Below are positions 1-64,000 of a stretch of DNA of 64,000 nucleotides, piece by piece. Numbering within the stretch: the first letter of the stretch is position 1; each line of letters opens with the position of its first letter. The translations under genes and the position numbers were made by a program. Source of the stretch: an uncultured Acidobacteriota bacterium. Its GTDB lineage: Bacteria > Acidobacteriota > Vicinamibacteria > Vicinamibacterales > CAVPJW01. Under the pieces are notes generated by a model. That model saw only the letters and a list, made by a program, of their open reading frames with translations, was not told the DNA's origin and made no database searches. The DNA is taken from the NCBI GenBank assembly GCA_963705525.1, contig CAVPJW010000003.1, forward strand, positions 339,976-403,975, given 5' to 3'.

Positions 1-439
1 AGTCGATGAGGTAGTCGGACACCGTGAAGAACGCCTGGTCGATGACGCGGGTGACCTGATTCGAGATCCATTGATAGGTGCCGCCGAACGCGCGGTTGGC
101 ATCGGGCTCGTCGGAGTCGTCGATCACACACCGCGTCGCCGTGGCCATGGCCGATGGATTGGCGACGGGAACCGCGATGAGGTTCCCGCGAAGATCGGCG
201 GGCGAGAGCCGCGTCAGCAGCTCGCGCAGAATCAGCACCGAGAACCATTCGTTCCCGTGCAGCATCGACAGCAGCAGCATCGTCGGCCCAGGCCGCACCC
301 CAGCGACCACGTGGGCCGAGATGCCCACGTCGTAGCAGAGATCGCGCGTGGCGGGCACACAGACGACCTGTCGCGTGCCGGGCGCGACATGGCGACCGAA
401 CACGGTCAGCCCGTTGGTGGAGGGAGTCGTTCGTGCCAA
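1..439 (-). CDS. succinylglutamate desuccinylase/aspartoacylase (AstE/AspA, M14-like) family protein, N-terminal part. The gene runs off the window edge.
   Basis: Own minus-strand translation (absent from the ORF track because there is no stop in the window). It runs from TTG 439: ...AGVRPGPTMLLLSMLHGNEWFSVLILRELL...VANPSAMATATRCVIDDSDEPDANRAFGG. The xHGNE metal-ligand motif is typical of this family. The gene starts 15 nt after the thrC stop. Confidence 0.5.
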   Translation of the reverse strand, partial: MARTTPSTNGLTVFGRHVAPGTRQVVCVPATRDLCYDVGISAHVVAGVRPGPTMLLLSMLHGNEWFSVLILRELLTRLSPADLRGNLIAVPVANPSAMATATRCVIDDSDEPDANRAFGGTYQWISNQVTRVIDQAFFTVSDYLID

Positions 440-453
440 CGGCTAACGCACTT

Positions 454-1716
454 TCACGATGCCGCGGCCGCCGCTGACACTGAGTCTGGGGCGCTGGCGA
501 GGATCGCCTCGAAGTCGCGCAGCGATTTTCCGATCGTGACGGGCTGCACCACCTGGCCCTGGACGACTTCAGTGGTCTTGTACCCGTTGCCGGTGATGCA
601 GACGACGATCGATTCGTCGCGCGGAATGACGCCGCGCTCGATGAGGTCGACCGCCGCCGCCAATGTCGTGCCTCCCGCCGGCTCCGTGAAGATGCCCTCG
701 GTCTCTGCGAGGAGCTGAATGGCGCCGATGATCGCCTCGTCAGGAACCATGGCGCCCCATCCGCCGCTCGCGCGCACGGTTTCAAGCACCTGGAATCCGT
801 CGGCGGGATTGCCAATCGCGATGGACTTGGCGATGGTTGCGGGCTTTACCGGCTCTGGCACCTCGAGCTGCTGAACGAGGGCACGCACGACAGGAGCGCA
901 TCCCGCTGCCTGCGCGGCATGGATACGCGGCAGCTCGCCATCGACGAGGCCCACTTCCCTGAGCTCGCGGAACGCACGGCCGATTCGGGGCAGGAGCGTG
1001 CCTCCCGCCACGGGCGACACGACGTGCTGGGGGAATCGCCAGCCGAGCTGTTCGGCGATTTCGAATCCCATCGTCTTTGCGCCCTCTGCGTAGTAGGTGC
1101 GGAGATTGATGTTGGCAAATCCCCAGCCGTACCGATCGGCGATCTCCGTGCACAGCCGGTTCACATCGTCGTAGTTCCCGCGAACGGCCACGAGGCGGGG
1201 ACGAAAGATCGCCGAGCCGAGGACCTTGCCGAGCTCGAGATCGTGGGGGATGAAGACGTAGCACTCGAGACCAAGCCGCGCGGCGTGAGCCGCAACGCTG
1301 CCCGCCAGGTTGCCCGTGGATGCACAGCTGAACACCGGGAACCCGAGCTCAACCGCGCGCGTCGCCGCAACCGACACCACCCGATCCTTGTAGGACAATG
1401 TCGGGTGGTTGACCGAATCATCTTTGATGTAGAGCTCGCGAACGCCAATGCGCTCGGCGAGTCTCGTTGCTCGAACGAGCGGCGTAAATCCCGACGACAG
1501 CCCTGTCCGTGGCTTGCCTTCGATCGGAAGAAGCTCCTGGTACCGCCAGAGATTTTTCGGGCGGCTCTCAATCAGATCGCGCGTCATCACGTCGGAGACC
1601 GCCGCATAGTCGTAGGTGACTTCGAGCGGGCCCAGGCATCGATCGCAAACCCACAACGCCTTCGCAGGAAAAGCTGTGTGGCACAAGTGGCAGCGGAGGC
1701 CAGTTACATGACTCAT
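454..1716 (-). CDS. thrC: threonine synthase
   Basis: N-terminal Cys-rich ribbon (RCHLCHTAFPAKALWVCDRC) and a PLP-enzyme core (LSYKDRVVSVAATRAVELG, ASTGNLAGSVAAHAARLG). I prefer the ATG at 1716 (MSHVTG...), which is preceded by GAAGAGGA, over the track start at 1746, which overlaps hom by 20 nt. Confidence 0.9.
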   Translation of the reverse strand: MSHVTGLRCHLCHTAFPAKALWVCDRCLGPLEVTYDYAAVSDVMTRDLIESRPKNLWRYQELLPIEGKPRTGLSSGFTPLVRATRLAERIGVRELYIKDDSVNHPTLSYKDRVVSVAATRAVELGFPVFSCASTGNLAGSVAAHAARLGLECYVFIPHDLELGKVLGSAIFRPRLVAVRGNYDDVNRLCTEIADRYGWGFANINLRTYYAEGAKTMGFEIAEQLGWRFPQHVVSPVAGGTLLPRIGRAFRELREVGLVDGELPRIHAAQAAGCAPVVRALVQQLEVPEPVKPATIAKSIAIGNPADGFQVLETVRASGGWGAMVPDEAIIGAIQLLAETEGIFTEPAGGTTLAAAVDLIERGVIPRDESIVVCITGNGYKTTEVVQGQVVQPVTIGKSLRDFEAILASAPDSVSAAAAAS

Positions 1717-1726
1717 CGCATCCTCT

Positions 1727-2986
1727 TCACGCGCGACTGCCGACAAACGGCAGGCAAACGGGGCGTTCCGTTAGCTCGAGCCCCTTCCAGAGCGCATCAG
1801 CGAGCCGATCGACCGCCGCAAGCGGACAAGGCGCCAGCATCACGACCGCCGAACCCTCGGACTCAGGGCCCGGTTTCTGAAGCACCCGGTCGATCGCGAC
1901 CGCGGAACTCGAAAGAATAGCCCGAAATCCGGGCTCGGAGTCCAGTTCCTCTGAGGTCCTGAGTCGCAGATACCAGGGGCCCGTGAAGGCGCCCTCGACC
2001 CGGGAAAACTCCATCGGCAGTGGCGCGAGCCTCGAGCCGTTGCCGGTATGCCGCAGAACGGCAAGGAGATCCGAGACTACCGCCGACGCGGTCGCCTCCC
2101 CTCCCGCCCCGGGCCCGGTCAGCGAAATCTCCCCCGTCAGTTCACTGTTTATGACGACGACGTTCTGCCCGTCGCGCGTCGCGGCAAATGGCGACGCTTC
2201 AGGGACGAGGGCCGGCGAGACCCAGGCCAGAACGGACTCGCCCTGTCGCTCGACCCACGACACCTGTCGGACGGCGCACGTCAGCCGAGTCGCCCAGGCG
2301 AGATCCACAGCCTTGATGGGTGCGATCGAGCGCGCAGGAATCTCTGCCGGACTGAGCCGCCGTCCGAGTCCGACGCTGGCCAGAATCGCCAGCTTCGCTC
2401 GCGCGTCAATTCCAGACAGGTCGTCGGCCGGATCCGACTCCGCGAACCCGCGAGCCTGCGCTTCGCGGAGCGCGTCTTCGAACGTCAGGTTCCCGTCGCT
2501 CATGCGCGTGAGGATGAAGTTGCACGTCCCGTTCAAAATGCCGGCGATCCGGTGAATGCGATCGCCCGCAAGACCTTCTCTGATGCTGCGAATGACCGGA
2601 ATGCCGCCGGCAACCGCGGCTTCGAACGCCAGCTCGACGCCGTGCCGCCTCGCGAGATCCTCGAGCTCCGCGCCCGAGTCGGCCACGAGCTGCTTGTTGG
2701 CCGTGACGACCGACTTCCCCGTCGTCAACGCTTTCCGGATCCACTCCCCGGCAGGCGTCAACCCACCGACGACCTCGACGACGATGTCGACATCGGAGGA
2801 GAGCACATCCTCGAACCGCTCGGTCCACGTGACGTGGGGCGGAACCCAGTCAACCTTCTTCCGTCCGACATCGCGGTTGAAGATGACGGCGAGCTCCAGG
2901 TCGCGCGCTCGGCCGGTGGTCAACGACTTCGCGACAGATCGGCCCACGGTGCCAAATCCGGCGATCGCAACCCTGGCCTTTCTCAT
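1727..2986 (-). CDS. hom: homoserine dehydrogenase
   Basis: MRKARVAIAGFGTVGRSV Rossmann N-terminus, SVVTANKQLVA, and the GIPVIRSIREGLAGDRIHRIAGILNGTCNFIL signature, with an ACT-like C-terminus. 4-nt ATGA overlap with lysC. Confidence 0.9.
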   Translation of the reverse strand: MRKARVAIAGFGTVGRSVAKSLTTGRARDLELAVIFNRDVGRKKVDWVPPHVTWTERFEDVLSSDVDIVVEVVGGLTPAGEWIRKALTTGKSVVTANKQLVADSGAELEDLARRHGVELAFEAAVAGGIPVIRSIREGLAGDRIHRIAGILNGTCNFILTRMSDGNLTFEDALREAQARGFAESDPADDLSGIDARAKLAILASVGLGRRLSPAEIPARSIAPIKAVDLAWATRLTCAVRQVSWVERQGESVLAWVSPALVPEASPFAATRDGQNVVVINSELTGEISLTGPGAGGEATASAVVSDLLAVLRHTGNGSRLAPLPMEFSRVEGAFTGPWYLRLRTSEELDSEPGFRAILSSSAVAIDRVLQKPGPESEGSAVVMLAPCPLAAVDRLADALWKGLELTERPVCLPFVGSRA

Positions 2987-4404
2987 ACGCCGTGCCCGTA
3001 CCCGCGGGGCGCCACCACGGCATCCTCACCGAAGAATCGATCGTGCAGCCGTGTGATGACGGCGGGCATCTCGTTCTGATGAACGAGCAACGCGATCGAT
3101 TGTCCTGGCGGCGGCTGACTGATCAGGTGCACCGGCACTCCTCGGAGCGCAGCCAGCACGTCGGCGAAGACTGCCGGATCCGGTCGAGCGCCTCCACTGA
3201 CAGCACAGACGAGCGCCATGTCCGATTGCCAGGTCACATCCGCTACGGCGGAGAGTCCGTCGAGGATCTCCGCCAGGCGGCGGACATCCTCGATGGCAAC
3301 CGACACGTGGAGGTCGGACGCCGCCATCGTCGTGACAGGTGTCGCGTGACGCTCAAATTCGTCGACAACTCGCCTGAGAAACTGCTGCGATCTGAGGGTT
3401 CCGCAGCACGTGATGTCGAGTACCGTCAGTGACCGCTTGCCGGCGAGGGCGATGACGCGCGTGGCGTCCGCACGGGACGATGCCGTGATCAGCGTGCCAC
3501 GACTGCCAGGCTGCCGCGAATTGAGCACGCGGACCGGAATGTTGTGCTCGACGGCCGGTTCGATCGTCGCCGGATGCAGCACCTTGGCGCCGAACCTCGC
3601 GAGCTCGTAAGCTTCCCTGAACGACAGCAGGGCCACCGGGCGCGGTCGTGCGACGACGCGCGGATCGGCGGTCAACACCCCGTCCACGTCGGTCCAGATC
3701 TGTATTTCGCGTGCGTCGAGACAGGCGCCGAGAATCGCGGCCGAGTAGTCCGAGCCTCCACGGCCGAGTGTGGTCGTCGCTCCAGAAACACTAGCACCCA
3801 CGAAACCACCGACGACGGGAACGTATCCATGTTCGAGGTACGGGCTGAGTTCAAGACCGACGCGCGCCCGCGTCTCCGCCATCAGCGGTCTGGCGTGCGA
3901 AAACTCATCATCGGTGACCAGGACGCGGCGCGCATCCACCCACACACCGCGGAGTCCCGCATCTTCGAGTGCGGCGGCGACGATCTGACTGCTCAAAAGT
4001 TCTCCGGCCGCGGCCACGCGATCCGAGAGCCTCACCGACAGTTCGCCCACGGTCACGATCGTGCCGAGGTCGTCGTCGAGATCATTGAGGGTCCTGCGCA
4101 GCCGTCGGATCAACGCGGACCGTCGAACCGGGTCGGCCACGGCCGCCGCCGCTCCGTGATGACGGTGCTCGATGTCGGTGAGCTCGCGACCTGCGGCGCC
4201 GCCTAAGCCGGTCGCCGCGAGCTCCGCCATGGCGAGCAGCCGATCCGTGATTCCGGCAAGCGCCGACACCACGACGACGCGAGGTGCTGAACGCCGCGCG
4301 GTGATGTTGATCAGGCGGCGAATCGCTTCCGCGTCGGCAACCGACGTGCCGCCAAACTTCATCACCAGCGGTTGCGCCCGATCAGTCAAGCCATCCCTCC
4401 GCAT
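2983..4404 (-). CDS. lysC: aspartate kinase (the start is uncertain: ATG 4404, TTG 4389 behind GGAGG, or ATG 4362 giving MKFGG)
   Basis: VMKFGGTSVADAEAI, GRGGSDYSAAILGA, and a C-terminal ACT region. It lies between asd and hom. Confidence 0.9.
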   Translation of the reverse strand: MRRDGLTDRAQPLVMKFGGTSVADAEAIRRLINITARRSAPRVVVVSALAGITDRLLAMAELAATGLGGAAGRELTDIEHRHHGAAAAVADPVRRSALIRRLRRTLNDLDDDLGTIVTVGELSVRLSDRVAAAGELLSSQIVAAALEDAGLRGVWVDARRVLVTDDEFSHARPLMAETRARVGLELSPYLEHGYVPVVGGFVGASVSGATTTLGRGGSDYSAAILGACLDAREIQIWTDVDGVLTADPRVVARPRPVALLSFREAYELARFGAKVLHPATIEPAVEHNIPVRVLNSRQPGSRGTLITASSRADATRVIALAGKRSLTVLDITCCGTLRSQQFLRRVVDEFERHATPVTTMAASDLHVSVAIEDVRRLAEILDGLSAVADVTWQSDMALVCAVSGGARPDPAVFADVLAALRGVPVHLISQPPPGQSIALLVHQNEMPAVITRLHDRFFGEDAVVAPRGYGHGV

Positions 4405-5437
4405 ACATCAGCTCCGCGTTGAGCAGGGCGGCGCCAGCCGCTCCGCGAACCGTGTTGTGGCCAAGGACCACGAACTTCACGTCGAGCACCGGGCAGGATC
4501 GCAGTCTGCCGACGTGAACAACCATGCCACCATCCCGTTCCGCATCGAGTCGCGGCTGCGGCCTGTCCGACTCGTCGCGGTACACGATGGGTCGCGACGG
4601 CGCGCTCGGCAGTTTCAGCTGCTGGGGAAGACCGGAGAACTCGACGAATGCTCTACGCACGTCATCGATGGGCACCCTTCGATCGAACCCCACGGCGACG
4701 AGCTCGGTGTGGCCGTCGACAACCGGAACTCTCGTCGTCTGGGCGCTGATGGTGACGGCGTCTGGCTCCACGCTGTCGTCCAATAGGCGTCCAAGAATCT
4801 TCTGTGGCTCGGACTCGAGCTTCTGTTCCTCTCCGTCTATGGCAGGGATGACGTTGCCGATGATGTCGAGCGATGCGACGCCCGGATACCCGGCCCCCGA
4901 CGCTGCCTGCAGCGTGGTCACGCTGACGACCCGCGGTTGAAACGGGCGGAGAGCCGCGAGCGCCATCGTGAGAAAGACAGTGGAGCAGTTCGGGTTGGTC
5001 ACGATTGCGCCGCGCCACCCTGACTCGCGGCGTTGCGCCGAGAGCAGTCCCAGGTGATCGGGATTGACCTCCGGAATGAGCAATGGCACGCGCGCGTCCA
5101 TCCGGTGGTTGCGCGCATTGCTGACGACGATGTGGCCCGCCCGCGCGAAGGCTTCTTCCACCGGCCCCGCCACGGATGAATCAAGGGCCGAGAACAGCAG
5201 CCGTGGCGCGACGCCGGGCTCGGGCCTCTCGACGGCGAGATTGCGCACGCCCTCGGGCATCACACGGGGCAACCGCCATGGCAGCTCCTCGTACAAACGC
5301 CCTTCCGATCGCTGACTCGCCCCCAGCCACGCAACGCGGAAAAACGGATGCCCGTCCAGGCGGGACACGAGCTGCTGGCCCACGGCGCCGGTGGCGCCGA
5401 GGACGCCGACGTCTATCGGTAAGGGTTCAGATGACAT
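4382..5437 (-). CDS. asd: aspartate-semialdehyde dehydrogenase
   Basis: VGVLGATGAVGQQLV, active-site TNPNCSTV, and HTELVAV. GGAGAA Shine-Dalgarno at 5446..5441. Confidence 0.9.
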   Translation of the reverse strand: MSSEPLPIDVGVLGATGAVGQQLVSRLDGHPFFRVAWLGASQRSEGRLYEELPWRLPRVMPEGVRNLAVERPEPGVAPRLLFSALDSSVAGPVEEAFARAGHIVVSNARNHRMDARVPLLIPEVNPDHLGLLSAQRRESGWRGAIVTNPNCSTVFLTMALAALRPFQPRVVSVTTLQAASGAGYPGVASLDIIGNVIPAIDGEEQKLESEPQKILGRLLDDSVEPDAVTISAQTTRVPVVDGHTELVAVGFDRRVPIDDVRRAFVEFSGLPQQLKLPSAPSRPIVYRDESDRPQPRLDAERDGGMVVHVGRLRSCPVLDVKFVVLGHNTVRGAAGAALLNAELMYAEGWLD

Positions 5438-5451
5438 CAGTTCTCCAGAGC

Positions 5452-5485
5452 AAAAAAAAACCCGCCGACCGTTGGGTCGGCGGGT
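5452..5485 (-). terminator. intrinsic terminator / candidate attenuator hairpin immediately upstream of asd
   Basis: Minus strand: ACCCGCCGACC-CAAC-GGTCGGCGGGT, an 11-bp perfect stem, followed by a run of 9 T. The run ends 14 nt before the asd ATG. Confidence 0.75.
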
Positions 5486-5533
5486 CCTGGTTGCTCGTTC
5501 TTGTCTGTCTGGCTTCTGGCTTTTCCGAACTAT

Positions 5534-5629
5534 TTACGCGTCGAGCACGCGGACACCACCGACCGGGCAAATTCGCATAATGCGAATTCGCATGACCATG
5601 GCGGTGAGGGTGGTGGTCGTGCGCGTCAC
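5534..5629 (-). promoter_or_regulatory. candidate leader-peptide ORF (31 codons, Thr/Ile/Met-rich)
   Basis: GTG 5629 to TAA 5534 encodes VTRTTTTLTAMVMRIRIMRICPVGGVRVLDA. The same frame is also open from ATG 5686 (50 codons). No clear Shine-Dalgarno. The predicted transcription start of the adjacent promoter falls next to the GTG. Confidence 0.35.
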
Positions 5630-5637
5630 TAGAGGCA

Positions 5638-5667
5638 AGTATAGGTGCCCGCCCAAGGTCCGGTCAA
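5638..5667 (-). promoter_or_regulatory. sigma70-like promoter, TTGACC-N18-TATACT
   Basis: Minus strand: TTGACC at 5667..5662 and TATACT at 5643..5638, with an 18-nt spacer. It lies between the amidohydrolase stop and the terminator. Confidence 0.45.
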
Positions 5668-5705
5668 CCCCGGGTCTTGTAAACATTTGTCATTCCGCAA
5701 AGGGC

Positions 5706-7415
5706 TCAATGGCTGGCGTTCGGGCTGGATCGATCGAACATGACCTTTCCTCCCACGACCGTCATCATCACCCTGGCCTGCCTGATGTTCTCAGGAGCCA
5801 TCTGACGCAGGTCCTGATCGATGACGACGAAGTCGGGAAGACGGCCCACGGTGAGCGCGCCCTTTCGCTGCTCCTCGAACGATGCGTACGCGGCCGTTCC
5901 GGTGTAGGCCTCGAGTGCCTGTTCGACGGAGATCTTCTGTTCGGGCACCCAACCCTGCGGCGTCTTGTCGTCGATCGTGCGCCGCGTGACGGCGGCGTAG
6001 ATGCCTTCGAGGGGCATCGGCGGCGCGACGAACCAGTCGCTGCCAAACGACACGCGCGCATTCGCGTCAAGCAGCGATTTGAAAGCGTAGGTTGTCTTGA
6101 TGCGTACCGGCCCAATCACTTTCTCGGCCCATCGTCCGTCATCGATGGCGTGGTACGGCTGCATGCTGGCGATGACACCGAGGTCGTGGAATCGGGGAAT
6201 GTCGCCGGGCAGCAGATGCTGAGCGTGCTCGATGCGGAACCGACGATCTCGCGCACCGTCTTCCTGTTCGACCCGCTGGTAGATGTCGAGCAACGTCCTG
6301 TTGGCCCGGTCGCCAATCGCGTGCACCACGACGTGAAGTCCGGCCTTGTCGGCGCCGGAAATCCATGCGTAGAGATTCTCCGGTGTATTCACAAAGAAGC
6401 CGCGATCCTTCGGCGCGTCGGTGAACGGCTCTTCGAACGCCGCCGTGTGTGATCCGAGCGAACCGTCCACAAATCCCTTGAGCGCACCGATGCGCAGCCA
6501 CTCGTCGCCACGCCCATCGGGTCCGTACTCCTTCGACTGGACGACGTCACGAAGACGCTCCCACGTCGCGAGCGGGACCGCGGCGTAGATGCGCGTCCGG
6601 AGTCGTCCCGCCTTGCGCGCGCGCGTGAATGTGGCGAGATCGTCCCAGGTTCCCATGTGATGAACTGACGTCACGCCCTGCTCTGCCACGTAGCGCATGG
6701 CAGCATCGAGCGCGCGGTCGCTCATCTCCGCCGAAGGCGGCGGCACGACCTTGTCCACCATCCCCATGGCGTTGTCTTTCAGAATCCCCGTGGGTTCGCC
6801 GCTCGCGCCCCGGACAATCGTCCCGCCTGATACGTCCTTCGTCGTCTTATCTACGCCGGCCGCCTCGAGCGCGGCGCTGTTGGCCAGAGCCATGTGGCCG
6901 TCGAGGCGATTCACCCAGACCGGATTCTGCTTCGTCGCCTCGTCTATCCATTCACGTCGAGGCAGCTCGCCGCCCCAAAGCTGATGGTCCCAGTCACCTC
7001 CGGTGATCCAGGTGCCGGAAGGTACAGTCGCCGCGAAGTCCTTGATCCGCCTGGAGAATTCTTCGGGCGTCTTCGCGTCGCGCAGCTGAACGGACGCCAG
7101 ACGGAATCCGCCGTCGGTGAAGTGCACATGGGTATCGATAAATCCGGGCACGAGCATCCGCCCGTGCGCATCGACGATCGTTGCGCCGGCCGACATCCGT
7201 CGAATCTTGTCGCTCGTGCCGACTCCGACGATTTCGGCATCGTTCACCGCAATCGCCTCGGCCGAGGGATGGGTGCTGTCTCCCGTCCAAACCCGTGCAT
7301 TGACGACCGCGAGCGTGACGCGCGCGGAGGAAACCGGAGCCTGTGCTGGCGGCGTCGCACAGCCATTCAGGAGACAAACAAAAACAACGCCGAGCGAGAG
7401 TCGCGTCATGACCAT
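5706..7415 (-). CDS. amidohydrolase family protein (YtcJ-like, amidohydrolase_3), secreted and possibly a lipoprotein
   Basis: VPGFIDTHVHF metal-binding motif, HAIGDRANR, RIEHAQHL and FGSDW. N-terminal signal MVMTRLSLGVVFVCLLNGC. Confidence 0.85.
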   Translation of the reverse strand: MVMTRLSLGVVFVCLLNGCATPPAQAPVSSARVTLAVVNARVWTGDSTHPSAEAIAVNDAEIVGVGTSDKIRRMSAGATIVDAHGRMLVPGFIDTHVHFTDGGFRLASVQLRDAKTPEEFSRRIKDFAATVPSGTWITGGDWDHQLWGGELPRREWIDEATKQNPVWVNRLDGHMALANSAALEAAGVDKTTKDVSGGTIVRGASGEPTGILKDNAMGMVDKVVPPPSAEMSDRALDAAMRYVAEQGVTSVHHMGTWDDLATFTRARKAGRLRTRIYAAVPLATWERLRDVVQSKEYGPDGRGDEWLRIGALKGFVDGSLGSHTAAFEEPFTDAPKDRGFFVNTPENLYAWISGADKAGLHVVVHAIGDRANRTLLDIYQRVEQEDGARDRRFRIEHAQHLLPGDIPRFHDLGVIASMQPYHAIDDGRWAEKVIGPVRIKTTYAFKSLLDANARVSFGSDWFVAPPMPLEGIYAAVTRRTIDDKTPQGWVPEQKISVEQALEAYTGTAAYASFEEQRKGALTVGRLPDFVVIDQDLRQMAPENIRQARVMMTVVGGKVMFDRSSPNASH

Positions 7416-7503
7416 GGTGCATCCTCGCTATAATCTCCCTTCACGGTCAAGTGGGCCGCGGACGCGGCCCGCCCTCGTCAACTCCTTCTGCTCAGAGGCG
7501 CTT

Positions 7504-7974
7504 ATGAAATCACGTGCTGGTCTTGCGGTGCTCGCCTGCGGTTGTCTCGCCCTCTTTGCGTTCGTGAACGGGTCCCGCGCTGCCGCGCAATCGGCCGACA
7601 AGAAGGCGCTCATGGGCGTCATCAAGCCGATCGGACCTTACTCACCAGGCGTTTCCACCGGCAACATGGTGTTTCTGGCCGGCCAAATCGGCATGGATCC
7701 TTCGACGAACACGCTCGTCACCGGAGGCATCAAGGCCGAGACGAAACAGGCGATGGAGAACCTCGGCAAGGTTCTGCAGGAAGCGGGGCTCGGGTATCAG
7801 AACGTGGTGAAGGCCACGATCTTCCTCGCCGACATCAAAGAGTTTGCGGACATGAACGAAGTGTACGGTTCGTTCTTCCCGGCGGGAGGCACGCCGCCGG
7901 CCAGGTCAACGGTGCAGGTGGCGGCGATTCCGCGCGGGGCGCACGTCGAAATCGACTTCATCGCGGTCCGGTAA
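7504..7974 (+). CDS. RidA/YjgF family protein with an N-terminal signal peptide
   Basis: MKSRAGLAVLACGCLALFAFVNGSRAAAQ is followed by a RidA core (GPYSPGVSTGNMVFLAGQIG, KATIFLADIKEFADMNEVY, PARSTVQVAAIPRGAHVEID). The real start is internal to track ORF 7117..7974. Confidence 0.85.
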   Translation: MKSRAGLAVLACGCLALFAFVNGSRAAAQSADKKALMGVIKPIGPYSPGVSTGNMVFLAGQIGMDPSTNTLVTGGIKAETKQAMENLGKVLQEAGLGYQNVVKATIFLADIKEFADMNEVYGSFFPAGGTPPARSTVQVAAIPRGAHVEIDFIAVR

Positions 7975-8053
7975 GGAATTCAGGTCCGCCCTTTCAATGC
8001 CCGCGTTGGCCGCGCGCGCGGAACAAATCTCGCAGGCCCGTGTCAATAACCAC

Positions 8054-9559
8054 ATGGGCCGACCTCTCTGGGTTGCCGCGCATCTATTGGCCTGGCTCTC
8101 GCTTTCGAGCCAGGCCCTCATCTCACAGTCGGCCTCCGATCCCGACCGCGAACTTCGTGCCAGCTTAACCAGGATGCTCGATGACAATTGGCATCCGATG
8201 TTGACGGATCCGGAGTGGCTGGCACTACGCAGCCGTCTAGACTCGGAGCTCCAGTTCCGTCCAAACGGACCGCTGGCGATGCTGGCGAGAAGAGCCGCGG
8301 TTCGGATCGAATTCGCGCCGAATTCTCTGGTTTCACAGGAGCCCGGAACAGGATTCGATCTCGACACGCGCCCGTGGTTTCAACTGAAGATGCCGCTTCG
8401 GTATCTGGTCGAGATCGACGCGTCGGAGGACGGCGACACGTGGCTTCCGATCGCGGCCGCGTTCGATTCGTCACGCTGCGGCGCTTCGGTCGGAAGTAAA
8501 GACGGTCGGCTCGATTTTCGGCCCGGCATGCACCGTCTGCAGCTGCGAGCGCGCGTTGCCCTCCTCCGGTCGACGCCAGGTCCCGAGCATCCCGACAACG
8601 AATGCGTGTTCGCTGGAGGGCCGCCAACCGCGTCAAACACGTGGCCGCGCGCTCAGGGTCAACAGATCCTCGGGGAATATCAACAATCACTCGCCGGCAT
8701 CTCATTCATGACAATCGCCTCAGGTGATCCGGATCCGCTCGCCAGACGCGCAGCCACGACGAGCGCTCATGCCATCGACCCGAGTCTGCCGCCAGTGCCT
8801 CTGGAGCGGTGGTTGAATCTTCAGCTCTCAGGTCATCCGGCCTGGAAGGGTCCATCTTTCTGGATGATCGGCTACTGCAATGTCGAGGAGGCGGAATGGT
8901 ATCCGGGAGACTCAATCGATCAGACGTTCTGGCCGGCAGCCTCCGCGGCGCGACGACAGTACCGTTCCATATGTGCGACTGCGCTCAACGGATTCGACGA
9001 TCGCGTCATCGGAATCCGGCTGAAGGTTGCACGAGTGCGCGAGGATACAGGGGAGTGGCAGTTCGAGCCCGCCTCGTTTCATGAAGGGTTCGTTGAGGAC
9101 AATGTGGACGGCATCGACCTCAAGGCCCTGAGCGACCTTCCCACCGCCCTGCAGTTACCTCGGCGGGATTGGCCAATCACCGATCTTCGAGTGACTCCGA
9201 TAGACGTTTCGCTGACGCCGACAGTACCAAAGCCGGGTGATGAGGTCCAGGTCAAGGTGCTCATCCGCAATGTCGGGTCGAGGGACGTGCGATGGGCGCA
9301 CGGTTTCGTGCTGGTCGAGCCGTGTTGCGCACGTCAAAGCGTGGCGCGGGACTTTCTCGGCCCCATTCCTGCCGGAGAGACGCTGACCGTCGAACAATCC
9401 GTTGTTCTGCCTTCCGGAACGGGTTGGGTCACTGCTATGGTCTGGCCATGGCTACCGAACATGGCCACCGGATCCGGGTTCCGGCCATCGATGGGCGACT
9501 CGTTCGTCGAGGATGACTTCGTGGTCCTCGAAATCGGCGAGCCAATCCTTCCCCTGTGA
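8054..9559 (+). CDS. hypothetical secreted protein with a CARDB-like C-terminal domain
   Basis: Signal-like MGRPLWVAAHLLAWLSLSSQA. The C-terminus (TPTVPKPGDEVQVKVLIRNVGSRDV...GETLTVEQSVVLP) resembles CARDB-type beta-sandwich repeats. The rest carries no motif I recognise. Confidence 0.55.
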   Translation: MGRPLWVAAHLLAWLSLSSQALISQSASDPDRELRASLTRMLDDNWHPMLTDPEWLALRSRLDSELQFRPNGPLAMLARRAAVRIEFAPNSLVSQEPGTGFDLDTRPWFQLKMPLRYLVEIDASEDGDTWLPIAAAFDSSRCGASVGSKDGRLDFRPGMHRLQLRARVALLRSTPGPEHPDNECVFAGGPPTASNTWPRAQGQQILGEYQQSLAGISFMTIASGDPDPLARRAATTSAHAIDPSLPPVPLERWLNLQLSGHPAWKGPSFWMIGYCNVEEAEWYPGDSIDQTFWPAASAARRQYRSICATALNGFDDRVIGIRLKVARVREDTGEWQFEPASFHEGFVEDNVDGIDLKALSDLPTALQLPRRDWPITDLRVTPIDVSLTPTVPKPGDEVQVKVLIRNVGSRDVRWAHGFVLVEPCCARQSVARDFLGPIPAGETLTVEQSVVLPSGTGWVTAMVWPWLPNMATGSGFRPSMGDSFVEDDFVVLEIGEPILPL

Positions 9560-9641
9560 TCTTCAGACGGCTGTCGCTCGGCAATTGATATGCTATCGGG
9601 CGGTCGGCACCTGATGGAACTTCGCTTCATGGAGTGATTCG

Positions 9642-10619
9642 ATGAAAGCTGCTATCACGTTCGCAATCGCCGCCGTTCTTCTATCGACGGCGGTCCCCGC
9701 TCAACAGTCTGGCGGCTCGACTCGTGTCACGCTGATTAAGATGCCGTATCGCGGCGAGCGAAACCTTCCGGACATTTCCGATGTGCCTGACTATCTCGAG
9801 GCCGGCGGAATCCAGAAGGTGCTCGAGGGGCAGGGCGTGACGGTAAAGCCCATGTCGACCGTAGCCCTCGGGCCCGAGCTGCAGAAGGAATACGGCGAGT
9901 GGAACCGCCTGGCCATCGCCGATGGCCAGCTCGCGAAGATCGTTGCGGAGGAACGCCGCGGCGGATCGATGCCCATCGGACTCCTCGCCAACTGCAGTGC
10001 GCTGATGGGCATGCTCGGCGGCCTCCAGCACTCCGGCCCGTCGTCGCGGCCGCTGCGCGTCGGGCTGGTGTTCATCGACGCGCACGGCGACTTCAATACG
10101 CCGGAAACGACGCTGAGCGGCATGCTCGGCGGGATGCCGGTCGCCATCTCGACGGGACTGTGCCTGAACAGGATGCGCCTCAAGGCCGGCCTCGATCCCG
10201 CCGTACCTCAGCGTCACGTCGTGCTGGGCGCTGTCAGGGACACCGATCCGCTCGAACAGGATCTGATCGATCGATCGGACGTGGAACAGATTTCCGTCGA
10301 CGACATCCGATCGAAGTCGGCCAACATCCACACGCAGATGAAGCGCCTGTCGGACCTGACGGACGTCATCTACGTCCACGTCGACATGGACGTCCTCGAC
10401 CCGAAGGAAGTGCCCGGCCACCCGCTCACCGTCCCGAACGGACCCACGAGCCTCGAGCTCGGCGCGGCCATCACAGAGATGTTCAAGTACGAGAAGGCCG
10501 CGGCCTTCGGCGTCGCGTCGACGCCGTCCGGCCAGCGCGATCCGAATGGGGTCTCGCGTCAGGCCGCCTACAACCTGATTCTTGGGGCGATCAAGGGCGT
10601 ACAACAACGGGGCAAGTAA
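9642..10619 (+). CDS. arginase/agmatinase/formiminoglutamase (ureohydrolase) family protein with a signal peptide
   Basis: Mn-binding motifs GLVFIDAHGDFNTPETT and YVHVDMDVLDP. N-terminal signal MKAAITFAIAAVLLSTAVPAQQ. Confidence 0.85.
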   Translation: MKAAITFAIAAVLLSTAVPAQQSGGSTRVTLIKMPYRGERNLPDISDVPDYLEAGGIQKVLEGQGVTVKPMSTVALGPELQKEYGEWNRLAIADGQLAKIVAEERRGGSMPIGLLANCSALMGMLGGLQHSGPSSRPLRVGLVFIDAHGDFNTPETTLSGMLGGMPVAISTGLCLNRMRLKAGLDPAVPQRHVVLGAVRDTDPLEQDLIDRSDVEQISVDDIRSKSANIHTQMKRLSDLTDVIYVHVDMDVLDPKEVPGHPLTVPNGPTSLELGAAITEMFKYEKAAAFGVASTPSGQRDPNGVSRQAAYNLILGAIKGVQQRGK

Positions 10620-10625
10620 CTCAGG

Positions 10626-11352
10626 TCAGTCGTAGAAGTCCGGCGCCTTCCTGAGCTCGGGCCACTGGACCGGCGAGTGGCCGTAAATTATCCACGCGTC
10701 TTCCTCTTTCGCCAGCGCCATCAGTCGATGGGCGCTGGCGCGCACCTGAACCTCGTTGGACGCGGCATGGAAGACGTCACGCTCGACCTCTTCCGGGCGT
10801 GAGATCGCGTCCCCCGTCAAGAGAACAGCGCCCGTTCGCGCCAGTCGTACCAGTAGAGAGAGATGACCTGGGGTGTGGCCCGGCGTCGAGAGGATTCTCA
10901 CACCCGGCGCGAGATCGACATCGTCGTCCACGAGGTGATAGTGACGGTTCGCTGGCCAGTCGATGCGCCGCTCGTGACCCCAGGTACAGAGGTTGCGAAA
11001 GCTCGCGCTCGCAACCGCCAACCACTATCGCGGCGTTTGGAAAGCCGGTGAGCCCGCCGATGTGATCGATGTGCGTATGGGTGACGACGAGATGCGTGAT
11101 GTCCTCAGCGGCGAGTCCGACGCGAGAAATCTGCGCGGCCGGCAGATTGTCGGAGGTCAGCTCCACCAGCCGGCCAAAATCGAGCCCATCCGCCGCGGCC
11201 GCACCGACCGGATCGCTGACATACCAGGGAGGAAACCCGGTATCGACAAGGATGTTTCTATCGCCGGCCCGAATGAGGAAACCCTGGATGCCGATGACGC
11301 GACGGTCCGAGAACACTTCGAACCGGCCGTAGTTCAGCACGAAAAGACGCAT
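10626..11352 (-). pseudogene. MBL-fold hydrolase (N-acyl-homoserine-lactonase-like), frameshifted or carrying a sequencing indel
   Basis: The N-terminal half is in one frame (HLVVTHTHIDHIGG, track 10777..11352). The C-terminal half is in another (ILSTPGHTPGHLSLLV...LLTGDA, track 10626..11021). The total length is 727 nt (3n+1). The frames can be joined at the CCCC run 10978..10981. Confidence 0.75.
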
Positions 11353-11379
11353 GTGCTCCGCAGATTCCGTGTGTGCGCG

Positions 11380-12639
11380 CTAGAACGTCGACGACTTCAG
11401 CTGGAATGTCGCTTCGAGCTCCTTGTCGGTCTCGCGGCCCGTCACCCGGTTCGCGATGTACTCGCCGACCACCGGGCCGTGCTTGTACCCATGGCCCGAG
11501 CCGCCGCCTGCCAGCCACACGTTGTCGAACTCCGGGTGCCGCTGAATGATGAAGTGTTCGTCCACGCTCATCTCGAGCTGGCAGACGCGCGTCTCGACGA
11601 TTGGCTGATCCTTGAGCGCCGGAAAGCGCTTCGCGACGTAGTCCTTGGCCCGCTTCACCTGATACGGCGCCACGATGCGCTCGTCCGTGTCCGGATCGAA
11701 GGCGGTCAACTCTCCTGATGGGCAGACCTTCAATCCCCGGTAGTCGATCGACGGAAAGCCGTAGTAGCCGTTGGTCGATTCTTCGGAGTAGTTCGGGAAG
11801 TTGGGATACGTGAAGCGATCGTCTCCGGAAGGCGTGCCGAAATAGAAGACATCGCGGCGCGGCGTGAAGAGCTTCTTCGTCATCACGTCGGGAAAGACCT
11901 TCGCCAGCCAGGGGCCGCACGCGAAGACGAACGTCTGCGCGCCGAGCGCGCCGTGTCCAGTCAGCGTGATGTTCTCGAGGCGCCTTCCGGATCGGGCACC
12001 TGGCACGGCCTGCGCGATCATCATGCGCCCGCCCTTGCGTTCGAAGGCCTCGGCCACCGCGCGGCATCCTTCTCTCGCCTTCAGCACGCCGGTCGAGGGC
12101 TCGAACAGCGCGACACCGAGACCCTCGAAGCTGATCTGCGGATATCGCCGCGCCAGCTCCGTGTCCTTGATGACCTCGTTGTCGACACCCTCCTTGTCCA
12201 GGGTCGCTTTCGTCACCTGAAGGTCGTTGGTCCATTCCGGAGACAGGACCAGTCGCCCCGTCTGCAGAAACAATGTCTTGCCCCACTCCGCTTGCCTTGC
12301 CTTCCATCGCTCGAAAGCCTTCAGAACCCAGCGGGTATAGACGGCTCTATCCCCGTAGCCCGCGCGTATCTGACGCGTCTCGTCGCCGGAAGACGCGCGG
12401 GAGTTGCCCGGTCCGTACGCGTCCACGAGCGTTACGGTGTGGCCCATCTCTTTGAGGTACAGCGCCGTCCAGCCGCCAAAGGCGCCCGCGCCCACGACGA
12501 CCACATCGGGCGACGCACCCCCTTGCGCTCTACGGCGAACGGTCCCGGCGACAGGAGCCGCATCAACCGATCGGGTTCCAAGAGCTAACGACGAGGCGCC
12601 GGCGATCTGGAGAAATGTGCGACGAGGGATGGAGGACAT
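11380..12639 (-). CDS. FAD-dependent oxidoreductase (DAO / sarcosine-oxidase-like) with a Tat signal
   Basis: Twin-arginine signal MSSIPRRTFLQIAGASSLALG. Dinucleotide-binding motif VVVVGAGAFGGWTALYL. C-terminal GGGSGHGYKHGP. Confidence 0.85.
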   Translation of the reverse strand: MSSIPRRTFLQIAGASSLALGTRSVDAAPVAGTVRRRAQGGASPDVVVVGAGAFGGWTALYLKEMGHTVTLVDAYGPGNSRASSGDETRQIRAGYGDRAVYTRWVLKAFERWKARQAEWGKTLFLQTGRLVLSPEWTNDLQVTKATLDKEGVDNEVIKDTELARRYPQISFEGLGVALFEPSTGVLKAREGCRAVAEAFERKGGRMMIAQAVPGARSGRRLENITLTGHGALGAQTFVFACGPWLAKVFPDVMTKKLFTPRRDVFYFGTPSGDDRFTYPNFPNYSEESTNGYYGFPSIDYRGLKVCPSGELTAFDPDTDERIVAPYQVKRAKDYVAKRFPALKDQPIVETRVCQLEMSVDEHFIIQRHPEFDNVWLAGGGSGHGYKHGPVVGEYIANRVTGRETDKELEATFQLKSSTF

Positions 12640-12645
12640 GACAAC

Positions 12646-12680
12646 TGGTTCCTGGTTCTTGATTCTTAGTTCTTAGTGCG
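12646..12680. repeat. heptanucleotide tandem array (5 units) spanning the junction between the AhpD-like gene and the FAD oxidase gene
   Basis: Plus strand: TGGTTCC TGGTTCT TGATTCT TAGTTCT TAGTGCG. Minus strand: CTAAGAA CTAAGAA TCAAGAA CCAGGAA CCAG. Confidence 0.7.
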
Positions 12681-13235
12681 CCTTGGGTCCGGCGGCATGA
12701 AGTCTTCCAGGTCCACGCCGAGGCCGTCCGCCACGCGATTGATGTAGTTGAAGTAGCTGACGACCTGAACGGCGTCGTTGATCGCCTCATCGTCATGACC
12801 CGCTGCCCCCAGGCGCGCGATGTCGTCCGGTCCGACCGACGCGGGCATCTTCGTCAGCTTCTCCGCGAACTCGAAGAGCGCCGCGTCCGAGGCCGGCAGG
12901 TTTATCGTCCGCCAGTCCTGCTTGAACCGCGCCGCGAAAACCGCATCGTCGATCTCGACCCGGAGATCGTCGGCGTGGGCCTCGACTCAATAATGACAAT
13001 CGTTCGCGCGTGAGACGACGATCGCGAGCATTTCGCGAGTCGCGCGCGAGAGCCTCGACGGGCCGTGCATGAGCACGATATAGAGGTTGATGCTCGCTTC
13101 GAGCTGTTTCGGCTTGAGGCCCTGGAGGCGGACGATGTTGTAGATGCGGCCGGCACGTTTGATGGCGAGGTCGTACTGCTCGCGTAGCCTTCGGTCGGCC
13201 TCGTCGTAGCCGAAGGTGCGTATCCAGGCGGTCAT
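12666..13235 (-). CDS. AhpD-like / carboxymuconolactone decarboxylase family 'peroxidase-related enzyme' with an in-frame TGA at the CxxC motif (candidate selenoprotein, CHYU)
   Basis: Track ORFs 12987..13235 and 12666..12848 are in the same frame (570 nt = 190 codons), separated only by TGA 12989..12987. My read-through translation is ...REMLAIVVSRANDCHY[TGA]VEAHADDLRVEIDD...ALFEFAEKLTKMPASV...VVSYFNYINRVADGLGV. This is continuous family-like sequence on both sides of the TGA. Confidence 0.65.
12941..12978 (-). other. candidate bacterial SECIS-like hairpin downstream of the in-frame UGA
   Basis: The core stem CGAUCUC / GAGAUCG (12969..12963 pairs with 12956..12950) carries the loop CGGGUC. 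The stem starts 17 nt after the UGA. Flanking partial pairings extend it to 12978..12941. Confidence 0.35.
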
Positions 13236-14152
13236 GGCCGTGTGCGCGCCAGGATCTCGATGCCCTCGAACTGGTAGCGTGTGACGCCCTCACGCTCGAC
13301 CTTGGAGCTCGCCTTGCCCGAGGTCAGCGCCGCGAACGCGCGGGACACGCGGCCAAGGATTGCGGGCGGTGTCGTCGCCTCGTTGTGCCCGGGACAGACG
13401 CGATCGACCTGCCCTTCGAGCGCCGCCAGCCGCGCCGTGGAACGGACGTAGTCGTCAAGATTCGCATCGTTGGTGTGCGCGTAGAGCGTTGCAGGATAAA
13501 TGGTGTCGCCGGTGAAGAGCATTCGGGCGGCGCGGTCCAGCACGCAGATGCTGTCGGGGGTGTGACCAGGCGTGAACAACACCTCGAGCCGGCGATCGCC
13601 GAGGTCGACGATCTCGCCGTCGTGGAGAAACCGTGAGGGCGCTATCGGATCGCGGCGGTACACCTTGGGATCGAAGCCGGGAGGCAGCGGCCGCACGACC
13701 GATTCGTCGGTAATCTGAGCCGACAGGTCGGTCACGCCGCGCGCCAGCCGTTCGCGCGAGAATGCGCAGTCGTACACCGCGACGTCTTTGTAATATTTGT
13801 CTCCACCCGTGTGGTCGAAATGCGAATGCGAATTGATGACCAGGACCGGCTTCGTGGTGATTTGATCCACCACCGCCTTGAGATTGCCGATGCCCATTCC
13901 CGTATCGAAGAGCACGGCGCGGTCGCGCCCTTCGATCAGGTAGGAGATCGCCTCCTCGAAGTGCCCGGGTTCATAGAACGCGGTCGTGCCGGGCGCGATG
14001 CGATAGACCTCGAACCACGGGCTCTCGACCGAGACGCGCTCGAGCGTCTTGTAGACCGGTCTCGGCAGCTCGTCCGACCAGCGGCTCTGCCCGGCGACCG
14101 TCATTCCCCATCCCAGAAAGCCGATGGCCACGCCGACGATCCGCCGCGTCAT
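13232..14152 (-). CDS. MBL-fold metallo-hydrolase, secreted
   Basis: VLVINSHSHFDHTGGD, FTPGHTPDS and CPGHNE. Signal MTRRIVGVAIGFLGWGMTVAGQS. I prefer the ATG at 14152, 4 nt after the upstream stop. 4-nt overlap with the AhpD-like gene. Confidence 0.85.
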   Translation of the reverse strand: MTRRIVGVAIGFLGWGMTVAGQSRWSDELPRPVYKTLERVSVESPWFEVYRIAPGTTAFYEPGHFEEAISYLIEGRDRAVLFDTGMGIGNLKAVVDQITTKPVLVINSHSHFDHTGGDKYYKDVAVYDCAFSRERLARGVTDLSAQITDESVVRPLPPGFDPKVYRRDPIAPSRFLHDGEIVDLGDRRLEVLFTPGHTPDSICVLDRAARMLFTGDTIYPATLYAHTNDANLDDYVRSTARLAALEGQVDRVCPGHNEATTPPAILGRVSRAFAALTSGKASSKVEREGVTRYQFEGIEILARTRP

Positions 14153-14156
14153 CGCG

Positions 14157-15873
14157 CTACTCGGTTTGCGACGTCGCCCGGTTGAAGACGACCTTGCCGC
14201 CCACAATCGTATAGAGCACCTCGGTTGAGAGAATCTCATCTTCGGGCACGGTCATGATGTCCTTGGACAGGATCGTGATGTCCGCCAGCTTGCCCACGTG
14301 CAGTGATCCCCTGGTGCTCTCTTCGAACGCGGCGAACGCCGCGTTCATCGTGTACGACTTGAGCGCCTGCTCCCTCGTCATGCGCTGCTCGGGATAGAAG
14401 ATCGTGCCGTCCTTGAGCTTGCGCGACACACTGGCGTAGAAGCTCGGGATCGGATTCACGTCCTCGACCGGCGCGTCGGTGCCGTTGGACACGACGGCGC
14501 CCGACTTGATCAGACTCTGCCAGACGTAGGCGCCCTCCTGCGAGCGCTGGGGCCCCAGCCTGACCGGGACGAAGATCGCATCCGACGTGCAGTGCACGCC
14601 CTGCATCGAGGCAATGACGCCGAGCTGGCCGAATCGCGGAATGTCGTCAGGATTCAGGTGCTGGGCGTGCTCGATGCGCCAGCGCAGATCCTTCTTCTCG
14701 GGATTGGCCTTGAAGGCCGCCTCGAACACGTTCAGGACCTCGCGATTCGCGCGGTCGCCGATCGCGTGCACGCAGAGCTGGAAGCCGTGCTGGACCGCCA
14801 GCCTCGCCGTCTCGGCAATCTCTTCCATCGGCGTCGTGTTCAACCCTGTGCTCTGCGGAAGATCCGTATACGGCTCGAGCAGCCACGCGCCGTGCGAGCC
14901 GAGCGCTCCGTCGCTCATCCGCTTGATGCCGCGGACGGTCAACCTTTTCTCGCCGTAGTCGACCGTGCGGTACTTGTCGAGATTGGCCGCCAGCTTGTCG
15001 TTCGACTCGTTGAGCATCACCCAGAGTCGAAGCGGGAGCTTGCCTTCATCCGCCATCTTCTTCAAGAGATCGACCGTGGCGAACGAGCTCCCCGCATCCT
15101 GAAGACTCGTGATGCCCTTCGAAATCGCTTCCTGGGATGCCATCTCGATCGCGGCGTCGGGCGAGCATCTCGTCGCCGGCCGCCATGTCGATGACCTTGC
15201 CGAGGAGCTCCTGTGCGGTTTCCTTGAAGTACCCGGTGGGATTGCCCTTCGCATCCTTCACGATCTCGCCGCCGTGGGGATTGGGAGTCGTCTTCGTGAT
15301 GCCGGCGAGCTCCATCGCCTTGGCGTTGGCAAACACCGCGTGTCCGCTCGCGTGCTCGAGGACCACGGGATTGTTCGGCGAGGCCGCGCTGAGCGACGCG
15401 TGCACGGGCACGCCCTCGACGGTCGGCACTGGCATCTTGTCCCATTTGGCCTGGTGCCAGCCTCGCCCGCGAATCAGCTCGCCCGGCTTCGCCTTCTTCG
15501 CGGCCTCGGCCACCATCGAGACGATCTCGTCGTAATTCCTGACGCTCATCAGGTTCAGCTGCAGTCTCGCATCGCCGACACCCGTGAAGTGACCGTGTCC
15601 CTCGATGAATCCGGGAATCGCGAGTTTGCCGCCGAGGTCCAGCACCTCGGTCGCATCGCCCACGTACGGCGCGATTTCCTCGTTGGTGCCTACCGCCACG
15701 ATCGTGTCTCCACGCGCGGCGAGCGCCTGCACCTCAGGGTGTCGCGAATCGACGGTGACAATCTTGCCGTTCCGCAGGACGAGGGAGGCTGGCTCGACCT
15801 TGGCGCCGCAGGCGGCGACTCCGCAGGCCAGCACGAGCGAGAACGCCGAGGCGAGCAGTCGGGAAGAAGACAT
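14157..15873 (-). pseudogene. amidohydrolase family protein (YtcJ-like; paralog of 5706..7415), frameshifted or carrying a sequencing indel
   Basis: The N-terminal part is in track ORF 15046..15873 (lipoprotein-like LVLACGVAACG, then IPGFIEGHGHF). The C-terminal part is in 14157..15254 (HAIGDRANREV, RIEHAQHLNPDDIPRF). The length is 1717 nt (3n+1). The frames join at the GGG/CCC run 15159..15161 (..AAGDEMLA / DAAIEMASQEA..). Confidence 0.8.
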
Positions 15874-15890
15874 GGGGGCTCCTCAATGAA

Positions 15891-15932
15891 AGTTCTTAGG
15901 TGTTAGTTCTTGGTTCTTGGTTCCTGGTTCAT
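15891..15932. repeat. heptanucleotide tandem array (6 units) at the junction between the MBL gene and the amidohydrolase gene
   Basis: Plus strand: AGTTCTT AGGTGTT AGTTCTT GGTTCTT GGTTCCT GGTTCAT. Confidence 0.7.
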
Positions 15933-17014
15933 TTCCCCGTTCCATCCATCAACTCGTACGCGCGTGCGACGCCGTGCGGGAACACGCCGACGTCCTTGAT
16001 GTCCGGGAAGTGCGCGGCGTGCGCGCGCATGTCGATCTGCTTCGCGGCCTCCTCCCAGGGCACCTTCGCCGCGTGCAGCTTCTCGGCCTGCGTCCAGAAG
16101 TCCTTCAGATACTCCTGAAAGTATCCCACTCGATCTTTGCCTTTGAACGCCTGGCCATGGCCCGGCAGCACCACGTCGAAATCGAGCGCCTTCACCTTCT
16201 CGAGCGTCTCGACCCACTCGAGCGGGTACGCATCGCCGATATAGGAGATGCCCGCGGTCATGAGATCGCCGGTGATCAAGACACGCTCCTTCGGCAAAAA
16301 GACGACGATGTCGCCGCCGGTGTGGCCACGTCCGAGAAACAGCAGGCGAACCTCGCGGTTGCCACGAAAGAGCGTCATCGACTGCGTCATCGTTACCGTC
16401 GGCGCAACGGGCTTGACCGCAGCCGTCGCGGCCAGCTCGTTCTCCTGCACGGCGAGCTGTTCCTGCAGCTTCGTCCGTTCGTCAGGTTTCGCCGCGGCGA
16501 TCTGCTGTTTCATTTTTTCGATCTGAGCGGGAAGGCCGCCGATGAAAAAGTTGTACGAGCGCCCGCCCTTGGAGCTGCCCGCCAGGATCATCTGCCGCGT
16601 GAACTCGTGGCCGATGATCTCGACATCTGCCGGAAAAATCTGATTGCCGTGAACGTGGTCGAAATGAAAATGCGTGTTGACGAGGAACTTCACCGGCTTC
16701 GGCGTGATGGACTTCAGCTCTTCGACGAGCGCCCACGCGGCCGCCGGCGAGATGTGCGAATCGACGACCATGACGTCGTTGGCGTTGATGATGATCGACG
16801 CGTTGCAGCCGACGGCGACTTTCCCCGTACCCACCGCGTGATACACATCGTCCTGAATGCGGTTGAACGTGAAGGCTTGCCCCTGATAGTCGGCACCAGG
16901 CGGCTTGGTGTACTGCGCCTGCTGCGCGATCACCGTCAAGGCGAGGATGAGGACCAGCACGCCGCCCACTGTGGTTCTGGTCGATATCGACGCGAGGATC
17001 CGTTTCGACACCAT
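15929..17014 (-). CDS. MBL-fold metallo-hydrolase, secreted
   Basis: VNTHFHFDHVHGNQ, GRGHTGGD and LPGHG. Signal/TM MVSKRILASISTRTTVGGVLVLILALTVIAQQ. The ATG at 17014 is preceded by GGAGTG. Confidence 0.85.
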   Translation of the reverse strand: MVSKRILASISTRTTVGGVLVLILALTVIAQQAQYTKPPGADYQGQAFTFNRIQDDVYHAVGTGKVAVGCNASIIINANDVMVVDSHISPAAAWALVEELKSITPKPVKFLVNTHFHFDHVHGNQIFPADVEIIGHEFTRQMILAGSSKGGRSYNFFIGGLPAQIEKMKQQIAAAKPDERTKLQEQLAVQENELAATAAVKPVAPTVTMTQSMTLFRGNREVRLLFLGRGHTGGDIVVFLPKERVLITGDLMTAGISYIGDAYPLEWVETLEKVKALDFDVVLPGHGQAFKGKDRVGYFQEYLKDFWTQAEKLHAAKVPWEEAAKQIDMRAHAAHFPDIKDVGVFPHGVARAYELMDGTGK

Positions 17015-17188
17015 GTCGTCACTCCATGGATGCGACGGCGCGGCCGCCCGTCTGGCAGCCGCCAAGCCTATGTCGGCGCGCGCGCCCGTTTGTCGTCGTT
17101 TGTAATGCTGCGTCGCCCGCCTCGGGCCGCGGTCCCGAGCAATCGGCGGCCGGCACGGAGGCTATAAAGTAAGCGTAGACTATCCGCC

Positions 17189-18727
17189 ATGTCACGCTCA
17201 TTTCTGCTGGTTCTGCTCGTCACATTGACCACGACTCCCGCCAGCGGCCGCCGCGCCCCCGACACGATCTCGCTGGCCGACCTCAAGGACCGGATTGAGG
17301 GCGGATGGGCAGGCCAGATGATCGGCGTCAGCTTCGGTGCGCCGACTGAGTTCAGATATCTGGAAAAGACGATCGACGAGCCGCTCCCGGACTGGAAGCC
17401 GGAGAACGTCAGTAACGCGCTCGACCAGGACGACCTTTACGTGGACATGACCCTGGCGGAAGTCCTGGATGAGAAGGGACTGAGCGCTTCGTCTGACGAT
17501 TTCGGCGCCACGTTCAAGAACGCGCAGTACCGGCTGTGGCACGCCAACCTCGCCGCCCGTCGGGCACTCAAGCGCGGCGTTCCCGGGCGCGAGTCGGGCA
17601 CGCCACGCTACAACGCGCACGCCAACGATATCGATTTCCAGATTGAAGCCGACTTCATCGGCCTGATGGCGCCGGGACTGCCCGACGCCGCCACCGAGAT
17701 GTGCTCGCGCGTCGGACGCGTGATGAACTCCGGCGACGGGATCTTCGGCGGCATGTTCGTGTCGGCCATGTACGCCGCGGCGTTCTTCGAGACCGATCCG
17801 CGCAAGGTCGTCGAGGCTGGTGTCGCCGTGCTCCCGCCTGCGAGCCCCTACGCACAAACCATCGCCGATGTGCTCGCCTGGTCGAAAGACACACCTGACG
17901 ACTGGAAGGCCGTGTGGCAGAAGATCGAGAAGAAATGGAACACGCGCGAGCCGTGTCCTGAGGGGGCGCTGAAGCCCTTCAACATCGACGCGAAGCTGAA
18001 CGGCGCGTACATCGCTCTCGGCCTGCTTTTCGGGCAGGGTGACTTCGGCAAGACGATCGAGATCGCCGCACGCGCAGGGCAGGACTCCGACTGCAACCCC
18101 TCGAATGCGGGCGGCGTGCTCGGCGCAATGATTGGCTACAGTAGGATTCCCGACGTCTGGAAGTCAGGCATCCCCGCCATCGCCGATTCGAAGTTCAACT
18201 ACACGAAATATACCTTCCATACAATCGTCGACAGCACGATGGCGCGCGCGATCAAGCTGGTCGAACAGAATGGCGGACATGTTCAGGGAAACGTCATGAC
18301 CCTCACCCGCCAGACCGCGAAGCCTTCGCAGGACACGTGGTGGGACGATTACGGTTCCCCAGCCGAGCGCATCGCCGTCGCCGATCCGCGCTGGAAGTTC
18401 ACTGGGACGTGGGACCTCAAGGATGACACTCGCGTGGCAGCGACCAGGGGCGCCGAGGCGACAATCGAGTTCGAGGGGACGGGCGCGATCGTCGTCGGCA
18501 CGTACCTGGTCACGGGCGGGCGCGCTGACGTCTACATGGACGGTGCGTTCAACAGGAGCATCGATGGGTACTCCGACGAAGAGGAGTCCAAGACGTCGGA
18601 GGCGCTCTGGCATGCATTCAAGCTGTCACCGGGCCGGCATTCGATCAGGCTCGTCGTTCGAGGCGAACCGTTCGAGAGTTCGCGCGGTTCGGATATCGTC
18701 CTGAAGGATCTGGTGGTCTTCCGTTAG
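17189..18727 (+). CDS. ADP-ribosylglycohydrolase family protein with a signal peptide and a C-terminal beta-sandwich-like extension
   Basis: DRIEGGWAGQMIGVSFGAPTEF N-terminal motif and AGQDSDCNPSNAGGVLGAMIGY (ARH-type metal site). Signal MSRSFLLVLLVTLTTTPASG. Confidence 0.75.
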   Translation: MSRSFLLVLLVTLTTTPASGRRAPDTISLADLKDRIEGGWAGQMIGVSFGAPTEFRYLEKTIDEPLPDWKPENVSNALDQDDLYVDMTLAEVLDEKGLSASSDDFGATFKNAQYRLWHANLAARRALKRGVPGRESGTPRYNAHANDIDFQIEADFIGLMAPGLPDAATEMCSRVGRVMNSGDGIFGGMFVSAMYAAAFFETDPRKVVEAGVAVLPPASPYAQTIADVLAWSKDTPDDWKAVWQKIEKKWNTREPCPEGALKPFNIDAKLNGAYIALGLLFGQGDFGKTIEIAARAGQDSDCNPSNAGGVLGAMIGYSRIPDVWKSGIPAIADSKFNYTKYTFHTIVDSTMARAIKLVEQNGGHVQGNVMTLTRQTAKPSQDTWWDDYGSPAERIAVADPRWKFTGTWDLKDDTRVAATRGAEATIEFEGTGAIVVGTYLVTGGRADVYMDGAFNRSIDGYSDEEESKTSEALWHAFKLSPGRHSIRLVVRGEPFESSRGSDIVLKDLVVFR

Positions 18728-19722
18728 GCCGCGCGGTGTCGCAACCGATCGAGCACGACGGCGGTCACGATGATGACGCCCGTGACGATCTCCTGTACCC
18801 AGTTCGAAATGCCAAGATGGGTGCAGCCGGATCGAATAAGGGTCATGAGCAGGGCGCCCACGAGTGATCCTGCGACCGACCCTTCACCCCCCGAGAGCGA
18901 TCCCCCACCGATCACGACCGAGGCTATGACATCCAGTTCGAGTCCCTGAGCGACGGTGGGATCGCCAACTGTCAGCCTCGAGAACTGCATCAGGCCGGCC
19001 AGGCCGTACGTCGCGGACGCGAGCGCGTACACCACACCTTTCGTCAGTCCAATGCGGATGCCGGACAGCCTCGCCGTCAGTTCGTTCGATCCGATCGCAA
19101 AGACGTGGCGCCCGAATCGCGTGTACCGCAGGAGCGCACCGGTCATGAGCGCCATGACGACCAGTACCCAGACTCCTGGAGGCACGAGACTCCAGGATCC
19201 CGGCGCGACATCCGCGATTAGGTCGTTCAGCCACGTGAGCGGTGCGTCGATCTTCTGCTCGCCCGCCAGCCCTTTCGCGGCGCCACGGATGATGCCCATT
19301 GCCCCGAGCGTCACGATGAACGGGATGACGCGAAGCATGGCAACGAGCGAACCGATGAAGAGCCCGCATGCGGACGCCACGAAGATTCCACCGAGCGCCG
19401 CGACCAACGGCGTGGCGCCTTTCTGCAGGAAGGCGGCGATCACAACCGTCGTCAGGGCCACGGTCGATCCCACGGACAGATCGATTCCTCCAAGCACGAT
19501 GACCATCGTCATGCCCAGGGCGGCCAGGCCGACAACGGTCGTCTGCCGCACCATCGTCTGCAGATTGTCGAGCGTGGCGAACGTCTCCGGAGAGAGCGCG
19601 GAGAAGATGGCGTAGATCACCAGCCACGCCGCAAGCGGTCCGGGCCAGCCCGACCGCGTGAGGGCCCGGCGAATCAACGAGGCCGGGCGGACGGCAGACG
19701 ACGATTCGCGTGGGCTCGTCAT
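18724..19722 (-). CDS. sugar ABC transporter permease (RbsC/monosaccharide type)
   Basis: Polytopic hydrophobic protein with GGIDLSVGS and the GGxxLxGGxGS signatures of CUT2 permeases. 4-nt overlap with the ATPase gene. Confidence 0.85.
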   Translation of the reverse strand: MTSPRESSSAVRPASLIRRALTRSGWPGPLAAWLVIYAIFSALSPETFATLDNLQTMVRQTTVVGLAALGMTMVIVLGGIDLSVGSTVALTTVVIAAFLQKGATPLVAALGGIFVASACGLFIGSLVAMLRVIPFIVTLGAMGIIRGAAKGLAGEQKIDAPLTWLNDLIADVAPGSWSLVPPGVWVLVVMALMTGALLRYTRFGRHVFAIGSNELTARLSGIRIGLTKGVVYALASATYGLAGLMQFSRLTVGDPTVAQGLELDVIASVVIGGGSLSGGEGSVAGSLVGALLMTLIRSGCTHLGISNWVQEIVTGVIIVTAVVLDRLRHRAA

Positions 19723-21230
19723 GCCGAGTTCTGGAGCGATTCTGATCCGCCCGTCGCCTCGAGGAGGAGCGCGTCTTCGCTGAGCTCGGCGACGGGCCTG
19801 GCCGGACCGAGAACGCCGCGGTACATGACGGACACGGCGTCGCAGACGCCGAGCAGCTCGGGAAGGGAGCTACTGACCATCAGAACCGCCTTGCCCTCGC
19901 GGGCGAGCCTGTCGATCAGTTGATAGATCGCGATCTTGCTGGAGACATCCACGCCGCGCGTCGGTTCGTCCAAGAGAAAGACATCCACGCCGCTGTGCAG
20001 CAGGCGCGCGATCGCGACCTTCTGCTGATTGCCGCCCGAGAGCTCGCCGATGGGCTGAGAGACGTCGCGGCAGCGAATCGAGAGCTCCTCGATGTGGGGC
20101 TGGCAAGCCCGCGCCTGCTCTCGACGAAACACGAGCGGCCCCGGACCAAGACCGGACAGCCGGGCCATCGTCAGGTTGTCCGCGACGGACAGAGTCGGCG
20201 CCAGCCCTTCGAGCGCGCGATCTTCACTCACGAATCCCACGCCCTGAGCGAGCCGCTTGGACGGTGACGCCGGACCAGTCACGACGCCAATGCGGATGTC
20301 GCCGCGGCGGACCGGGTCGAGTCCGAAGATGGATCGAAGAAGTTCCGTGCGGCCGGCTCCGACCAGTCCGGCGATGCCGAGCACCGTTCCGCCGCAGAGC
20401 GTGAGGCTCGCCGAAGCCGGTCGCTGCCGGCCCGCCAGCTCCTTGGTCTCGAGCACGGCGGCTCCGGCCGTATGAGGCGACCGGGGAAAGAACTCTTCGA
20501 TCTCGCGGCCCGCCATCATCTCCACCATCTCCATCACCGACACGTCGCGCGTCGTGCCGGCGCCCACCGTCCGGCCGTCTCTGAGCACGGTGAAGCGGTC
20601 CGTCACGCGACGCAGCTCTTCGAGAAAGTGCGAGATATAGATGACGGCCAGACCTCGACTGCGCAGCCGGCTGATGACGGCGAACAGACGATCGATCTCG
20701 GCTGCAGACAGGCTGCTGGTTGGTTCGTCGAGTATGAGCACTCGACAGGACGGCTGCGCGATGGCGCGCGCGATCTCGACCATCTGGCGCGCAGCGGGCG
20801 AGAGATCGCCGACGCGCGCCTCCGGCGATAAGTCGCGCTGCTCGAGCTCACCGAGCGCCTCAAGGGACCGTCGCCGCACTTCATGCCGACGAACGAGTCC
20901 GAAGATCGTTGGCTCCGCGCCGAGGAAGATGTTCTCCTCGACCGACAAGTGCGGCGCGAGGCTCAACTCCTGGTAGACCATCGCGACGCCGCAGTCGCGC
21001 GCCTCTTTGGGATTGCGCGGCCGGTATTCCTCGCCGTCGAGGAGAATTCGCCCTTCGTCAGGGTAATACGCGCCCGAGAGCAGCTTCATCAGCGTGCTCT
21101 TGCCGGCGCCGTTTTCGCCGACGACCGCGTGCACTTCTCCCGGCTCGACGTCGAGATCCACGCCGGCGAGCGCGACCGTCGGACCGAACGCCTTGCGCAC
21201 GCCTCGAACGACCAAGCGGGGGGCAGGCAC
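19719..21230 (-). CDS. sugar ABC transporter ATP-binding protein (two fused ATPase domains, RbsA-like)
   Basis: Walker A GENGAGKST, LSGGNQQKV and LLDEPTRGVD. I prefer the GTG at 21230 because the track start at 21320 would overlap the binding-protein gene by 77 nt. Confidence 0.85.
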   Translation of the reverse strand: MPAPRLVVRGVRKAFGPTVALAGVDLDVEPGEVHAVVGENGAGKSTLMKLLSGAYYPDEGRILLDGEEYRPRNPKEARDCGVAMVYQELSLAPHLSVEENIFLGAEPTIFGLVRRHEVRRRSLEALGELEQRDLSPEARVGDLSPAARQMVEIARAIAQPSCRVLILDEPTSSLSAAEIDRLFAVISRLRSRGLAVIYISHFLEELRRVTDRFTVLRDGRTVGAGTTRDVSVMEMVEMMAGREIEEFFPRSPHTAGAAVLETKELAGRQRPASASLTLCGGTVLGIAGLVGAGRTELLRSIFGLDPVRRGDIRIGVVTGPASPSKRLAQGVGFVSEDRALEGLAPTLSVADNLTMARLSGLGPGPLVFRREQARACQPHIEELSIRCRDVSQPIGELSGGNQQKVAIARLLHSGVDVFLLDEPTRGVDVSSKIAIYQLIDRLAREGKAVLMVSSSLPELLGVCDAVSVMYRGVLGPARPVAELSEDALLLEATGGSESLQNSA

Positions 21231-21243
21231 GAGGTCTCTTATG

Positions 21244-22254
21244 TCACTTGAGGTATTCGTCGAGGCTGGGATTGAGGCGCGCGTGCACGTCGGGTTGATT
21301 GGCGTTCTCCGGCGTCGCAATCATGGCGCCCGTGTCGACGCGCTTGTCGATGGGCTGTCCGCGAAGATGACGGACAAGCAGCGTGACCGACATGTATCCC
21401 ATCTTGAAGGGATCCTGAAGGACAAGGCCCTGGATCTCGCCCTTGCGCAGCGAGTCGGCCAGCTTGTCCGAACTGTCGAAGCCGACGAACCTGATCTTCC
21501 CGGCGAGGTTGGCGTTCTGGAGCGCGCGCAGCATGCCGAACGTCGTGGACTCGTTCGGACAGAAGATCCCGTCGACGCCGCCCTCGGCCGCCTTGAATGC
21601 CGTCAGCAGGTTCTCGCTCGCACGAAATGCCGTTTCCGTGGTGACGCCGCCGTACTGGTTCGAACTGATGACCGTGATTCCCGGATACGCGGCAACGGCA
21701 TCGAGAAATCCCTGTTCTCGCTTGGTCGTGCTCGCGGATCCTTCCTGGAGGCGAAGCAGGATGACCTTTCCCCGCTCGCCGAGCAGCCTGGCCAGATGGT
21801 CGCCGCCCAGCCGACCTCCGCGATAGTTGTCGGTTGCGACAAAACTGATCTGGTCGCCGCCGTCCAGGTCTGAATCGAAGACGAGCACCGGAATACCCGC
21901 ACGCGACGCCGATCGGACCGACTGGCGAAGCGCCTTGTCGTCGAGCGGCGCGAGCGCGATGCCCGAGACGCGCCGTGCCCGGAAGTCGTCAACGACCTTG
22001 ATTTGTTCCTCGCGGTCGTCTTCCCTCAAGGGGCCCTTCCAGGAGATGTCCACGTCGAGTTCGCGCGCCGCCTTCACAGCACCCGCGTGAACGGATTTCC
22101 AGAATTCGTGGGTCGTCCCCTTCGGAATGACGGCGAGGGTCAGTCGGCCCGAAGAAGGTGCCTGACTCTGACGTGAGCACGCCGACAGGAGGGCGAACCC
22201 TCCGAACACAGCCAGCACGGCGACCCACGTCCGCGATTGCGTGGTTGGCATCAT
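21244..22254 (-). CDS. sugar ABC transporter substrate-binding lipoprotein (RbsB-like)
   Basis: Lipobox FALLSACS. Periplasmic-binding-protein type I sequence (LAVIPKGTTHEFW, FVATDNYRGG). Confidence 0.85.
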   Translation of the reverse strand: MMPTTQSRTWVAVLAVFGGFALLSACSRQSQAPSSGRLTLAVIPKGTTHEFWKSVHAGAVKAARELDVDISWKGPLREDDREEQIKVVDDFRARRVSGIALAPLDDKALRQSVRSASRAGIPVLVFDSDLDGGDQISFVATDNYRGGRLGGDHLARLLGERGKVILLRLQEGSASTTKREQGFLDAVAAYPGITVISSNQYGGVTTETAFRASENLLTAFKAAEGGVDGIFCPNESTTFGMLRALQNANLAGKIRFVGFDSSDKLADSLRKGEIQGLVLQDPFKMGYMSVTLLVRHLRGQPIDKRVDTGAMIATPENANQPDVHARLNPSLDEYLK

Positions 22255-22282
22255 CGACCCGTCTCAATCAGCGCGCGGCCGT

Positions 22283-23755
22283 TTACCGGATCGCGGCGGG
22301 CGCCTTCTGTCCTTCGGGGATCAACGTGACCCACGGCAAGGGATCTCGTATGGCTTTGAAGTCGGCTCGCGCCCTGTCGAGAAGCGCCGGCGAGAGCAGC
22401 ACTTCAAGCGTCGACGATGCCAGCGTTTTCGCGGCCACCATCATGCCCTTCTCGCCAATCGTCATGCCCGTGCAGGCCACGATCTGCCAGCTGTGGCCTG
22501 GCGCGCCATATGTGTAACTTGCCACGGTCAATTGAGCTACCGGCACGAACCAGCTGAGATCGCCCACATCGGTCGACGCGAGCTCCTGCCCGGGCGCGTC
22601 GGGCATCGGCTTGACGGCTTCCGAAAGCGCGAGGTCGAACTTCCGCCCGAGCGGCTCCTGTGTCTTTTGCGCGAACGCCTTTTCGTCGTTGGAGAACGTC
22701 GGCGCACCCACCATCTTGAGGTTGCGATCGACGACTTCGGACAATGTCCGGTTCGGCAGCACTTCGTGCATGTCGGTGTCCACACGAATCGTCTGGAGCT
22801 TGGTGCGCGTCATCGCCGCAGCCGCTTGCGCGATCTCACTGATCCACTTGAAGTACTCCTCGACGTCGGCATGACGGTCGGCGCGTATGTAGTACCAGAC
22901 TTCCGCCTCCGGCGGGACGACGTTGGGCTGGCCGCCGCCGTTGGTGATCACGTAGTGAATGCGTGCGTCCTGCTTGACGTGCTCGCGCATGTAGTTGACG
23001 CCGTTGTCCATCAGCTCCACGGCGTCCAGGGCGCTCCGTCCGAGGTATGGAGAGGTCGAGGCATGAGCCGGCAGTCCGGAGAAATGAAACTTCACCGACA
23101 CGTTTGCCTTGGTGTAGTTGAAAGCGGATTCCGTCTCGTCACCGGCGTGCCAGGTGAACAGCGCATCGGCGTCCTTGATCAGGCCCTCGCGGAGCATGTA
23201 CGTCTTGCCGATCCCCGTTTCCTCCGCGGGCGTGCCATAGAGCCGAATGGTGCCGCGAGCGGTGCCGGCCTCGATCTGTTGTTTCACCGCGATGGCCGCC
23301 GCCGTGCTGGCGGTGCCGAATATGCTGTGGCCGCACCCGTGGCCGGCGTTGACGTCCGGACGGGCCTGGCGCTCGGGCACGGCGTCCTGTGAAAGACCAG
23401 GAAGCGCGTCGAACTCGGCCAGGATGCCCACGATGGGATGACCCGAACCGTAGGACGCGACGAACGCGGTCGGCATGCCCGCAACCCCGGCGTCGATCGC
23501 AAACCCGTTGGCTCGCAGAACATCCTGGAGCTCCTTCGACGATCGGGTCTCCTGCAGCCCGACCTCGGCATACGACCAGATATTCTTGTTGATGCGCTTG
23601 AAGGTGTCCGCCTTCTGGTCGAGCCACGTGATTGCAGCCTTCTTGACCGCCGCATTCCGATCGTCCGACGCGGTTTGAGCGTGAACGAACCGACACCGAC
23701 ACACGACGAGAACGATTGCAGTTCGAACCGCCGCGCGGGCGGAGTAGACGGTCAT
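22283..23755 (-). CDS. M20 family amidohydrolase (AbgB / aminobenzoyl-glutamate hydrolase-like), secreted
   Basis: AGHGCGHSIFGTAS, LYGTPAEETGIGK and an M20 dimerisation region, with an N-terminal signal. Confidence 0.8.
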   Translation of the reverse strand: MTVYSARAAVRTAIVLVVCRCRFVHAQTASDDRNAAVKKAAITWLDQKADTFKRINKNIWSYAEVGLQETRSSKELQDVLRANGFAIDAGVAGMPTAFVASYGSGHPIVGILAEFDALPGLSQDAVPERQARPDVNAGHGCGHSIFGTASTAAAIAVKQQIEAGTARGTIRLYGTPAEETGIGKTYMLREGLIKDADALFTWHAGDETESAFNYTKANVSVKFHFSGLPAHASTSPYLGRSALDAVELMDNGVNYMREHVKQDARIHYVITNGGGQPNVVPPEAEVWYYIRADRHADVEEYFKWISEIAQAAAAMTRTKLQTIRVDTDMHEVLPNRTLSEVVDRNLKMVGAPTFSNDEKAFAQKTQEPLGRKFDLALSEAVKPMPDAPGQELASTDVGDLSWFVPVAQLTVASYTYGAPGHSWQIVACTGMTIGEKGMMVAAKTLASSTLEVLLSPALLDRARADFKAIRDPLPWVTLIPEGQKAPAAIR

Positions 23756-23778
23756 GACAGGCTCCTGTGGTGCGGATT

Positions 23779-24540
23779 CTACATGACGCCCAGGATGGCG
23801 AAGATCCTGGTCGGTCCCCCGCTCCCGCCCATGACGTTGATGGGCGCCACGATGACCGTGAACCCGGTGGCGGGGAGAGCGGTCAGATTGGCCGCATTTT
23901 CAATGTGGTACACGTTGAGCGGCATCGTCACATGATGGGTCTCGAACGCGGCCGAGGCGCCGTAGTCGACGCTCGCCGTATCGATGCCGATCGCCGCCAC
24001 CTTTCGATCCTTCGCGAGGTAGGTCGCCGCCTCCACGGAAATTCCGGGAAAATGCTTCACGCCGTTCCTGACATTCATATAGCGCGACGGCGTGGACCAG
24101 AAACGGTCCCAGCCCGTTGCCACCAGAACCGCCGCACCCTCGGGTATAGCACCCGCCTTTGATTCGAATGCACGCACATCGTCGAGCGTGAGCCGGTAGT
24201 CGTCATCGACCCCGGCTCTTCCGGCGACGTTGATGCACACGCCGGGACGCATCAGCCGCTCGACCGGTATGCGATCCGTCGTCCACTCACCGCCGAAATG
24301 CGCCGGCGCGTCCAGGTGCGTCCCGAAATGCTCTTCAGTCGTGAACTTGCCGGTGGCGTAGCCGTCCTTGGCGACCGTCGAGGTCACTGTGCGGTTGAAC
24401 ACGGGCGTGCCGTCCCAGCTCGGATCGGTCGCAGAGAGCGGATGACCGAGGTCGATCATCTTCGGCTGCGACTGCGCCTCAAGGGCCGCGGCCAGCACGA
24501 TCGCGAACGCCGACGTGAAGAGGGTTCTCATGACGCGCAT
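23779..24540 (-). CDS. cyclase family protein (kynurenine/arylformamidase-like), secreted
   Basis: EEHFGTHLDAPAHF motif and GIDTASVD. Signal MRVMRTLFTSAFAIVLAAALEAQ. The longer track ORF 23779..24903 fuses this gene to the upstream pseudogene frame. Confidence 0.8.
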   Translation of the reverse strand: MRVMRTLFTSAFAIVLAAALEAQSQPKMIDLGHPLSATDPSWDGTPVFNRTVTSTVAKDGYATGKFTTEEHFGTHLDAPAHFGGEWTTDRIPVERLMRPGVCINVAGRAGVDDDYRLTLDDVRAFESKAGAIPEGAAVLVATGWDRFWSTPSRYMNVRNGVKHFPGISVEAATYLAKDRKVAAIGIDTASVDYGASAAFETHHVTMPLNVYHIENAANLTALPATGFTVIVAPINVMGGSGGPTRIFAILGVM

Positions 24541-24541
24541 T

Positions 24542-24903
24542 CTACAGTCCGAGTTGCGCCTTGAGCCACTCCTGGCGATCCCGGCGAGCGTCCTGGTTGA
24601 GCCCGTGTCCGGCGTCGTACCAGCGCAGACTTGGGCTCGCTGGCGGCGGGGATGAACTCCTCGGCCTTCTCCTTCGGCACGTATGGATCGCCGCCCTCCC
24701 GAGGTGTTCACAAACGTCACGTTCCGGATCGTGGCGCCGCCGCGCGTCTCGCTGCCAACATCCCGGACGTCGAATGGGGCCGTGGCGTCGTAGCTGAACG
24801 TCGTCGCAGGCAGCTTGGGGAGGGCCCAGACACTCGCAGCGAGGGTGCCAGCCCCGACCGCGAACCCAAGTCCGCCGAGGACAAGAACCCGACCTTTCGT
24901 CAT
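24542..24903 (-). pseudogene. decayed remnant of an alpha/beta-hydrolase (dienelactone-hydrolase-like) gene
   Basis: Three frames carry fragments. The N-terminus is MTKGRVLVLGGLGFAVGAGTLAAS...ATIRNVTFVNTSGG. The middle is GDPYVPKEKAEEFIPAASEPKS. The C-terminus is LRWYDAGHGLNQDARRDRQEWLKAQLGL*. The nucleophile-containing core is absent. Confidence 0.5.
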
Positions 24904-25109
24904 ACGCCGATGCCTCCGAACCAGAAGACCGAATCAACGTCTAAATAGTTGTTCATCCAAGCCTCAGCCCGGCTGGGGTGTGCGAAATCCGGACGCCGAC
25001 TGGGGCTATTCGCTCCCTGCAGTGATGGATGCCGCAGTGGTAAGGACCAACGCCGTGATTTCTGGGACGACCGAGTCGGCGCCGCGCGCCGCTCGGCCCG
25101 GCTACCCGC

Positions 25110-25138
25110 TTGATCTTCTTGGTGCCTCGACTGATATT
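25110..25138 (+). promoter_or_regulatory. sigma70-like promoter TTGATC-N17-GATATT, 6 nt upstream of the histidine kinase ATG (leaderless candidate)
   Basis: TTGATC at 25110..25115 and GATATT at 25133..25138, with the ATG at 25145. No Shine-Dalgarno. Confidence 0.4.
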
Positions 25139-25144
25139 GCTCGC

Positions 25145-26272
25145 ATGAGACAGCGCTGGTCGATCGGTTGGGGATGGATTCTCGGAGTCGCCACATTGCT
25201 GGGGCTCTTTTCGGCCTTTCAGGCGCACCGGCTCGTCGCGCTCGAAACGGGCAAGCCCGCGTTTCGTCCGGCCCTCCTCCTGTTGAATCTGGTGTATTGG
25301 TACGCGCCTGCCTTGCTGACCCCGATCGTGATCCGCTTTGCGCAGCGCTTCCGCTTCGGCGCGCCCACGTGGAAGCGAACGTTGCTGGCTCATCTCCCGG
25401 CGCTTTGTCTCTTTTCCTTCGTCAGCTCCGCGTTGCTCATCGGGGCGCGCATGCTGCTTTTTCCGGACAAGACCTGGGCGGCATCGATGACGTTCTGGCA
25501 ATTCTGCCAGCATCAGTATTTCATGAATCTCGACTGGTCGATGATGACCTACTGGTCCATCGTCGGTCTCACAAACGGCATCGACTATTACCGGGAGTCG
25601 CGCGAGCGGACCGTGCGTACTGCGCAGCTCGAGACGAAACTCGTCGAGGCGCAGTTCAAGACCCTGCAGGGTCAGCTCCATCCTCATTTTCTGTTCAATA
25701 CCCTCCATGCCGTGTCCGCGCTCCTGCACAAGGATCCGGAAGCGGCCGATCGCATGATCAGCCGCTTGAGCGATCTGCTGCGGCTCACACTCGAACTGAC
25801 CGGCGTGCAGGAGATTTCCCTCAAGCAGGAGCTGGAGTTCCTCGAGAAGTATCTCGAGATCGAGCAGATCCGTTTCCGCGACCGGCTGGCGGTCAAGTTC
25901 GACGTCGACCCCACCGTTCTCGATGCGCACGTGCCCATGCTCATCCTTCAGCCTGTCGTCGAGAACGCGATCAAGCACGGCATCGGGCCGCAGCTGCGCG
26001 GAGGCACCATCGAAATCAGCGCGAGCCGTGAAGGCGACCGGCTGCTGATGCAGATTCATGACACCGGCGGCGGGCTCTCCGAGAGCGCGTTGTCGGCACT
26101 TCAGAAAGGCATCGGGTTGTCGAATACCCGGGCCCGCCTCGAATGTCTGTACGGCCACGACCACCGGTTCGAATTCTCGAACGTGCATGGCGGGCTCACT
26201 GTGCGCGTCGTCATTCCACTCCACACCGATATTCGCCGAACCGAGCCCGGCGAGGCATCGAGAGTCGCATGA
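25145..26272 (+). CDS. sensor histidine kinase, LytS/YehU type
   Basis: N-terminal TM helices, the QLHPHFLFNTLHAVSALL (His_kinase PF06580-type) motif, and a C-terminal HATPase (GIGLSNTRARLECLYG). Confidence 0.85.
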   Translation: MRQRWSIGWGWILGVATLLGLFSAFQAHRLVALETGKPAFRPALLLLNLVYWYAPALLTPIVIRFAQRFRFGAPTWKRTLLAHLPALCLFSFVSSALLIGARMLLFPDKTWAASMTFWQFCQHQYFMNLDWSMMTYWSIVGLTNGIDYYRESRERTVRTAQLETKLVEAQFKTLQGQLHPHFLFNTLHAVSALLHKDPEAADRMISRLSDLLRLTLELTGVQEISLKQELEFLEKYLEIEQIRFRDRLAVKFDVDPTVLDAHVPMLILQPVVENAIKHGIGPQLRGGTIEISASREGDRLLMQIHDTGGGLSESALSALQKGIGLSNTRARLECLYGHDHRFEFSNVHGGLTVRVVIPLHTDIRRTEPGEASRVA

Positions 26273-27039
26273 AGAGAATCCGCGCCCTTATCGCCGACGA
26301 TGAACCGCTTGCACGGGAACGCATTGCGGGCCTCCTTCAGAGCGAGCCCGACATCGAAGTCGTGGGCGAATGCCCAGACGGCACGAAAACCGTCGCGGCC
26401 ATTCAGCAACTGTCGCCGGATGTCGTCTTTCTGGATGTGCAGATGCCCGGCGCGACCGGTTTTGACGTCGTGCAGGCCGTGCGTCCCGATCGCATGCCGA
26501 TCGTCGTGTTCGTGACCGCATACGACAAGTACGCGCTCAAGGCGTTCGACGTGCACGCACTGGACTACCTGCTGAAACCGTTCGACCGCGATCGCTTTCA
26601 GAAGGCCCTTCAGCGTGCGCGGGAGCAGGTGGAGCGGCAGCAGACGGGCGATCTGGGCCGACGCCTGCTCGCGCTCGTCCACGATCTGAAGCCGGCGAAC
26701 CAGCGTCTCGATCGCCTCGTGATCAAGTCCGGAGGACGAGTTTTCTTTCTGCGAACGGATGAAATCGACTGGATCGAGGCGGCCGGCAACTACGTGCGCC
26801 TGCACCTCGGGAACGACTCGCACCTTTTCCGTGAAACGATGACGGCCCTCGAAGGCCGGCTCGACCCGCAGCGGTTCTTTCGCATTCACCGCTCGCGCAT
26901 CGTGAACATCGAGCGCGTGCAGGAGCTGCAGCCCTGGTTCAACGGCGAATACGCCGTGCTGCTCAGAAATGGGACGAAGCTCACGCTCAGCCGTGGTTAT
27001 CGGGAAAAGCTGCAGGAGCGCCTGGGGCGATCGTTCTGA
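26269..27039 (+). CDS. LytTR-family response regulator
   Basis: Receiver domain (IRALIADDEPLARE...VVFLDVQMPGATGFD) plus a LytTR domain (IDWIEAAGNYVRLHL...FFRIHRSRIVN). ATGA overlap with the kinase gene. Confidence 0.9.
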   Translation: MKRIRALIADDEPLARERIAGLLQSEPDIEVVGECPDGTKTVAAIQQLSPDVVFLDVQMPGATGFDVVQAVRPDRMPIVVFVTAYDKYALKAFDVHALDYLLKPFDRDRFQKALQRAREQVERQQTGDLGRRLLALVHDLKPANQRLDRLVIKSGGRVFFLRTDEIDWIEAAGNYVRLHLGNDSHLFRETMTALEGRLDPQRFFRIHRSRIVNIERVQELQPWFNGEYAVLLRNGTKLTLSRGYREKLQERLGRSF

Positions 27040-27380
27040 TGATCGTGGTCGGTGGGTTCAACGTTTTGAAGTGCCTCTTCTGAGAATTCGGATCCGCGTC
27101 GTCTCCGGCCACTGACTGTGCTCGTTGGCTTACACTGCGTAATAAACCTCACCGGCTGTATTTGACACACCTGACTCGCTAAACTGCCCGCGTCTTCTTC
27201 CGGACTTGTCCTCGGTACATGAACTCGTGCTTGGCGCGCCGTTTGCTGAACAATCCGTGCCGCTGGGAGCTACTTTTCACGTGGTTTTAGTGCCGCGCGA
27301 TTCGCAGGGGTAGCTGCCGGCGGCTTTGCCGTCCGACCCGCACTTCGTCACACCGCAACGGACCGCGGCACCCACTCGCA

Positions 27381-27412
27381 ATTCGCAGGAATGGTCGGAA
27401 ATCAGGTATAAG
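27381..27412 (+). promoter_or_regulatory. -10-like TATAAG 6 nt upstream of ATG 27419, with an ATTCGCAGG repeat over the -35 region (leaderless candidate)
   Basis: TATAAG at 27407..27412. ATTCGCAGG at 27381..27389, which repeats 27300..27308. No Shine-Dalgarno. Confidence 0.35.
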
Positions 27413-27418
27413 CCTGCC

Positions 27419-28741
27419 ATGCGCGTCCACGCTTCCTGGTCCCGAACCATTGCCGCTCTATTCATGCTCTTGGTCGCGAGCGCTCCGTCTGCGCGAAATC
27501 GAGCCCAGAACAATGACACGACGCTGGCGGTGACCTGCGGTCGCCTGATTGACCCCGAGTCCGGCGCGGTTCAGACGAACACCACACTGCTGATGGTGGA
27601 TGGGAGGGTGAAGAGCATCGGACCGGACCCGGTTTCGTCTGCAACATCGAGACTCGACCTGTCGGGTTACACCTGCCTGCCGGGTCTGATCGACATGCAC
27701 ACGCATCTGTCGGACTCGTTTGCAAATTCGAAGGGACTGCGCGCGTACCTGACGCGCTCGCTCGACGAGGCCCGTGAGCTCGGCATCGAGCACGCGGCCG
27801 CCACCCTCATGGCCGGCTTCACGAGCGTGAGAGATCTCGGAACCTATATCGCCTGGAGCGATCGGACGCTGCGCGATCTCATCAACCGTGGCGACACGAT
27901 CGGCCCGCGCATGCAGGTGTGCGGCTACTACCTGACGATTCGGGGCGGCGGCGGCGACCTGATGATCCCCGGCGTTCCGGAGAACGACATTCCGCCGCGC
28001 GCACGCATGGGTGTTGGACGGGGCGCCGACGATTTTCGGGCACGCGCGCAGGCCGCCATCGATGGCGGCGCCGATGTGCTGAAGGTGATCGCGTCGGGCG
28101 CCGTGCTCGCATACGGCGGCGTACCGGGCGAGCCCGAACTGACACCGGTTGAAATCGCCGCCGTGGCCGACGTGGCTCATCGAGCTGGCAAGCGGCTCGC
28201 CGCGCACGCGCACGGTGCCCGCTCGATCAAGGAAGCCATCCTCGCGGGCGCCGATACCATCGAACATGCTTCGTATCTCGACGATGAGGGCATTCGGCTG
28301 GCGAAAGAGCATGGCGTGGCGCTGACAATGGATGTGTATAACGGGGACTATATCGATTCGGAATTTCGGCGTCAGGGAGCCGCGCAGGAATTTCTCGACA
28401 AGAATCTCCAGACCACCGAGGTTCAGCGTGTTGCCTTCACCAAGGCCTATCGCGCGGGTGTGGCACTGGTGTTCGGCACCGACGCCGCCGTCTACCCGCA
28501 CGGCCAGAACGCCCTCCAGTTCCGCATCATGGTCGAGCGGGGTATGTCGCCCATCGACGCGATTCGATCGGCCACGAATGTTGCCGCCCACTACATGGGA
28601 TGGTCGGATCAGGTCGGCAGTCTCGCCCCGGGTCACTGGGCCGATCTCATCGCGGTGCGGGGCGACCCGCTGAGCGACATTACCCTCCTCCAGGATGTAA
28701 AGGCCGTCGTCAAGGGCGGTCACATCATCAAGCGACCTTAG
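27419..28741 (+). CDS. amidohydrolase family protein (amidohydrolase_1, imidazolonepropionase / Xaa-Pro-dipeptidase-like), secreted
   Basis: LPGLIDMHTHL, AAHAHG, IEHASYLD and FGTDA. Signal MRVHASWSRTIAALFMLLVASAPSA. Confidence 0.85.
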   Translation: MRVHASWSRTIAALFMLLVASAPSARNRAQNNDTTLAVTCGRLIDPESGAVQTNTTLLMVDGRVKSIGPDPVSSATSRLDLSGYTCLPGLIDMHTHLSDSFANSKGLRAYLTRSLDEARELGIEHAAATLMAGFTSVRDLGTYIAWSDRTLRDLINRGDTIGPRMQVCGYYLTIRGGGGDLMIPGVPENDIPPRARMGVGRGADDFRARAQAAIDGGADVLKVIASGAVLAYGGVPGEPELTPVEIAAVADVAHRAGKRLAAHAHGARSIKEAILAGADTIEHASYLDDEGIRLAKEHGVALTMDVYNGDYIDSEFRRQGAAQEFLDKNLQTTEVQRVAFTKAYRAGVALVFGTDAAVYPHGQNALQFRIMVERGMSPIDAIRSATNVAAHYMGWSDQVGSLAPGHWADLIAVRGDPLSDITLLQDVKAVVKGGHIIKRP

Positions 28742-28746
28742 ATCGC

Positions 28747-29574
28747 TCAAGGCGAGGCGTGAGGGCGATCCGGCTCGCGTCCGCTCTTCATGATCCACCA
28801 GACGGCAATCGCGAAGGCCATCGCGACGGCAATTCCGGTGAGGCCAAAGAGCCAGAGCGTGCGATAGAGGATTGATTGTGTTTCGGGGTGGGCCTCCATT
28901 GTGAGAGGCGTCCCAGTAAGACGATCCTTCAGCGACTGCTCCCAGACCAGGATGTTGCCGCGCCGAAGGTTGCCGGGCGGCGCGTTGTGAAACCGGATCT
29001 TGCTCGGCAGATGAAACCGGAACGCGACGAGCTCATCTCCAGTCCACCCGAAGTCGCCCATCGAACGGTTCGCCGACGCGCCCACGCGTTGCCTGAAGAC
29101 ATAGACGTCGCCGCGGCGCTCCAGCTCGTACGCCGACCACGCAAACGGCGCCGATCTCGACAGCTGCCTGATGTTGTCGGTCTCCAGCCTGAGGTGCACG
29201 AATCGCCGTCCGTCGCGCCGGGATGAGCTGACGCGCACCACCCGAACGCCCGGCGCCTCATACAGCGCTCTGATGCGGCCGCGGTCGAGACGCGCGCGCG
29301 GGTTGACATCGAGATCGAGGCCTCGCAACGCGACCAGCGCCGCGACGGATGCGTTGACGTACACCGTCGCCGATCCATCGAGCGCAAGGTATATTTCCTC
29401 GTCGTACTCGTAGCGCGTGATCAGGCGGCCGCCGCGGCAGGCCGTCGAGGCGATGATGAGGGCCGAAACAGCGAGCACTGCAGCGACTCGACGCGCCGTC
29501 CGCGACACGACGGGAATGTTATACTGAACCCTGCTGCACGCCGCAGCCGGGTTTTCGACGGGCTGCACACGCAT
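28747..29574 (-). CDS. hypothetical lipoprotein with a C-terminal TM helix
   Basis: Lipobox-like LIIASTAC and C-terminal LWLFGLTGIAVAMAFAIAVWWI. No recognised domain. The start is uncertain because the track start at 29613 would overlap polA. Confidence 0.5.
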   Translation of the reverse strand: MRVQPVENPAAACSRVQYNIPVVSRTARRVAAVLAVSALIIASTACRGGRLITRYEYDEEIYLALDGSATVYVNASVAALVALRGLDLDVNPRARLDRGRIRALYEAPGVRVVRVSSSRRDGRRFVHLRLETDNIRQLSRSAPFAWSAYELERRGDVYVFRQRVGASANRSMGDFGWTGDELVAFRFHLPSKIRFHNAPPGNLRRGNILVWEQSLKDRLTGTPLTMEAHPETQSILYRTLWLFGLTGIAVAMAFAIAVWWIMKSGREPDRPHASP

Positions 29575-29603
29575 CGACGTTCGCCCCGCCACGATTCTGA
29601 CCA

Positions 29604-32294
29604 ATGGCTCCACGGAAGACGCTCTTCCTGATCGACGGCAGCTCTCAGATGTACCGCGCGTATCACGCCATCCGTGGGTTGACGGGACCGGACGGCCGCT
29701 CGACGAACGCCGTGTACGGCTTCGTCACAATGCTTCGTAAACTGATCACCGATCACAGGCCCGAGTTCATCGCGGCCGCTTTCGACCTGCCCGGGCCGAC
29801 GTTCAGATCCGAGCTCGCAGCCACCTACAAGGCAAATCGGGCGCCCATGCCGCCTGACCTGGCCGAACAGATCCCGTGGGTCCATGAGGCATGCCGGGCG
29901 CTCGGCGTTCCGATGCTCACCTTCGCGGGCTTCGAGGCCGACGATGTGATTGGCACCATTGCCGAGCGCGCCTCACGCGAAGGCTTCGACGTGGCGATCG
30001 TCACGGGAGACAAGGATTTCTTTCAGCTCGTTCGCGACGGCATTCGCGTCTTCAATCCTCGCGACGAAGGCACCTGGTACGACGCCATCGGCGTGAAGGA
30101 CAAGTTCGGGGTGGCACCGGAACAGGTCGTCGATGTCCTGGCGCTCATGGGCGACACCATCGACAACGTCAAAGGGGTGCCCGGAATTGGCGAGAAGGGC
30201 GCCCGCGATCTCATCGCTACGTTCGGGTCGCTCGATGCGCTGCTGGCCCAGGCCTCGTCTGTTCCCCAGAAGAAGTACCGCGAAGCGCTGCTGGCCAATG
30301 CGGACCAGGCGCTCCAAAGCCGGGAATTGCTCCGCATTCGAACCGATGTCCCGGTCGAGTTCACCGTGGAATCGGCACGGCACGGCGGTGCGTCGCGCGA
30401 GCGCGCGTTCGACCTCTTCAGCATGCTCGGCTTCAGGTCGCTCGTCACTGAATACGCGCCAACCGCAAGCACAACTGCCCGTGACTATCGGCTCGTGTCG
30501 TCGCTCGAGGATCTCGGCTCGCTCGCCGGACACTTGAAGCGAGCGGGCCGATTCGCCTTTCACGTGCTGGCCGACGATTCGTCGGTGATGCGCGGGCAGG
30601 TGATCGGTTTCGCGTTCGCGGACGCGGCGCGAGCCGCGTGGTATGTGCCGATCAGCCATGGAGGGCTCGAGTGGGGAGACCGGCTTGACCGCGAGGCGTC
30701 CCTCCACGCGCTCGGCCCCCTCTTCGAAGACGCCAGCGTGAAGAAGGTGGGCCACGATCTGAAGGCCGCCACCATCCTTCTTTTGCGGCACGGCATCAAG
30801 CTGGCGGGGCTGGACATCGACACCATGGTCGCGAGCTACCTGCTCGATGCCAACCGTTCCGGTCACGTGCTCGAAGACCTGGCGCTCGAGCATCTGTCCT
30901 ACAAGGCGACGACCGAGGAGGACCTGTGCGGCAAGGGAGGACGAGCGCTCCGGCTCTCCGATCTGCCCATCGCGGCAACGCTCGACTATGCGGGCGAGCG
31001 GGCGGACCTGGCGCTGCAGCTCGCCGAACGGCTCGGACCGCGGCTCGTCGCCGATGACCTCGACAAGCTGTATCGGGAGCTCGAGCTGCCGCTTGTGCCC
31101 GTTCTCGTGGACGTCGAGATGGCCGGCATTCGGCTCGACGCCGCGGTCCTCGCCGCCCAGTCGCAGCACATCGAGCGCGAGCTGGCTGCGCGGAGCAAGC
31201 GGATCTTCGAGGCGGCCGGAGAGGAATTCAACATCAGCTCGCCGAAGCAACTCTCCGAGGTGCTCTTCGAGAAACTGAAACTGCCGGCGCTCAAGCGAAC
31301 GGGCAAGACGCGGACGGCATCAACGGCCGTCGAGGTGCTGGAAGAACTCGCGCTCGTTCATGAGCTGCCCCGTCAGATCCTCGAGTGGCGCGCCCTCCAG
31401 AAGCTGAAGGGGACGTACATCGATGCGCTGCCCGAGCTGATCGATCCGCGCACCGGGCGCGTGCACACGTCGTTCAATCAGACGGTGGCGGCAACCGGCC
31501 GGCTCAGCAGCAGCGACCCGAACCTGCAGAACATCCCGATCCGAACCGAGCTCGGCCGGGAGATTCGACGGGCCTTCGTGGCCGATCCCGGCAATGTGCT
31601 CATCTCGGCCGACTACTCGCAGATCGAGCTCCGGGTGCTGGCGCACCTGGCCGAGGACGAAACGCTCATCGAGGCCTTCCGGCGCGGCGACGACATCCAC
31701 GACCAGACCGCGCTGAAGATTTTCGGTGCGTCGAGCGGCCTCGATCCTCACGAGCTCAGGCGCCGCGCCAAGATTGTCAACTACGCGCTGCTCTACGGCA
31801 AGACGGCGTTCACGCTGGCGAAGGACATCGGCGTGACACAGCAGGCCGCGCAGGAGTTCATCGGCGCCTACTTCGCCGGATTCCCGAGAGTGCGCGCGTT
31901 CATCGACCAGACACTCGAAGGCGCGCGCGCGACGGGCGTCGTGAAGACCATGTTCGGCCGTCGCCGGATGGTCCCGGAAATCACCAGCCGCAACGGTCAG
32001 ATCCGATCGGCGGCCGAACGCGTCGCCGTCAACATGCCGATTCAGGGAACGGCCGCCGACATCCTGAAGCGCGCGATGATCGACGTGCACAGCGCGCTCC
32101 AGCGCTCGTCCGCGCTCGCCGGGGCGCGCATGATCCTCACCGTGCACGACGAACTGCTGTTCGAAGCCCCGCGTGCCATCGCGCCTGACGTCGCGAGACT
32201 CGTGCAGGATCGCATGGAGCACGCGGTCGCGCTCGACGTGCCGTTGACGGTGGATGTGGGAACGGGAGAAAACTGGAAAGAAGCCAAGAACTGA
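29604..32294 (+). CDS. polA: DNA polymerase I
   Basis: 5'-nuclease N-terminus (LIDGSSQMYRAYHA, TGDKDFFQL) and pol A motifs (DYSQIELRVLAH, RRRAKIVNYALLYG, QGTAADI, VHDELLFE). Confidence 0.95.
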   Translation: MAPRKTLFLIDGSSQMYRAYHAIRGLTGPDGRSTNAVYGFVTMLRKLITDHRPEFIAAAFDLPGPTFRSELAATYKANRAPMPPDLAEQIPWVHEACRALGVPMLTFAGFEADDVIGTIAERASREGFDVAIVTGDKDFFQLVRDGIRVFNPRDEGTWYDAIGVKDKFGVAPEQVVDVLALMGDTIDNVKGVPGIGEKGARDLIATFGSLDALLAQASSVPQKKYREALLANADQALQSRELLRIRTDVPVEFTVESARHGGASRERAFDLFSMLGFRSLVTEYAPTASTTARDYRLVSSLEDLGSLAGHLKRAGRFAFHVLADDSSVMRGQVIGFAFADAARAAWYVPISHGGLEWGDRLDREASLHALGPLFEDASVKKVGHDLKAATILLLRHGIKLAGLDIDTMVASYLLDANRSGHVLEDLALEHLSYKATTEEDLCGKGGRALRLSDLPIAATLDYAGERADLALQLAERLGPRLVADDLDKLYRELELPLVPVLVDVEMAGIRLDAAVLAAQSQHIERELAARSKRIFEAAGEEFNISSPKQLSEVLFEKLKLPALKRTGKTRTASTAVEVLEELALVHELPRQILEWRALQKLKGTYIDALPELIDPRTGRVHTSFNQTVAATGRLSSSDPNLQNIPIRTELGREIRRAFVADPGNVLISADYSQIELRVLAHLAEDETLIEAFRRGDDIHDQTALKIFGASSGLDPHELRRRAKIVNYALLYGKTAFTLAKDIGVTQQAAQEFIGAYFAGFPRVRAFIDQTLEGARATGVVKTMFGRRRMVPEITSRNGQIRSAAERVAVNMPIQGTAADILKRAMIDVHSALQRSSALAGARMILTVHDELLFEAPRAIAPDVARLVQDRMEHAVALDVPLTVDVGTGENWKEAKN

Positions 32295-32301
32295 CGATGC
32301 G

Positions 32302-32380
32302 GTTCTTAGTTCTTAGTGCTTAGTGCTTAGCAGGACGTGGACAGCGTAAGCCTAAGCACTAAGAACCACGAACTAAGAAC
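32302..32380. repeat. long imperfect hairpin built from heptamer repeats between the convergent genes polA and 32389..33204 (bidirectional-terminator / REP-like element)
   Basis: The left arm is GTTCTTA GTTCTTA GTGCTTA GTGCTTA G (32302..32330). The right arm is CCTAAGCACTAAGAACCACGAACTAAGAAC (32351..32380). An outer 11-bp stem and an inner 12-bp stem are readable by eye. Confidence 0.7.
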
Positions 32381-32388
32381 TACATGCG

Positions 32389-33204
32389 TCAGTTCCTAGT
32401 CCATTGCTGCTTGAACGACTCCCACTCGGCGCGCATGGTCGCCGTCATCTGATCGGCGTCGCGATTGGCCTCGCGGCTGGGGTTGAGCTCGCGAACGCGC
32501 TCGGGAATGATGGCCTGCTGAACCAGCCGGTCGAGATCTGAACGAAGGGTCTCTCCCTGCTCGCCGGACACGGCGGCGCGTACCCACCCGGCTGTCGCGG
32601 CTTCCCAGGCGCGGCCGAACTCTCCCGTACCGCGAAGGCCGACGACCAGCCAGTAGGACGCCGTCACCGACGTCGGGTCGTGTCGCAATTCTTCTTCCAT
32701 GCGGTCCACGAGCCGCCGGTAAACGGCCGGACGCTCGGCCAGGGTGCTCGTCTGCGCCTGGCGATCCAGCGCGTTGGCCCACCAGTCGAGGATGCCGTCG
32801 CCGGCCGTCGACGGCAGCAGCGACGCGCGACTGAGGACGCTTTCGAACATCTCGGCGGCCGCACCGAACCGATCGTCGAGATACAGCGATTCTCCAAGGC
32901 CGATCATCAGCTGGACTCGATCGGCGGGCTCGAGCATCGCCTGACGCACCTGGAGCAGCGCCTCGCGCGCCGAGGCGAGCGCCGAGGAGTCGGCGTCATG
33001 CCGGTACCGTTCGAGATGCGAACGCGCGACCACGAGGAGCGCTGCATCCGCGAGGTCGGTGCTCTTGCGCGCCGTCTCCGCGGCCGCGATCGCTGCATCG
33101 TATCGTTCCTGGTTGTACAGCTCGCGCGCGCGCGCGAGAGACTCACGTTCGCCCGGAGTCGCGACGAGCGTCGCCGCAAGGATCAACCCGAGAGCTGCAA
33201 CCAT
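32389..33204 (-). CDS. hypothetical secreted helical-repeat (TPR-like) protein
   Basis: Signal MVAALGLILAATLVATP. Ala/Leu/Arg-rich helical sequence (ARELYNQERYDAAIAAAETA). No catalytic motif. Confidence 0.5.
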   Translation of the reverse strand: MVAALGLILAATLVATPGERESLARARELYNQERYDAAIAAAETARKSTDLADAALLVVARSHLERYRHDADSSALASAREALLQVRQAMLEPADRVQLMIGLGESLYLDDRFGAAAEMFESVLSRASLLPSTAGDGILDWWANALDRQAQTSTLAERPAVYRRLVDRMEEELRHDPTSVTASYWLVVGLRGTGEFGRAWEAATAGWVRAAVSGEQGETLRSDLDRLVQQAIIPERVRELNPSREANRDADQMTATMRAEWESFKQQWTRN

Positions 33205-33297
33205 CGACAGGATGCTACCACAGCCGACGGATCACCCTAAAGATCTGCAATGACGAGGTTTGGAAGGCCTTTCGGCCATTTGCTACAATCAGCCGCC

Positions 33298-34572
33298 ATG
33301 TCCGGCCTGGTCATTCTCCCGCGCGAACAACACTCGATCTCGCGACGCGACATCGATCCAGACGCACTCAAGGTGCTCTATCGCCTGAGACAGTTCAACC
33401 ACGTCGCCTATCTCGTCGGGGGAAGCGTTCGCGATCTCCTGCTCGGACGAAAGCCCAAGGACTTCGACATCGGCACCTCGGCGCATCCGTACGAGGTGAA
33501 ACGACTCTTCCGCAACTGCTGGATCATCGGAAGGCGTTTTCGCCTGGCCCACGTTCGCTTCGGGACGAAGGCCATCGAGGTCGCGACGTTCCGGAAACCG
33601 GTGCCCGCAACGGAACCGGACTCCGCGCCGCCGCCAGACGAGGCCAGCCACGCCCGGACCGACGACATCGATCGGCTCGTCCATCGCGACAACACGTTTG
33701 GCACGCCAGAGGAAGATGCCTTTCGGCGGGACTTCACGATCAACGGCTTGTTCTACGACATCGCGACGTTTTCCGTCATCGACTTCATCGGCGGGCTGGA
33801 CGATCTGAAGGCGGGGCTGGTGCGCTCGATCGGCGATCCGAACGAACGGTTCCGCGAGGATCCGGTGCGCATGTTGCGAGCGATTGCGCTGGCCGCGCGA
33901 CTGGACTTTCAGATGGCGCCATCGATCGTCGAGGCCATCGCGCGCCATCGCGAAGAGATCGCGCGAAGCGCGGCCCCCCGTCTCCTCGAAGAGCTCTACA
34001 AGATCCTTCGCAACGGCGCCTCGGAAGCGACATTCCGCGGGCTGGCGGAACATCGGCTGCTCGAGGTGATCGCGCCGGAACTGCAGGCGCGCTCAGGCGC
34101 CGCACTCTGGCGATCGCTTGGGGCGCTCGATCGCTATCGCCTTGGTTTTCCGGCCATTCCCGACACGCTGACGAACGCGGTGCTGCTCGGCAGCCTGATC
34201 GTGCCGACGGGACTCGAAGGCCACCGGATGGCCCAGGCGCAGTCCGGGGATCGGGAAGGTCCGCACACGGCGCTCGGCCGATTGACGCTCGCGCGCCGCG
34301 ACGTCGAGCGCCTGACGCAGATGCGGGCGCTCGAGCGGCGGCTGGTCGACACCAGTCTCCCCGCGCGCGCGCGCCGCGGCCTCACCCACCGCAGCTCGTT
34401 CCAGGAGGCGCTCACCTGGCTTGAGATCCACGGAAATGCGCCGGACGCGGTTCAGGAGTGGAAGACGTTCCTCAGTGTGGCGGGCACCGTTCCCGTCGCC
34501 GCGGATAAACCTCAGCGCCGCTATCGTCGGCGACGGAGGGGACGACGACGGACGGGCGCTTCAGGAGTGTGA
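33298..34572 (+). CDS. pcnB: poly(A) polymerase I
   Basis: AYLVGGSVRDLLLGRKPKDFDIGT and FRNCWIIGRRFRLAHVRFG (PcnB-type), with an Arg-rich tail. I prefer the ATG at 33298; the track start at 33250 is also possible. Confidence 0.8.
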   Translation: MSGLVILPREQHSISRRDIDPDALKVLYRLRQFNHVAYLVGGSVRDLLLGRKPKDFDIGTSAHPYEVKRLFRNCWIIGRRFRLAHVRFGTKAIEVATFRKPVPATEPDSAPPPDEASHARTDDIDRLVHRDNTFGTPEEDAFRRDFTINGLFYDIATFSVIDFIGGLDDLKAGLVRSIGDPNERFREDPVRMLRAIALAARLDFQMAPSIVEAIARHREEIARSAAPRLLEELYKILRNGASEATFRGLAEHRLLEVIAPELQARSGAALWRSLGALDRYRLGFPAIPDTLTNAVLLGSLIVPTGLEGHRMAQAQSGDREGPHTALGRLTLARRDVERLTQMRALERRLVDTSLPARARRGLTHRSSFQEALTWLEIHGNAPDAVQEWKTFLSVAGTVPVAADKPQRRYRRRRRGRRRTGASGV

Positions 34573-35304
34573 GCCCGCGGTTTCTTCGATGGTCTTGTAA
34601 GGCTTTGCCAGACCCATCATCGTCATCAACCTGATGACGGGCCACGCCAGATCGATTTCACTCGGCCGGAAGCTGAACTTCGGACTCCGCGGAAACCCGT
34701 GGTGGTTGTTGTGCAGTCCCTCGCCCCCCGTGAGGAGCGCGATGAACCGCAGGTTCGTCGCGGTGTTGTCGAAATTCCGGTAGCCGAGATGGTGACAGAG
34801 TCCGTTGATTGACGAGGAGAGCACGAAGACATACATCACCAGGTGGATGCCTGCGGCGAGCAGACCCCAGCCGATGCCGAGGACGAGGCAAAGCAGCACC
34901 GTGCCCACAACGGGACCGACAGCGCCGTAGTTGAAAATGAAGCGATCCCACGCATCGTCTTTGATGTCGCGCGCGTATTTCTCGACGACCTCTTTGTTCT
35001 TCGCTTCCTTGATGTAAAGGAAGACGTTGCCCAGTTGAACCGGCCAGAAGCCCTCGAGGGCCGGGCTGTGCGGATCGCCTTCTTCGTCCGTGAACGCGTG
35101 ATGCTTGCGGTGAACGGCCACCCATTCCTTGGTCGAGATGCCCGTGGTCAGCCAGAGCGCGAACCTGAAGACCAGCGCCGCGGCCGGATGCAGCACCAGC
35201 GCGCGGTGCGTCGCCGTCCGGTGCAGATAAATGGTCGTGGAGAAGACCGCCGTCTGAATAACGAGCGCCGCCACGACGAGCGTGACCAGCAGTGAAAACA
35301 GCAC
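34561..35304 (-). CDS. acyl-CoA (delta-9-like) fatty acid desaturase, membrane-bound
   Basis: Histidine boxes HRTATH, HRKHHAFTD and HNNHHGFP. GTG start behind GGAGG. The 3' end overlaps the pcnB 3' end by 12 nt (convergent genes). Confidence 0.85.
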   Translation of the reverse strand: MLFSLLVTLVVAALVIQTAVFSTTIYLHRTATHRALVLHPAAALVFRFALWLTTGISTKEWVAVHRKHHAFTDEEGDPHSPALEGFWPVQLGNVFLYIKEAKNKEVVEKYARDIKDDAWDRFIFNYGAVGPVVGTVLLCLVLGIGWGLLAAGIHLVMYVFVLSSSINGLCHHLGYRNFDNTATNLRFIALLTGGEGLHNNHHGFPRSPKFSFRPSEIDLAWPVIRLMTMMGLAKPYKTIEETAGSHS

Positions 35305-35419
35305 TCAAAACCTCCGGTCGAGAAATCGACGGCCGCCTGAAACGTACAATCTTAACACGCGACGGCTGTCCGCTCCAACCGCGCGGCCCTTTACACCGCG
35401 TGCCCGGAATTCACCGGGG

Positions 35420-36511
35420 CTACCCCTGCTTGCGCTCGAATTCCTTCATGAAATCAACGAGCGCATCGACCCCGGCCTCCGGGAACGCGTTGTATATCGA
35501 CGCTCGCATCCCGCCCACCGACCGATGGCCCTTCAATCCGTCGAGCCCGGCGGCCGTCGAGTCCTTGACGAACGCCTTCTCGAGATCTTCATTGAGCAAT
35601 CGGAACGTCACGTTCATCAGAGATCGGCTGTCAGTGTTCGCAGTCCCCCGATAGAAGCCCGTGCCGTCGATCGCGGCGTACAGCTTGGCCGCCTTGCGTT
35701 GGTTGACTCGCGCCCGCGCCTCGAGGCCTCCGTTGGCCAGCAACCACTTCATCACGAGGCCATACACATAGATCGCGAAGACGGGCGGCGTGTTGTACAT
35801 CGACCCGTTCTCCGCATGTACGCCGTAGCTGAGCATCGTCGCCAGCGACTTGGATGATCGGGCCAGCAGGTCTGTCCGGACAATGACAAGCGTCATACCG
35901 GCCGGCCCGAGATTCTTCTGGGCGCCGGCATAGATCAGCGCGTGACGCGACACGTCGATGGGCCGGCTGAACATGTCGGACGAGGTGTCGCTGACCAATG
36001 GGCGGTCGCCGACATCGGGCAGGCTCTTCCATTCCGTTCCGAAGATCGTATTGTTGGACGTCATGTGCACGTACGCCGCACCGTCAGTCAGCTTGAGCTC
36101 GTCCTGCCTCGGTATCCGGACGAAGTTCTCCGACTCCGTTGACGCGGCCACGTTGACGTTCCCGACGCGCTTGGCTTCCTTCAGGGCCTTCTGCGACCAG
36201 GCACCGGTCACGATGTAGTCGGCGGTGCCCCCGGGCGTCAGGAGGTTCATCGGCACCATGGAAAACTGCAGGCTGGCGCCGCCCTGGAGAAACAGAATCT
36301 TGTAGTCGTCTGAAATGCCGGCCAGCTTCCGCGTGTCGGCTTCGGCCTCGGCCAGGATGGCTTCGAACGTCTTGGACCGATGGCTGATTTCCAGAATCGA
36401 CATCCCGACCCCTGGCAGCGAGAGCAGATCCCGCTGCACCTGCTCGAGCACGGGCACAGGCAGCACGGCCGGGCCGGCCGCGAAGTTGACGATTCGTGTC
36501 GCAGTAACCAT
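35420..36511 (-). CDS. serC: phosphoserine aminotransferase
   Basis: NFAAGPAVLPVPVLEQ, GGASLQF, AGAQKNLGPAG and GGMRASIYNA. Confidence 0.9.
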   Translation of the reverse strand: MVTATRIVNFAAGPAVLPVPVLEQVQRDLLSLPGVGMSILEISHRSKTFEAILAEAEADTRKLAGISDDYKILFLQGGASLQFSMVPMNLLTPGGTADYIVTGAWSQKALKEAKRVGNVNVAASTESENFVRIPRQDELKLTDGAAYVHMTSNNTIFGTEWKSLPDVGDRPLVSDTSSDMFSRPIDVSRHALIYAGAQKNLGPAGMTLVIVRTDLLARSSKSLATMLSYGVHAENGSMYNTPPVFAIYVYGLVMKWLLANGGLEARARVNQRKAAKLYAAIDGTGFYRGTANTDSRSLMNVTFRLLNEDLEKAFVKDSTAAGLDGLKGHRSVGGMRASIYNAFPEAGVDALVDFMKEFERKQG

Positions 36512-36540
36512 GGCGTTTACCTCGCGATCCCCGGGTTCAC

Positions 36541-37785
36541 TCAGATCTTCACCAGGTGCAAATCGAGAATGTCGGCGTTGCCGGCGCGAATCTTTTGAAG
36601 GCTATCGTCCGACGGCGCGCGATCGAGATTGATCCGGGCGATGGCTGCCTGAGCGCCGTCGAAAATGATGTTTTCGGTTTCCTGCACGTTCAGGTTGCCG
36701 GTCCGCAGATGCTCGAAGACGTGCGCCAGCACGCCGGGACGATCGTGATGGCGCACGACCAGCATGTATGTGGCCGGCGTCCGTTTGCAGAGATTGACCA
36801 CGTTCGGCACCTTGCCGGTTTCCTTGTACGTGCGAACGATGCGCACGGTCTCGGCGGCGATCGCCTCCTGTGCCTGATCGGTCGAGGCGCCGATGTGATG
36901 CGTGCCGTAGACGTTCGGCAACGTCAGGAGCGCGTCCTTGAATTCGCCCGCCGCGCCCGTCGGCTCGCCGGCAAAGACGTCGAGACCTGCTCTGATGCCG
37001 CGTTCCCTGACCGCAGCTTCGAGCGCCTTATAATCCACGACTTCTGCCCGCGCCGTATTGATGAACATCGCCCCAGGCTTCAGACGCTTGAGAAGATCCG
37101 CACCGACCAGGCCGCGCGTGTCGGGCGTCAACGCCAGGTGGACGCTCACGACATCGGCTCTTTCGACGACTTCGCCCGCCGTACCGACAATCTCCAGTGT
37201 CTGCGTGCCGCCGTGATCCAGGCCGAGCTCGGCAGCGGCGGATTCGCCCGTCCGATGCTCGCTGCCGAATCGCCTGCTCCAGACTATCAGGTTCATCCCC
37301 AGCGGCTGTGCGCGCCGCGCGACCTCCTGCCCGATGCTGCCAAACCCGAGAAGGCCGAGCGAGCGGCCGTAGAGGCCCGCCGCCTTTGAATACTCCTTCT
37401 TGTTCCAGGTTCCGGCTCGCAGCTCGGCCACGTTGTCGGGAATCCGGCGATCAAGCGCCAGCATCAGCCCGATGGTGAGCTCCGCCACCGCGATCGAATT
37501 CTTGCCGGGACAATTCGACACATAGATGCCGCGCCTGGACGCCGCCGCGACATCAATCGTGTTGTAGCCGGCGCCGGCACGCACCACCAGAGAGAGCGAC
37601 CCCCGTTCGAGCATTTCCTCCGTCACCGCCGTCGATCGGACGACGAGCACGTCGGCCTTTGTGTCGCCCAGTGCCGTGACCAGTGTCGGGCCGTTCAGGT
37701 CGGGCTGGTAGACCACATCGCAACCAGAGGCCTTCAACCCTTCAAGGCCGCTTTTCTCGAATTTGTCGGCAATCAGTACTTTCAT
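36541..37785 (-). CDS. serA: D-3-phosphoglycerate dehydrogenase
   Basis: MKVLIADKF, GLLGFGSIGQEVARR, and the HIGASTDQAQ catalytic region. C-terminal ACT-like domain. Confidence 0.9.
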   Translation of the reverse strand: MKVLIADKFEKSGLEGLKASGCDVVYQPDLNGPTLVTALGDTKADVLVVRSTAVTEEMLERGSLSLVVRAGAGYNTIDVAAASRRGIYVSNCPGKNSIAVAELTIGLMLALDRRIPDNVAELRAGTWNKKEYSKAAGLYGRSLGLLGFGSIGQEVARRAQPLGMNLIVWSRRFGSEHRTGESAAAELGLDHGGTQTLEIVGTAGEVVERADVVSVHLALTPDTRGLVGADLLKRLKPGAMFINTARAEVVDYKALEAAVRERGIRAGLDVFAGEPTGAAGEFKDALLTLPNVYGTHHIGASTDQAQEAIAAETVRIVRTYKETGKVPNVVNLCKRTPATYMLVVRHHDRPGVLAHVFEHLRTGNLNVQETENIIFDGAQAAIARINLDRAPSDDSLQKIRAGNADILDLHLVKI

Positions 37786-37795
37786 GGTGTGCACA

Positions 37796-38998
37796 TTACA
37801 GAACGTGACTGAGCAGGCCGTCACGGAGTTTTGGCTCGAACCACGTGGACTTGGGAGGCATGATGCCCCCCTGATCGGCCACCCGCATCAGATCGTCGAC
37901 ACTCACCGGGAACATCGAGAAGGCGACCGCCGCCCGTCCCTCGTTCACCAGGCGCTCCAGTTCGGACGCCCCGCGGATGCCTCCGACGAAGTCGATGCGT
38001 TTGTCGGTCCGGACATCGACGATCTTGAGTACCGGGTCGAGGAGTCCGTTCTGCAGCACGCTGACGTCGAGGCCGTCGATCGCGTCGCCGGCCTGGCCGC
38101 GGCCGTCGAGCACGAGCGTCTGCCACTTTCCCGCAAGATACATCCCCACTTCGCCCTTTCGCGCGGGGCTGCCGCCACCCGGCTTCACGTCGAATCTCTT
38201 CGCGACATCCGCAAGAAAGTCCGCCGGCGGCCGGCCATTCAGGTCTTTGACCACTCGGTTGTAGGGCAGAATCTGGGTCTGGTTGTGCGGAAAGGCAACG
38301 GCGAGCACCGTATTCGCCTCGGCCGACCTCAGGTGTTCTCTCGTGCGCGCGGCGCTCGCCGCGCGATGATGGCCATCAGCGATGTAGAGCGCCGGCACCG
38401 CGCCGAAGGCCTGCACGATGCCTTGCGCATCCGCCCCACCGACTCGCCAGATCGCGTGACGGACGCCATCGTCGGCCGCAAAGTCAAAGAGCGGCGGAGA
38501 CGACATGAGCCGATCGACGTGTCGATCGATCTCGGGCCGGGCTCGATACGTGAGGAAGACTGGGCCGGTCTGCGCTCCGAGCGCAATCATGTGGCGCGTG
38601 CGGTCGTCTTCCTTGTCGCGCCGCGTTCTCTCGTGTTTCTTGATGAGATCGCGGTCGTACTCGTCGAGCGAGAAGCACGCGGCGACCCCGGTCTGCTGGT
38701 GCTTCCCCATGGTCAGTCGGTACAGATAGAGGCTCGGCGCGTCTTCAAGGACGAGCGGCGCCGTTCGTTTCAGCCTCGAAAAGCGCTCGGCCGCGGTCGA
38801 GTACACCTGTTCCGCATACGGATCGGCGCCAGGAGGAAGATCGATCTCGGAACGGGATACGTGCAGGAAACTCAACGGGTTACCCGCCGCCAGCGCACGG
38901 GCCTCATCCGTGGAGACGACGTCGTAGGGGACGGCGGCGACACGCGGGGCGGCATCGGGTGCCGGGCGGAGCGCTCGAAATGGGAAGACAGAAGCCAT
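37796..38998 (-). CDS. DUF1015 domain-containing protein
   Basis: N-terminal FPFRALRPAPD...VAAVPYDVVSTDEAR and YIADGHHR, both typical of DUF1015. It is the first gene of the serA-serC operon. Confidence 0.75.
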   Translation of the reverse strand: MASVFPFRALRPAPDAAPRVAAVPYDVVSTDEARALAAGNPLSFLHVSRSEIDLPPGADPYAEQVYSTAAERFSRLKRTAPLVLEDAPSLYLYRLTMGKHQQTGVAACFSLDEYDRDLIKKHERTRRDKEDDRTRHMIALGAQTGPVFLTYRARPEIDRHVDRLMSSPPLFDFAADDGVRHAIWRVGGADAQGIVQAFGAVPALYIADGHHRAASAARTREHLRSAEANTVLAVAFPHNQTQILPYNRVVKDLNGRPPADFLADVAKRFDVKPGGGSPARKGEVGMYLAGKWQTLVLDGRGQAGDAIDGLDVSVLQNGLLDPVLKIVDVRTDKRIDFVGGIRGASELERLVNEGRAAVAFSMFPVSVDDLMRVADQGGIMPPKSTWFEPKLRDGLLSHVL

Positions 38999-39170
38999 GG
39001 TTAGAACCGTAGAATGTACGGCGTATGGGCCGCGGTTGAAAAGTGCAAAGTTTTGAGCGGACCCTCGGGGCTACAAGGCGCGTCTATTGGGGATGTTCGA
39101 ACACCGGCACTGCTCCGGGGCCCCGCCCAGGCAGCGACCGGCAGCCGATAAACAATTGAAGGAGTTCCAC

Positions 39171-39749
39171 ATGAAGCGATCGATGGTGTTTCTCGTTCTC
39201 ATTCTGCTCACCAGCCTGCCGGTTGCGGCTCAAATACCGCAGCCCCCGGCCGCCAATCCCCTGACGGGATCCCTCAAGGGGATGTACGACAACATCAAGA
39301 AAAACCTGACGGAGTCGGCCGAGAAGATGCCCGAGGTCAACTATTCGTTCAAGCCTACTCCGGACGTCCGCAGCTTCGGCGAGCTGGTCGGTCACGTCGC
39401 CAACGCGAATTTCATGCTGTGCTCACGCGTGAAGGGCGAGAAGAATCCAAACGATGGCAACGATTTCGAGAAGAAGACGGCAAAGGCCGATCTTGTGAAG
39501 GGATTGCAGGACGCCGTCGCCTACTGTGATGGAGTGTACGGGTCGGCGACCGACGCCATGGCCATGGAGATCGTCAAGACGGGCGAACCGCCAAACCAGC
39601 GCGACGTCCCGCGCGCAAACTGGCTCATCGGCAATATCGCGCACAACAACGAGCACTACGGCAACATCGTCACGTATCTGCGGCTCAAGGGCATCGTCCC
39701 GCCGTCCACTGAGCGCGCGCAGCAGATGCGTCGCCCCAGCGCGGACTGA
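39171..39749 (+). CDS. DinB family protein, secreted
   Basis: FGELVGHVANANF and NIAHNNEHYGNIVTYLR (DinB His triad). Signal MKRSMVFLVLILLTSLPVAAQ. GAAGGAG Shine-Dalgarno. Confidence 0.8.
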   Translation: MKRSMVFLVLILLTSLPVAAQIPQPPAANPLTGSLKGMYDNIKKNLTESAEKMPEVNYSFKPTPDVRSFGELVGHVANANFMLCSRVKGEKNPNDGNDFEKKTAKADLVKGLQDAVAYCDGVYGSATDAMAMEIVKTGEPPNQRDVPRANWLIGNIAHNNEHYGNIVTYLRLKGIVPPSTERAQQMRRPSAD

Positions 39750-39765
39750 GCCGTCCGCCAAGTTG

Positions 39766-39817
39766 CCGGAAAAAACGAAGGCCGAGGCACGACGCCTCGG
39801 CCTTTTTCGTTTTCCGG
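39766..39817. terminator. bidirectional intrinsic terminator between convergent genes
   Basis: The GGCCGAGGC-ACGAC-GCCTCGGCC stem is flanked by an A-run (5') and a T-run (3'), with extended CCGG...CCGG pairing. Confidence 0.65.
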
Positions 39818-39834
39818 TGGCTTCCGCCTGGACT

Positions 39835-40740
39835 CTACTGCACCAACGTCACTTGAATGAGTTTCTTGTATCGCACCGGCTGCCCATCCTTGGTCGCCGG
39901 GCGGTACTTCCAGTTCTTCGCCGCAGCCAGCACCAGTCCGTCATAGACCGGCGTCATCGGCTGTCTGAGGGTGGCCGACTCGACCTCGCCGTTCTCAGTC
40001 ACGATGATCTCGAGCACTCCGCGGCCCGGCGTCACCTTGGGCACGACCGTGCGCGGCCACCGGGGGAACTCTTGTTTGACCGGCGTCGGAGGGACGACGT
40101 CGGGATTGTCGACTCCGTAAATCAGAGGCACAACTTTCACTGCGACCTCAGGCGCGGGAGCCGGAACTGGCTCAGGCGCCGGAGGCGGCGCGGCCGAGGC
40201 CGTGGCGAGCTCCAGAAAGCCGGCCGCGAGCGTGCGCAAATCGGCGAGGCCGGGCTCCTTTTCGACGTCGAGCGCCGGATCGTTCATGACCTCGAGCACC
40301 GCCTTGAACTGATCGGCCGCCGATTGGAACTCCTTGTGATCGAAGGCGGCCTTGGCCTGCGCGTACTGCTGCTGAGCGATGGTCGGCAACATCCGTTTGC
40401 GGACCTCGGTGAACGCCGTCCGGATGCGCGGAGATACCTCCGCCTCGGCCGGCTGATACATTGGTTCGGACGTCACCACCTCTTCGATCGCTCGCTCCGC
40501 GTCCGTCTTGCGCCCCAGTGCCAGCAGGCAGAACGCCCGATACTGATTGACTCCGCGGCTGTCCTCGGTTGTTGACGCGCCCTTCAGTCCGTCGAGCACG
40601 TTCAGCGCTTCTTCGTACGCCGCGGCTGCGTAGAGATCTTTCGCGGTCGTGAGCGTTGCGTCCTGGGCCAGCAGTCTCACCTGGCCGGCTACTCCAAGAA
40701 ACAGAATTGTAACGAGGGTTCTTCGCTTCATGGCGTTCAC
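39835..40740 (-). CDS. secreted TPR-like protein with a TonB C-terminal-like domain
   Basis: Signal MKRRTLVTILFLGVAGQ, a Pro-rich linker APPPAPEPVPAPAP, and a C-terminus (GVLEIIVTENGEVESATL...AAAKNWKYRPATKDGQPV) of TonB_C type. Confidence 0.6.
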   Translation of the reverse strand: MNAMKRRTLVTILFLGVAGQVRLLAQDATLTTAKDLYAAAAYEEALNVLDGLKGASTTEDSRGVNQYRAFCLLALGRKTDAERAIEEVVTSEPMYQPAEAEVSPRIRTAFTEVRKRMLPTIAQQQYAQAKAAFDHKEFQSAADQFKAVLEVMNDPALDVEKEPGLADLRTLAAGFLELATASAAPPPAPEPVPAPAPEVAVKVVPLIYGVDNPDVVPPTPVKQEFPRWPRTVVPKVTPGRGVLEIIVTENGEVESATLRQPMTPVYDGLVLAAAKNWKYRPATKDGQPVRYKKLIQVTLVQ

Positions 40741-43013
40741 TTTCGGAGATCCACGCTGAGACGCGTCGGCGCCGCGAGCGTGACCGTTGCGGCATGGTGT
40801 TGTTCAGCGAACTGCGGATTTCGGAAGACGATTTCGTGCGGGCCTATCGGAACCGACAGATTGCCGATCGGGGTTTCGCCGACCTTCTCGCCGTCGATCC
40901 AGACCTCAGCCCACGGAATGGCGTTCAGATGAATGACGCCCTTCGGCAAGTCGACCTTGAATGCGGCCACACGCCCCGGAGGAACCTGAACGGTTCGCGT
41001 CATGCGGAATGCGAGCGTGTCGTTGACGACCTCGATGTCGTGGGCCCCGGCCGAGACCATGATGCGGTCGCTCTGACTCGTGCCAAGCAGGCGGCCGCCT
41101 TCGAAGATCTGCACTTCCACGGGCGCCGACACGGCCACCCATCCTGAAATCGGAGCGCCCGAACCTGCCAACGGCACGAACAGCGATGCCGTCGTGCCCG
41201 GCTGAATCGTGACGCGTTGTCTGACGGTGCCGAGCGTGCTCTCGAGGAGGACATCGTGATCGCCGGTGGCGAGCTCCTCAACTGTGATCGGGGAATTGCC
41301 GCGCGGCTGTCCATCGATCACGACGCGGGCTCCGGCGGGCTCGGTCTTGACCTGAAGATGTCCGGTCTGAACCGTTGCGCCGCCGAGCTCGATGTATTGC
41401 GAGACCTGGCTCCCCGTCTGAATCGTCACGGGGATGACACGCGGCTCTCCTCCTGGGGCCTTGAGCTCCATCTGATGCGGACCCGGCGGCAGCGTCAGCT
41501 TGAGCGGTGTCGCGCCGCGGACGCGTCCATCGATCACGACTTCGGCGCCTGGAGGTCGGGACTCGACCGCAAGCACTCCGGCAGCCGCGGGCGGCACGGT
41601 CGGGGTCAGGTACTTGCGCGCCGAAATCACGACGCCTTCGCACAACGCCACGACGCCGAGAGCCGCGATGGCGATGCGGCGCCGACGTGAAGCGAGTGAA
41701 CGCTGTGGGACGGGCGCGGGTTTCTTCACGGGCGGCGTCGGGATCGGTTCCGGCGAAAACAGGCGCTCGGGATCGAACGCGAATTCATTCTTCGCCGGTT
41801 CGGGCGGGAGCTGCGCGTGATGCACCGGCGTGGTCGGCATTGGCTCGACAAGCTCCTCGAATGCCTCCTCATCGTTGATTACAGGCTCGGTTTCGTGATG
41901 TGCCCAGACGGATTCCGGTTGCGGTGTCTCGAATACCTGCGCCGGCGCTGCATGGACCGGTTCAGGGCGCGGCGGCTCGGGCATCGCGGGTTCGGTTGGC
42001 TGCACCTTCACGGCGGTCGGTCTGGCCGCGACCGGGCGGACCGGTTCGAGGGGCTGGACGCGACTGACCGGCTCGGGCTTCGGCGCCGGCGTTTCTGTGC
42101 GGACCGGCTGCGTTGTCTGATCGTGGTAGCGGCTGAGGAACGACTCGAGCGCAATCGGAGCCGCGATATATCGACTCTCTTCGGAGAGCACGAGCTCGAG
42201 CGCGCTCTGCGCTTCGATGGCGGAATGAAACGGCTGACGATGATCCACTTGAAGCGCGCGCGCCAGCCACGTTCGAAGAGACGGAGCGAGCGGCTCGCGT
42301 TCACCGAGCGCCGACAGTTCAGTCGCCGCCGCGAGCACGTCAGCGATTCGGCGCGGATACTCGTCGTCTCGCAACGGCCGACCGAGAATCAACGACAGTG
42401 CGACGATCCCCAGTTGCGTCACGTCGGACCGGTGATCGAACCTCGGCAACCCGGCCGAGGCCGGCATCGCCACGCGGAATTCCTGCCACAACCGTTCGTG
42501 CGAGAAGTGGAGCTGCTCGAGCGCGGAACCGAGCACGTACTCGAGGACGACAAGTCGCGCGTGAGGCGTGACAACGATGCGTTCCGGCGCAATGGCGCCG
42601 TGCGAGACATCGCGGGCGTTCTGGTGGAGCATCGCGATGGCGGGTACGAGCTGCCGGATCAGAAACAGCGCCGCGTTGATGTCGAGCGGCAGCCCTTCTC
42701 GTTCGGCGACCGTCAGAATCTCTGACAACCGCGCGCCGGGCGTGTGTTCGTAAACCACCGCGAGCCCGCTCGGATCGGCAACGCGGTCGACGCGGCGCAC
42801 GCGGCCGTAATAGGCGTGGCGAAAGTTCGCGAGGCGGCTCACGCGCTCACGAAGCGCAAATTCGAAAGACGGAACTTCGGTCAGGTCCTCGCGAAGGCAC
42901 AGCATCTCGAGCGCTTCGCCGGCGCTCTTCTCGACAAGGAGAAAGCGATCACCGAGTCCGTCCTGGAATGACGGTGCCGACTGCGAGGCCGAGTGGGCGC
43001 GAGCAAGATCCAT
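40737..43013 (-). CDS. membrane-anchored protein-kinase-like (pseudokinase) protein with C-terminal PEGA domains
   Basis: The kinase-fold landmarks are present but the catalytic residues are replaced (HRDxKPxN becomes SHGAIAPERI; there is no GxGxxG and no DFG). A TM helix IAIAALGVVALCEGVVI follows. The PEGA repeats are VESRPPGAEVVIDGRVRGATP and VKTEPAGARVVIDGQPRGNSP. Confidence 0.7.
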   Translation of the reverse strand: MDLARAHSASQSAPSFQDGLGDRFLLVEKSAGEALEMLCLREDLTEVPSFEFALRERVSRLANFRHAYYGRVRRVDRVADPSGLAVVYEHTPGARLSEILTVAEREGLPLDINAALFLIRQLVPAIAMLHQNARDVSHGAIAPERIVVTPHARLVVLEYVLGSALEQLHFSHERLWQEFRVAMPASAGLPRFDHRSDVTQLGIVALSLILGRPLRDDEYPRRIADVLAAATELSALGEREPLAPSLRTWLARALQVDHRQPFHSAIEAQSALELVLSEESRYIAAPIALESFLSRYHDQTTQPVRTETPAPKPEPVSRVQPLEPVRPVAARPTAVKVQPTEPAMPEPPRPEPVHAAPAQVFETPQPESVWAHHETEPVINDEEAFEELVEPMPTTPVHHAQLPPEPAKNEFAFDPERLFSPEPIPTPPVKKPAPVPQRSLASRRRRIAIAALGVVALCEGVVISARKYLTPTVPPAAAGVLAVESRPPGAEVVIDGRVRGATPLKLTLPPGPHQMELKAPGGEPRVIPVTIQTGSQVSQYIELGGATVQTGHLQVKTEPAGARVVIDGQPRGNSPITVEELATGDHDVLLESTLGTVRQRVTIQPGTTASLFVPLAGSGAPISGWVAVSAPVEVQIFEGGRLLGTSQSDRIMVSAGAHDIEVVNDTLAFRMTRTVQVPPGRVAAFKVDLPKGVIHLNAIPWAEVWIDGEKVGETPIGNLSVPIGPHEIVFRNPQFAEQHHAATVTLAAPTRLSVDLRK

Positions 43014-43283
43014 CGGGGAGCCTCAATCCGAAGTTAAGGGGTTGAACCACCGGGTGATGCACGCCGAGGCGTGCCCACTCGTACCTGGCCGGTGGGTGCA
43101 ACGGCAGGACCAGCGCGCCAACCTGGTCGGTCATCAACTAAGTTGCTGTACCGTCATTGGTTGCTGGTCGTTGTCGCGGCTCGGAGTCCGGGTGACCAGA
43201 ACTTCCCGGTTACAGGATTGGTGGGACGATGACCCTTTTGTAATCGGGTCGCTATGATAGAGTCGCGGACTTTCGGAGGTTTC

Positions 43284-44861
43284 ATGATCAAGCGGCGATC
43301 GACCTGGCTCGCGTTATTCGTCGTCACGACGTGTCTGCCGGCTGCCGTCTTGTCGCAGCAGAGCGCTGATCGTCCCGATCTGGATGCGATCTACAGGATC
43401 AAGGCGGAAGGGTTCGAACGGTCGCAGGTCATGGACGTCATGAGCTATCTGACCGACGTTCACGGACCTCGCCTCACCAACTCTCCCAACATCAGGAAAG
43501 CGGCGGAGTACGCGACACAGAAGCTCGGCGAGTTCGGGCTCGTCAACATCAAGCTCGAGCCGTGGGGCCCGTTCGGGCCGGGCTGGGCGAACGAACGCTT
43601 CGAAGCACACGCGATCGCGCCGCAGGCCTATCCGCTGATCGGCTATCCACGAGCATGGACTCCCGGCACGAACGGCACCGTGACCGCAGAAGCCGTGATG
43701 GCGACCATCGATTCCGAAAAAGACTTCGATGCCTATCGTGGACAGCTCAAGGGAAAGTTCGTGCTGACGATGCCGATGCGCGAGGTAAAGGCAAGTTTCG
43801 AGCCTCTGGCCCATCGTTTCAGCGACACCGAGCTGACGAAACTCGCGGAGCAACCCGATCCTGCGCGCGCCAGCCAGCCAGGCTCGATGCCGGGCTCAGA
43901 TCGCGTGGAGTTTTTCAAGAAGCGGATGAAGTTCTTTCTCGACGAGGGCGTCGCCGCACTTCTCGAGCCGGGACGCGGTGATGGCGGGACCTTTTTCGTC
44001 GGCGACGGCCGCCTTCGCGAGGCGCGTGAAGCCCCGGTCCCGACGCAGGTCGTCCTGGCCGTCGAGCACTACGGACGTATCGCCCGGACTCTCGCCAAGA
44101 AGATTCCGGTCACGCTCGAAATGACGATCAAGAGCACGTTTCATACTGCCGATCTCAATTCGTTCAACATCGTGGCGGAGATTCCCGGTACGGACAAGCA
44201 GGATGAGCTCGTGATGCTGGGCGCGCATTTCGACTCGTGGCACTCAGGGACGGGAGCGACCGACAACGCGGCGGGATCGGCCGTGATGATGGAGGCGGTG
44301 CGCATCCTCAAGGCCACCGGCCTGCCGCTTCGCCGCACGGTCAGGCTCGCACTGTGGACGGGCGAGGAACAGGGACTGCTTGGTTCCCGCGCCTACGTCA
44401 AGGAACATTTCGCCGACAGGACCACGATGGAGCTCAAGCTCGAGCACGCGAAGGTCGCGGGCTACTTCAACGTGGACAACGGCACGGGCGCCATTCGAGG
44501 CGTGTACCTGCAGAGCAACGAAGCCGTCGCGCCCATCTTCAGTCAGTGGATGGCGCCATTCGCGAATCTCGGCATGACGACGCTCGCCATCCAGAACACG
44601 GGCGGGACCGACCATCTGGCCTTCGATGCGGTCGGCCTCCCGGGTTTTCAGTTCATCCAGGATCCCGTGGAATACGACACGCGGACCCATCACTCGAACA
44701 TGGACGTCTTCGAGCGGATTCAGGCGCGCGACATGATGCAGAACGCCGTCATCGTCGCGAGCTTTGTGTATCAGGCCGCCAATCGCGACGAGAAGCTGCC
44801 GCGCAAGCCGCTGCCGAAACCACAGTCTCCGCCGAGCTCGACCACCGCCGCCGGGCGGTGA
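43284..44861 (+). CDS. M28 family metallopeptidase, secreted
   Basis: LGAHFDSWHSGTGATDNAAGSAVMME, WTGEEQGLLGS and GGTDH. Signal MIKRRSTWLALFVVTTCLPAAVL. GGAGG Shine-Dalgarno. Confidence 0.85.
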   Translation: MIKRRSTWLALFVVTTCLPAAVLSQQSADRPDLDAIYRIKAEGFERSQVMDVMSYLTDVHGPRLTNSPNIRKAAEYATQKLGEFGLVNIKLEPWGPFGPGWANERFEAHAIAPQAYPLIGYPRAWTPGTNGTVTAEAVMATIDSEKDFDAYRGQLKGKFVLTMPMREVKASFEPLAHRFSDTELTKLAEQPDPARASQPGSMPGSDRVEFFKKRMKFFLDEGVAALLEPGRGDGGTFFVGDGRLREAREAPVPTQVVLAVEHYGRIARTLAKKIPVTLEMTIKSTFHTADLNSFNIVAEIPGTDKQDELVMLGAHFDSWHSGTGATDNAAGSAVMMEAVRILKATGLPLRRTVRLALWTGEEQGLLGSRAYVKEHFADRTTMELKLEHAKVAGYFNVDNGTGAIRGVYLQSNEAVAPIFSQWMAPFANLGMTTLAIQNTGGTDHLAFDAVGLPGFQFIQDPVEYDTRTHHSNMDVFERIQARDMMQNAVIVASFVYQAANRDEKLPRKPLPKPQSPPSSTTAAGR

Positions 44862-44888
44862 CTGACGGGTTCGATGTAACCTAGACGC

Positions 44889-46307
44889 ATGGGTCAGACG
44901 CTCTTCCGCAAGGTCTGGGATCGACACGCGGCGGGGACACTGCCCACGGGCCAGACGCGCCTCTTCATCGGCCTGCACCTCGTCCACGAAGTGACGAGTC
45001 CGCAGGCCTTCGACATGCTGCGGGCCCGAGGGTGGCCCGTGCGCTACCCCGACCGCACCTTCGCCACGGTCGATCACATCGTGCCGACGACCAATCTGCG
45101 TCGGCCGTTCTTCGACGTGATGGCCGAAGACATGCTGTCCGCGCTCGAGCGAAATTGTCGGGAGTTCGGCGTGCCGCTCTACGATTTGAGCTCGGGACGA
45201 CAGGGCGTCGTCCACGTCATCGGGCCGGAGCTGGGACTGACCCAGCCGGGTATGACCATCGCCTGCGGCGATAGCCACACCTCGACACATGGCGCCTTCG
45301 GCGCCGTCGCGTTCGGGATAGGCACATCACAGGTGCGCGATGTGCTCGCCTCGCAGTGCCTGCCGATGGATCCGCTCAAGGTGCGCCGCATCAACGTGAA
45401 CGGTCGGCTGCGTCCGGGCGTCTATGCGAAAGACGTCATCCTGGACGTGATTCGGCGGCTGGGCGTGAAGGGCGGTGTCGGCTTTGCCTATGAATACGGC
45501 GGCGAGGTCGTGACGCGCATGTCGATGGACGAGCGGATGACGATCTGCAACATGTCGATCGAAGGCGGGGCGCGCGTCGGATACGTGAACCCCGACGACA
45601 CGACCTTCGCGTATCTGGAGGGACGACCATTCGCGCCGAGCGGTGAAGCGTTCAACAGGGCCGTCGAATGGTGGCGCTCGTCGAAATCGGATGACGATGC
45701 GATATACGACGATACGGTCGTGTTCGACGGCGACGCCATCGAGCCGACGGTGACCTGGGGCATCAATCCCGGCCAATCGACGGGTGTGACCGAGCGCATC
45801 CCGCGGCCCGAGGACTTCCCCGCCGACGAGCGCGCGGGCGTGACCGAGTCGCTGGAATTCATGGGATTCCGTGCCGGGCAACCGATTATCGGCACGCCGA
45901 TCGACGTCGCGTTCATCGGCTCGTGCACCAACGGGCGCCTGTCCGATCTCCGCGAAGCGGCTCGCATCGTGCGCGGCCGACACGTGGCTCCCAACGTGAA
46001 AGCGCTCGTCGTTCCGGGATCGCAGGCCGTCAGCCGCGCCGCAGAAGCCGAGCATCTGGATGATGTGTTTCGCGAAGCCGGGTTCGAGTGGCGCGGGGCC
46101 GGCTGCTCGATGTGCCTGGGGATGAATACAGACCGGCTTGAAGGTCGGCAGGTGTGCGCGTCTTCGTCGAACCGGAACTTCAAAGGACGTCAGGGCAGCC
46201 CGACCGGACGCACGCTGCTGATGAGCCCGGCCATGGTGGCGGCGGCAGCGGTCGCCGGCGAGGTCGCCGATATCCGGACGATTCTTGGGCAAGCCGAACA
46301 GTCATGA
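44889..46307 (+). CDS. leuC: 3-isopropylmalate dehydratase large subunit
   Basis: [37 protein letters not shown] and GCSMCLGMN. Confidence 0.95.
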
Positions 46308-46909
46308 CCCTGTCGCACCTCGTTCGCATCGATCGCATCGGGGGCACCGCGATTCCGATGCGCGGCCAGGATATCGACACCGACCGGATCGTCCCGGCGC
46401 GCTTCCTGCGCGCCGTCACGTTCGACGGACTCGAAGGCCATCTCTTCGAGGACGAACGCAAGACCGCGCTCGATCATCCGTTTTCGAACGCCGCGTACAA
46501 GGGCGCCTCAATTCTGCTGGTGAACCGAAACTTCGGCTGCGGCTCGTCACGGGAACACGCGCCTCAGGCACTCGTCCGCTGGGGCATCAAGGCCGTCGTC
46601 GGCGAATCGTTCTCGGAGATCTTTTTCGGCAACGGCGTCGCGCTCGGGCTTCCGTGTGTCAAGGTGAGCGCCGATGACGTGGACCGGTTGATGCGGATGG
46701 TCGAGGACGATCCGAAGCGGACCTTCTCGGTGAACGTGGCCGACCTGGTTGTCTCGAGCGGACGGGATCTTTCCGTGCGGGCCGAGATGCCGCACGCGGC
46801 TCAGGCCGCCTTCCTCGAAGGCGTGTGGGATGCCACGGCCCTCCTCCTGGAACAGGAAGACAGCGTGCGGGCCGTTGCCCGTACGCTGCCCTACATCTCG
46901 GGATTCTGA
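46304..46909 (+). CDS. leuD: 3-isopropylmalate dehydratase small subunit
   Basis: [13 protein letters not shown] and [19 protein letters not shown] overlap with leuC. Confidence 0.9.
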
Positions 46910-47835
46910 GCCCCCGCGGTTTTTCCGGGTTTTTCCGCGCGTCGGCTGTCCGCCCGCCCCTCGTGTTCCTGAGCCACGGCCAGGAATGCCGACGCCGCAT
47001 GAGACAGCTGCACGCCCCGTCTGTAGACCAGACGAAGCGGGCGCACGCGTGAGACGTTCGAGACGGGCACCGCAACGAGCCGGCCCGTCGCGATCTCGGT
47101 GAGCGCGCACCGACGCGGCAGGAGGGCCACCCCGAGCTCCATCTCGACCGCGCGCTTGATGCCGTCCAGGCTCGGCAAGGCGATGAGAATATTGAGCGGG
47201 ACGCGCCGAGTTTCGAACAGGCGAAGGACGCGCTCGCGCGCAGGCGACGGATCGTTGTGCGCCACGACCGCCTGGCGTCCGAACTCATCGAGGGATACGT
47301 AGCGACGGCCGGCGAGCGGATGATTCGGATGGAGGAGCATCACCAGTTCGTCGGTTCCGATCGCCACGGCTCCCAGGTTGCGCTCGGCTGGCTGAAACGT
47401 CAGCACGCCGAACTCGAGGCTGCCCTGCGTCACCTCGACGGCTATCTGGCGCGCGGGCACGCGCCGGACATCGACCTGAATGCCCGGATGACGCGCGCGA
47501 AAGCGCTCCACGAGCGGCAGCAGCGTGTGAACGGCCGCCTCGTTCGATCCGATGAGGACGCGCCCGCGCTGGAGGTCGCGGAGCTCGCGCACGGCGACCT
47601 CGGCCTCCTCGGTCAAACGCATGAGCCGCTGCGCGTAGTTCCGCAGGACGCGACCGGCTTCGGTGAGCGACCCGTCCTTCGCCGATCGATCGAAGAGGCG
47701 CTCCCCCAGATCGTCCTCGAGCCGGCGAATCGCCTGGCTCACGGCGGGTTGGGTCCGGTGGAGCTTCCCCGCCGCCTTCGAAAAGCTGCGCTCGGAAGCG
47801 ACCGTGAGGAAGACGTTGAGCTCGCTCAGTTCCAT
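46891..47835 (-). CDS. LysR family transcriptional regulator
   Basis: wHTH domain LNVFLTVASERSFSKAAGKLHRTQPAVSQAIRRLE and a LysR substrate-binding domain. It is divergent from leuA. The low-complexity C-terminal tail overlaps the leuD 3' end by 19 nt. Confidence 0.9.
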   Translation of the reverse strand: MELSELNVFLTVASERSFSKAAGKLHRTQPAVSQAIRRLEDDLGERLFDRSAKDGSLTEAGRVLRNYAQRLMRLTEEAEVAVRELRDLQRGRVLIGSNEAAVHTLLPLVERFRARHPGIQVDVRRVPARQIAVEVTQGSLEFGVLTFQPAERNLGAVAIGTDELVMLLHPNHPLAGRRYVSLDEFGRQAVVAHNDPSPARERVLRLFETRRVPLNILIALPSLDGIKRAVEMELGVALLPRRCALTEIATGRLVAVPVSNVSRVRPLRLVYRRGVQLSHAASAFLAVAQEHEGRADSRRAEKPGKTAGAQNPEM

Positions 47836-47859
47836 AGCCGGTTCTGAACCGCGCACGGT

Positions 47860-47874
47860 ATCATAAATTATGAT
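47860..47874. promoter_or_regulatory. LysR-type T-N11-A box / perfect inverted repeat ATCATAA-A-TTATGAT
   Basis: A 15-bp dyad in an AT-rich island, centred about 32 nt upstream of the leuA -35 element. Confidence 0.5.
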
Positions 47875-47898
47875 TATTTAATGTTAATTATTATACAT

Positions 47899-47928
47899 TT
47901 GACGGAAGGCCGCGCCGACCGCTACAAC
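47899..47928 (+). promoter_or_regulatory. candidate leuA promoter, TTGACG-N18-TACAAC
   Basis: TTGACG at 47899..47904 and TACAAC at 47923..47928, followed by AAAGGGG and the start codon. Confidence 0.4.
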
Positions 47929-47942
47929 GTCCAGAAAGGGGC

Positions 47943-49179
47943 GTGGGTATGTCCACCAGCCGGGTACTGATCTTCGACACGACGCTCCGGGACGGCGAGC
48001 AGGCGCCGGGATTTTCGCTCCGGATCGATGAGAAGGTGCGTCTCGCTCGACAGCTCGACCTCCTGGGTGTTGACATCATCGAGGCCGGGTTCCCCATCGC
48101 CTCGGAAGCCGACGCCGAGGCCGTCCGCCTCATTGCCGCCGAGATCAGGAGACCGGTGATTGCGGCGCTGGCCCGATGCGCGGAGAGCGACATCGAGCGC
48201 GCGGGACAGGTGCTGGCCGGGGCCGAACGCTCGCGCATCCACACGTTCATCGCCACCTCTGATCTCCACCTGACCCGCAAGCTGCGCATCTCGCGAGAGG
48301 AATGCCTCGAGACGGCGGTCAAGGCGATCAAGCACGCCTGTCGATTCACCTCGGACGTGCAGTTCTCGGCCGAGGACGCCACGCGCAGCGATTTCGAGTT
48401 CCTATGCCGTGTCGTCGAAGCGGTGATCGACGCCGGCTGCTACGACGGTCAACCTTCCGGACACGGTCGGCTACTCGACGCCGGACGAGATCGGAGAATT
48501 CTTCCGCCGGATCCTTTCGACCGTGCCCAATGCAGACAAGGCTACCTTCAGCGCTCACAACCACGACGATCTCGGGCTGGCCGTGGCCAATTCACTGGCG
48601 GCGGTCCAGGCCGGTGTTCGGCAGGTGGAATGCTGCATCAACGGCATCGGCGAGCGCGCTGGGAATGCGGCGCTCGAAGAGTTCGTAATGGCCACGCGTG
48701 TTCGGGCCGATCGGCTTCCGTTCGAAACCGGCATCCGCAGCGAGCAGCTCTTCGCCTCGAGTCAGCTGCTGACGTCGCTGACCGGTGAATCCGTTCAGGC
48801 CAACAAGGCCATCGTTGGACGGAATGCGTTCGCTCACGAAGCCGGGATTCATCAGGACGGCATGCTGAAGGATCGACGCACCTACGAGATCATGCGTCCG
48901 GAAGACGTGGGCCTGCCGTCGAGCACGCTCGTGCTGGGCAAGCACTCCGGCAGGCATGCCGTGCGCCAGCGCTGCGAGCAGCTGGGCGTCAAGCTCGACA
49001 AGCTGCAGCTCGATCGCGTCTATCGCAGCATGATCGCGGTCGCGGATCGTCAGAAGACCATCTCCGACGCCAACCTGCTCGCCATTGTCGAGGAAGTGTG
49101 CGGCCATGCGGCCGTTCCGCACGCCGCCGTTGACGACCATCACCATGTGAGCGTCGCCGGGTACGGCCACGGGGTCTGA
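47943..49179 (+). pseudogene. leuA: 2-isopropylmalate synthase (short form without the LeuA_dimer regulatory domain), interrupted by a +1 frameshift or a sequencing indel
   Basis: The N-terminal frame reads [16 protein letters not shown]...[10 protein letters not shown]...VVEAVIDAG. The second frame reads [21 protein letters not shown]...[26 protein letters not shown]. The length is 1237 nt (3n+1). The shift must lie within 48426..48441, where the observed GCCGGCTGCTACGACG compares with an expected GCC GGC GCT ACG ACG (AGATT). Confidence 0.8.
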
Positions 49180-49183
49180 CCCG

Positions 49184-50245
49184 ATGCGGTCGCGGATCGT
49201 GCTTCTGCCCGGTGACGGAATCGGACCGGAAGTCACCGCGGCCGCGACGCGCGTACTCACCGCTATCGCCGAACGACACGGGCATTCCTTGGAATTCCGT
49301 GAATACCCGATCGGTGGGGCTGCGCTCAGGCTGCATCAGACGGCGCTGCCGGCCGAGACGCTGGCCGCGTGCCTCGAGGCCGACGCGATCCTGCTCGGGG
49401 CCGTCGGCGATCCCGCGTTCGACCATCTGCCACCGCAGTCGCGGCCCGAAAGCGCACTGCTCCGCCTGCGCCGCGAGCTGGGCGTGTTCGCCAACCTCCG
49501 CCCTGCACGCGTCTGGCCAGGGCTTGAGGACATCAGTCCGATTCGTGCCGATCGACTGGCCGGCACGGACATGCTCATCGTGCGCGAGCTGACAGGCGGC
49601 TTATATTTTGGTGAGCCGCGCCACCTCGACCTCGAGAACGAAAAGGCCGTCAACACGCTGCCGTACACCGGACCTGAGATCGAGCGGATTGCGGTGGTGG
49701 CATTCGAGGCGGCGCGGGTGCGCCGACGCCACGTGACGCTGGTGGACAAGGCCAACGTGCTCGAAACGTCCCAGCTGTGGCGGCACGTGGTGCCAAGAGT
49801 CGCGGCGAAATACACCGATGTGCGCTACGACACGACGTACGTCGATTCCTGTGCGCTGCGCCTCGTGCTCGAACCGAGCGCGTTCGACGTCATCGTCACC
49901 GAGAACCTGTTCGGGGACATCCTCTCAGACGAAGCGGGCGCGATCGCCGGATCGCTTGGACTCCTGCCGTCGGCGAGCGTCGGAGGGAGGGTGGGACTTT
50001 TCGAGCCGGTTCACGGCTCCGCGCCGACGCTGGTGGGAACCGATTCGGCCAATCCCGTGGGATCGATCGCGTCGGCGGCCATGCTGCTCGAGTACGGGTT
50101 GAACGCGAAACTCGAGGCGCAATCCATCGAGGCGGCCATCGGACGCGCGTTTCTGGATGGTTGTGCGACGAGAGACCTGGCGCGACCTGGAAGGCCGACG
50201 CTCGGTTGTGCGGCCATGACCGACGCCATCCTCGACCGACTCTGA
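49184..50245 (+). CDS. leuB: 3-isopropylmalate dehydrogenase
   Basis: IVLLPGDGIGPEV, VRELTGGLYFG, NLFGDILSDEAG and GSAP. Confidence 0.95.
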   Translation: MRSRIVLLPGDGIGPEVTAAATRVLTAIAERHGHSLEFREYPIGGAALRLHQTALPAETLAACLEADAILLGAVGDPAFDHLPPQSRPESALLRLRRELGVFANLRPARVWPGLEDISPIRADRLAGTDMLIVRELTGGLYFGEPRHLDLENEKAVNTLPYTGPEIERIAVVAFEAARVRRRHVTLVDKANVLETSQLWRHVVPRVAAKYTDVRYDTTYVDSCALRLVLEPSAFDVIVTENLFGDILSDEAGAIAGSLGLLPSASVGGRVGLFEPVHGSAPTLVGTDSANPVGSIASAAMLLEYGLNAKLEAQSIEAAIGRAFLDGCATRDLARPGRPTLGCAAMTDAILDRL

Positions 50246-50272
50246 TCGCCGGGCGGCCGGTTCCCAACAACC

Positions 50273-51871
50273 TCAAGATCGATCGTGGCGTCCACTCCAC
50301 TCCCGAAGGGCTCGCTGCCTTTCCCTCGCCTCGGGAATGCCGTCCAGCCGATCGACCAGCCAGGGCAGCCGGAATGTCCAGTTGGCCTCGGAGACGGTCG
50401 CCGGCTCGTTCACGCGATCGGACCATCCGAAGACGTCCTGCACCGGCAGGATGAGCAGATCCGAACCGGAGCCGAAGAGCGCGCGGAGCACCGAGTCCCG
50501 CAATTGCGGATCAAATGGTCGATTGACCGCCGCCGGATCCCCATCGGCCCATTCACCTAACGCGGGGACGGCGAGCAGTTGATGTCGGTCCTCGAGAGAG
50601 AGGCTCTCCCACCATGCGGCCATCGGCTCGGTGTCGTGCGTGCCGGTCGTCGCGACAGATGCCGCGGGATAGGTGCCGGGATCTACGAATGGCTGACCGG
50701 GCTGAGACCAGTACCGTTCCCAGCGCAGGATCCGATAGCCCGGCAGCCCGAATTTTGAGAGCGAAGATCGAACGAAGTCGGGCACGGTGCCGAGATCCTC
50801 GGCGATCACCTTGCCGCCGGCCTTGAGGAACAACTGCATCAGGCGTTCGCCCTGTTCCACCTGGTCCGGCTCCTCGAGCGGTGTGAAGGATCCCTCTCCC
50901 GTCTCGAGCGAACGCGCGTGGGTCCTGAAGTATCCGACCACGTGATCGATGCGATAGCCGTCGAACAGCGCGGCCGTCCGGCGCGCGCGGCGTTCCAGCC
51001 AGTCGTCACCTCGATCGCGCATGACATCCCAGCGGAACAGCGGCAGCTTCCAGTCCTGTCCGAGATCGCTGAAGGCATCGGGCGGCACACCGACCGACGC
51101 ATCCAGCCTGAACTCGTCCTGTGACGCCCAGACGTCGGCACTGTCGGTGGCGACGCCGAACGGGACGTCGCCCAGAAGGGCCACGGGCGACACGCGGCGG
51201 ACCTCCTGCCACTGCTCGTGCGCGATCCACTGGACGTATTGGTGATAGAGCCTCTCGCGGGCCAGTTCGCTCCGAGCGGCATCGATCGCCTCAATCTGCC
51301 GCTCGCGCAGCGGCGCATCCCATTCAGTCCACGCGCGATTGCCCTCACGCTGATGCACGGCTCGAAAGGTCGCGTAGTCGTCGAGCCACCACGATTGATC
51401 CTGCACGAAGTCTGCAAGCTGCCGTCGGCGCGCCGTGTCCTTCAGCCACTCCTCATCGACGAAGCGCGCGAACGCACGCTGGAGCGCCACGCGTTTCAGC
51501 GCGCGCACTTCCCTGTAGAGAATTCGCGGGGACGCGCGGACCAGGTCCAGAACGCGTCTGAGATCGGGGTCGAGTGCGGCTTCTCCTCCGGATGCCTGGA
51601 AATCCGCCATCCTATGGACGCTGATGAACTGCGGATCGATGGCCATCGCGCTGAGCGCGGAATAGGGCGACGTCTCCCCAGGCGACATCTCGTTGATCGG
51701 CAGCAGCTGAAGGAGGCATTGCGAGCCGCCGGCCAGCCACCGCGCGAAGGGTTCGACATCGCCGATTTCGCCAACGCCCCAGCTCAGACTGGAGGGAATG
51801 GAAAAGAGCGGAACGAGCACGCCCGCATGTCGCCCACCGGAAAGATGCAGGTTCATCGGTTGCGGCTGCAT
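50273..51871 (-). CDS. malQ: 4-alpha-glucanotransferase (amylomaltase, GH77)
   Basis: GVLVPLFSIPS, YRIDHVVGYFR, IAEDLGTVP and TGTHDTEP. I prefer the ATG at 51871, which forms a TGATG junction with the upstream gene. Confidence 0.9.
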   Translation of the reverse strand: MQPQPMNLHLSGGRHAGVLVPLFSIPSSLSWGVGEIGDVEPFARWLAGGSQCLLQLLPINEMSPGETSPYSALSAMAIDPQFISVHRMADFQASGGEAALDPDLRRVLDLVRASPRILYREVRALKRVALQRAFARFVDEEWLKDTARRRQLADFVQDQSWWLDDYATFRAVHQREGNRAWTEWDAPLRERQIEAIDAARSELARERLYHQYVQWIAHEQWQEVRRVSPVALLGDVPFGVATDSADVWASQDEFRLDASVGVPPDAFSDLGQDWKLPLFRWDVMRDRGDDWLERRARRTAALFDGYRIDHVVGYFRTHARSLETGEGSFTPLEEPDQVEQGERLMQLFLKAGGKVIAEDLGTVPDFVRSSLSKFGLPGYRILRWERYWSQPGQPFVDPGTYPAASVATTGTHDTEPMAAWWESLSLEDRHQLLAVPALGEWADGDPAAVNRPFDPQLRDSVLRALFGSGSDLLILPVQDVFGWSDRVNEPATVSEANWTFRLPWLVDRLDGIPEARERQRALREWSGRHDRS

Positions 51872-53037
51872 CAGGACATGACGGCGAACCGACGGCACAT
51901 CGCCTCGATGCCGCGAGCAAACTCGTCGGGGCGGGGCAACAGGCTCACGACGATGAAGGCCTCGGACGGAAAGTCGAAGAAATATCCGGGGTGCACGAGC
52001 ACGTGGTCGCGCTCCAGGAGGTCCACGACCATGGTCTCTTCCGATTCCGTGGCTGGCACCTGCACGACCGCGTACCAGCCGCCGTCACCGCGCAGCAACT
52101 GGCAGGAGGGATGGCGCGCCATCACGCGTTCCAGCTCGTGAACGTTTCCGACAATGCGCGCACGAATCTGCTGGCGCACGTCGGCGCCGCGATCGAGCAA
52201 CTCCCCGAGCGCCAGCTGGACCGGCGTCGAAACAGACAAGTACGTGTCACAGATGATTTCGAGACGCTCCAGCGTGTCCTTCACGAGCCCGCCAGGGCCG
52301 GTCACCGCCATCCAGCCCAGCTTGAGCTGCGGCAGGCCGACCGACTTGGAAAGTCCCCCAAGACTGAACGCAAGGGCCGAGTCCTGCTGGAGTACCGAGG
52401 GTGGAGCCTCGTCACGCCAGGCATAGTCCGCAAAAACCTCGTCACCGATGAGGGTCAGAGATTTCGACTGGCAGAGATCCGCCACGCGATCCAGTTCCGG
52501 CCGGCTGAGAAACGATCCGGTGGGATTGTTGGGATTGACCACCAGCATGACCTTCGTCCTGGGCGAGATCTGATGCTCCAGGCTCTCGAAATCGAGCGCC
52601 CATCGGCCGTGGTATTCGAGTTCGTACGGCGTCGCCGCCACGGCGTCGAGCCTGGTGAGATGCTCGAAGAGTGGATAGCTGGGCCCAGGCACGAGTACTT
52701 CGTCGCCGGGATCGCAGAGCAGCTTGAACAGGAGCGCGTAGGCTTCGCTGGTGCTTGCCGTGAGGATCACCCGCTCGGGGCTCACCTCGATTCCCCGGCG
52801 CGCAAAGTCCGCGGCCACGGCGCGGCGCGCGTCCAGCAGGCCAAAAGGAGACGGGGCGTATGTGAGACCGCGCGCGTGGCCGAGTCCTTCGAGCAGACCA
52901 ACCGGATAGTCCAGACCCACCTGCGTTGGATTCGATTCTGTCAGGTCGAGATATGTCACGCGCGATGCGCGCATCGCCGCCTGCAGCTTGGCGATCCGGT
53001 TGACGGTCCGCTCCGAAGGAACGCGGGACGAGAACAT
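51871..53037 (-). CDS. PLP-dependent aminotransferase, class I/II
   Basis: VVNPNNPTGSFL and the SLGGLSKSVGLPQLKLGW Lys motif. Confidence 0.85.
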   Translation of the reverse strand: MFSSRVPSERTVNRIAKLQAAMRASRVTYLDLTESNPTQVGLDYPVGLLEGLGHARGLTYAPSPFGLLDARRAVAADFARRGIEVSPERVILTASTSEAYALLFKLLCDPGDEVLVPGPSYPLFEHLTRLDAVAATPYELEYHGRWALDFESLEHQISPRTKVMLVVNPNNPTGSFLSRPELDRVADLCQSKSLTLIGDEVFADYAWRDEAPPSVLQQDSALAFSLGGLSKSVGLPQLKLGWMAVTGPGGLVKDTLERLEIICDTYLSVSTPVQLALGELLDRGADVRQQIRARIVGNVHELERVMARHPSCQLLRGDGGWYAVVQVPATESEETMVVDLLERDHVLVHPGYFFDFPSEAFIVVSLLPRPDEFARGIEAMCRRFAVMS

Positions 53038-53047
53038 GGCAGGCGAG

Positions 53048-55183
53048 TTACGAGGCCGGACTTCGCGGAGGACTTGGGCTCGAACGGCCGGCGTGCCTGG
53101 GCGTCATCGCGGCGCCCACGATGTCGATGCGGTCGATGACATCGCCTTCGAGAACAGTATCCACGACCTCCATGCCGCGGGAGACCTCGGCGAATACCGT
53201 GTAGATGTGATCGAGACGCGGGTTGTCCACGAGATTGACGAAGATCTGCGCGTCGCCCGTATCGCGTCCCCGGGTGGAGATGCCCAGTGTGCCACGACGG
53301 TGAGACCGGCGGGCAACTTCGTCTCTCAGGTAGTCGCCGTCTCCCATGTACTCGTTGGCGCCGGGACTTCCGCCCTGGATGACGAAGTTCGGCACCACAC
53401 GGTGGAATGTGAGGCCATTGTAGTAGCCCGCCCGCGCCAGGCTGACGAACCTGGACACCGTGATTGGCGCTTCTGCTGCCAACAGGGTCAGCTCGAACGT
53501 GCCCCTGCCGCGCATGGAGACGACGGCGGTCGCCGCCGTGTTGTTTTTGAACTCAAGAAGGGGTGTTTCGATCGACCTGGAAAGCGGTGCTGCGGAAACC
53601 GGATTCTTCGCCCACCCAGTCAGAATCGTCGCGGCAAGGTTCGCGACCTCGGGATCGAAATCCCGGAGGTACGGCTGGAGGTCCGCAGCCTGACCGGCGT
53701 CGCCGAGCTCCTGAACGCGCTTCAGGATCGCCACTCTGGGATCCCGGCTCGTGTCGCGATGCTCTCTCGTCACCCGTTCGAGGTTCGCCAGCAGCGCAGA
53801 GATTGCCTGCGCCTTTCGCGGCGAACCTTCGAGTGCCGTCGCCGCTGTCAGCACCGTCTGATAATCGCGACGAGCCAGTGCCGCGATGAAGTGTTCGTCG
53901 GCATCGTGTGCCTGCAGTTTCTGGAGTGCTTCGAGCGCCGACTGGCACACGTTATCGTTCCGGTCGGAGGCAAGCAGACGAAGCCGATCGGCGTCCTTGA
54001 GAGCGAGCGCAGCCTGCGCGGCATACATCCGGACCTGCCAAATCGGGCTGGCGGCGAACCGGTCCATGAGCGGACGTGCCGATTCCGGAAACTGTTTCGC
54101 AAGGGATACAAATGCATGTGCCGAGCGCTGCCATTCATCGTTTCTTGCCAATCGCTCGAGCACGTGCTGCGCCGCTGGTCGATCGGCGCACGATTGACCG
54201 AGAAGATCGAGCGCGAGCAGCACGACATGCGGATTCGCGTCCGAGCTTGCCGACACAATCGGCTGGCAGCCGGTCGCCTGAAGGCGTTTCCCATATGTCC
54301 TGAGCGCCTCGAGCCTGACCATGGGCGAGGAGTCTAGCAGGCCGCGATCGACAAGTGGAGCGCGGTCATCGACTGCGTCGAGACGTCCAAGGGCCGCCGC
54401 GGCAATCTGTCTGACCTGCACGTCCGGATCGCGGGTAGTGGAGTCGAGCGTGCCGCGATCGATGGCCCGCGCGTTGACCAGGGCACCGAGCGCCAGTCGT
54501 CTCACGACAGCCGCTTCAGAACTTGGTTCGTCCGGGCGCTCGACCGCCGCGCGAAGTGCGGCTGCCGTGCCGTCTGCTATCGGGCCGATCTTCTCGACAC
54601 GTCGTGTCAGCGATTCAAGACCTCGAGCAGCGCCCAGACGGAATTCGTCACCATCAGTCGGATTGAGGAGCGCCGACCTCAGTCTGTCCTCGGCCCGGAC
54701 TCGCCCACCGTCCTCCGGCGACGCGTAGCGCAGCCGCCCCAGTGACTCGAGCACGACGCGCGCGACGCTCGGATTGGCTTCGGCGTCGAGTCGTGCAATC
54801 AGCCGCTCCGCAGCGTTGGCGATGTCCCCCGGACCCGCGTTTTCCTGGGAAACGGCCTGTGCGAGCGCATCGGCTGCTTCGGCACGCACCGCCGGGGCCG
54901 CGGCCGCGAGCGCGCCGGCAATGGTCACGGCCACGGCGGGGCGCTCGAGCCTGCCCAGCGCCCTGATCGCGGCCACCTGCACGTCCACGGACGGGTCGTC
55001 GAGACTCGACTGGAGAAGCTCGAGATCGGACGGCCGCGAGGCGCGCCTGTCTTCGGCGGCAATTACCGCCTGAAGGACGGCGCTCGATCGCGGCGGCGCC
55101 GGCGCTCGTGTCTGTGGCGCAGGCGATGGAAGGTTCGCCGCCGTCAGGGCGAGTGACGCCGCGCCAACGAGGCGAAGGATCAC
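53048..55183 (-). CDS. HEAT-repeat protein fused to a C-terminal cyclophilin-type peptidyl-prolyl isomerase, secreted
   Basis: N-terminal HEAT-like repeats (DPSVDVQVAAIRALGRL, SPMVRLEALR) cover about 500 aa. The C-terminus reads FHRVVPNFVIQGGSPG...GTLGISTRGRDTGDAQIFV. GTG start in a GTGA overlap with the M49 gene. Confidence 0.85.
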   Translation of the reverse strand: MILRLVGAASLALTAANLPSPAPQTRAPAPPRSSAVLQAVIAAEDRRASRPSDLELLQSSLDDPSVDVQVAAIRALGRLERPAVAVTIAGALAAAAPAVRAEAADALAQAVSQENAGPGDIANAAERLIARLDAEANPSVARVVLESLGRLRYASPEDGGRVRAEDRLRSALLNPTDGDEFRLGAARGLESLTRRVEKIGPIADGTAAALRAAVERPDEPSSEAAVVRRLALGALVNARAIDRGTLDSTTRDPDVQVRQIAAAALGRLDAVDDRAPLVDRGLLDSSPMVRLEALRTYGKRLQATGCQPIVSASSDANPHVVLLALDLLGQSCADRPAAQHVLERLARNDEWQRSAHAFVSLAKQFPESARPLMDRFAASPIWQVRMYAAQAALALKDADRLRLLASDRNDNVCQSALEALQKLQAHDADEHFIAALARRDYQTVLTAATALEGSPRKAQAISALLANLERVTREHRDTSRDPRVAILKRVQELGDAGQAADLQPYLRDFDPEVANLAATILTGWAKNPVSAAPLSRSIETPLLEFKNNTAATAVVSMRGRGTFELTLLAAEAPITVSRFVSLARAGYYNGLTFHRVVPNFVIQGGSPGANEYMGDGDYLRDEVARRSHRRGTLGISTRGRDTGDAQIFVNLVDNPRLDHIYTVFAEVSRGMEVVDTVLEGDVIDRIDIVGAAMTPRHAGRSSPSPPRSPAS

Positions 55184-57240
55184 GGCGTCGAGCTCTGCGG
55201 CTTCCGGGCGTGACCCGAGTATTCGAGCATCTGGGTCGTCAGGTCCTCCGGATACGAGATGCGGACGTCAGTGATCGCGCCGGTGTTGTCGGTCACGGCC
55301 TCGAGCCTCGGCATTACGAATCCCGTGTAGGACGGCAGGTTGAGCTTGTCTACCCGCGCGACGACCTCATCACGCAGCTTCGGATCGAAGTGCACGCCGT
55401 ACGTCTCGACGAGTTTCTTCGCTGCCGCGTAGTCGCCCTCGCTCTTGATCCGCTGTACCTCTGAGAGCAGGCGCCCGACGCCGTCATGAAACGCCTTCAC
55501 GTCCGTCATGGTGTAGTACCACTTCCCGTCCCGTTGACGGACTTCGATAGCTTTGCTGTTCTCGATCAGCCACCGGATGATGAACTGGCGGTTCTTCATG
55601 TGGTCCTCGCCAATCTGTGTGCCTTCACGCACCCGACTGAGCTGGACCAGCGCATTCCGCGTATACCCTTCATACTCGGTTCTGACAATCTCGTCCTGGT
55701 CGGCCGCCTTCACCAGGCCGAGCTCCGCCAGTTTGGGATCGGGGAAGAAATACAACGCCACCAGATCCGCCCTGCCCTCTTCAATCGCGGAGAACTGTTC
55801 CTTCAAGGCCTGCTGCGGACTGCCTTTCACGCTCTCGGACATCTTGCCCGAGGCGTGGCCGATGACCTCGTGCATGTTGACGAGGAGATCGCCGGCGGTC
55901 TCGGCCCACTTGTTGGCTCGCGCCGCCTCTTCGGGGGTCCACGAGAACTCGCTCCTGAATCCCGGCACGGTGGCGCGACCGTACGCTTCGTTCACGTTCG
56001 ACAGCGAGACGGACTTGCTTCCATACCGCTCGCGGATGGCCTGATCGTTCGGGAGGTTGATGCCGACGGGCGTGATCGGACCCGAGTCGCCGGTTTCGAT
56101 CACGACATCGATGGCATTCGCCGTGATGCCCTGGACGCCCTGTTTCCGATACTTTGCATCCCACGGCATGCGGTCTTCGAACCACTGCGCCTCGCGCGAC
56201 AGCTTCTGGATAGCCTCGGTCTTCTCGTGATTCACGTAGTAGACGAGCCCCTCCCAGCCGCCCTTGATGCCGCGCGCGTCGAGGTAGACCTCGATGAATC
56301 CGTTCATCGTGTCGACGCTCGATGCCTTGTCCTGCACCCACGCGATGTCGTACTGCCGTCGATCCTCCGTCTCGCCTGTTCTGTAAAACTTGATGAGCGC
56401 CTGAAGCGCTTTGGCCGTCGCCTCGGGCGCGTACGGGAGCGCCGCTTCGAGATGCTTGACGATTTCTGAAATCTCCTTGTCATAGCGCCCGCCGATCCGA
56501 TAGACCTCTTCGACGAGCTTGCCGTTCTGCTTCACCAGGCGTGAGTTGAGCGGATAACGCTCGGTGAATCCTGCCAGGTCCTTCATCCTGATGCCGCTGT
56601 ACAGATTGTTGGCGCTGTCGGCGAGGATGTCTTTGCCTGGACCAGGAGCCTTGTTGGTCACGATCGGCTCGAACGTCGCATCGAAGAACATCGGCCGCAG
56701 GCGAGTCAGGAGGGCCGAGAGATCTTCACCGGCTCTTGTGGGGAACGTCGCTCCCGACTGCGAAGCGCGTGCCGCTGCCTGGGCGAACGCGTCCGGCGTG
56801 CACTTGAGAACGAACTTGCGCGCCGTCAGGTTGTTGTAGGGCCCCGTGTTGATCCAGAAGAGTTTTGTATAGCGTCTGATCTCATCGAGCGTCGCCGCAT
56901 CGATGCCGTCCGGATGCGTGACGATGGCCTCGAGGATGTCGCGCATCTCGAGGTTGTGGGCATAGCGCTGATCGAAGAAGATGTCGCGCCCCGCGATTGC
57001 TGCCTGATAGAGGTGCCAGACGAGCGTCTTTTCCTTGAGCGAAAGCGCCCTGAAACTATCCGCGTAGAGCTGCACGACCGCCGCGTCATCGACACGCTCC
57101 AACAAATACTTGCGCTCCGCAGCCGGTTGCGCCGCCTCGCTGGCAGGTGCCGTCGCCGTGGATGGCGCAGGCTCCGGAGCCTTCGAGCAGGACGCCGCCA
57201 GGACTGCCAGGCACATCACGATGATCGAGTTCAATTTCAT
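55180..57240 (-). CDS. dipeptidyl-peptidase III-like (M49 family) lipoprotein
   Basis: Lipobox LAASCS. Zinc motifs HEVIGHASGK and EEGRADLVAL. Confidence 0.85.
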   Translation of the reverse strand: MKLNSIIVMCLAVLAASCSKAPEPAPSTATAPASEAAQPAAERKYLLERVDDAAVVQLYADSFRALSLKEKTLVWHLYQAAIAGRDIFFDQRYAHNLEMRDILEAIVTHPDGIDAATLDEIRRYTKLFWINTGPYNNLTARKFVLKCTPDAFAQAAARASQSGATFPTRAGEDLSALLTRLRPMFFDATFEPIVTNKAPGPGKDILADSANNLYSGIRMKDLAGFTERYPLNSRLVKQNGKLVEEVYRIGGRYDKEISEIVKHLEAALPYAPEATAKALQALIKFYRTGETEDRRQYDIAWVQDKASSVDTMNGFIEVYLDARGIKGGWEGLVYYVNHEKTEAIQKLSREAQWFEDRMPWDAKYRKQGVQGITANAIDVVIETGDSGPITPVGINLPNDQAIRERYGSKSVSLSNVNEAYGRATVPGFRSEFSWTPEEAARANKWAETAGDLLVNMHEVIGHASGKMSESVKGSPQQALKEQFSAIEEGRADLVALYFFPDPKLAELGLVKAADQDEIVRTEYEGYTRNALVQLSRVREGTQIGEDHMKNRQFIIRWLIENSKAIEVRQRDGKWYYTMTDVKAFHDGVGRLLSEVQRIKSEGDYAAAKKLVETYGVHFDPKLRDEVVARVDKLNLPSYTGFVMPRLEAVTDNTGAITDVRISYPEDLTTQMLEYSGHARKPQSSTP

Positions 57241-57284
57241 GTCAGGTCCTCAATCGATTAGGGCAAGAAATACACCCGCTGCTC

Positions 57285-58667
57285 CTAGTGAAGCTCCACC
57301 GTCGTCAACGGCTCCGGCGTCTGAACCGTCCACGCCTTCTCGCGCTCGATGGTGGCCTTGAGCGCGTCCATCGCGCGCGGCTCGCCATGCACCAGAAAGG
57401 TGGACCTGGGTGGTCGGCGGAAGGTGCCGAGCCACTTCATGATCTCCTGGGCGTCAGCGTGCGCCGACATCGAATCAATCTTCTCGATCCGTGCGGACAC
57501 CGGAACGATCTGGCCGTGGATCTTGACTTCTTTGGTTCCGTCCACCAGCTGGCGCCCGCGTGTGCCTTCGGCTTGAAATCCCACGAAGAGCACGGTATTC
57601 CGCGGATCGGGCAGGGCGGCTTTCAGATGATGTAACACCCGCCCGCCGGTGGCCATTCCACTCGCTGACAGCACGATCGAGGGCGTGGTGGACGCCGTCA
57701 GTCGCTTGGAGTCCTCGACGCTGGCGATCGTCTCGAGGCGTGCAGTACAGAACGCACAAAGCTTGCCCGTGCCCGTCGAGAGGTCGCCGTCGAGCTCGTT
57801 CAGGCGCGCCCTGTAGTGTTTGAGCGCGTCTATCGCCATGGGGCTGTCCACATACACCGGCAGCCGCGGAATTGCGTCGGCCGCCTCGAGGCGGCCGATC
57901 CAATACAACACTTCCTCGACGCGGCCGATCGCAAATGCAGGAATGATCAGCTTCCCCCCGCGACGGACCGTTTCGCGCACGATCTCGGCGAGATGGGCTC
58001 CATTGTCGTCAGGTTCATGGACGCGATCGCCATAAGTTGATTCGCAGAGCAGCACGTCGGCCTGATCCACCGGGGACGGGTCCGGCAACACTGGTCGTCC
58101 GTAGCGTCCAAGATCCCCTCCGAACAGTACTTGCGGGCCGCCCTGAATCGTCACCCGCGCATAGGCCGACCCCAGGAGATGGCCGGCAACGATGTACTCC
58201 AGGGCGATGCCTGGCGCCACGTCGAGGCTCCGGTTGAAGCCGATGGGCTGAAGCTGCGAGATGGCGCGAAACGCATCGGCCTCGGTGAAGAGCGGCAGCG
58301 CCGGTGCGTGCTTCGAGTAGCCGTGGCGATTGGCCTGCCTGGCATCTTCTTCCTGCAGGCGCCCCGCGTCGGGCAACATGATCCGGCAGAGATCCGCGGT
58401 TCCACCCGTGCAGAAGATGCGGCCGCGGAACCCTCCCGCCACGAAGCGAGGCAAGTAGCCCGAATGATCGATGTGCGCGTGGGTCAGCACGACCGCGTGC
58501 ACGTCGGCCGGTTCAACGGGCAGAGGCTGCCAGTTCCGCAGCCTCAGCTCTTTCAGTCCCTGGAAGAGACCGCAGTCGATCAGAATCCGCGTGCTTCCGA
58601 CCTGAAGAAGGTGCTTGGATCCGGTGACGGTGCGGGCGGCGCCGAGAAAGGTCAGCGTACTGGTCAG
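57285..58667 (-). CDS. beta-CASP MBL-fold hydrolase (RNA-metabolising MBL family). The start codon is unresolved, and CTG 58667 is given as a working start.
   Basis: TFLGAARTVTGSKHLL..IDCGLFQG..HAVVLTHAHIDHSGYLP, plus beta-CASP motifs downstream. The conserved N-terminal 55 or more codons lie upstream of the first ATG/GTG/TTG (GTG 58502). Confidence 0.7.
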   Translation of the reverse strand: MTSTLTFLGAARTVTGSKHLLQVGSTRILIDCGLFQGLKELRLRNWQPLPVEPADVHAVVLTHAHIDHSGYLPRFVAGGFRGRIFCTGGTADLCRIMLPDAGRLQEEDARQANRHGYSKHAPALPLFTEADAFRAISQLQPIGFNRSLDVAPGIALEYIVAGHLLGSAYARVTIQGGPQVLFGGDLGRYGRPVLPDPSPVDQADVLLCESTYGDRVHEPDDNGAHLAEIVRETVRRGGKLIIPAFAIGRVEEVLYWIGRLEAADAIPRLPVYVDSPMAIDALKHYRARLNELDGDLSTGTGKLCAFCTARLETIASVEDSKRLTASTTPSIVLSASGMATGGRVLHHLKAALPDPRNTVLFVGFQAEGTRGRQLVDGTKEVKIHGQIVPVSARIEKIDSMSAHADAQEIMKWLGTFRRPPRSTFLVHGEPRAMDALKATIEREKAWTVQTPEPLTTVELH

Positions 58668-58743
58668 TGGATCGCGCTCCAGGGTGACTTTATCAAATCT
58701 GCTAAGCTGATCCTAAAAGCTCAACAAAAGGAGTCGTTTCACG

Positions 58744-60987
58744 GTGGGTCGAACCAGATCGTTCGCCGGCGGAATCTTCGTCGCGCTCGCGGTGGTCGCC
58801 GCAACCCCGCCCGCGCGCGCGCAGCAGAAGCCTTTGTCGCTCGATGCGATTTTTGACCCCGACACGAAGGAGCGGTTCAGCGGCGCGCCCGTCACTGGGC
58901 TCGTCTGGACCGACGAGAAGCATTACGCCTGGCCAAAGCCTGAGACTCCTGGAAGCTCGTCGGTCGAGTGGCTCAAAGTGGAGGCGGCGTCGGGACGATC
59001 CGAACCGCTCTTCGACCGTGCGCGCATGGTGCGAGCCTTCTCAAAGGCTCCCGGGATGTCAGAAGACGAAGCCAACAGTCTTTCACGTTCGCCCGATCTC
59101 AATTTCAATTCAGACTTCACCGGCGCCCTGATCACGTTCGCCGACGATCTTTCCTTCTACCGCTTCGGAACAGACGAGGTCGTGCGCCTGACGTCGACAC
59201 CAGACGAAGAGGAAGAGGCGACCTTCAGCCCGGATGGGCGCCTGGTCGCGTTCATTCGCAGGAACAACCTCTACGTCGTCGATCTGGCCGATCGCAAGGA
59301 ACGGGCACTCACGTCGGACGGCAGCGAACGTCTTCTGAACGGCAAGCTCGACTGGGTGTATCAGGAAGAGCTGTACGGTCGCGACAATTATCAAGGGTAC
59401 TGGTGGAGTCCGGACTCATCGCACATCGCGTTTCTCCAGCTCGATGAGTCTTCGGTTCCCTCATTTACGGTTGTCGATCACCTGCCGTACCGCCAGTCCC
59501 TCGAAACGTGGCCCTACCCCAAGGCTGGCGATGCCAATCCCAAGGTCCGGGTCGGCATTGTGCCGTCGAGTGGGGGCGCGGTTGCCTGGGCGGACACGTC
59601 CAAGTACGCGGCGATCGATTTTCTCGTGGTCGATCTCGGCTGGAAGTCCGACAGTTCAGCCGTCGTCGTTCGGATTCAGGATCGCGAGCAGACGTGGCTC
59701 GACCTCAACGTTGCGGATCGAGGCAACGGGCAGATTCGCACCCTGCTCAGGGAAACCACCAAAGCATGGGTCAATCGGAATCAGAATCCCTCCTGGCTCG
59801 CAGATGGATCGTTTCTCTGGCTGAGCGAACGGACCGGATGGAAGCACATCTATCACTACAAGGCGGACGGGACACTCATCCAGCCGGTTACGCAGGGACA
59901 ATGGGAAGCCCGCACGCTGAGCGGCGTCGATGAAACCGGCGGTTGGATCTATTTCACCGGAACGGAGCGGAGTTCCATCGATCTCGACCTTTATCGCGTG
60001 AGGCTCGACGGACGCGACTTCACTCGCTTGTCGTCCAGGGCCGGGACGCACGCTCCCCGCTTCAGCCCGGCGTTCAGCGGCTACATCGACGTTTGGAACG
60101 ACATCACGACGCCGCCTCAGACGCGACTGCACCATGCCGACGGCCGTGAATGGCGCGTCATCGATGACAACGTCGCCGCCGCGTTGAAGGAGTATCGGCT
60201 GGCGACGCCTGAATTCCTGGAGGTCAAGACGCGGGATGGCTTTGTCATGAACGCCATGATGATCAAGCCGCCCGATTTCGATCCCAAGCGACGCTATCCC
60301 GTGCTCCAGCTGACGTACGGCGGACCGCACGCGCCCGAAGTGCAGAACGAATGGTCGGGGACGGAGTACATGTATCGCCAGCTCGTAGCGCAACAGGGAA
60401 TAATCATCTGGGTGTGTGACAACCGAACCGCCAGCGGGAAGGGCGCCGTGTCAGCGTGGCCGCTCCACCACCGCCTCGGCGAGCCCGAATTGCAGGATAT
60501 CGAAGACGGCGTGGCGTGGCTCAAACTGCAGCCGTTTGTCGATGGATCGCGCCTCGGCATCCAGGGCTGGAGCTACGGCGGGTTCATGACGAGCTACGCA
60601 TTGACGCACAGCACGAGTTTCAGGATGGGCATAGCCGGCGGGACGGTGGCGGACTGGCGGGATTACGACACGATTTACACGGAACGGTACATGGGTCGTC
60701 CAGAGTCGAACGCCGAGGGCTACCGCAAGAGCGCGCCTCGCTTCGCCGCGGCCAGTCTCCATGGCGCGCTGCTGCTGATTCACGGCACGATCGATGACAA
60801 CGTGCACATGCAGAACACCATGCAGTTCGCGTACGCCCTGCAGCAGGCGGGCAAACGATTCGAGCTCATGCTCTATCCCAAATCGCGCCACGGCGTTGTG
60901 GATCCTCCCCTGATCAAGCACCTGAGGTTGACGACGCTCGCGTTCACCGTTCGCACGCTCGTTGCGATCGACGAGACGAGCAACTAG
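58744..60987 (+). CDS. S9 family peptidase, dipeptidyl-peptidase IV-like
   Basis: DPPIV N-terminal beta-propeller (LDWVYQEELY, YPKAGDANP). Catalytic GIQGWSYGGFMT, DDNVH and the HG triad region. GTG start behind AAGGAG. Confidence 0.9.
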   Translation: MGRTRSFAGGIFVALAVVAATPPARAQQKPLSLDAIFDPDTKERFSGAPVTGLVWTDEKHYAWPKPETPGSSSVEWLKVEAASGRSEPLFDRARMVRAFSKAPGMSEDEANSLSRSPDLNFNSDFTGALITFADDLSFYRFGTDEVVRLTSTPDEEEEATFSPDGRLVAFIRRNNLYVVDLADRKERALTSDGSERLLNGKLDWVYQEELYGRDNYQGYWWSPDSSHIAFLQLDESSVPSFTVVDHLPYRQSLETWPYPKAGDANPKVRVGIVPSSGGAVAWADTSKYAAIDFLVVDLGWKSDSSAVVVRIQDREQTWLDLNVADRGNGQIRTLLRETTKAWVNRNQNPSWLADGSFLWLSERTGWKHIYHYKADGTLIQPVTQGQWEARTLSGVDETGGWIYFTGTERSSIDLDLYRVRLDGRDFTRLSSRAGTHAPRFSPAFSGYIDVWNDITTPPQTRLHHADGREWRVIDDNVAAALKEYRLATPEFLEVKTRDGFVMNAMMIKPPDFDPKRRYPVLQLTYGGPHAPEVQNEWSGTEYMYRQLVAQQGIIIWVCDNRTASGKGAVSAWPLHHRLGEPELQDIEDGVAWLKLQPFVDGSRLGIQGWSYGGFMTSYALTHSTSFRMGIAGGTVADWRDYDTIYTERYMGRPESNAEGYRKSAPRFAAASLHGALLLIHGTIDDNVHMQNTMQFAYALQQAGKRFELMLYPKSRHGVVDPPLIKHLRLTTLAFTVRTLVAIDETSN

Positions 60988-61055
60988 CCGGCTCCCCCGT
61001 CCGCGCATCCGCTGGTATACTCGGACAGATCCCCACTTGGTGCTTTTCGGAGGTC

Positions 61056-61820
61056 ATGATGAACAGGTTGCTGATCGGCTTCGGTCTCCTTCTCGCGAGT
61101 GCGGCGCCGCTTCGCGCGGATGTCACGATTTCCTCGACGCTGGCCGGCAAGGGCATGGGCGACGCCGGGATGGCGAGCAAGTCGTATATCAAGGGGACGA
61201 AGATGCGGACCGAAACGGCAGGGCGCGTGACGATCATGGATGCAGCGACGAGGCAGATGATCTCGCTCAACCCGGAAAAGAAAGAGGCGGTCGTCTACAA
61301 CCTGGCGGATCTGCAGGCCAACATGCAACAGATGATCGCTGGCGAGCCCAAGGTCACCATGACGCCGAACGGTCAGACCAGAACCATCCTGAACACACCG
61401 TGCGCGGGATACGACCTCGCCATGAGCATTCCCATGAAGATGGGCGACAACACCATGGCCATGAACATGACGGGCGCGATTTGGATTGCGAAGGGTGTGC
61501 CCGGCGCCAGTGACTACGCCGGCTTCTACACCGCGGCGGCAGAGAATGGACTGTTCTTCGGCAATCCGGACGCCGCCCGCGGCCCGGGAAGCGCGCAGCT
61601 CAAGAGCACCGTCGAGATGTACCGCAAGATCGCGGCGCTCGGCGGCATCGCATACCAGACGGAGATGCAGATGAAGTTCGACGCGGACGGCATGATGGGC
61701 TCCATGATGAACAAGATGGGTGGCGGTGGCCTGACGACGACCGTGACGGCTGTCTCGACCGAAGCCGTGGATGCCTCGATGTTCACCGTGCCCGCAGACT
61801 ACAAGACCAAAACCAGGTGA
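61056..61820 (+). CDS. hypothetical secreted Met-rich protein (DUF4412-like)
   Basis: Signal MMNRLLIGFGLLLASAAPLRA. 25 Met in 254 residues, including DGMMGSMMNKMGGGG. Confidence 0.55.
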   Translation: MMNRLLIGFGLLLASAAPLRADVTISSTLAGKGMGDAGMASKSYIKGTKMRTETAGRVTIMDAATRQMISLNPEKKEAVVYNLADLQANMQQMIAGEPKVTMTPNGQTRTILNTPCAGYDLAMSIPMKMGDNTMAMNMTGAIWIAKGVPGASDYAGFYTAAAENGLFFGNPDAARGPGSAQLKSTVEMYRKIAALGGIAYQTEMQMKFDADGMMGSMMNKMGGGGLTTTVTAVSTEAVDASMFTVPADYKTKTR

Positions 61821-62677
61821 TCCTTGCTGACCGATTGCGTGAGGGGGACTCGGTCGTGGCGGCCGAGCTGCGGCCTCCCCGCGCCGAGCTCGCCGCAACC
61901 GACGGCATGGAAGCCTGGATCGATACGCATCACGCCGTCCGTACCCTCACCAGGCAGGGGACGTTCGTCTTCCTGACGGACAACGCCGTCGGCACCAGCG
62001 AGGAAGACAACCTCCGACATCTCATCACCAATCTCGGGACAGACGTGCCCCTCGAGCGCGTCGTCCCCTTCCTGACCGCCAAGCACTCGATGAGCTACTG
62101 CCTGTCCTATGCGGAACGGGCGCGCCAGCACGGCATCCGGTCGCTGGTCGTCCTCGGCGGCGATCGAACGGTCGGGCCTCCTCGCTCGGTCGAGCACGCG
62201 TGGCAGCTTCGATCGATCATCAAACGAAGCGGCGTCGATCTCTCGATGGGTGGGTGGGCTAACCCGTATGCGGACGCGGCGCGGCAGGTCGAGTACTTGA
62301 TCGAAGCGAACTTCACCGCAGATTTCTATCTGACCCAGGTGGTCTCGCACCACAACCTGACGCCCGTGGCGCGCTTCATCGAAGAGGGGCAGCGCCGCGG
62401 GTTGACGAGGCCCGGGCTCTTTGGCGTCTTCTACTACCGGAGCGCCAACCCGCGGACGCTCAATCAGCTGAGCACGTTCCTCCCGGTGCCGGCGCAGGGG
62501 TTGTCGGAGGAATTCGGTTCGGGTGTGAGCGCCGATGAAGTCTGCGCGCGAACGCTCCGCGGGCTGCTGGACGTCGGCGCGCGGCATTTTTACATCAGCA
62601 ACCTGCCGCTTCAGCAGGCTCAGTCCACGCTGAACAACATTCTGACTCGCGTTGGTCTCATCAAGGTGCAAGGATAG
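61817..62677 (+). CDS. methylenetetrahydrofolate reductase (MetF)-like protein
   Basis: Colinear MetF-like landmarks: AELRPP, FLTAKH, GIRSLVVLGGD, GGWANPY, FYLTQVV and HFYISNL. GTGA overlap with the upstream gene. Confidence 0.6.
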   Translation: MILADRLREGDSVVAAELRPPRAELAATDGMEAWIDTHHAVRTLTRQGTFVFLTDNAVGTSEEDNLRHLITNLGTDVPLERVVPFLTAKHSMSYCLSYAERARQHGIRSLVVLGGDRTVGPPRSVEHAWQLRSIIKRSGVDLSMGGWANPYADAARQVEYLIEANFTADFYLTQVVSHHNLTPVARFIEEGQRRGLTRPGLFGVFYYRSANPRTLNQLSTFLPVPAQGLSEEFGSGVSADEVCARTLRGLLDVGARHFYISNLPLQQAQSTLNNILTRVGLIKVQG

Positions 62678-62684
62678 GAACACC

Positions 62685-63881
62685 ATGGCCAAATATCTCG
62701 ACTCTGTGCCCTTCTCGGGAATCATCCGTATCCGCGACATGATGTTCGGCCTCAAGGATCCGTATCGGCTTGATCAGGGCGACGTAAGCTTCGATGCGCC
62801 GGACAGCGTCAAGCAGGGCATGGTCAAGGCCATCGCCGACAACAAGACCCACTACGTGCAGACGACCGGGATACCCCGCCTGCTCGATCTCCTCGTCGAG
62901 AAGCTGCGAGCCACCAATCGCATTCCAGTTGCCGGGCCCGATGACGTGATGGTCACCAACGGCGGGATTCAGGGTCTCTACATGACCTGCCAGGCCCTGC
63001 TCGAAGAAGGCGACGAGGTCATCGTGCCCGATCCTGAGTGGCCGCCGTGCATGGGGAACGTCCTCGCCGCGCATGCCGTTCCGGTGCCGTGCCCGCTTCG
63101 CGAGTCGCTCGGCTGGCGCTACGACCTCGAAGAGCTGCGATCCAAGATCACGCCGCGAACGCGCGCCATCTACATCAACACACCGCACAACCCGACGGGT
63201 GGCGTGCTGACGCGCTCAGACATCGAGGCCATCGCCGAGATGGCCATGCGTCACAACCTGATGGTGATCGCAGACGAGGCCTATGAGGATGTCGTGTACG
63301 ACGGCGCCGAGCACCTGAGCATCGCGTCGCTGCCCGGCATGCACGAGCGGACGATCTCCCTCTACACCTTCAGCAAGTCGTTCGCGATGACCGGACTGCG
63401 TCTGGGTTACATGTCGGCCACGGATCCGGTGTTCCGAGAGCGAGCCAAGAAGATTCTCTTCTACACGGCGAGCAACATCTCATCGGTCGTGCAGTGGGGA
63501 GGAGTCGGCGGTCTCGAAGGCCCGCAGGACTCGATTGCGGCATTCCGCACCGAGCTCCAGGCTCGCCGCGATCTCTTCTACAAGGGCATCGAAGAGCTGG
63601 GCGGCGATGTCCTGACCGGTCACAAGCCGAAAGGCGCCTTTTACGCCTTTCTCAAGGTCAACCCAGACTGGCGCCCGCCGGGCGCATCGACGGATCCGTC
63701 CGCGTCGCCGTCGTGGCAGATGGCCGAGTATCTGATCAAGCAGGGAAGGATTGGCTGCGTGCCCGGAGCCGACTTCGGCAGGAACGGCGAAGGATTCGTC
63801 CGCTTCTGTTTCGCGCGCGAACGCCGCGAACTCACCGGGGCGCTCGAGTCGATGCGGGCAATCTTCGGCGTAACGGTGTAG
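62685..63881 (+). CDS. PLP-dependent aminotransferase (aspartate/aromatic class I)
   Basis: INTPHNPTGGVL, the YTFSKSFAMTGLRLGY Lys motif, and VRFCFA. Confidence 0.9.
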   Translation: MAKYLDSVPFSGIIRIRDMMFGLKDPYRLDQGDVSFDAPDSVKQGMVKAIADNKTHYVQTTGIPRLLDLLVEKLRATNRIPVAGPDDVMVTNGGIQGLYMTCQALLEEGDEVIVPDPEWPPCMGNVLAAHAVPVPCPLRESLGWRYDLEELRSKITPRTRAIYINTPHNPTGGVLTRSDIEAIAEMAMRHNLMVIADEAYEDVVYDGAEHLSIASLPGMHERTISLYTFSKSFAMTGLRLGYMSATDPVFRERAKKILFYTASNISSVVQWGGVGGLEGPQDSIAAFRTELQARRDLFYKGIEELGGDVLTGHKPKGAFYAFLKVNPDWRPPGASTDPSASPSWQMAEYLIKQGRIGCVPGADFGRNGEGFVRFCFARERRELTGALESMRAIFGVTV

Positions 63882-63886
63882 AAGGC

Positions 63887-63963
63887 AGGCTTCGGGCTAC
63901 AGGCTTCAGGCTCCGAAGCGCAAACCTAGTAGCCTGACGCCCGGAGCCAGAAGCCTGAAGCCT
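63887..63963. repeat. heptamer-repeat hairpin between convergent genes
   Basis: The left arm is AGGCTTC GGGCTAC AGGCTTC AGGCTCC. The right arm GGAGCCAGAAGCCTGAAGCCT is its imperfect complement (12 bp plus 6 bp readable). Confidence 0.55.
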
Positions 63964-64000
63964 ATTTGAGATGGCGGCCGCCATCGACGCGGATGATCTC
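63962..64000 (-). CDS. 3' end of a minus-strand gene (...EIIRVDGGRHLK*), possibly a short-chain dehydrogenase
   Basis: Only 12 codons are visible. The 'VDGG' C-terminal pattern is common in SDRs. Confidence 0.2.
   Translation of the reverse strand, partial: EIIRVDGGRHLK

Follow-up and report, generated by a model that had tools for sequence, protein, structure and literature searches.

A candidate leader-peptide attenuator upstream of the asd-aspartokinase-hom-thrC operon of an uncultured Acidobacteriota bacterium, with homologous leaders in other Acidobacteriota

Leader-peptide attenuation is a textbook mechanism and, to our knowledge, has been documented almost only in the Proteobacteria, the Actinobacteria and a few Firmicutes. 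The lysine and methionine pathways elsewhere use riboswitches, the L-box and the S-box. The trp attenuator of E. coli (trpL) follows a kinetic model, with a terminator that is more stable than the antiterminator and a 1:2 hairpin that doubles as a pause signal. In mycobacteria, leaderless poly-Cys short ORFs act as amino-acid-responsive attenuators (Canestrari et al., bioRxiv 10.1101/834739; Shell et al. 2015, PMC4633059), and the literature searched gave no sign of a conserved intrinsic terminator/antiterminator pair in these elements. Comparative genomics has predicted attenuators in the Actinobacteria for trp, cys and leu genes and for those of some aminoacyl-tRNA synthetases; no RNA element for Thr, Lys or Met operons turned up in that study (Seliverstov et al. 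2005, PMC1262725). Closer to the locus described here, a lysine riboswitch lies upstream of asd-lysC in Candidatus Solibacter and other Bryobacterales (PMC5584792).

We analyzed a 64,000-nucleotide stretch of DNA (the window) from an uncultured Acidobacteriota bacterium (GenBank assembly GCA_963705525.1, contig CAVPJW010000003.1), for which a preliminary description had proposed a leader-peptide attenuator before asd. The elements it named were all found in the window sequence, on the minus strand and where it had placed them (Table 1). Judged from sequence and its conservation, the region is probably a ribosome-mediated leader-peptide transcription attenuator of asd-aspartokinase-hom-thrC. 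The proposed sigma70-like promoter, with 18 nt between its hexamers, agrees with the consensus at 10 of 12 positions and is the sole such match on this strand within 12 kb. The leader ORF has no Shine-Dalgarno sequence and its GTG begins 8 nt past the -10 hexamer, so that the mRNA is predicted to be leaderless or nearly so; 6 Thr codons fall within codons 2-9 and are followed by 3 Met and 3 Ile codons, with the rare Arg codon CGA immediately 5' of an Ile codon in the core. An ATG at 5686, earlier offered as another start for this frame, was discarded, being upstream of the conserved promoter and without comparative support. The terminator (ACCCGCCGACC-CAAC-GGTCGGCGGGT plus T9, 5485-5452), which had been called perfect, forms up to 14 pairs including G-U and A-U extensions, and the asd Shine-Dalgarno sequence begins 5 nt past the end of its U-tract. 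About four strong intrinsic terminators are present in the window and only the asd one has a long ORF starting 15 nt downstream of it. Two further places in the window were considered as similar elements and rejected: a profile match at 24508-24563 was weak and fell at an ordinary gene junction, and a hairpin at 53521-53548 is internal to a 711-aa ORF.

Table 1. Features of the candidate attenuator and the operon downstream of it (window coordinates).
Feature	Position	Strand	Evidence or conservation
-35 hexamer TTGACC	5662..5667	-	TTGAC at equal distance in nearly all homologous leaders
-10 hexamer TATACT	5638..5643	-	Identical in 22/29 tabulated leaders and also in later ones
Leader ORF, GTG 5629 to TAA 5536-5534, 31 codons, VTRTTTTLTAMVMRIRIMRICPVGGVRVLDA	5534..5629	-	Same geometry in 34/34 complete homologous leaders
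Segment 1, Thr-codon stretch, codons 3-10 (CGC ACG ACC ACC ACC CUC ACC G)	5602..5622	-	Minimum-free-energy fold; pairs with segment 2
Regulatory-codon core AUG CGA AUU CGC AUU AUG CGA AUU (M R I R I M R I)	5570..5593	-	Kept in L161, L164 and L162
Apical hairpin GCGAAUUCGCA-UUA-UGCGAAUUUGC within the 1:2 stem	5567..5591	-	Fold and RNAalifold
Segment 2, antiterminator strand CGGUCGGUGGUGUCCG, mimic of the terminator 3' arm	5550..5565	-	Pairs with 5487-5475
Segment 3, terminator 5' arm GGACCCGCCGACC	5475..5487	-	Hairpin and antiterminator pairing
Segment 4, terminator 3' arm GGUCGGCGGGU and U9 tract	5452..5470	-	Terminator consensus pairs
asd Shine-Dalgarno GGAGAA (5446-5441) and ATG (5437-5435)	5437..5446	-	Sequence
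Operon: asd 4382-5437, aspartokinase 2983-4404, hom 1727-2986, thrC 454-1746	454..5437	-	NCBIfam and ORF coordinates

The four genes of the operon overlap their neighbors, stop over start. NCBIfam models confirmed asd, hom and thrC as named in the preliminary description; its label lysC for the second gene is not established because the protein scored 393.8 against the cut-off of 455 of the lysine-sensitive model, and we refer to it as aspartokinase (AK) only. A RidA gene adjoining the amidohydrolase is present in the orthologous loci and was not found among the window ORFs tested.

Acidobacteriota genomes and metagenomes yielded homologous leaders at 36 other loci, each time immediately upstream of asd. 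Three of these loci (L161, L162 and L164) are syntenic with the window (amidohydrolase-leader-asd-AK-hom-thrC) and encode Asd proteins 69-71% identical to that of the window, and 33 are more distant. Complete leaders share a TTGAC/TATACT-type promoter, a near-leaderless ORF, a G-rich box mimicking the terminator 3' arm and a strong terminator before asd. The start codon lies 6-15 nt past the -10 hexamer (mode 7-10, and 12-15 nt in 5 of the 29 tabulated leaders), the ORF comprises 22-34 codons and its stop codon precedes the terminator arm by 24-65 nt. Given this spacing (8 nt for the window leader, 6-15 nt family-wide), the 5' UTR would be 0 to ~8 nt long and have no Shine-Dalgarno sequence; a GTG start may be inefficient on an mRNA that is leaderless or has a leader of 1-2 nt. 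Orthologs lacking the ORF, the regulatory codons and the pairings would speak against an attenuator, and no such loss was seen in the three syntenic loci or the 33 distant ones. What the comparison of asd upstream regions did not bear out is the emphasis on an uninterrupted Thr run, which is particular to the window; the orthologs carry 3-4 scattered Thr codons, and the conserved core is instead the CGA-flanked Ile/Met block M-R-I-R-I-M-R-I. A genome scan, a metagenome scan and a search of 5.8 billion proteins yielded no relative closer than 71% Asd identity, which ruled out a fine-scale substitution analysis of the window leader.

The codons of the leaders match the content of the operons that follow. 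All 27 leaders that precede asd-(AK)-dapB-dapA-dapD-dapE operons contain Lys codons, and none of the 7 that precede asd-AK-hom operons does; of these 7, 3 are Met-rich (one was seen continuing into metX) and 4, before thrC, are rich in Ile, Met and Thr, as in the window. The homologous core position reads CGA-AAG (Lys) in dap-type leaders, CGA-AUG in metX-type leaders and CGA-Ile in thrC-type leaders, and of 44 occurrences of the CGA-AAG/AUN motif, at 10 different distances from the start codon, 43 share its frame. The reading phase of the segment 2 box is not conserved (18, 6 and 1 over the three phases), so the box acts as RNA. Thr (14.4% versus 5.4% in the background), Lys (6.1% versus 2.2%) and Met (3.7% versus 1.7%) are enriched in the ORF frame, and none of them in the other two frames. 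Open frames are common in these leaders, frame +2 being open in 28 of 29, so a stop-free ORF was set aside as coding evidence. The same observation agrees with a reading of the mini-ORF as a chance frame in GC-rich DNA and of the hairpin as the terminator of the amidohydrolase, with asd expressed by read-through or from another promoter; the amidohydrolase stop is at 5706 and no further terminator lies between it and 5485. We consider this very improbable, as the element also occurs beside a divergent upstream gene (L007, L163 and L166) or a different one, a conserved promoter separates the upstream gene from the leader, and neither the codon-operon correlation nor the conservation of frame is expected by chance. 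The terminator may also stop read-through from the amidohydrolase, which is compatible with an attenuator.

The core is conserved beyond its amino acids. CGA makes up 39% of the Arg codons of the leaders versus 5.5% in the adjacent asd genes, the rare codons ACU and CGA are strongly conserved, and ACU-CGA-AAG is kept at the nucleotide level, which could reflect an RNA-level or protein-binding motif. The CGAAAG/CGAAUU motif is moreover present in two copies ~15 nt apart in several leader classes. Together with the conserved apical hairpin, these properties would suit an untranslated leader whose attenuator is switched by an RNA-binding protein or small ligand that recognizes the repeated motif and stabilizes or melts the 1:2 hairpin. 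Such a switch would, however, need three paralogous binders that differ exactly at the triplet spelling Lys, Met or Ile to match dap, metX or thrC, and it leaves the start-codon frame of the motif, kept at so many distances, to be accounted for. Nor are the ~60 nt of variable sequence large enough or well enough conserved to be a known amino-acid aptamer, and we regard a switch of this kind as unlikely. The Rfam search that had been proposed for a Thr leader or other amino-acid leaders was run and gave no family match: cmscan of window positions 5000-6200 at E<=10 returned terminator-like noise only (best 18.8 bits against a gathering threshold of 50), and 14 other leader-bearing loci gave 0 matches at gathering level. 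The lysine riboswitch model RF00168 likewise had no match in the window region or in those 14 loci. The same model detected an L-box upstream of asd in 14 of 14 Bryobacterales-type loci tested, so the search was sensitive enough, and because these loci hold a lysine riboswitch there, the position upstream of asd is a regulatory slot for end products of the aspartate family.

A functional basic micro-protein, rich in R-K-R or R-I-R and acting in trans, would account for the conserved R-x-R pattern, and trans functions are known for some leader peptides such as peTrpL (PMC7298713). Of the leader peptides, only one of the Met type was present in the protein collection, called a 'hypothetical protein' by JGI. 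Yet neither the sequence nor the length of the peptide is conserved beyond the short codon motif, its C-terminal part shifts frame relative to the conserved RNA box, and the core residues swap among the chemically unrelated Lys, Ile and Met in step with operon content, leaving a micro-protein a very slim probability.

At the RNA level, the pairing of CACCACC (5615-5609) with GGTGGTG (5560-5554) noted in the preliminary description lies inside the minimum-free-energy fold of the window leader, which is more stable than expected (z=-4.6; 0/200 shuffles as stable). The pairing of the box with the terminator arm is also present, although longer than the 9 bp first given: positions 5565-5550 and 5487-5475 form 13 bp with one bulge at -26.1 kcal/mol (z=-4.8, matched by 0/300 shuffles), which equals the terminator at -25.7 kcal/mol. 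ACCACC/GGUGGU pairing is retained in 8-10 of 10 related leaders, so ACC-ACC appears to play a dual role as Thr codons and as an RNA strand pairing with GGUGGU, and the Thr enrichment may be partly structural. When cognate and non-cognate partners were compared by permutation, the cognate pair was better for both 2:3 and 1:2 (each p<5e-5), p-values that overstate independence because the leader sequences are phylogenetically related. Paired cells of the segment 2:3 helix amount to 88.5% in the 4 orthologs and 77% in the 29 leaders, compared with 30-54% in slid controls for the 29 leaders and 24-54% over both sets, and those of the terminator helix to 95.3% among the 4 orthologs. Across the 29 leaders the terminator has 8 consensus pairs, 3 with compensatory changes; the apical hairpin, possibly an RNA polymerase pause hairpin, has 9 pairs, again 3 with compensatory changes (RNAalifold, window-type and L001-type leaders), and such changes were also seen in the antiterminator helix. 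RNAalifold on the full 29-sequence alignment gave the terminator alone because the 5' part aligns poorly, and sub-alignments were used for the other helices. Within the four thrC-type orthologs there was no covariation, the helices being conserved yet almost invariant.

When the footprint of a ribosome was masked in silico, stalls up to about codon 18 kept the antiterminator possible and later ones abolished it. Codons for Thr, Lys, Met and Ile make up 43% of the permissive and 12% of the non-permissive stall codons (odds ratio 5.7). This stall-position profile and the cognate pairing bear out in silico the mutually exclusive 1:2 / 2:3 / 3:4 logic that had been proposed by eye. In the window, the terminator state is favored over the antiterminator state by 14.3 kcal/mol when no ribosome is present; a ribosome on codons 5-18 narrows this advantage to ~4-8 kcal/mol, and one at Ile20 or the stop codon widens it to 17-22 kcal/mol. 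At equilibrium, the full-length RNA favors the terminator for almost all stall positions, and segment 2 is predicted to capture the terminator 5' arm before the 3' arm exists even when no ribosome is present, so the attenuator model works only kinetically. Equilibrium terminator probability against stall position, in which the terminator wins almost everywhere, was accordingly rejected as uninformative for a kinetic switch, and we scored the switch by the probability of 5'-arm capture before the 3' arm exists and by explicit state energies.

That equilibrium folding alone yields no switch would fit a mini-ORF that acts through translation-dependent polarity, by Rho-dependent termination or by coupling and re-initiation, with a minor or constitutive intrinsic terminator. 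A similar action is proposed for the mycobacterial leaderless poly-Cys short ORFs, which are documented to respond to their cognate amino acid (bioRxiv 10.1101/834739). However, every member keeps a GC-rich perfect hairpin with U9, a box that mimics its 3' arm with cognate-specific complementarity is conserved as well, both would be superfluous for Rho polarity, and the leader stop codon, ~100 nt from the asd start, is too far away for re-initiation, so polarity seems quite unlikely. Translation-dependent attenuation is instead supported, as far as sequence comparison and folding go, by the codon-operon match, the frame of the motif, the codons at stall positions and the cognate 1:2 and 2:3 pairing.

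In the attenuation model that we propose, transcription would start at, or within ~2 nt of, the GTG at 5629, as the conserved -10 spacing suggests, and a ribosome starting at that 5' end would translate the 31 codons of the leader. Scarcity of charged Thr-, Ile- or Met-tRNA would stall this ribosome somewhere in codons 2-18, where it would cover segment 1 and leave segment 2 free to capture the terminator 5' arm as the arm emerges; the terminator would then be blocked and RNA polymerase would read into asd. With plentiful tRNAs the ribosome would continue across segment 2 as far as the TAA, that segment would be covered or re-sequestered by segment 1, and the perfect hairpin of 11-14 bp, followed by U9, would form and end transcription 15 nt before the asd ATG. 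Coupling of ribosome and polymerase and a response to amino acids are presumed parts of this model.

Taking the leaders jointly, we tentatively hypothesize that they might constitute an undescribed, modular family of Acidobacteriota attenuators in which the sensing codon has been swapped as the operon was rewired. On one homologous leaderless ORF the codon would be AAG (Lys) before dap genes, AUG (Met) before hom-metX, and AUU/AUC (Ile) with ACN (Thr) before hom-thrC. CGA, which directly precedes the sensing codon in every class, is a possible sensitizer: it may slow decoding of the next codon, so that 1-3 cognate codons would then be enough.

If the model holds, leader-peptide attenuation would extend to a major soil phylum, and lysine and methionine would join the amino acids that it senses. 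Neither this leader element nor any leader-peptide attenuator with lysine or methionine codons was found described in the literature, so the Lys and Met leaders may be the first of their kind. Because the same scaffold bears different codons before different operons, the family would offer a natural experiment in the re-targeting of a sensor, and it would provide a within-phylum case of exchange between riboswitch and leader peptide at the same genes. The placement of CGA before the sensing codon is a testable idea on how codon context tunes ribosome stalling. In practical terms, the mini-ORFs are unannotated, and a terminator placed right before asd would lead predictions of operons and promoters astray.

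The window leader contains the hallmarks of a classical attenuator, namely an ORF with end-product codons, an intrinsic terminator before the first gene and, in silico, exclusive pairings. The lysine riboswitch of the Bryobacterales occupies the same slot in the same phylum and is also a transcription-attenuation device, but it consists of an aptamer of ~180-200 nt that binds a metabolite and contains no ORF, and the leader family bears no similarity to it. The E. coli thr attenuator (thrL; RF00506) likewise places a Thr/Ile-rich leader ORF and then an intrinsic terminator before aspartokinase/homoserine-dehydrogenase/threonine-pathway genes, and it shares the pairing logic and the multivalent sensing of Thr and Ile. 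In contrast to thrL, with which it has no sequence or structure homology (no Rfam match at E<=10) and which belongs to a different phylum, the window leader starts close behind its promoter without a Shine-Dalgarno sequence, its ORF extends across segment 2, the sensing codons are flanked by Met codons and by rare CGA codons for Arg, and its operon begins with asd and has no thrB. In trpL two Trp codons beside an Arg codon suffice, comparable with the two Lys codons of R-K-R-x-K-R leaders, whereas trpL differs in having a Shine-Dalgarno sequence, another amino acid and a stop codon before segment 2. The mycobacterial poly-Cys ORFs are alike in being the leaderless first cistron of a biosynthetic operon, rich in codons for the end product; they differ in phylum and amino acid, and it is the terminator/antiterminator pair that is the most conserved part of the Acidobacteriota leaders. 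Finally, the predicted Actinobacteria attenuators are also of the leader-peptide type outside the Proteobacteria and differ in the genes that they control.

All parts of the putative attenuator ahead of the asd-aspartokinase (AK)-hom-thrC operon were found where the preliminary description had placed them: a promoter, a short leader ORF with a GTG start and a terminator close to asd (see table). The promoter is the sole sigma-70-like match on the minus strand in the first 12 kb of the window and, although there are about four strong intrinsic terminators in the 64-kb window, only the one at the end of the leader directly precedes a long ORF. When folded, the 195-nt leader formed a long hairpin at its 5' end and then the terminator, with an energy of -80.5 kcal/mol as compared to -58.7 +/- 4.7 in shuffles.

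Coordinates of the leader, the operon and neighbouring features in the window, and of features at asd loci of other Acidobacteriota (L handles)
Feature	Position	Strand	Details
Promoter -35	5667-5662	minus	TTGACC; 18 nt to -10
Promoter -10	5643-5638	minus	TATACT
Leader ORF	5629 (GTG) to 5534 (TAA)	minus	VTRTTTTLTAMVMRIRIMRICPVGGVRVLDA
Core with CGA before Ile codons	5570-5593	minus
Segment 2 (G-rich box) / terminator 5' arm	5565-5550 / 5487-5475	minus	13 bp, -26.1 kcal/mol
Terminator	5485-5452	minus	ACCCGCCGACC-CAAC-GGTCGGCGGGT + nine T; T-run end to GGAGAA 5 nt, to asd ATG 14 nt
asd ATG	5437	minus
asd/AK overlap	4382-4404	minus	23 nt
Aspartokinase	2983-4404	minus
AK/hom overlap	2983-2986	minus	4 nt
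hom/thrC overlap	1727-1746	minus	20 nt
ORF near amidohydrolase gene	7997-9559	plus	520 aa; no NCBIfam or Pfam match
Strong bidirectional intrinsic terminator	39768-39810	both	GGCCGAGGC-loop-GCCTCGGCC; T-runs either side
Short tandem repeats upstream of leader	L002:4580-4760		GGCATTCCATTC-like units
Tandem repeats upstream of leader	L047:4700-4800		CCCGTGCTTTGAAC units
Repeats 3' of terminator	L036:170-200		CGGCATTCGGCATTCGAC
Lysine riboswitch (example)	L012:3738-3930

Scans with the Asd protein yielded 160 loci in Acidobacteriota genomes and metagenomes (identity at most 69%), and in 31 of these an iterated nucleotide profile revealed a homologous leader immediately upstream of asd. Five further leaders came from a look-up of the closest Asd proteins, among whose loci L167 and L166 have identical sequences. 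The ORF, the codons and the pairings were thereby recovered in relatives, and three loci (L161, L162 and L164) are true syntenic orthologues with the order amidohydrolase-leader-asd-AK-hom-thrC. These three and the contig carrying P0002 also have a divergent RidA-family gene (Ribonuc_L-PSP) upstream of the amidohydrolase; two window ORFs tested at the equivalent position had no Pfam match. All complete leaders have TTGAC and TATACT in common, and their start codon lies 6-15 nt past the -10 hexamer (mode 7-10), which leaves no space for a Shine-Dalgarno sequence. Each also carries a G-rich box (GGYCGGUGGUG or variant) and a terminator (ACCCGCCG...CGGCGGG-U(n)), and the ORF is 22-34 codons long with its stop codon 24-65 nt upstream of that terminator. 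The leader peptides are unannotated, except for one JGI 'hypothetical protein'. The element is more than the terminator of the upstream gene, since it persists where that gene is divergent or unrelated.

Leader codon content tracks operon content. Lys codons occur in all 27 leaders of asd-(AK)-dapB-dapA-dapD-dapE operons, which have an R-K-R motif and are often Thr-rich. None occur in the 3 leaders of asd-AK-hom operons (running into metX at locus L040), which are Met-rich (AMRMMAMRM), or in the 4 leaders of asd-AK-hom-thrC operons (the window and its 3 orthologues), where an Arg-flanked Ile/Met core follows 3-6 Thr (window, VTRTTTTLTAMVMRIRIMRICPVGGV...; L161, MLALGTLTGATMRIRIMRICRVGGV...; L164, MLALGTLTGAMMRIRTMRIRRVGGV...; L162, MASRLISTGTMTGTRIMRIRGVGGV...). 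An ungapped alignment, which sets the window's M-R-I-R-I-M-R-I opposite K-R-T-G-T-T-R-I of L001, shows the leader classes to be homologous codon for codon. Together with the thrC-type peptides, this alignment indicates that the Thr run emphasized in the preliminary description, while present, is in its unbroken form specific to the window, and that the conserved part is the Ile/Met core. The Thr-richest leaders (L001, L083, L082, L087, L084, L163 and L005), in most of which 7-9 Thr accompany just 1-3 Lys, precede asd-dapB-dapA-dapD(-dapE) operons without aspartokinase, hom or thrC. These dap-type leaders suggest that asd is under multivalent control by Thr and Lys, or else that the ACC codons are partly structural in origin. 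Part of the Thr enrichment may indeed be structural because ACC-ACC doubles as segment 1, the Thr-codon strand of the leader hairpin; beyond ACC, the Thr codons ACG and ACU are enriched too.

We dismissed the stop-free frame as evidence of coding given that frame +2 is open in 28/29 leaders. This frame is Asp/His/Ala-rich, lacks a conserved start codon across the 29 loci and is treated as a by-product of base composition. Rather, the ORF frame is enriched relative to neighbouring genes in Thr (14.4% vs 5.4%), Lys (6.1% vs 2.2%) and Met (3.7% vs 1.7%), an enrichment not found in the leaders' other two frames, while Arg is high in all three and so reflects base composition. A conserved motif, in which CGA precedes AAG, AUU, AUC or AUG, sits at ten different distances from the start codon (18-60 nt) and is in phase with it in 43 of 44 occurrences, while the G-rich box uses all three phases (18, 6 and 1). 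The motif therefore acts as codons and the box as RNA. The rare codon CGA makes up 39% of Arg codons in the leaders and only 5.5% in adjacent asd genes, as the rare ACU does 17% and 2.7% of Thr codons, and in 34 cases CGA stands immediately 5' of a codon for Lys, Met or Ile. Possible readings are a constraint from the apical hairpin (GCGAAUUCGC palindrome), a putative protein-binding site and a codon-context sensitiser of stalling, the last being the most interesting of the three and the least supported.

The proposed pairing of segment 2 with the terminator 5' arm (2:3, the antiterminator) was borne out, and in the window it matches the terminator hairpin (-25.7 kcal/mol) in strength. Across the family, the box/arm duplex was better than shuffled boxes (p<0.05) in 17/29 leaders. 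Swapping partners between leaders weakened this pairing and the leader hairpin (1:2) alike, from -21.5 to -18.2 and from -35.1 to -29.8 kcal/mol, respectively (permutation p <5e-5 for each, p-values that overstate independence since the leader sequences are related). When the family was aligned without regard to structure, 77% of antiterminator cells were paired as compared to 30-54% with slid partners, and compensatory changes were seen in 3/9 antiterminator pairs. In separate alignments, such changes affect 3 of the 8 consensus terminator pairs and 3 of 9 in the apical hairpin. Of 10 leaders, 8-10 retain the ACCACC/GGUGGU section of the 1:2 helix. In the four thrC-type orthologues 88.5% of antiterminator and 95.3% of terminator cells are paired, with no covariation since these conserved helices are invariant.

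Masking a ribosome footprint showed that the box can still capture the terminator arm if the stall falls between codon 2 and codon ~18, but not if it falls later; 43% of these permissive codons specify Thr, Lys, Met or Ile, as compared to 12% of the remainder (odds ratio 5.7). For the window, the calculated advantage of terminator over antiterminator is 14.3 kcal/mol without a ribosome, about 4-8 with one stalled at codons 5-18, 17.3 at Ile20 and 22.3 at the stop codon. The terminator prevails at nearly every position at equilibrium, and the antiterminator is favoured until the terminator 3' arm is transcribed; on these energies the attenuator model would work kinetically only. The box is predicted to capture the arm ahead of 3' arm synthesis even without a ribosome, and in the classical model the step from no translation to termination would require that the 1:2 helix forms first. 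We infer the transcription start, the leaderless initiation at the GTG, the coupling of ribosome and polymerase, and the response to amino acids.

Downstream, asd, hom and thrC were identified as previously named and the second gene is an aspartokinase, but 'lysC' is merely a label: its top match, the 'lysine-sensitive aspartokinase 3' model, scores 393.8 bits against a cut-off of 455. A Thr-sensitive aspartokinase is just as plausible in a thrC-type operon. No thrB was found within the window's operon. Adjacent operon genes overlap, which suggests translational coupling.

An Rfam search of positions 5000-6200 (E<=10) returned only terminator-like noise, none of 14 homologous loci had a match at the gathering threshold, and we found no paper describing the asd-leader family. 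In Actinobacteria, Seliverstov et al. did not find RNA elements for Thr, Lys or Met (PMC1262725). A lysine riboswitch (RF00168; PMC5584792) is present at 14/14 Bryobacterales-type asd loci tested, all without the leader (L008, L011, L012, L017, L019, L020, L025, L028, L030, L032, L038, L041, L042 and L046), about 1.07 kb upstream of asd with space for about one intervening gene. One phylum thus places two sensors, an L-box or a leader-ORF attenuator, at the same pathway genes. With the corrections on the conserved Ile/Met core and on the label 'lysC', we consider it likely that the window's element is a leader-peptide attenuator, whose interest rests mainly on the codon swapping within the family (Lys, Met, Ile/Thr) and the CGA context and less on the window's Thr run. 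Its functional match is the E. coli thr attenuator, which senses Thr and Ile via a leader, a terminator and alternative pairings, although by Rfam scan the two are not homologous. The near-leaderless start is similar to that of mycobacterial poly-Cys short ORFs (bioRxiv 10.1101/834739), and the conserved terminator/antiterminator pair of the asd leaders is of the same type as in classical attenuators.

Follow-up and report, generated by a model that had tools for sequence, protein, structure and literature searches.

An AhpD-like gene with an in-frame TGA at the second redox cysteine position in an Acidobacteriota genome, a probable selenoprotein gene

An AhpD-like gene interrupted by a single TGA codon

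The window, by which we mean the whole 64,000-nucleotide stretch of DNA analysed here, carries on its minus strand a gene of the AhpD-like type (12666..13235), which starts with ATG at 13235..13233, ends with TAA at 12668..12666 and comprises 189 codons plus the stop. The sole in-frame TGA of this gene is codon 83 (12989..12987), located directly after Cys80-His-Tyr. The ORF listing cuts the gene in two at this point, giving an ORF of 82 residues (12987..13235) and another of 60 residues (12666..12848). As the original prediction had stated, both ORFs lie in one frame and are parted only by the TGA, and their coordinates and translations agree with this description. The read-through translation is MTAWIRTF...AIVVSRANDCHY[TGA]VEAHADDLRVEI...PPDPRRTKN, in which the fragment around the TGA reads ...AIVVSRANDCHY*VEAHADDL.... 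Downstream of the TGA, 106 codons are open, which equals the median of the family and compares well with the approximately 105 codons of family-like sequence that had been estimated originally.

We scored the product with Cys placed at the TGA position. The read-through product obtained 133 bits against the NCBIfam model TIGR01926 "peroxidase-related enzyme" (cutoff 81.8), and the match covers residues 5-174 and profile positions 3-173 of 178, running straight across the TGA. Pfam CMD (PF02627) and the AhpD core-domain model TIGR00778 also matched. The predicted product is thus a full-length TIGR01926 enzyme within the AhpD/CMD superfamily. Two related models gave scores below their cutoffs. 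The model for the Mycobacterium tuberculosis-type AhpD (TIGR00777) gave 16 bits against a cutoff of 192, so the window protein is not an orthologue of M. tuberculosis AhpD, even though it belongs to the same superfamily and shares the same CxxC(x)3H active-site layout. NF041238 (AhpD_rel_CFYUT), a family with a related CMD-type domain and with Sec at the second position of its C-F-Y-U motif, gave 57.5 bits against a cutoff of 175. Members of that family have about 357 residues, and the window protein matches only their C-terminal domain (profile positions 215-339), so that it is not a member.

The nearest solved structure is that of Deinococcus radiodurans DR1765 (PDB 6k40), which was aligned over 164 residues without a gap (E = 3.7e-27). 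In this alignment, N-R-C-V-Y-C-A-V-S-H of 6k40 corresponds to N-D-C-H-Y-U-V-E-A-H of the product, which aligns the TGA with the second Cys in the active-site motif CxxC(x)3H. The redox motif of the window protein would accordingly read C80-H-Y-U83 followed by x-x-x-His87 (C-H-Y-U-x-x-x-H), and His87 is invariant in the family alignment. The assignment of the TGA to the second redox Cys, which was the core of the original prediction, holds in the alignments with both 6k40 and 2oyo. Unlike the window protein, DR1765 and the other solved TIGR01926-type proteins (2oyo, 3c1l, 2pfx and 2prr) carry Cys at the second position, and their identity to it is moderate. DR1765 is the nearest experimental anchor for the family: according to the summary of Zhao et al. 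2020 given in PMC8945050, its deletion makes cells sensitive to H2O2, and mutants of the CxxC cysteines complement poorly.

Upstream of the AhpD-like gene lies a gene for a hydrolase of the metallo-beta-lactamase (MBL) fold (13232..14239, minus strand; Pfam Lactamase_B). Its TGA stop overlaps the start codon of the AhpD-like gene in an ATGA (13232..13235, minus strand), as seen in the sequence, the ORF table and the Pfam match. This overlap suggests that the two genes may be co-transcribed and translationally coupled. A gene for a DAO-family FAD oxidoreductase (11380..12639, minus strand) follows downstream. Its product starts with a twin-arginine-like signal (MSSIPRRTFLQIAGASSLALG), suggesting export, and the AhpD-like protein has no signal peptide. 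Farther upstream, an Amidohydro_3 gene (14157..15873, minus strand) appears to be split over two frames: the ORF at 15046..15873 covers profile positions 1-160 and the ORF at 14157..15254 covers positions 159-472, implying a frameshift near 15155. The split may reflect a pseudogene or an error in sequencing or assembly; programmed frameshifting is less likely. An intact Amidohydro_3 paralogue is found at 5706..7415.

The TGA codon among relatives and within the window

In a scan in which each GTDB species was represented by one genome, 80 loci were identified, and one further locus (L081) was added, giving 81 loci for comparison. The homologous codon is TGA in 80 of them (79 loci of the genome scan and L081), which answers the question that the original prediction had left to a comparison of orthologues, namely whether they carry Cys or TGA at this codon. 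Every TGA locus has the context C-x-Y/F-TGA-x-x-[A/S]-H. The single TGC locus, L039, has the context S-T-R-Y-C. The 80 scanned species are all represented by metagenome-assembled genomes (MAGs) and belong to a dozen or so phylum-level groups. They include Acidobacteriota (Vicinamibacterales, Bryobacterales and others), Chloroflexota (Roseiflexaceae, Ardenticatenales, Anaerolineaceae and Caldilineaceae), Planctomycetota/Phycisphaerae, Acidimicrobiia, Gemmatimonadota, Poribacteria, Latescibacterota, Marinimicrobia, Verrucomicrobiota and Calditrichaceae. The best genome match to the window gene, with 59% identity, comes from a Vicinamibacterales MAG.

The protein databases present a different picture of the same codon. 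Among the 120 homologue clusters listed in the protein search, 72 have residue 84, which directly follows the TGA, as their first residue. They typically begin with M/V-E-A-H-A-x-D-L-R..., since an ATG or GTG is often found just past the TGA and gene callers take it as a new start. Another 15 of the listed clusters start farther downstream. The site is spanned by the remaining 33, of which 19 have Trp, 10 have Cys and 4 are of other kinds. The Cys forms include CHYC (P0022) and TRYC (P0002 and others). The 19 entries with Trp (C-x-Y-W; P0001, P0003, P0018 and 16 more) derive from short metagenome contigs, and in each of the three whose DNA was examined, the standard code gives an in-frame stop. 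Trp at this site is thus an artefact, introduced by gene callers that applied a code in which TGA means Trp. The TGA could be read directly in L081 (347-349), and L088 and L089 give an asterisk at the site when translated with table 11. The family is thus systematically mis-called in public protein sets, either as C-terminal fragments starting just past the UGA or with a false Trp in the active site.

With TGA in 80 of 81 loci and Cys in L039 and ten database homologues, the site shows the Cys/Sec interchange on which the original prediction was built, that is, a Sec/Cys pair. Retention of a TGA at one active-site position across phyla, where nothing but Cys replaces it naturally, is accepted as the hallmark of a Sec codon. 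The family itself is well catalogued. AhpD-like CxxU proteins (COG2128) were described as a new selenoprotein family with 27 sequences in the Sargasso Sea survey (PMC1088965), and in the GOS data "AhpD-like 1" ranked fourth in abundance among selenoprotein families, counting 299 Sec sequences alongside 902 Cys homologues (PMC2398784). AhpD-like selenoproteins were also found in complete genomes (PMC1794560), BSepDB holds a family page for them, and a 2026 review lists the AhpD-like protein as COG2128 / TIGR01926, CxxU (PMC13188914), as does a 2022 review. The statement in the original prediction that AhpD-like Sec proteins had been reported was hence correct: the CxxU family, COG2128/TIGR01926, has been catalogued since 2005. 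The window gene resembles this family in the TIGR01926 model, in the CxxU motif with its predicted Sec at the second position, in the Sec/Cys pairs and in a hairpin just past the UGA. Unlike the marine-plankton members, the window copy comes from a genome of 64% GC and has its nearest relatives among soil and sediment MAGs, but nothing essential differs.

The principal competing explanation is a pseudogene produced by a nonsense mutation, either by conversion of a TGC or TGT Cys codon to TGA or by loss of the Sec machinery, which would have left a recently stranded gene. The locus would then yield an 82-residue fragment followed by a decaying 3' part. TGA is one base away from TGC, the split amidohydrolase gene indicates that damaged genes or assembly errors occur in this window, and the 64-kb window contains no sel genes or tRNA-Sec: tblastn with E. 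coli SelA, SelB and SelD as queries gave no match in it, and ARAGORN found neither a tRNA-Sec nor a tRNA of any other kind. Against this explanation, the TGA is ancestral, being present in 80 of 81 relatives from about a dozen phylum-level groups, and this excludes a private nonsense mutation. Moreover, the 106 codons 3' of the TGA are open and as conserved as in other members. The C-terminal half of the window protein has a mean identity of 52.1% to the 80 relatives (rank 33 of 81), and its C-half/N-half identity ratio is 0.99, where the family mean is 0.96 +/- 0.06 (rank 60 of 81). The invariant residues H87, D90, Y161, F162 and R167 are all present. The GC content at third codon positions (GC3) is of the coding type, with 0.87 downstream and 0.82 upstream of the TGA as opposed to 0.39-0.70 in the other two frames, and is in line with, or slightly above, that of the other genes in the window. 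Conservation and codon bias downstream of the TGA, which the original prediction had singled out as informative, both persist, and we see no sign of relaxed selection in this half of the gene, which appears to be conserved as in other members. Finally, at one position of the hairpin (see below), the C-G pair of most relatives (GAC...GUC) is replaced in the window by U-A (GAU...AUC), a change compensated on both sides, implying that the stem is still kept paired. The conserved TGA, the intact downstream half and the maintained pairing effectively exclude a pseudogene, to which we give only a very small residual probability.

Even less probable is that UGA is reassigned in this organism or read through without Sec, an altered code or a suppressor placing Trp, Gly or Cys at the site. 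Gene callers did create "CxYW" versions of 19 homologues by using a code with TGA as Trp, but these are the short-contig gene-calling artefacts described above. In the window, TGA is the commonest stop: it terminates 30 of the 48 long ORFs with high GC3, including the MBL-fold gene directly upstream, and is therefore not reassigned in this genome. A by-eye inspection of other in-frame TGA candidates in the window (at least 40 open codons on each side and high GC3) revealed none that was protein-like. The site is furthermore a redox Cys position with Cys as the natural alternative, and selA/selB genes lie near the orthologues in two genomes. In a Planctomycetaceae MAG (L051:10001-12635), a selB homologue is directly downstream of the orthologue, and in a Phycisphaerae MAG (L074:150-6873), selA and selB are located about 3 kb upstream of it on the opposite strand. 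That the locus represents two separate small genes of 82 and 60 residues, as mechanical ORF calling would have it, is the least credible of the explanations, as each piece contains only part of the domain, the junction is bridged without a gap by both the family profile and the solved structures, and the 60-residue ORF starts at an internal Met 46 codons after the TGA, omitting the invariant His87 and Asp90.

A covarying hairpin downstream of the UGA

A hairpin resembling a bacterial SECIS element lies within the coding sequence at 12950..12969 on the minus strand, with a 7-bp stem (CGAUCUC/GAGAUCG) and a 6-nt loop (CGGGUC). It begins 17 nt after the UGA and codes for D90-L-R-V-E-I95; stem, loop, position and spacing are all as the original prediction had described them. 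The bacterial SECIS consensus of Zhang and Gladyshev, in the form quoted in PMC13188914, has an apical loop of 3-9 nt with a G at position 1, 2 or both, an upper stem of 4-16 bp, a UGA-to-loop distance of 16-37 nt and a folding energy of -7.5 kcal/mol or lower. The 6-nt loop and 7-bp stem fall within these sizes, and a G occupies loop position 2. The distance from the UGA to the loop is 24 nt (17-nt spacer and 7-nt stem arm), which supports the view that the spacing suits a bacterial SECIS element. The 20-mer has an energy of -8.5 kcal/mol, with a family median of -9.4 kcal/mol.

The folding of the single sequence is less distinctive. Among mononucleotide shuffles of the isolated 20-mer, 2.6% fold equally well. 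In its sequence context, the region folds no better than shuffled sequences: the z-score of a 71-nt stretch is -0.95 and that of a 45-nt stretch 0.00, and in neither does the minimum-free-energy structure contain the helix in the 12969..12950 register. Rfam searches of the whole window at gathering thresholds, and of 12880..13040 at permissive thresholds, detected neither a SECIS element nor a credible RNA family. Because the stability of the single sequence is not significant, support for the hairpin comes from the comparison across loci.

For this comparison, we used an ungapped alignment of the TGA and the following 45 nt from 81 genes, comprising 76 distinct sequences. In the 76 distinct sequences, 92.1% of the cells of the 7-bp helix are paired, versus 25-48% when the register is slid by 1-3 nt. 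Six of the seven pairs show two-sided compensatory changes, and none of 500 shuffles reached the observed values. The change from GAC...GUC to GAU...AUC occurs in 11 distinct sequences including that of the window, the change from CUC...GAG to UUC...GAA in six sequences and that from CUC...GAG to CUG...CAG in two, and L076 has the helix variant AGCCUC...GAGGCU. Among the individual pairs, C-G is replaced by U-A at two, the top pair turns from G-C into C-G, and the outer pair varies in several ways. In several of the compensatory changes, one substitution is synonymous and the other exchanges an amino acid conservatively, a pattern that speaks for selection acting on the RNA. The original proposal of a candidate bacterial SECIS element is thereby strengthened, by agreement with the published consensus as well as by covariation in six of seven pairs.

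The hairpin by itself would not prove the case for Sec. Stem and loop encode the conserved peptide D-L-R-x-E-V/I, so that RNA and protein constraints are confounded, and the conservation of the hairpin may be imposed in part by the D-L-R-x-E-V peptide. The same holds for loop positions 1 and 2 (C and G), which are invariant in the 81 sequences and belong to the Arg92 codon. Nor is the hairpin exclusive to genes with the TGA, since a Cys form with C-H-Y-C and a TGC codon (L084, 305-814) retains a perfect hairpin of -9.1 kcal/mol; the T-R-Y-C forms have weakened hairpins of -3.5 to -7.8 kcal/mol. The hairpin of L084 looks like either a fossil SECIS element left behind when Sec was recently converted to Cys or a structure that the peptide imposes. 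Remnant SECIS structures have been documented in Cys forms derived from Sec forms (PMC1794560), and hairpins in Cys forms therefore do not contradict a SECIS role.

Five loci (L043, L046, L050, L054 and L058), whose named taxa are Acidobacteriota or Terriglobia, lack the usual hairpin and have the peptide motif H-G-E-D-L-R. They share an alternative hairpin, ACGGRGA-GGA-UCUCCGU, which starts about 10 nt after the UGA (TGA +10 to +30). We interpret it as a second putative SECIS solution within one protein family.

Proposed selenocysteine incorporation and function

The gene is intact, its product belongs to TIGR01926, the TGA is conserved and forms a Sec/Cys pair with the homologues, and the hairpin is conserved and covaries. 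With these observations at hand, we consider it very probable (roughly 93%) that the locus is an intact gene encoding an AhpD-like selenoprotein with Sec at UGA codon 83. The UGA at 12989..12987 would be decoded as Sec by Sec-tRNA(Sec). SelB would bind the hairpin at 12969..12950 as the bacterial SECIS element and deliver Sec-tRNA(Sec), a step to which the covariation in six of seven pairs lends indirect support, and the ribosome would continue for 106 codons to the TAA at 12666. In the CxxC motif of AhpD, Sec83 would replace the second Cys; Cys80 would be its partner, and His87 would lie close by. Cys80 and Sec83 could form a selenenylsulfide/selenol-thiol redox pair, and the protein may act as a thiol/selenol oxidoreductase that reduces peroxides or a partner of the peroxiredoxin type.

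In terms of annotation, the locus would be entered as one selenoprotein of 189 residues (transl_except Sec at codon 83) instead of two hypothetical ORFs or a pseudogene. A selenoprotein gene also predicts the Sec-decoding trait (selABCD) in the source organism. The current understanding of selenoproteins is not altered by the window gene, which adds one member to a well-catalogued family; the relatives compared here place this family widely in soil and sediment lineages (Vicinamibacterales, Bryobacterales, Acidimicrobiia and Planctomycetota), beyond marine plankton.

The neighbours in the window (MBL fold, DAO, amidohydrolase and arginase) are not conserved beside the orthologues, and the local operon therefore yields no functional clue; the combination of MBL-fold and DAO-type FAD oxidoreductase genes sets the window gene apart from its relatives. 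Neither an ahpC gene nor a gene for a lipoyl protein was seen among the ten annotated ORFs around the AhpD-like gene. At 13 loci, mostly from Acidimicrobiia, the Sec-form gene adjoins the genes for the alpha and beta subunits of 2-oxoacid dehydrogenase E1 (L015, L018, L020, L023, L027, L030, L036-L038, L059, L063, L073 and L079). Two relatives of the Cys form TRYC (L085:1-1570 and L086:1-1570) directly follow a gene for an E2 lipoyl acyltransferase and overlap a peptidase S10 gene. M. tuberculosis AhpD is a lipoamide-dependent reductant of AhpC and a weak peroxidase (PMC8945050). By analogy, the E1 and E2 neighbours point to a possible functional link with lipoyl-dependent reduction.

A variant of the mechanism departs from a redox pair of Cys80 and Sec83. 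In the Cys-form clade closest to the Sec forms, the first Cys is lost and the second is kept (T-R-Y-C versus C-H-Y-U). Because this clade dispenses with the first Cys, and because both forms are often found beside 2-oxoacid dehydrogenase E1/E2 genes, residue 83 (Sec or Cys) might be a single nucleophile, with an external dithiol (for instance a lipoyl arm) taking the resolving role instead of the CxxC partner, in a family that has two in-frame SECIS solutions. We put this forward as a speculative and rather unlikely combination. If it were true, the family would be a compact natural system for following the co-evolution of a peptide and an RNA signal in the same nucleotides.
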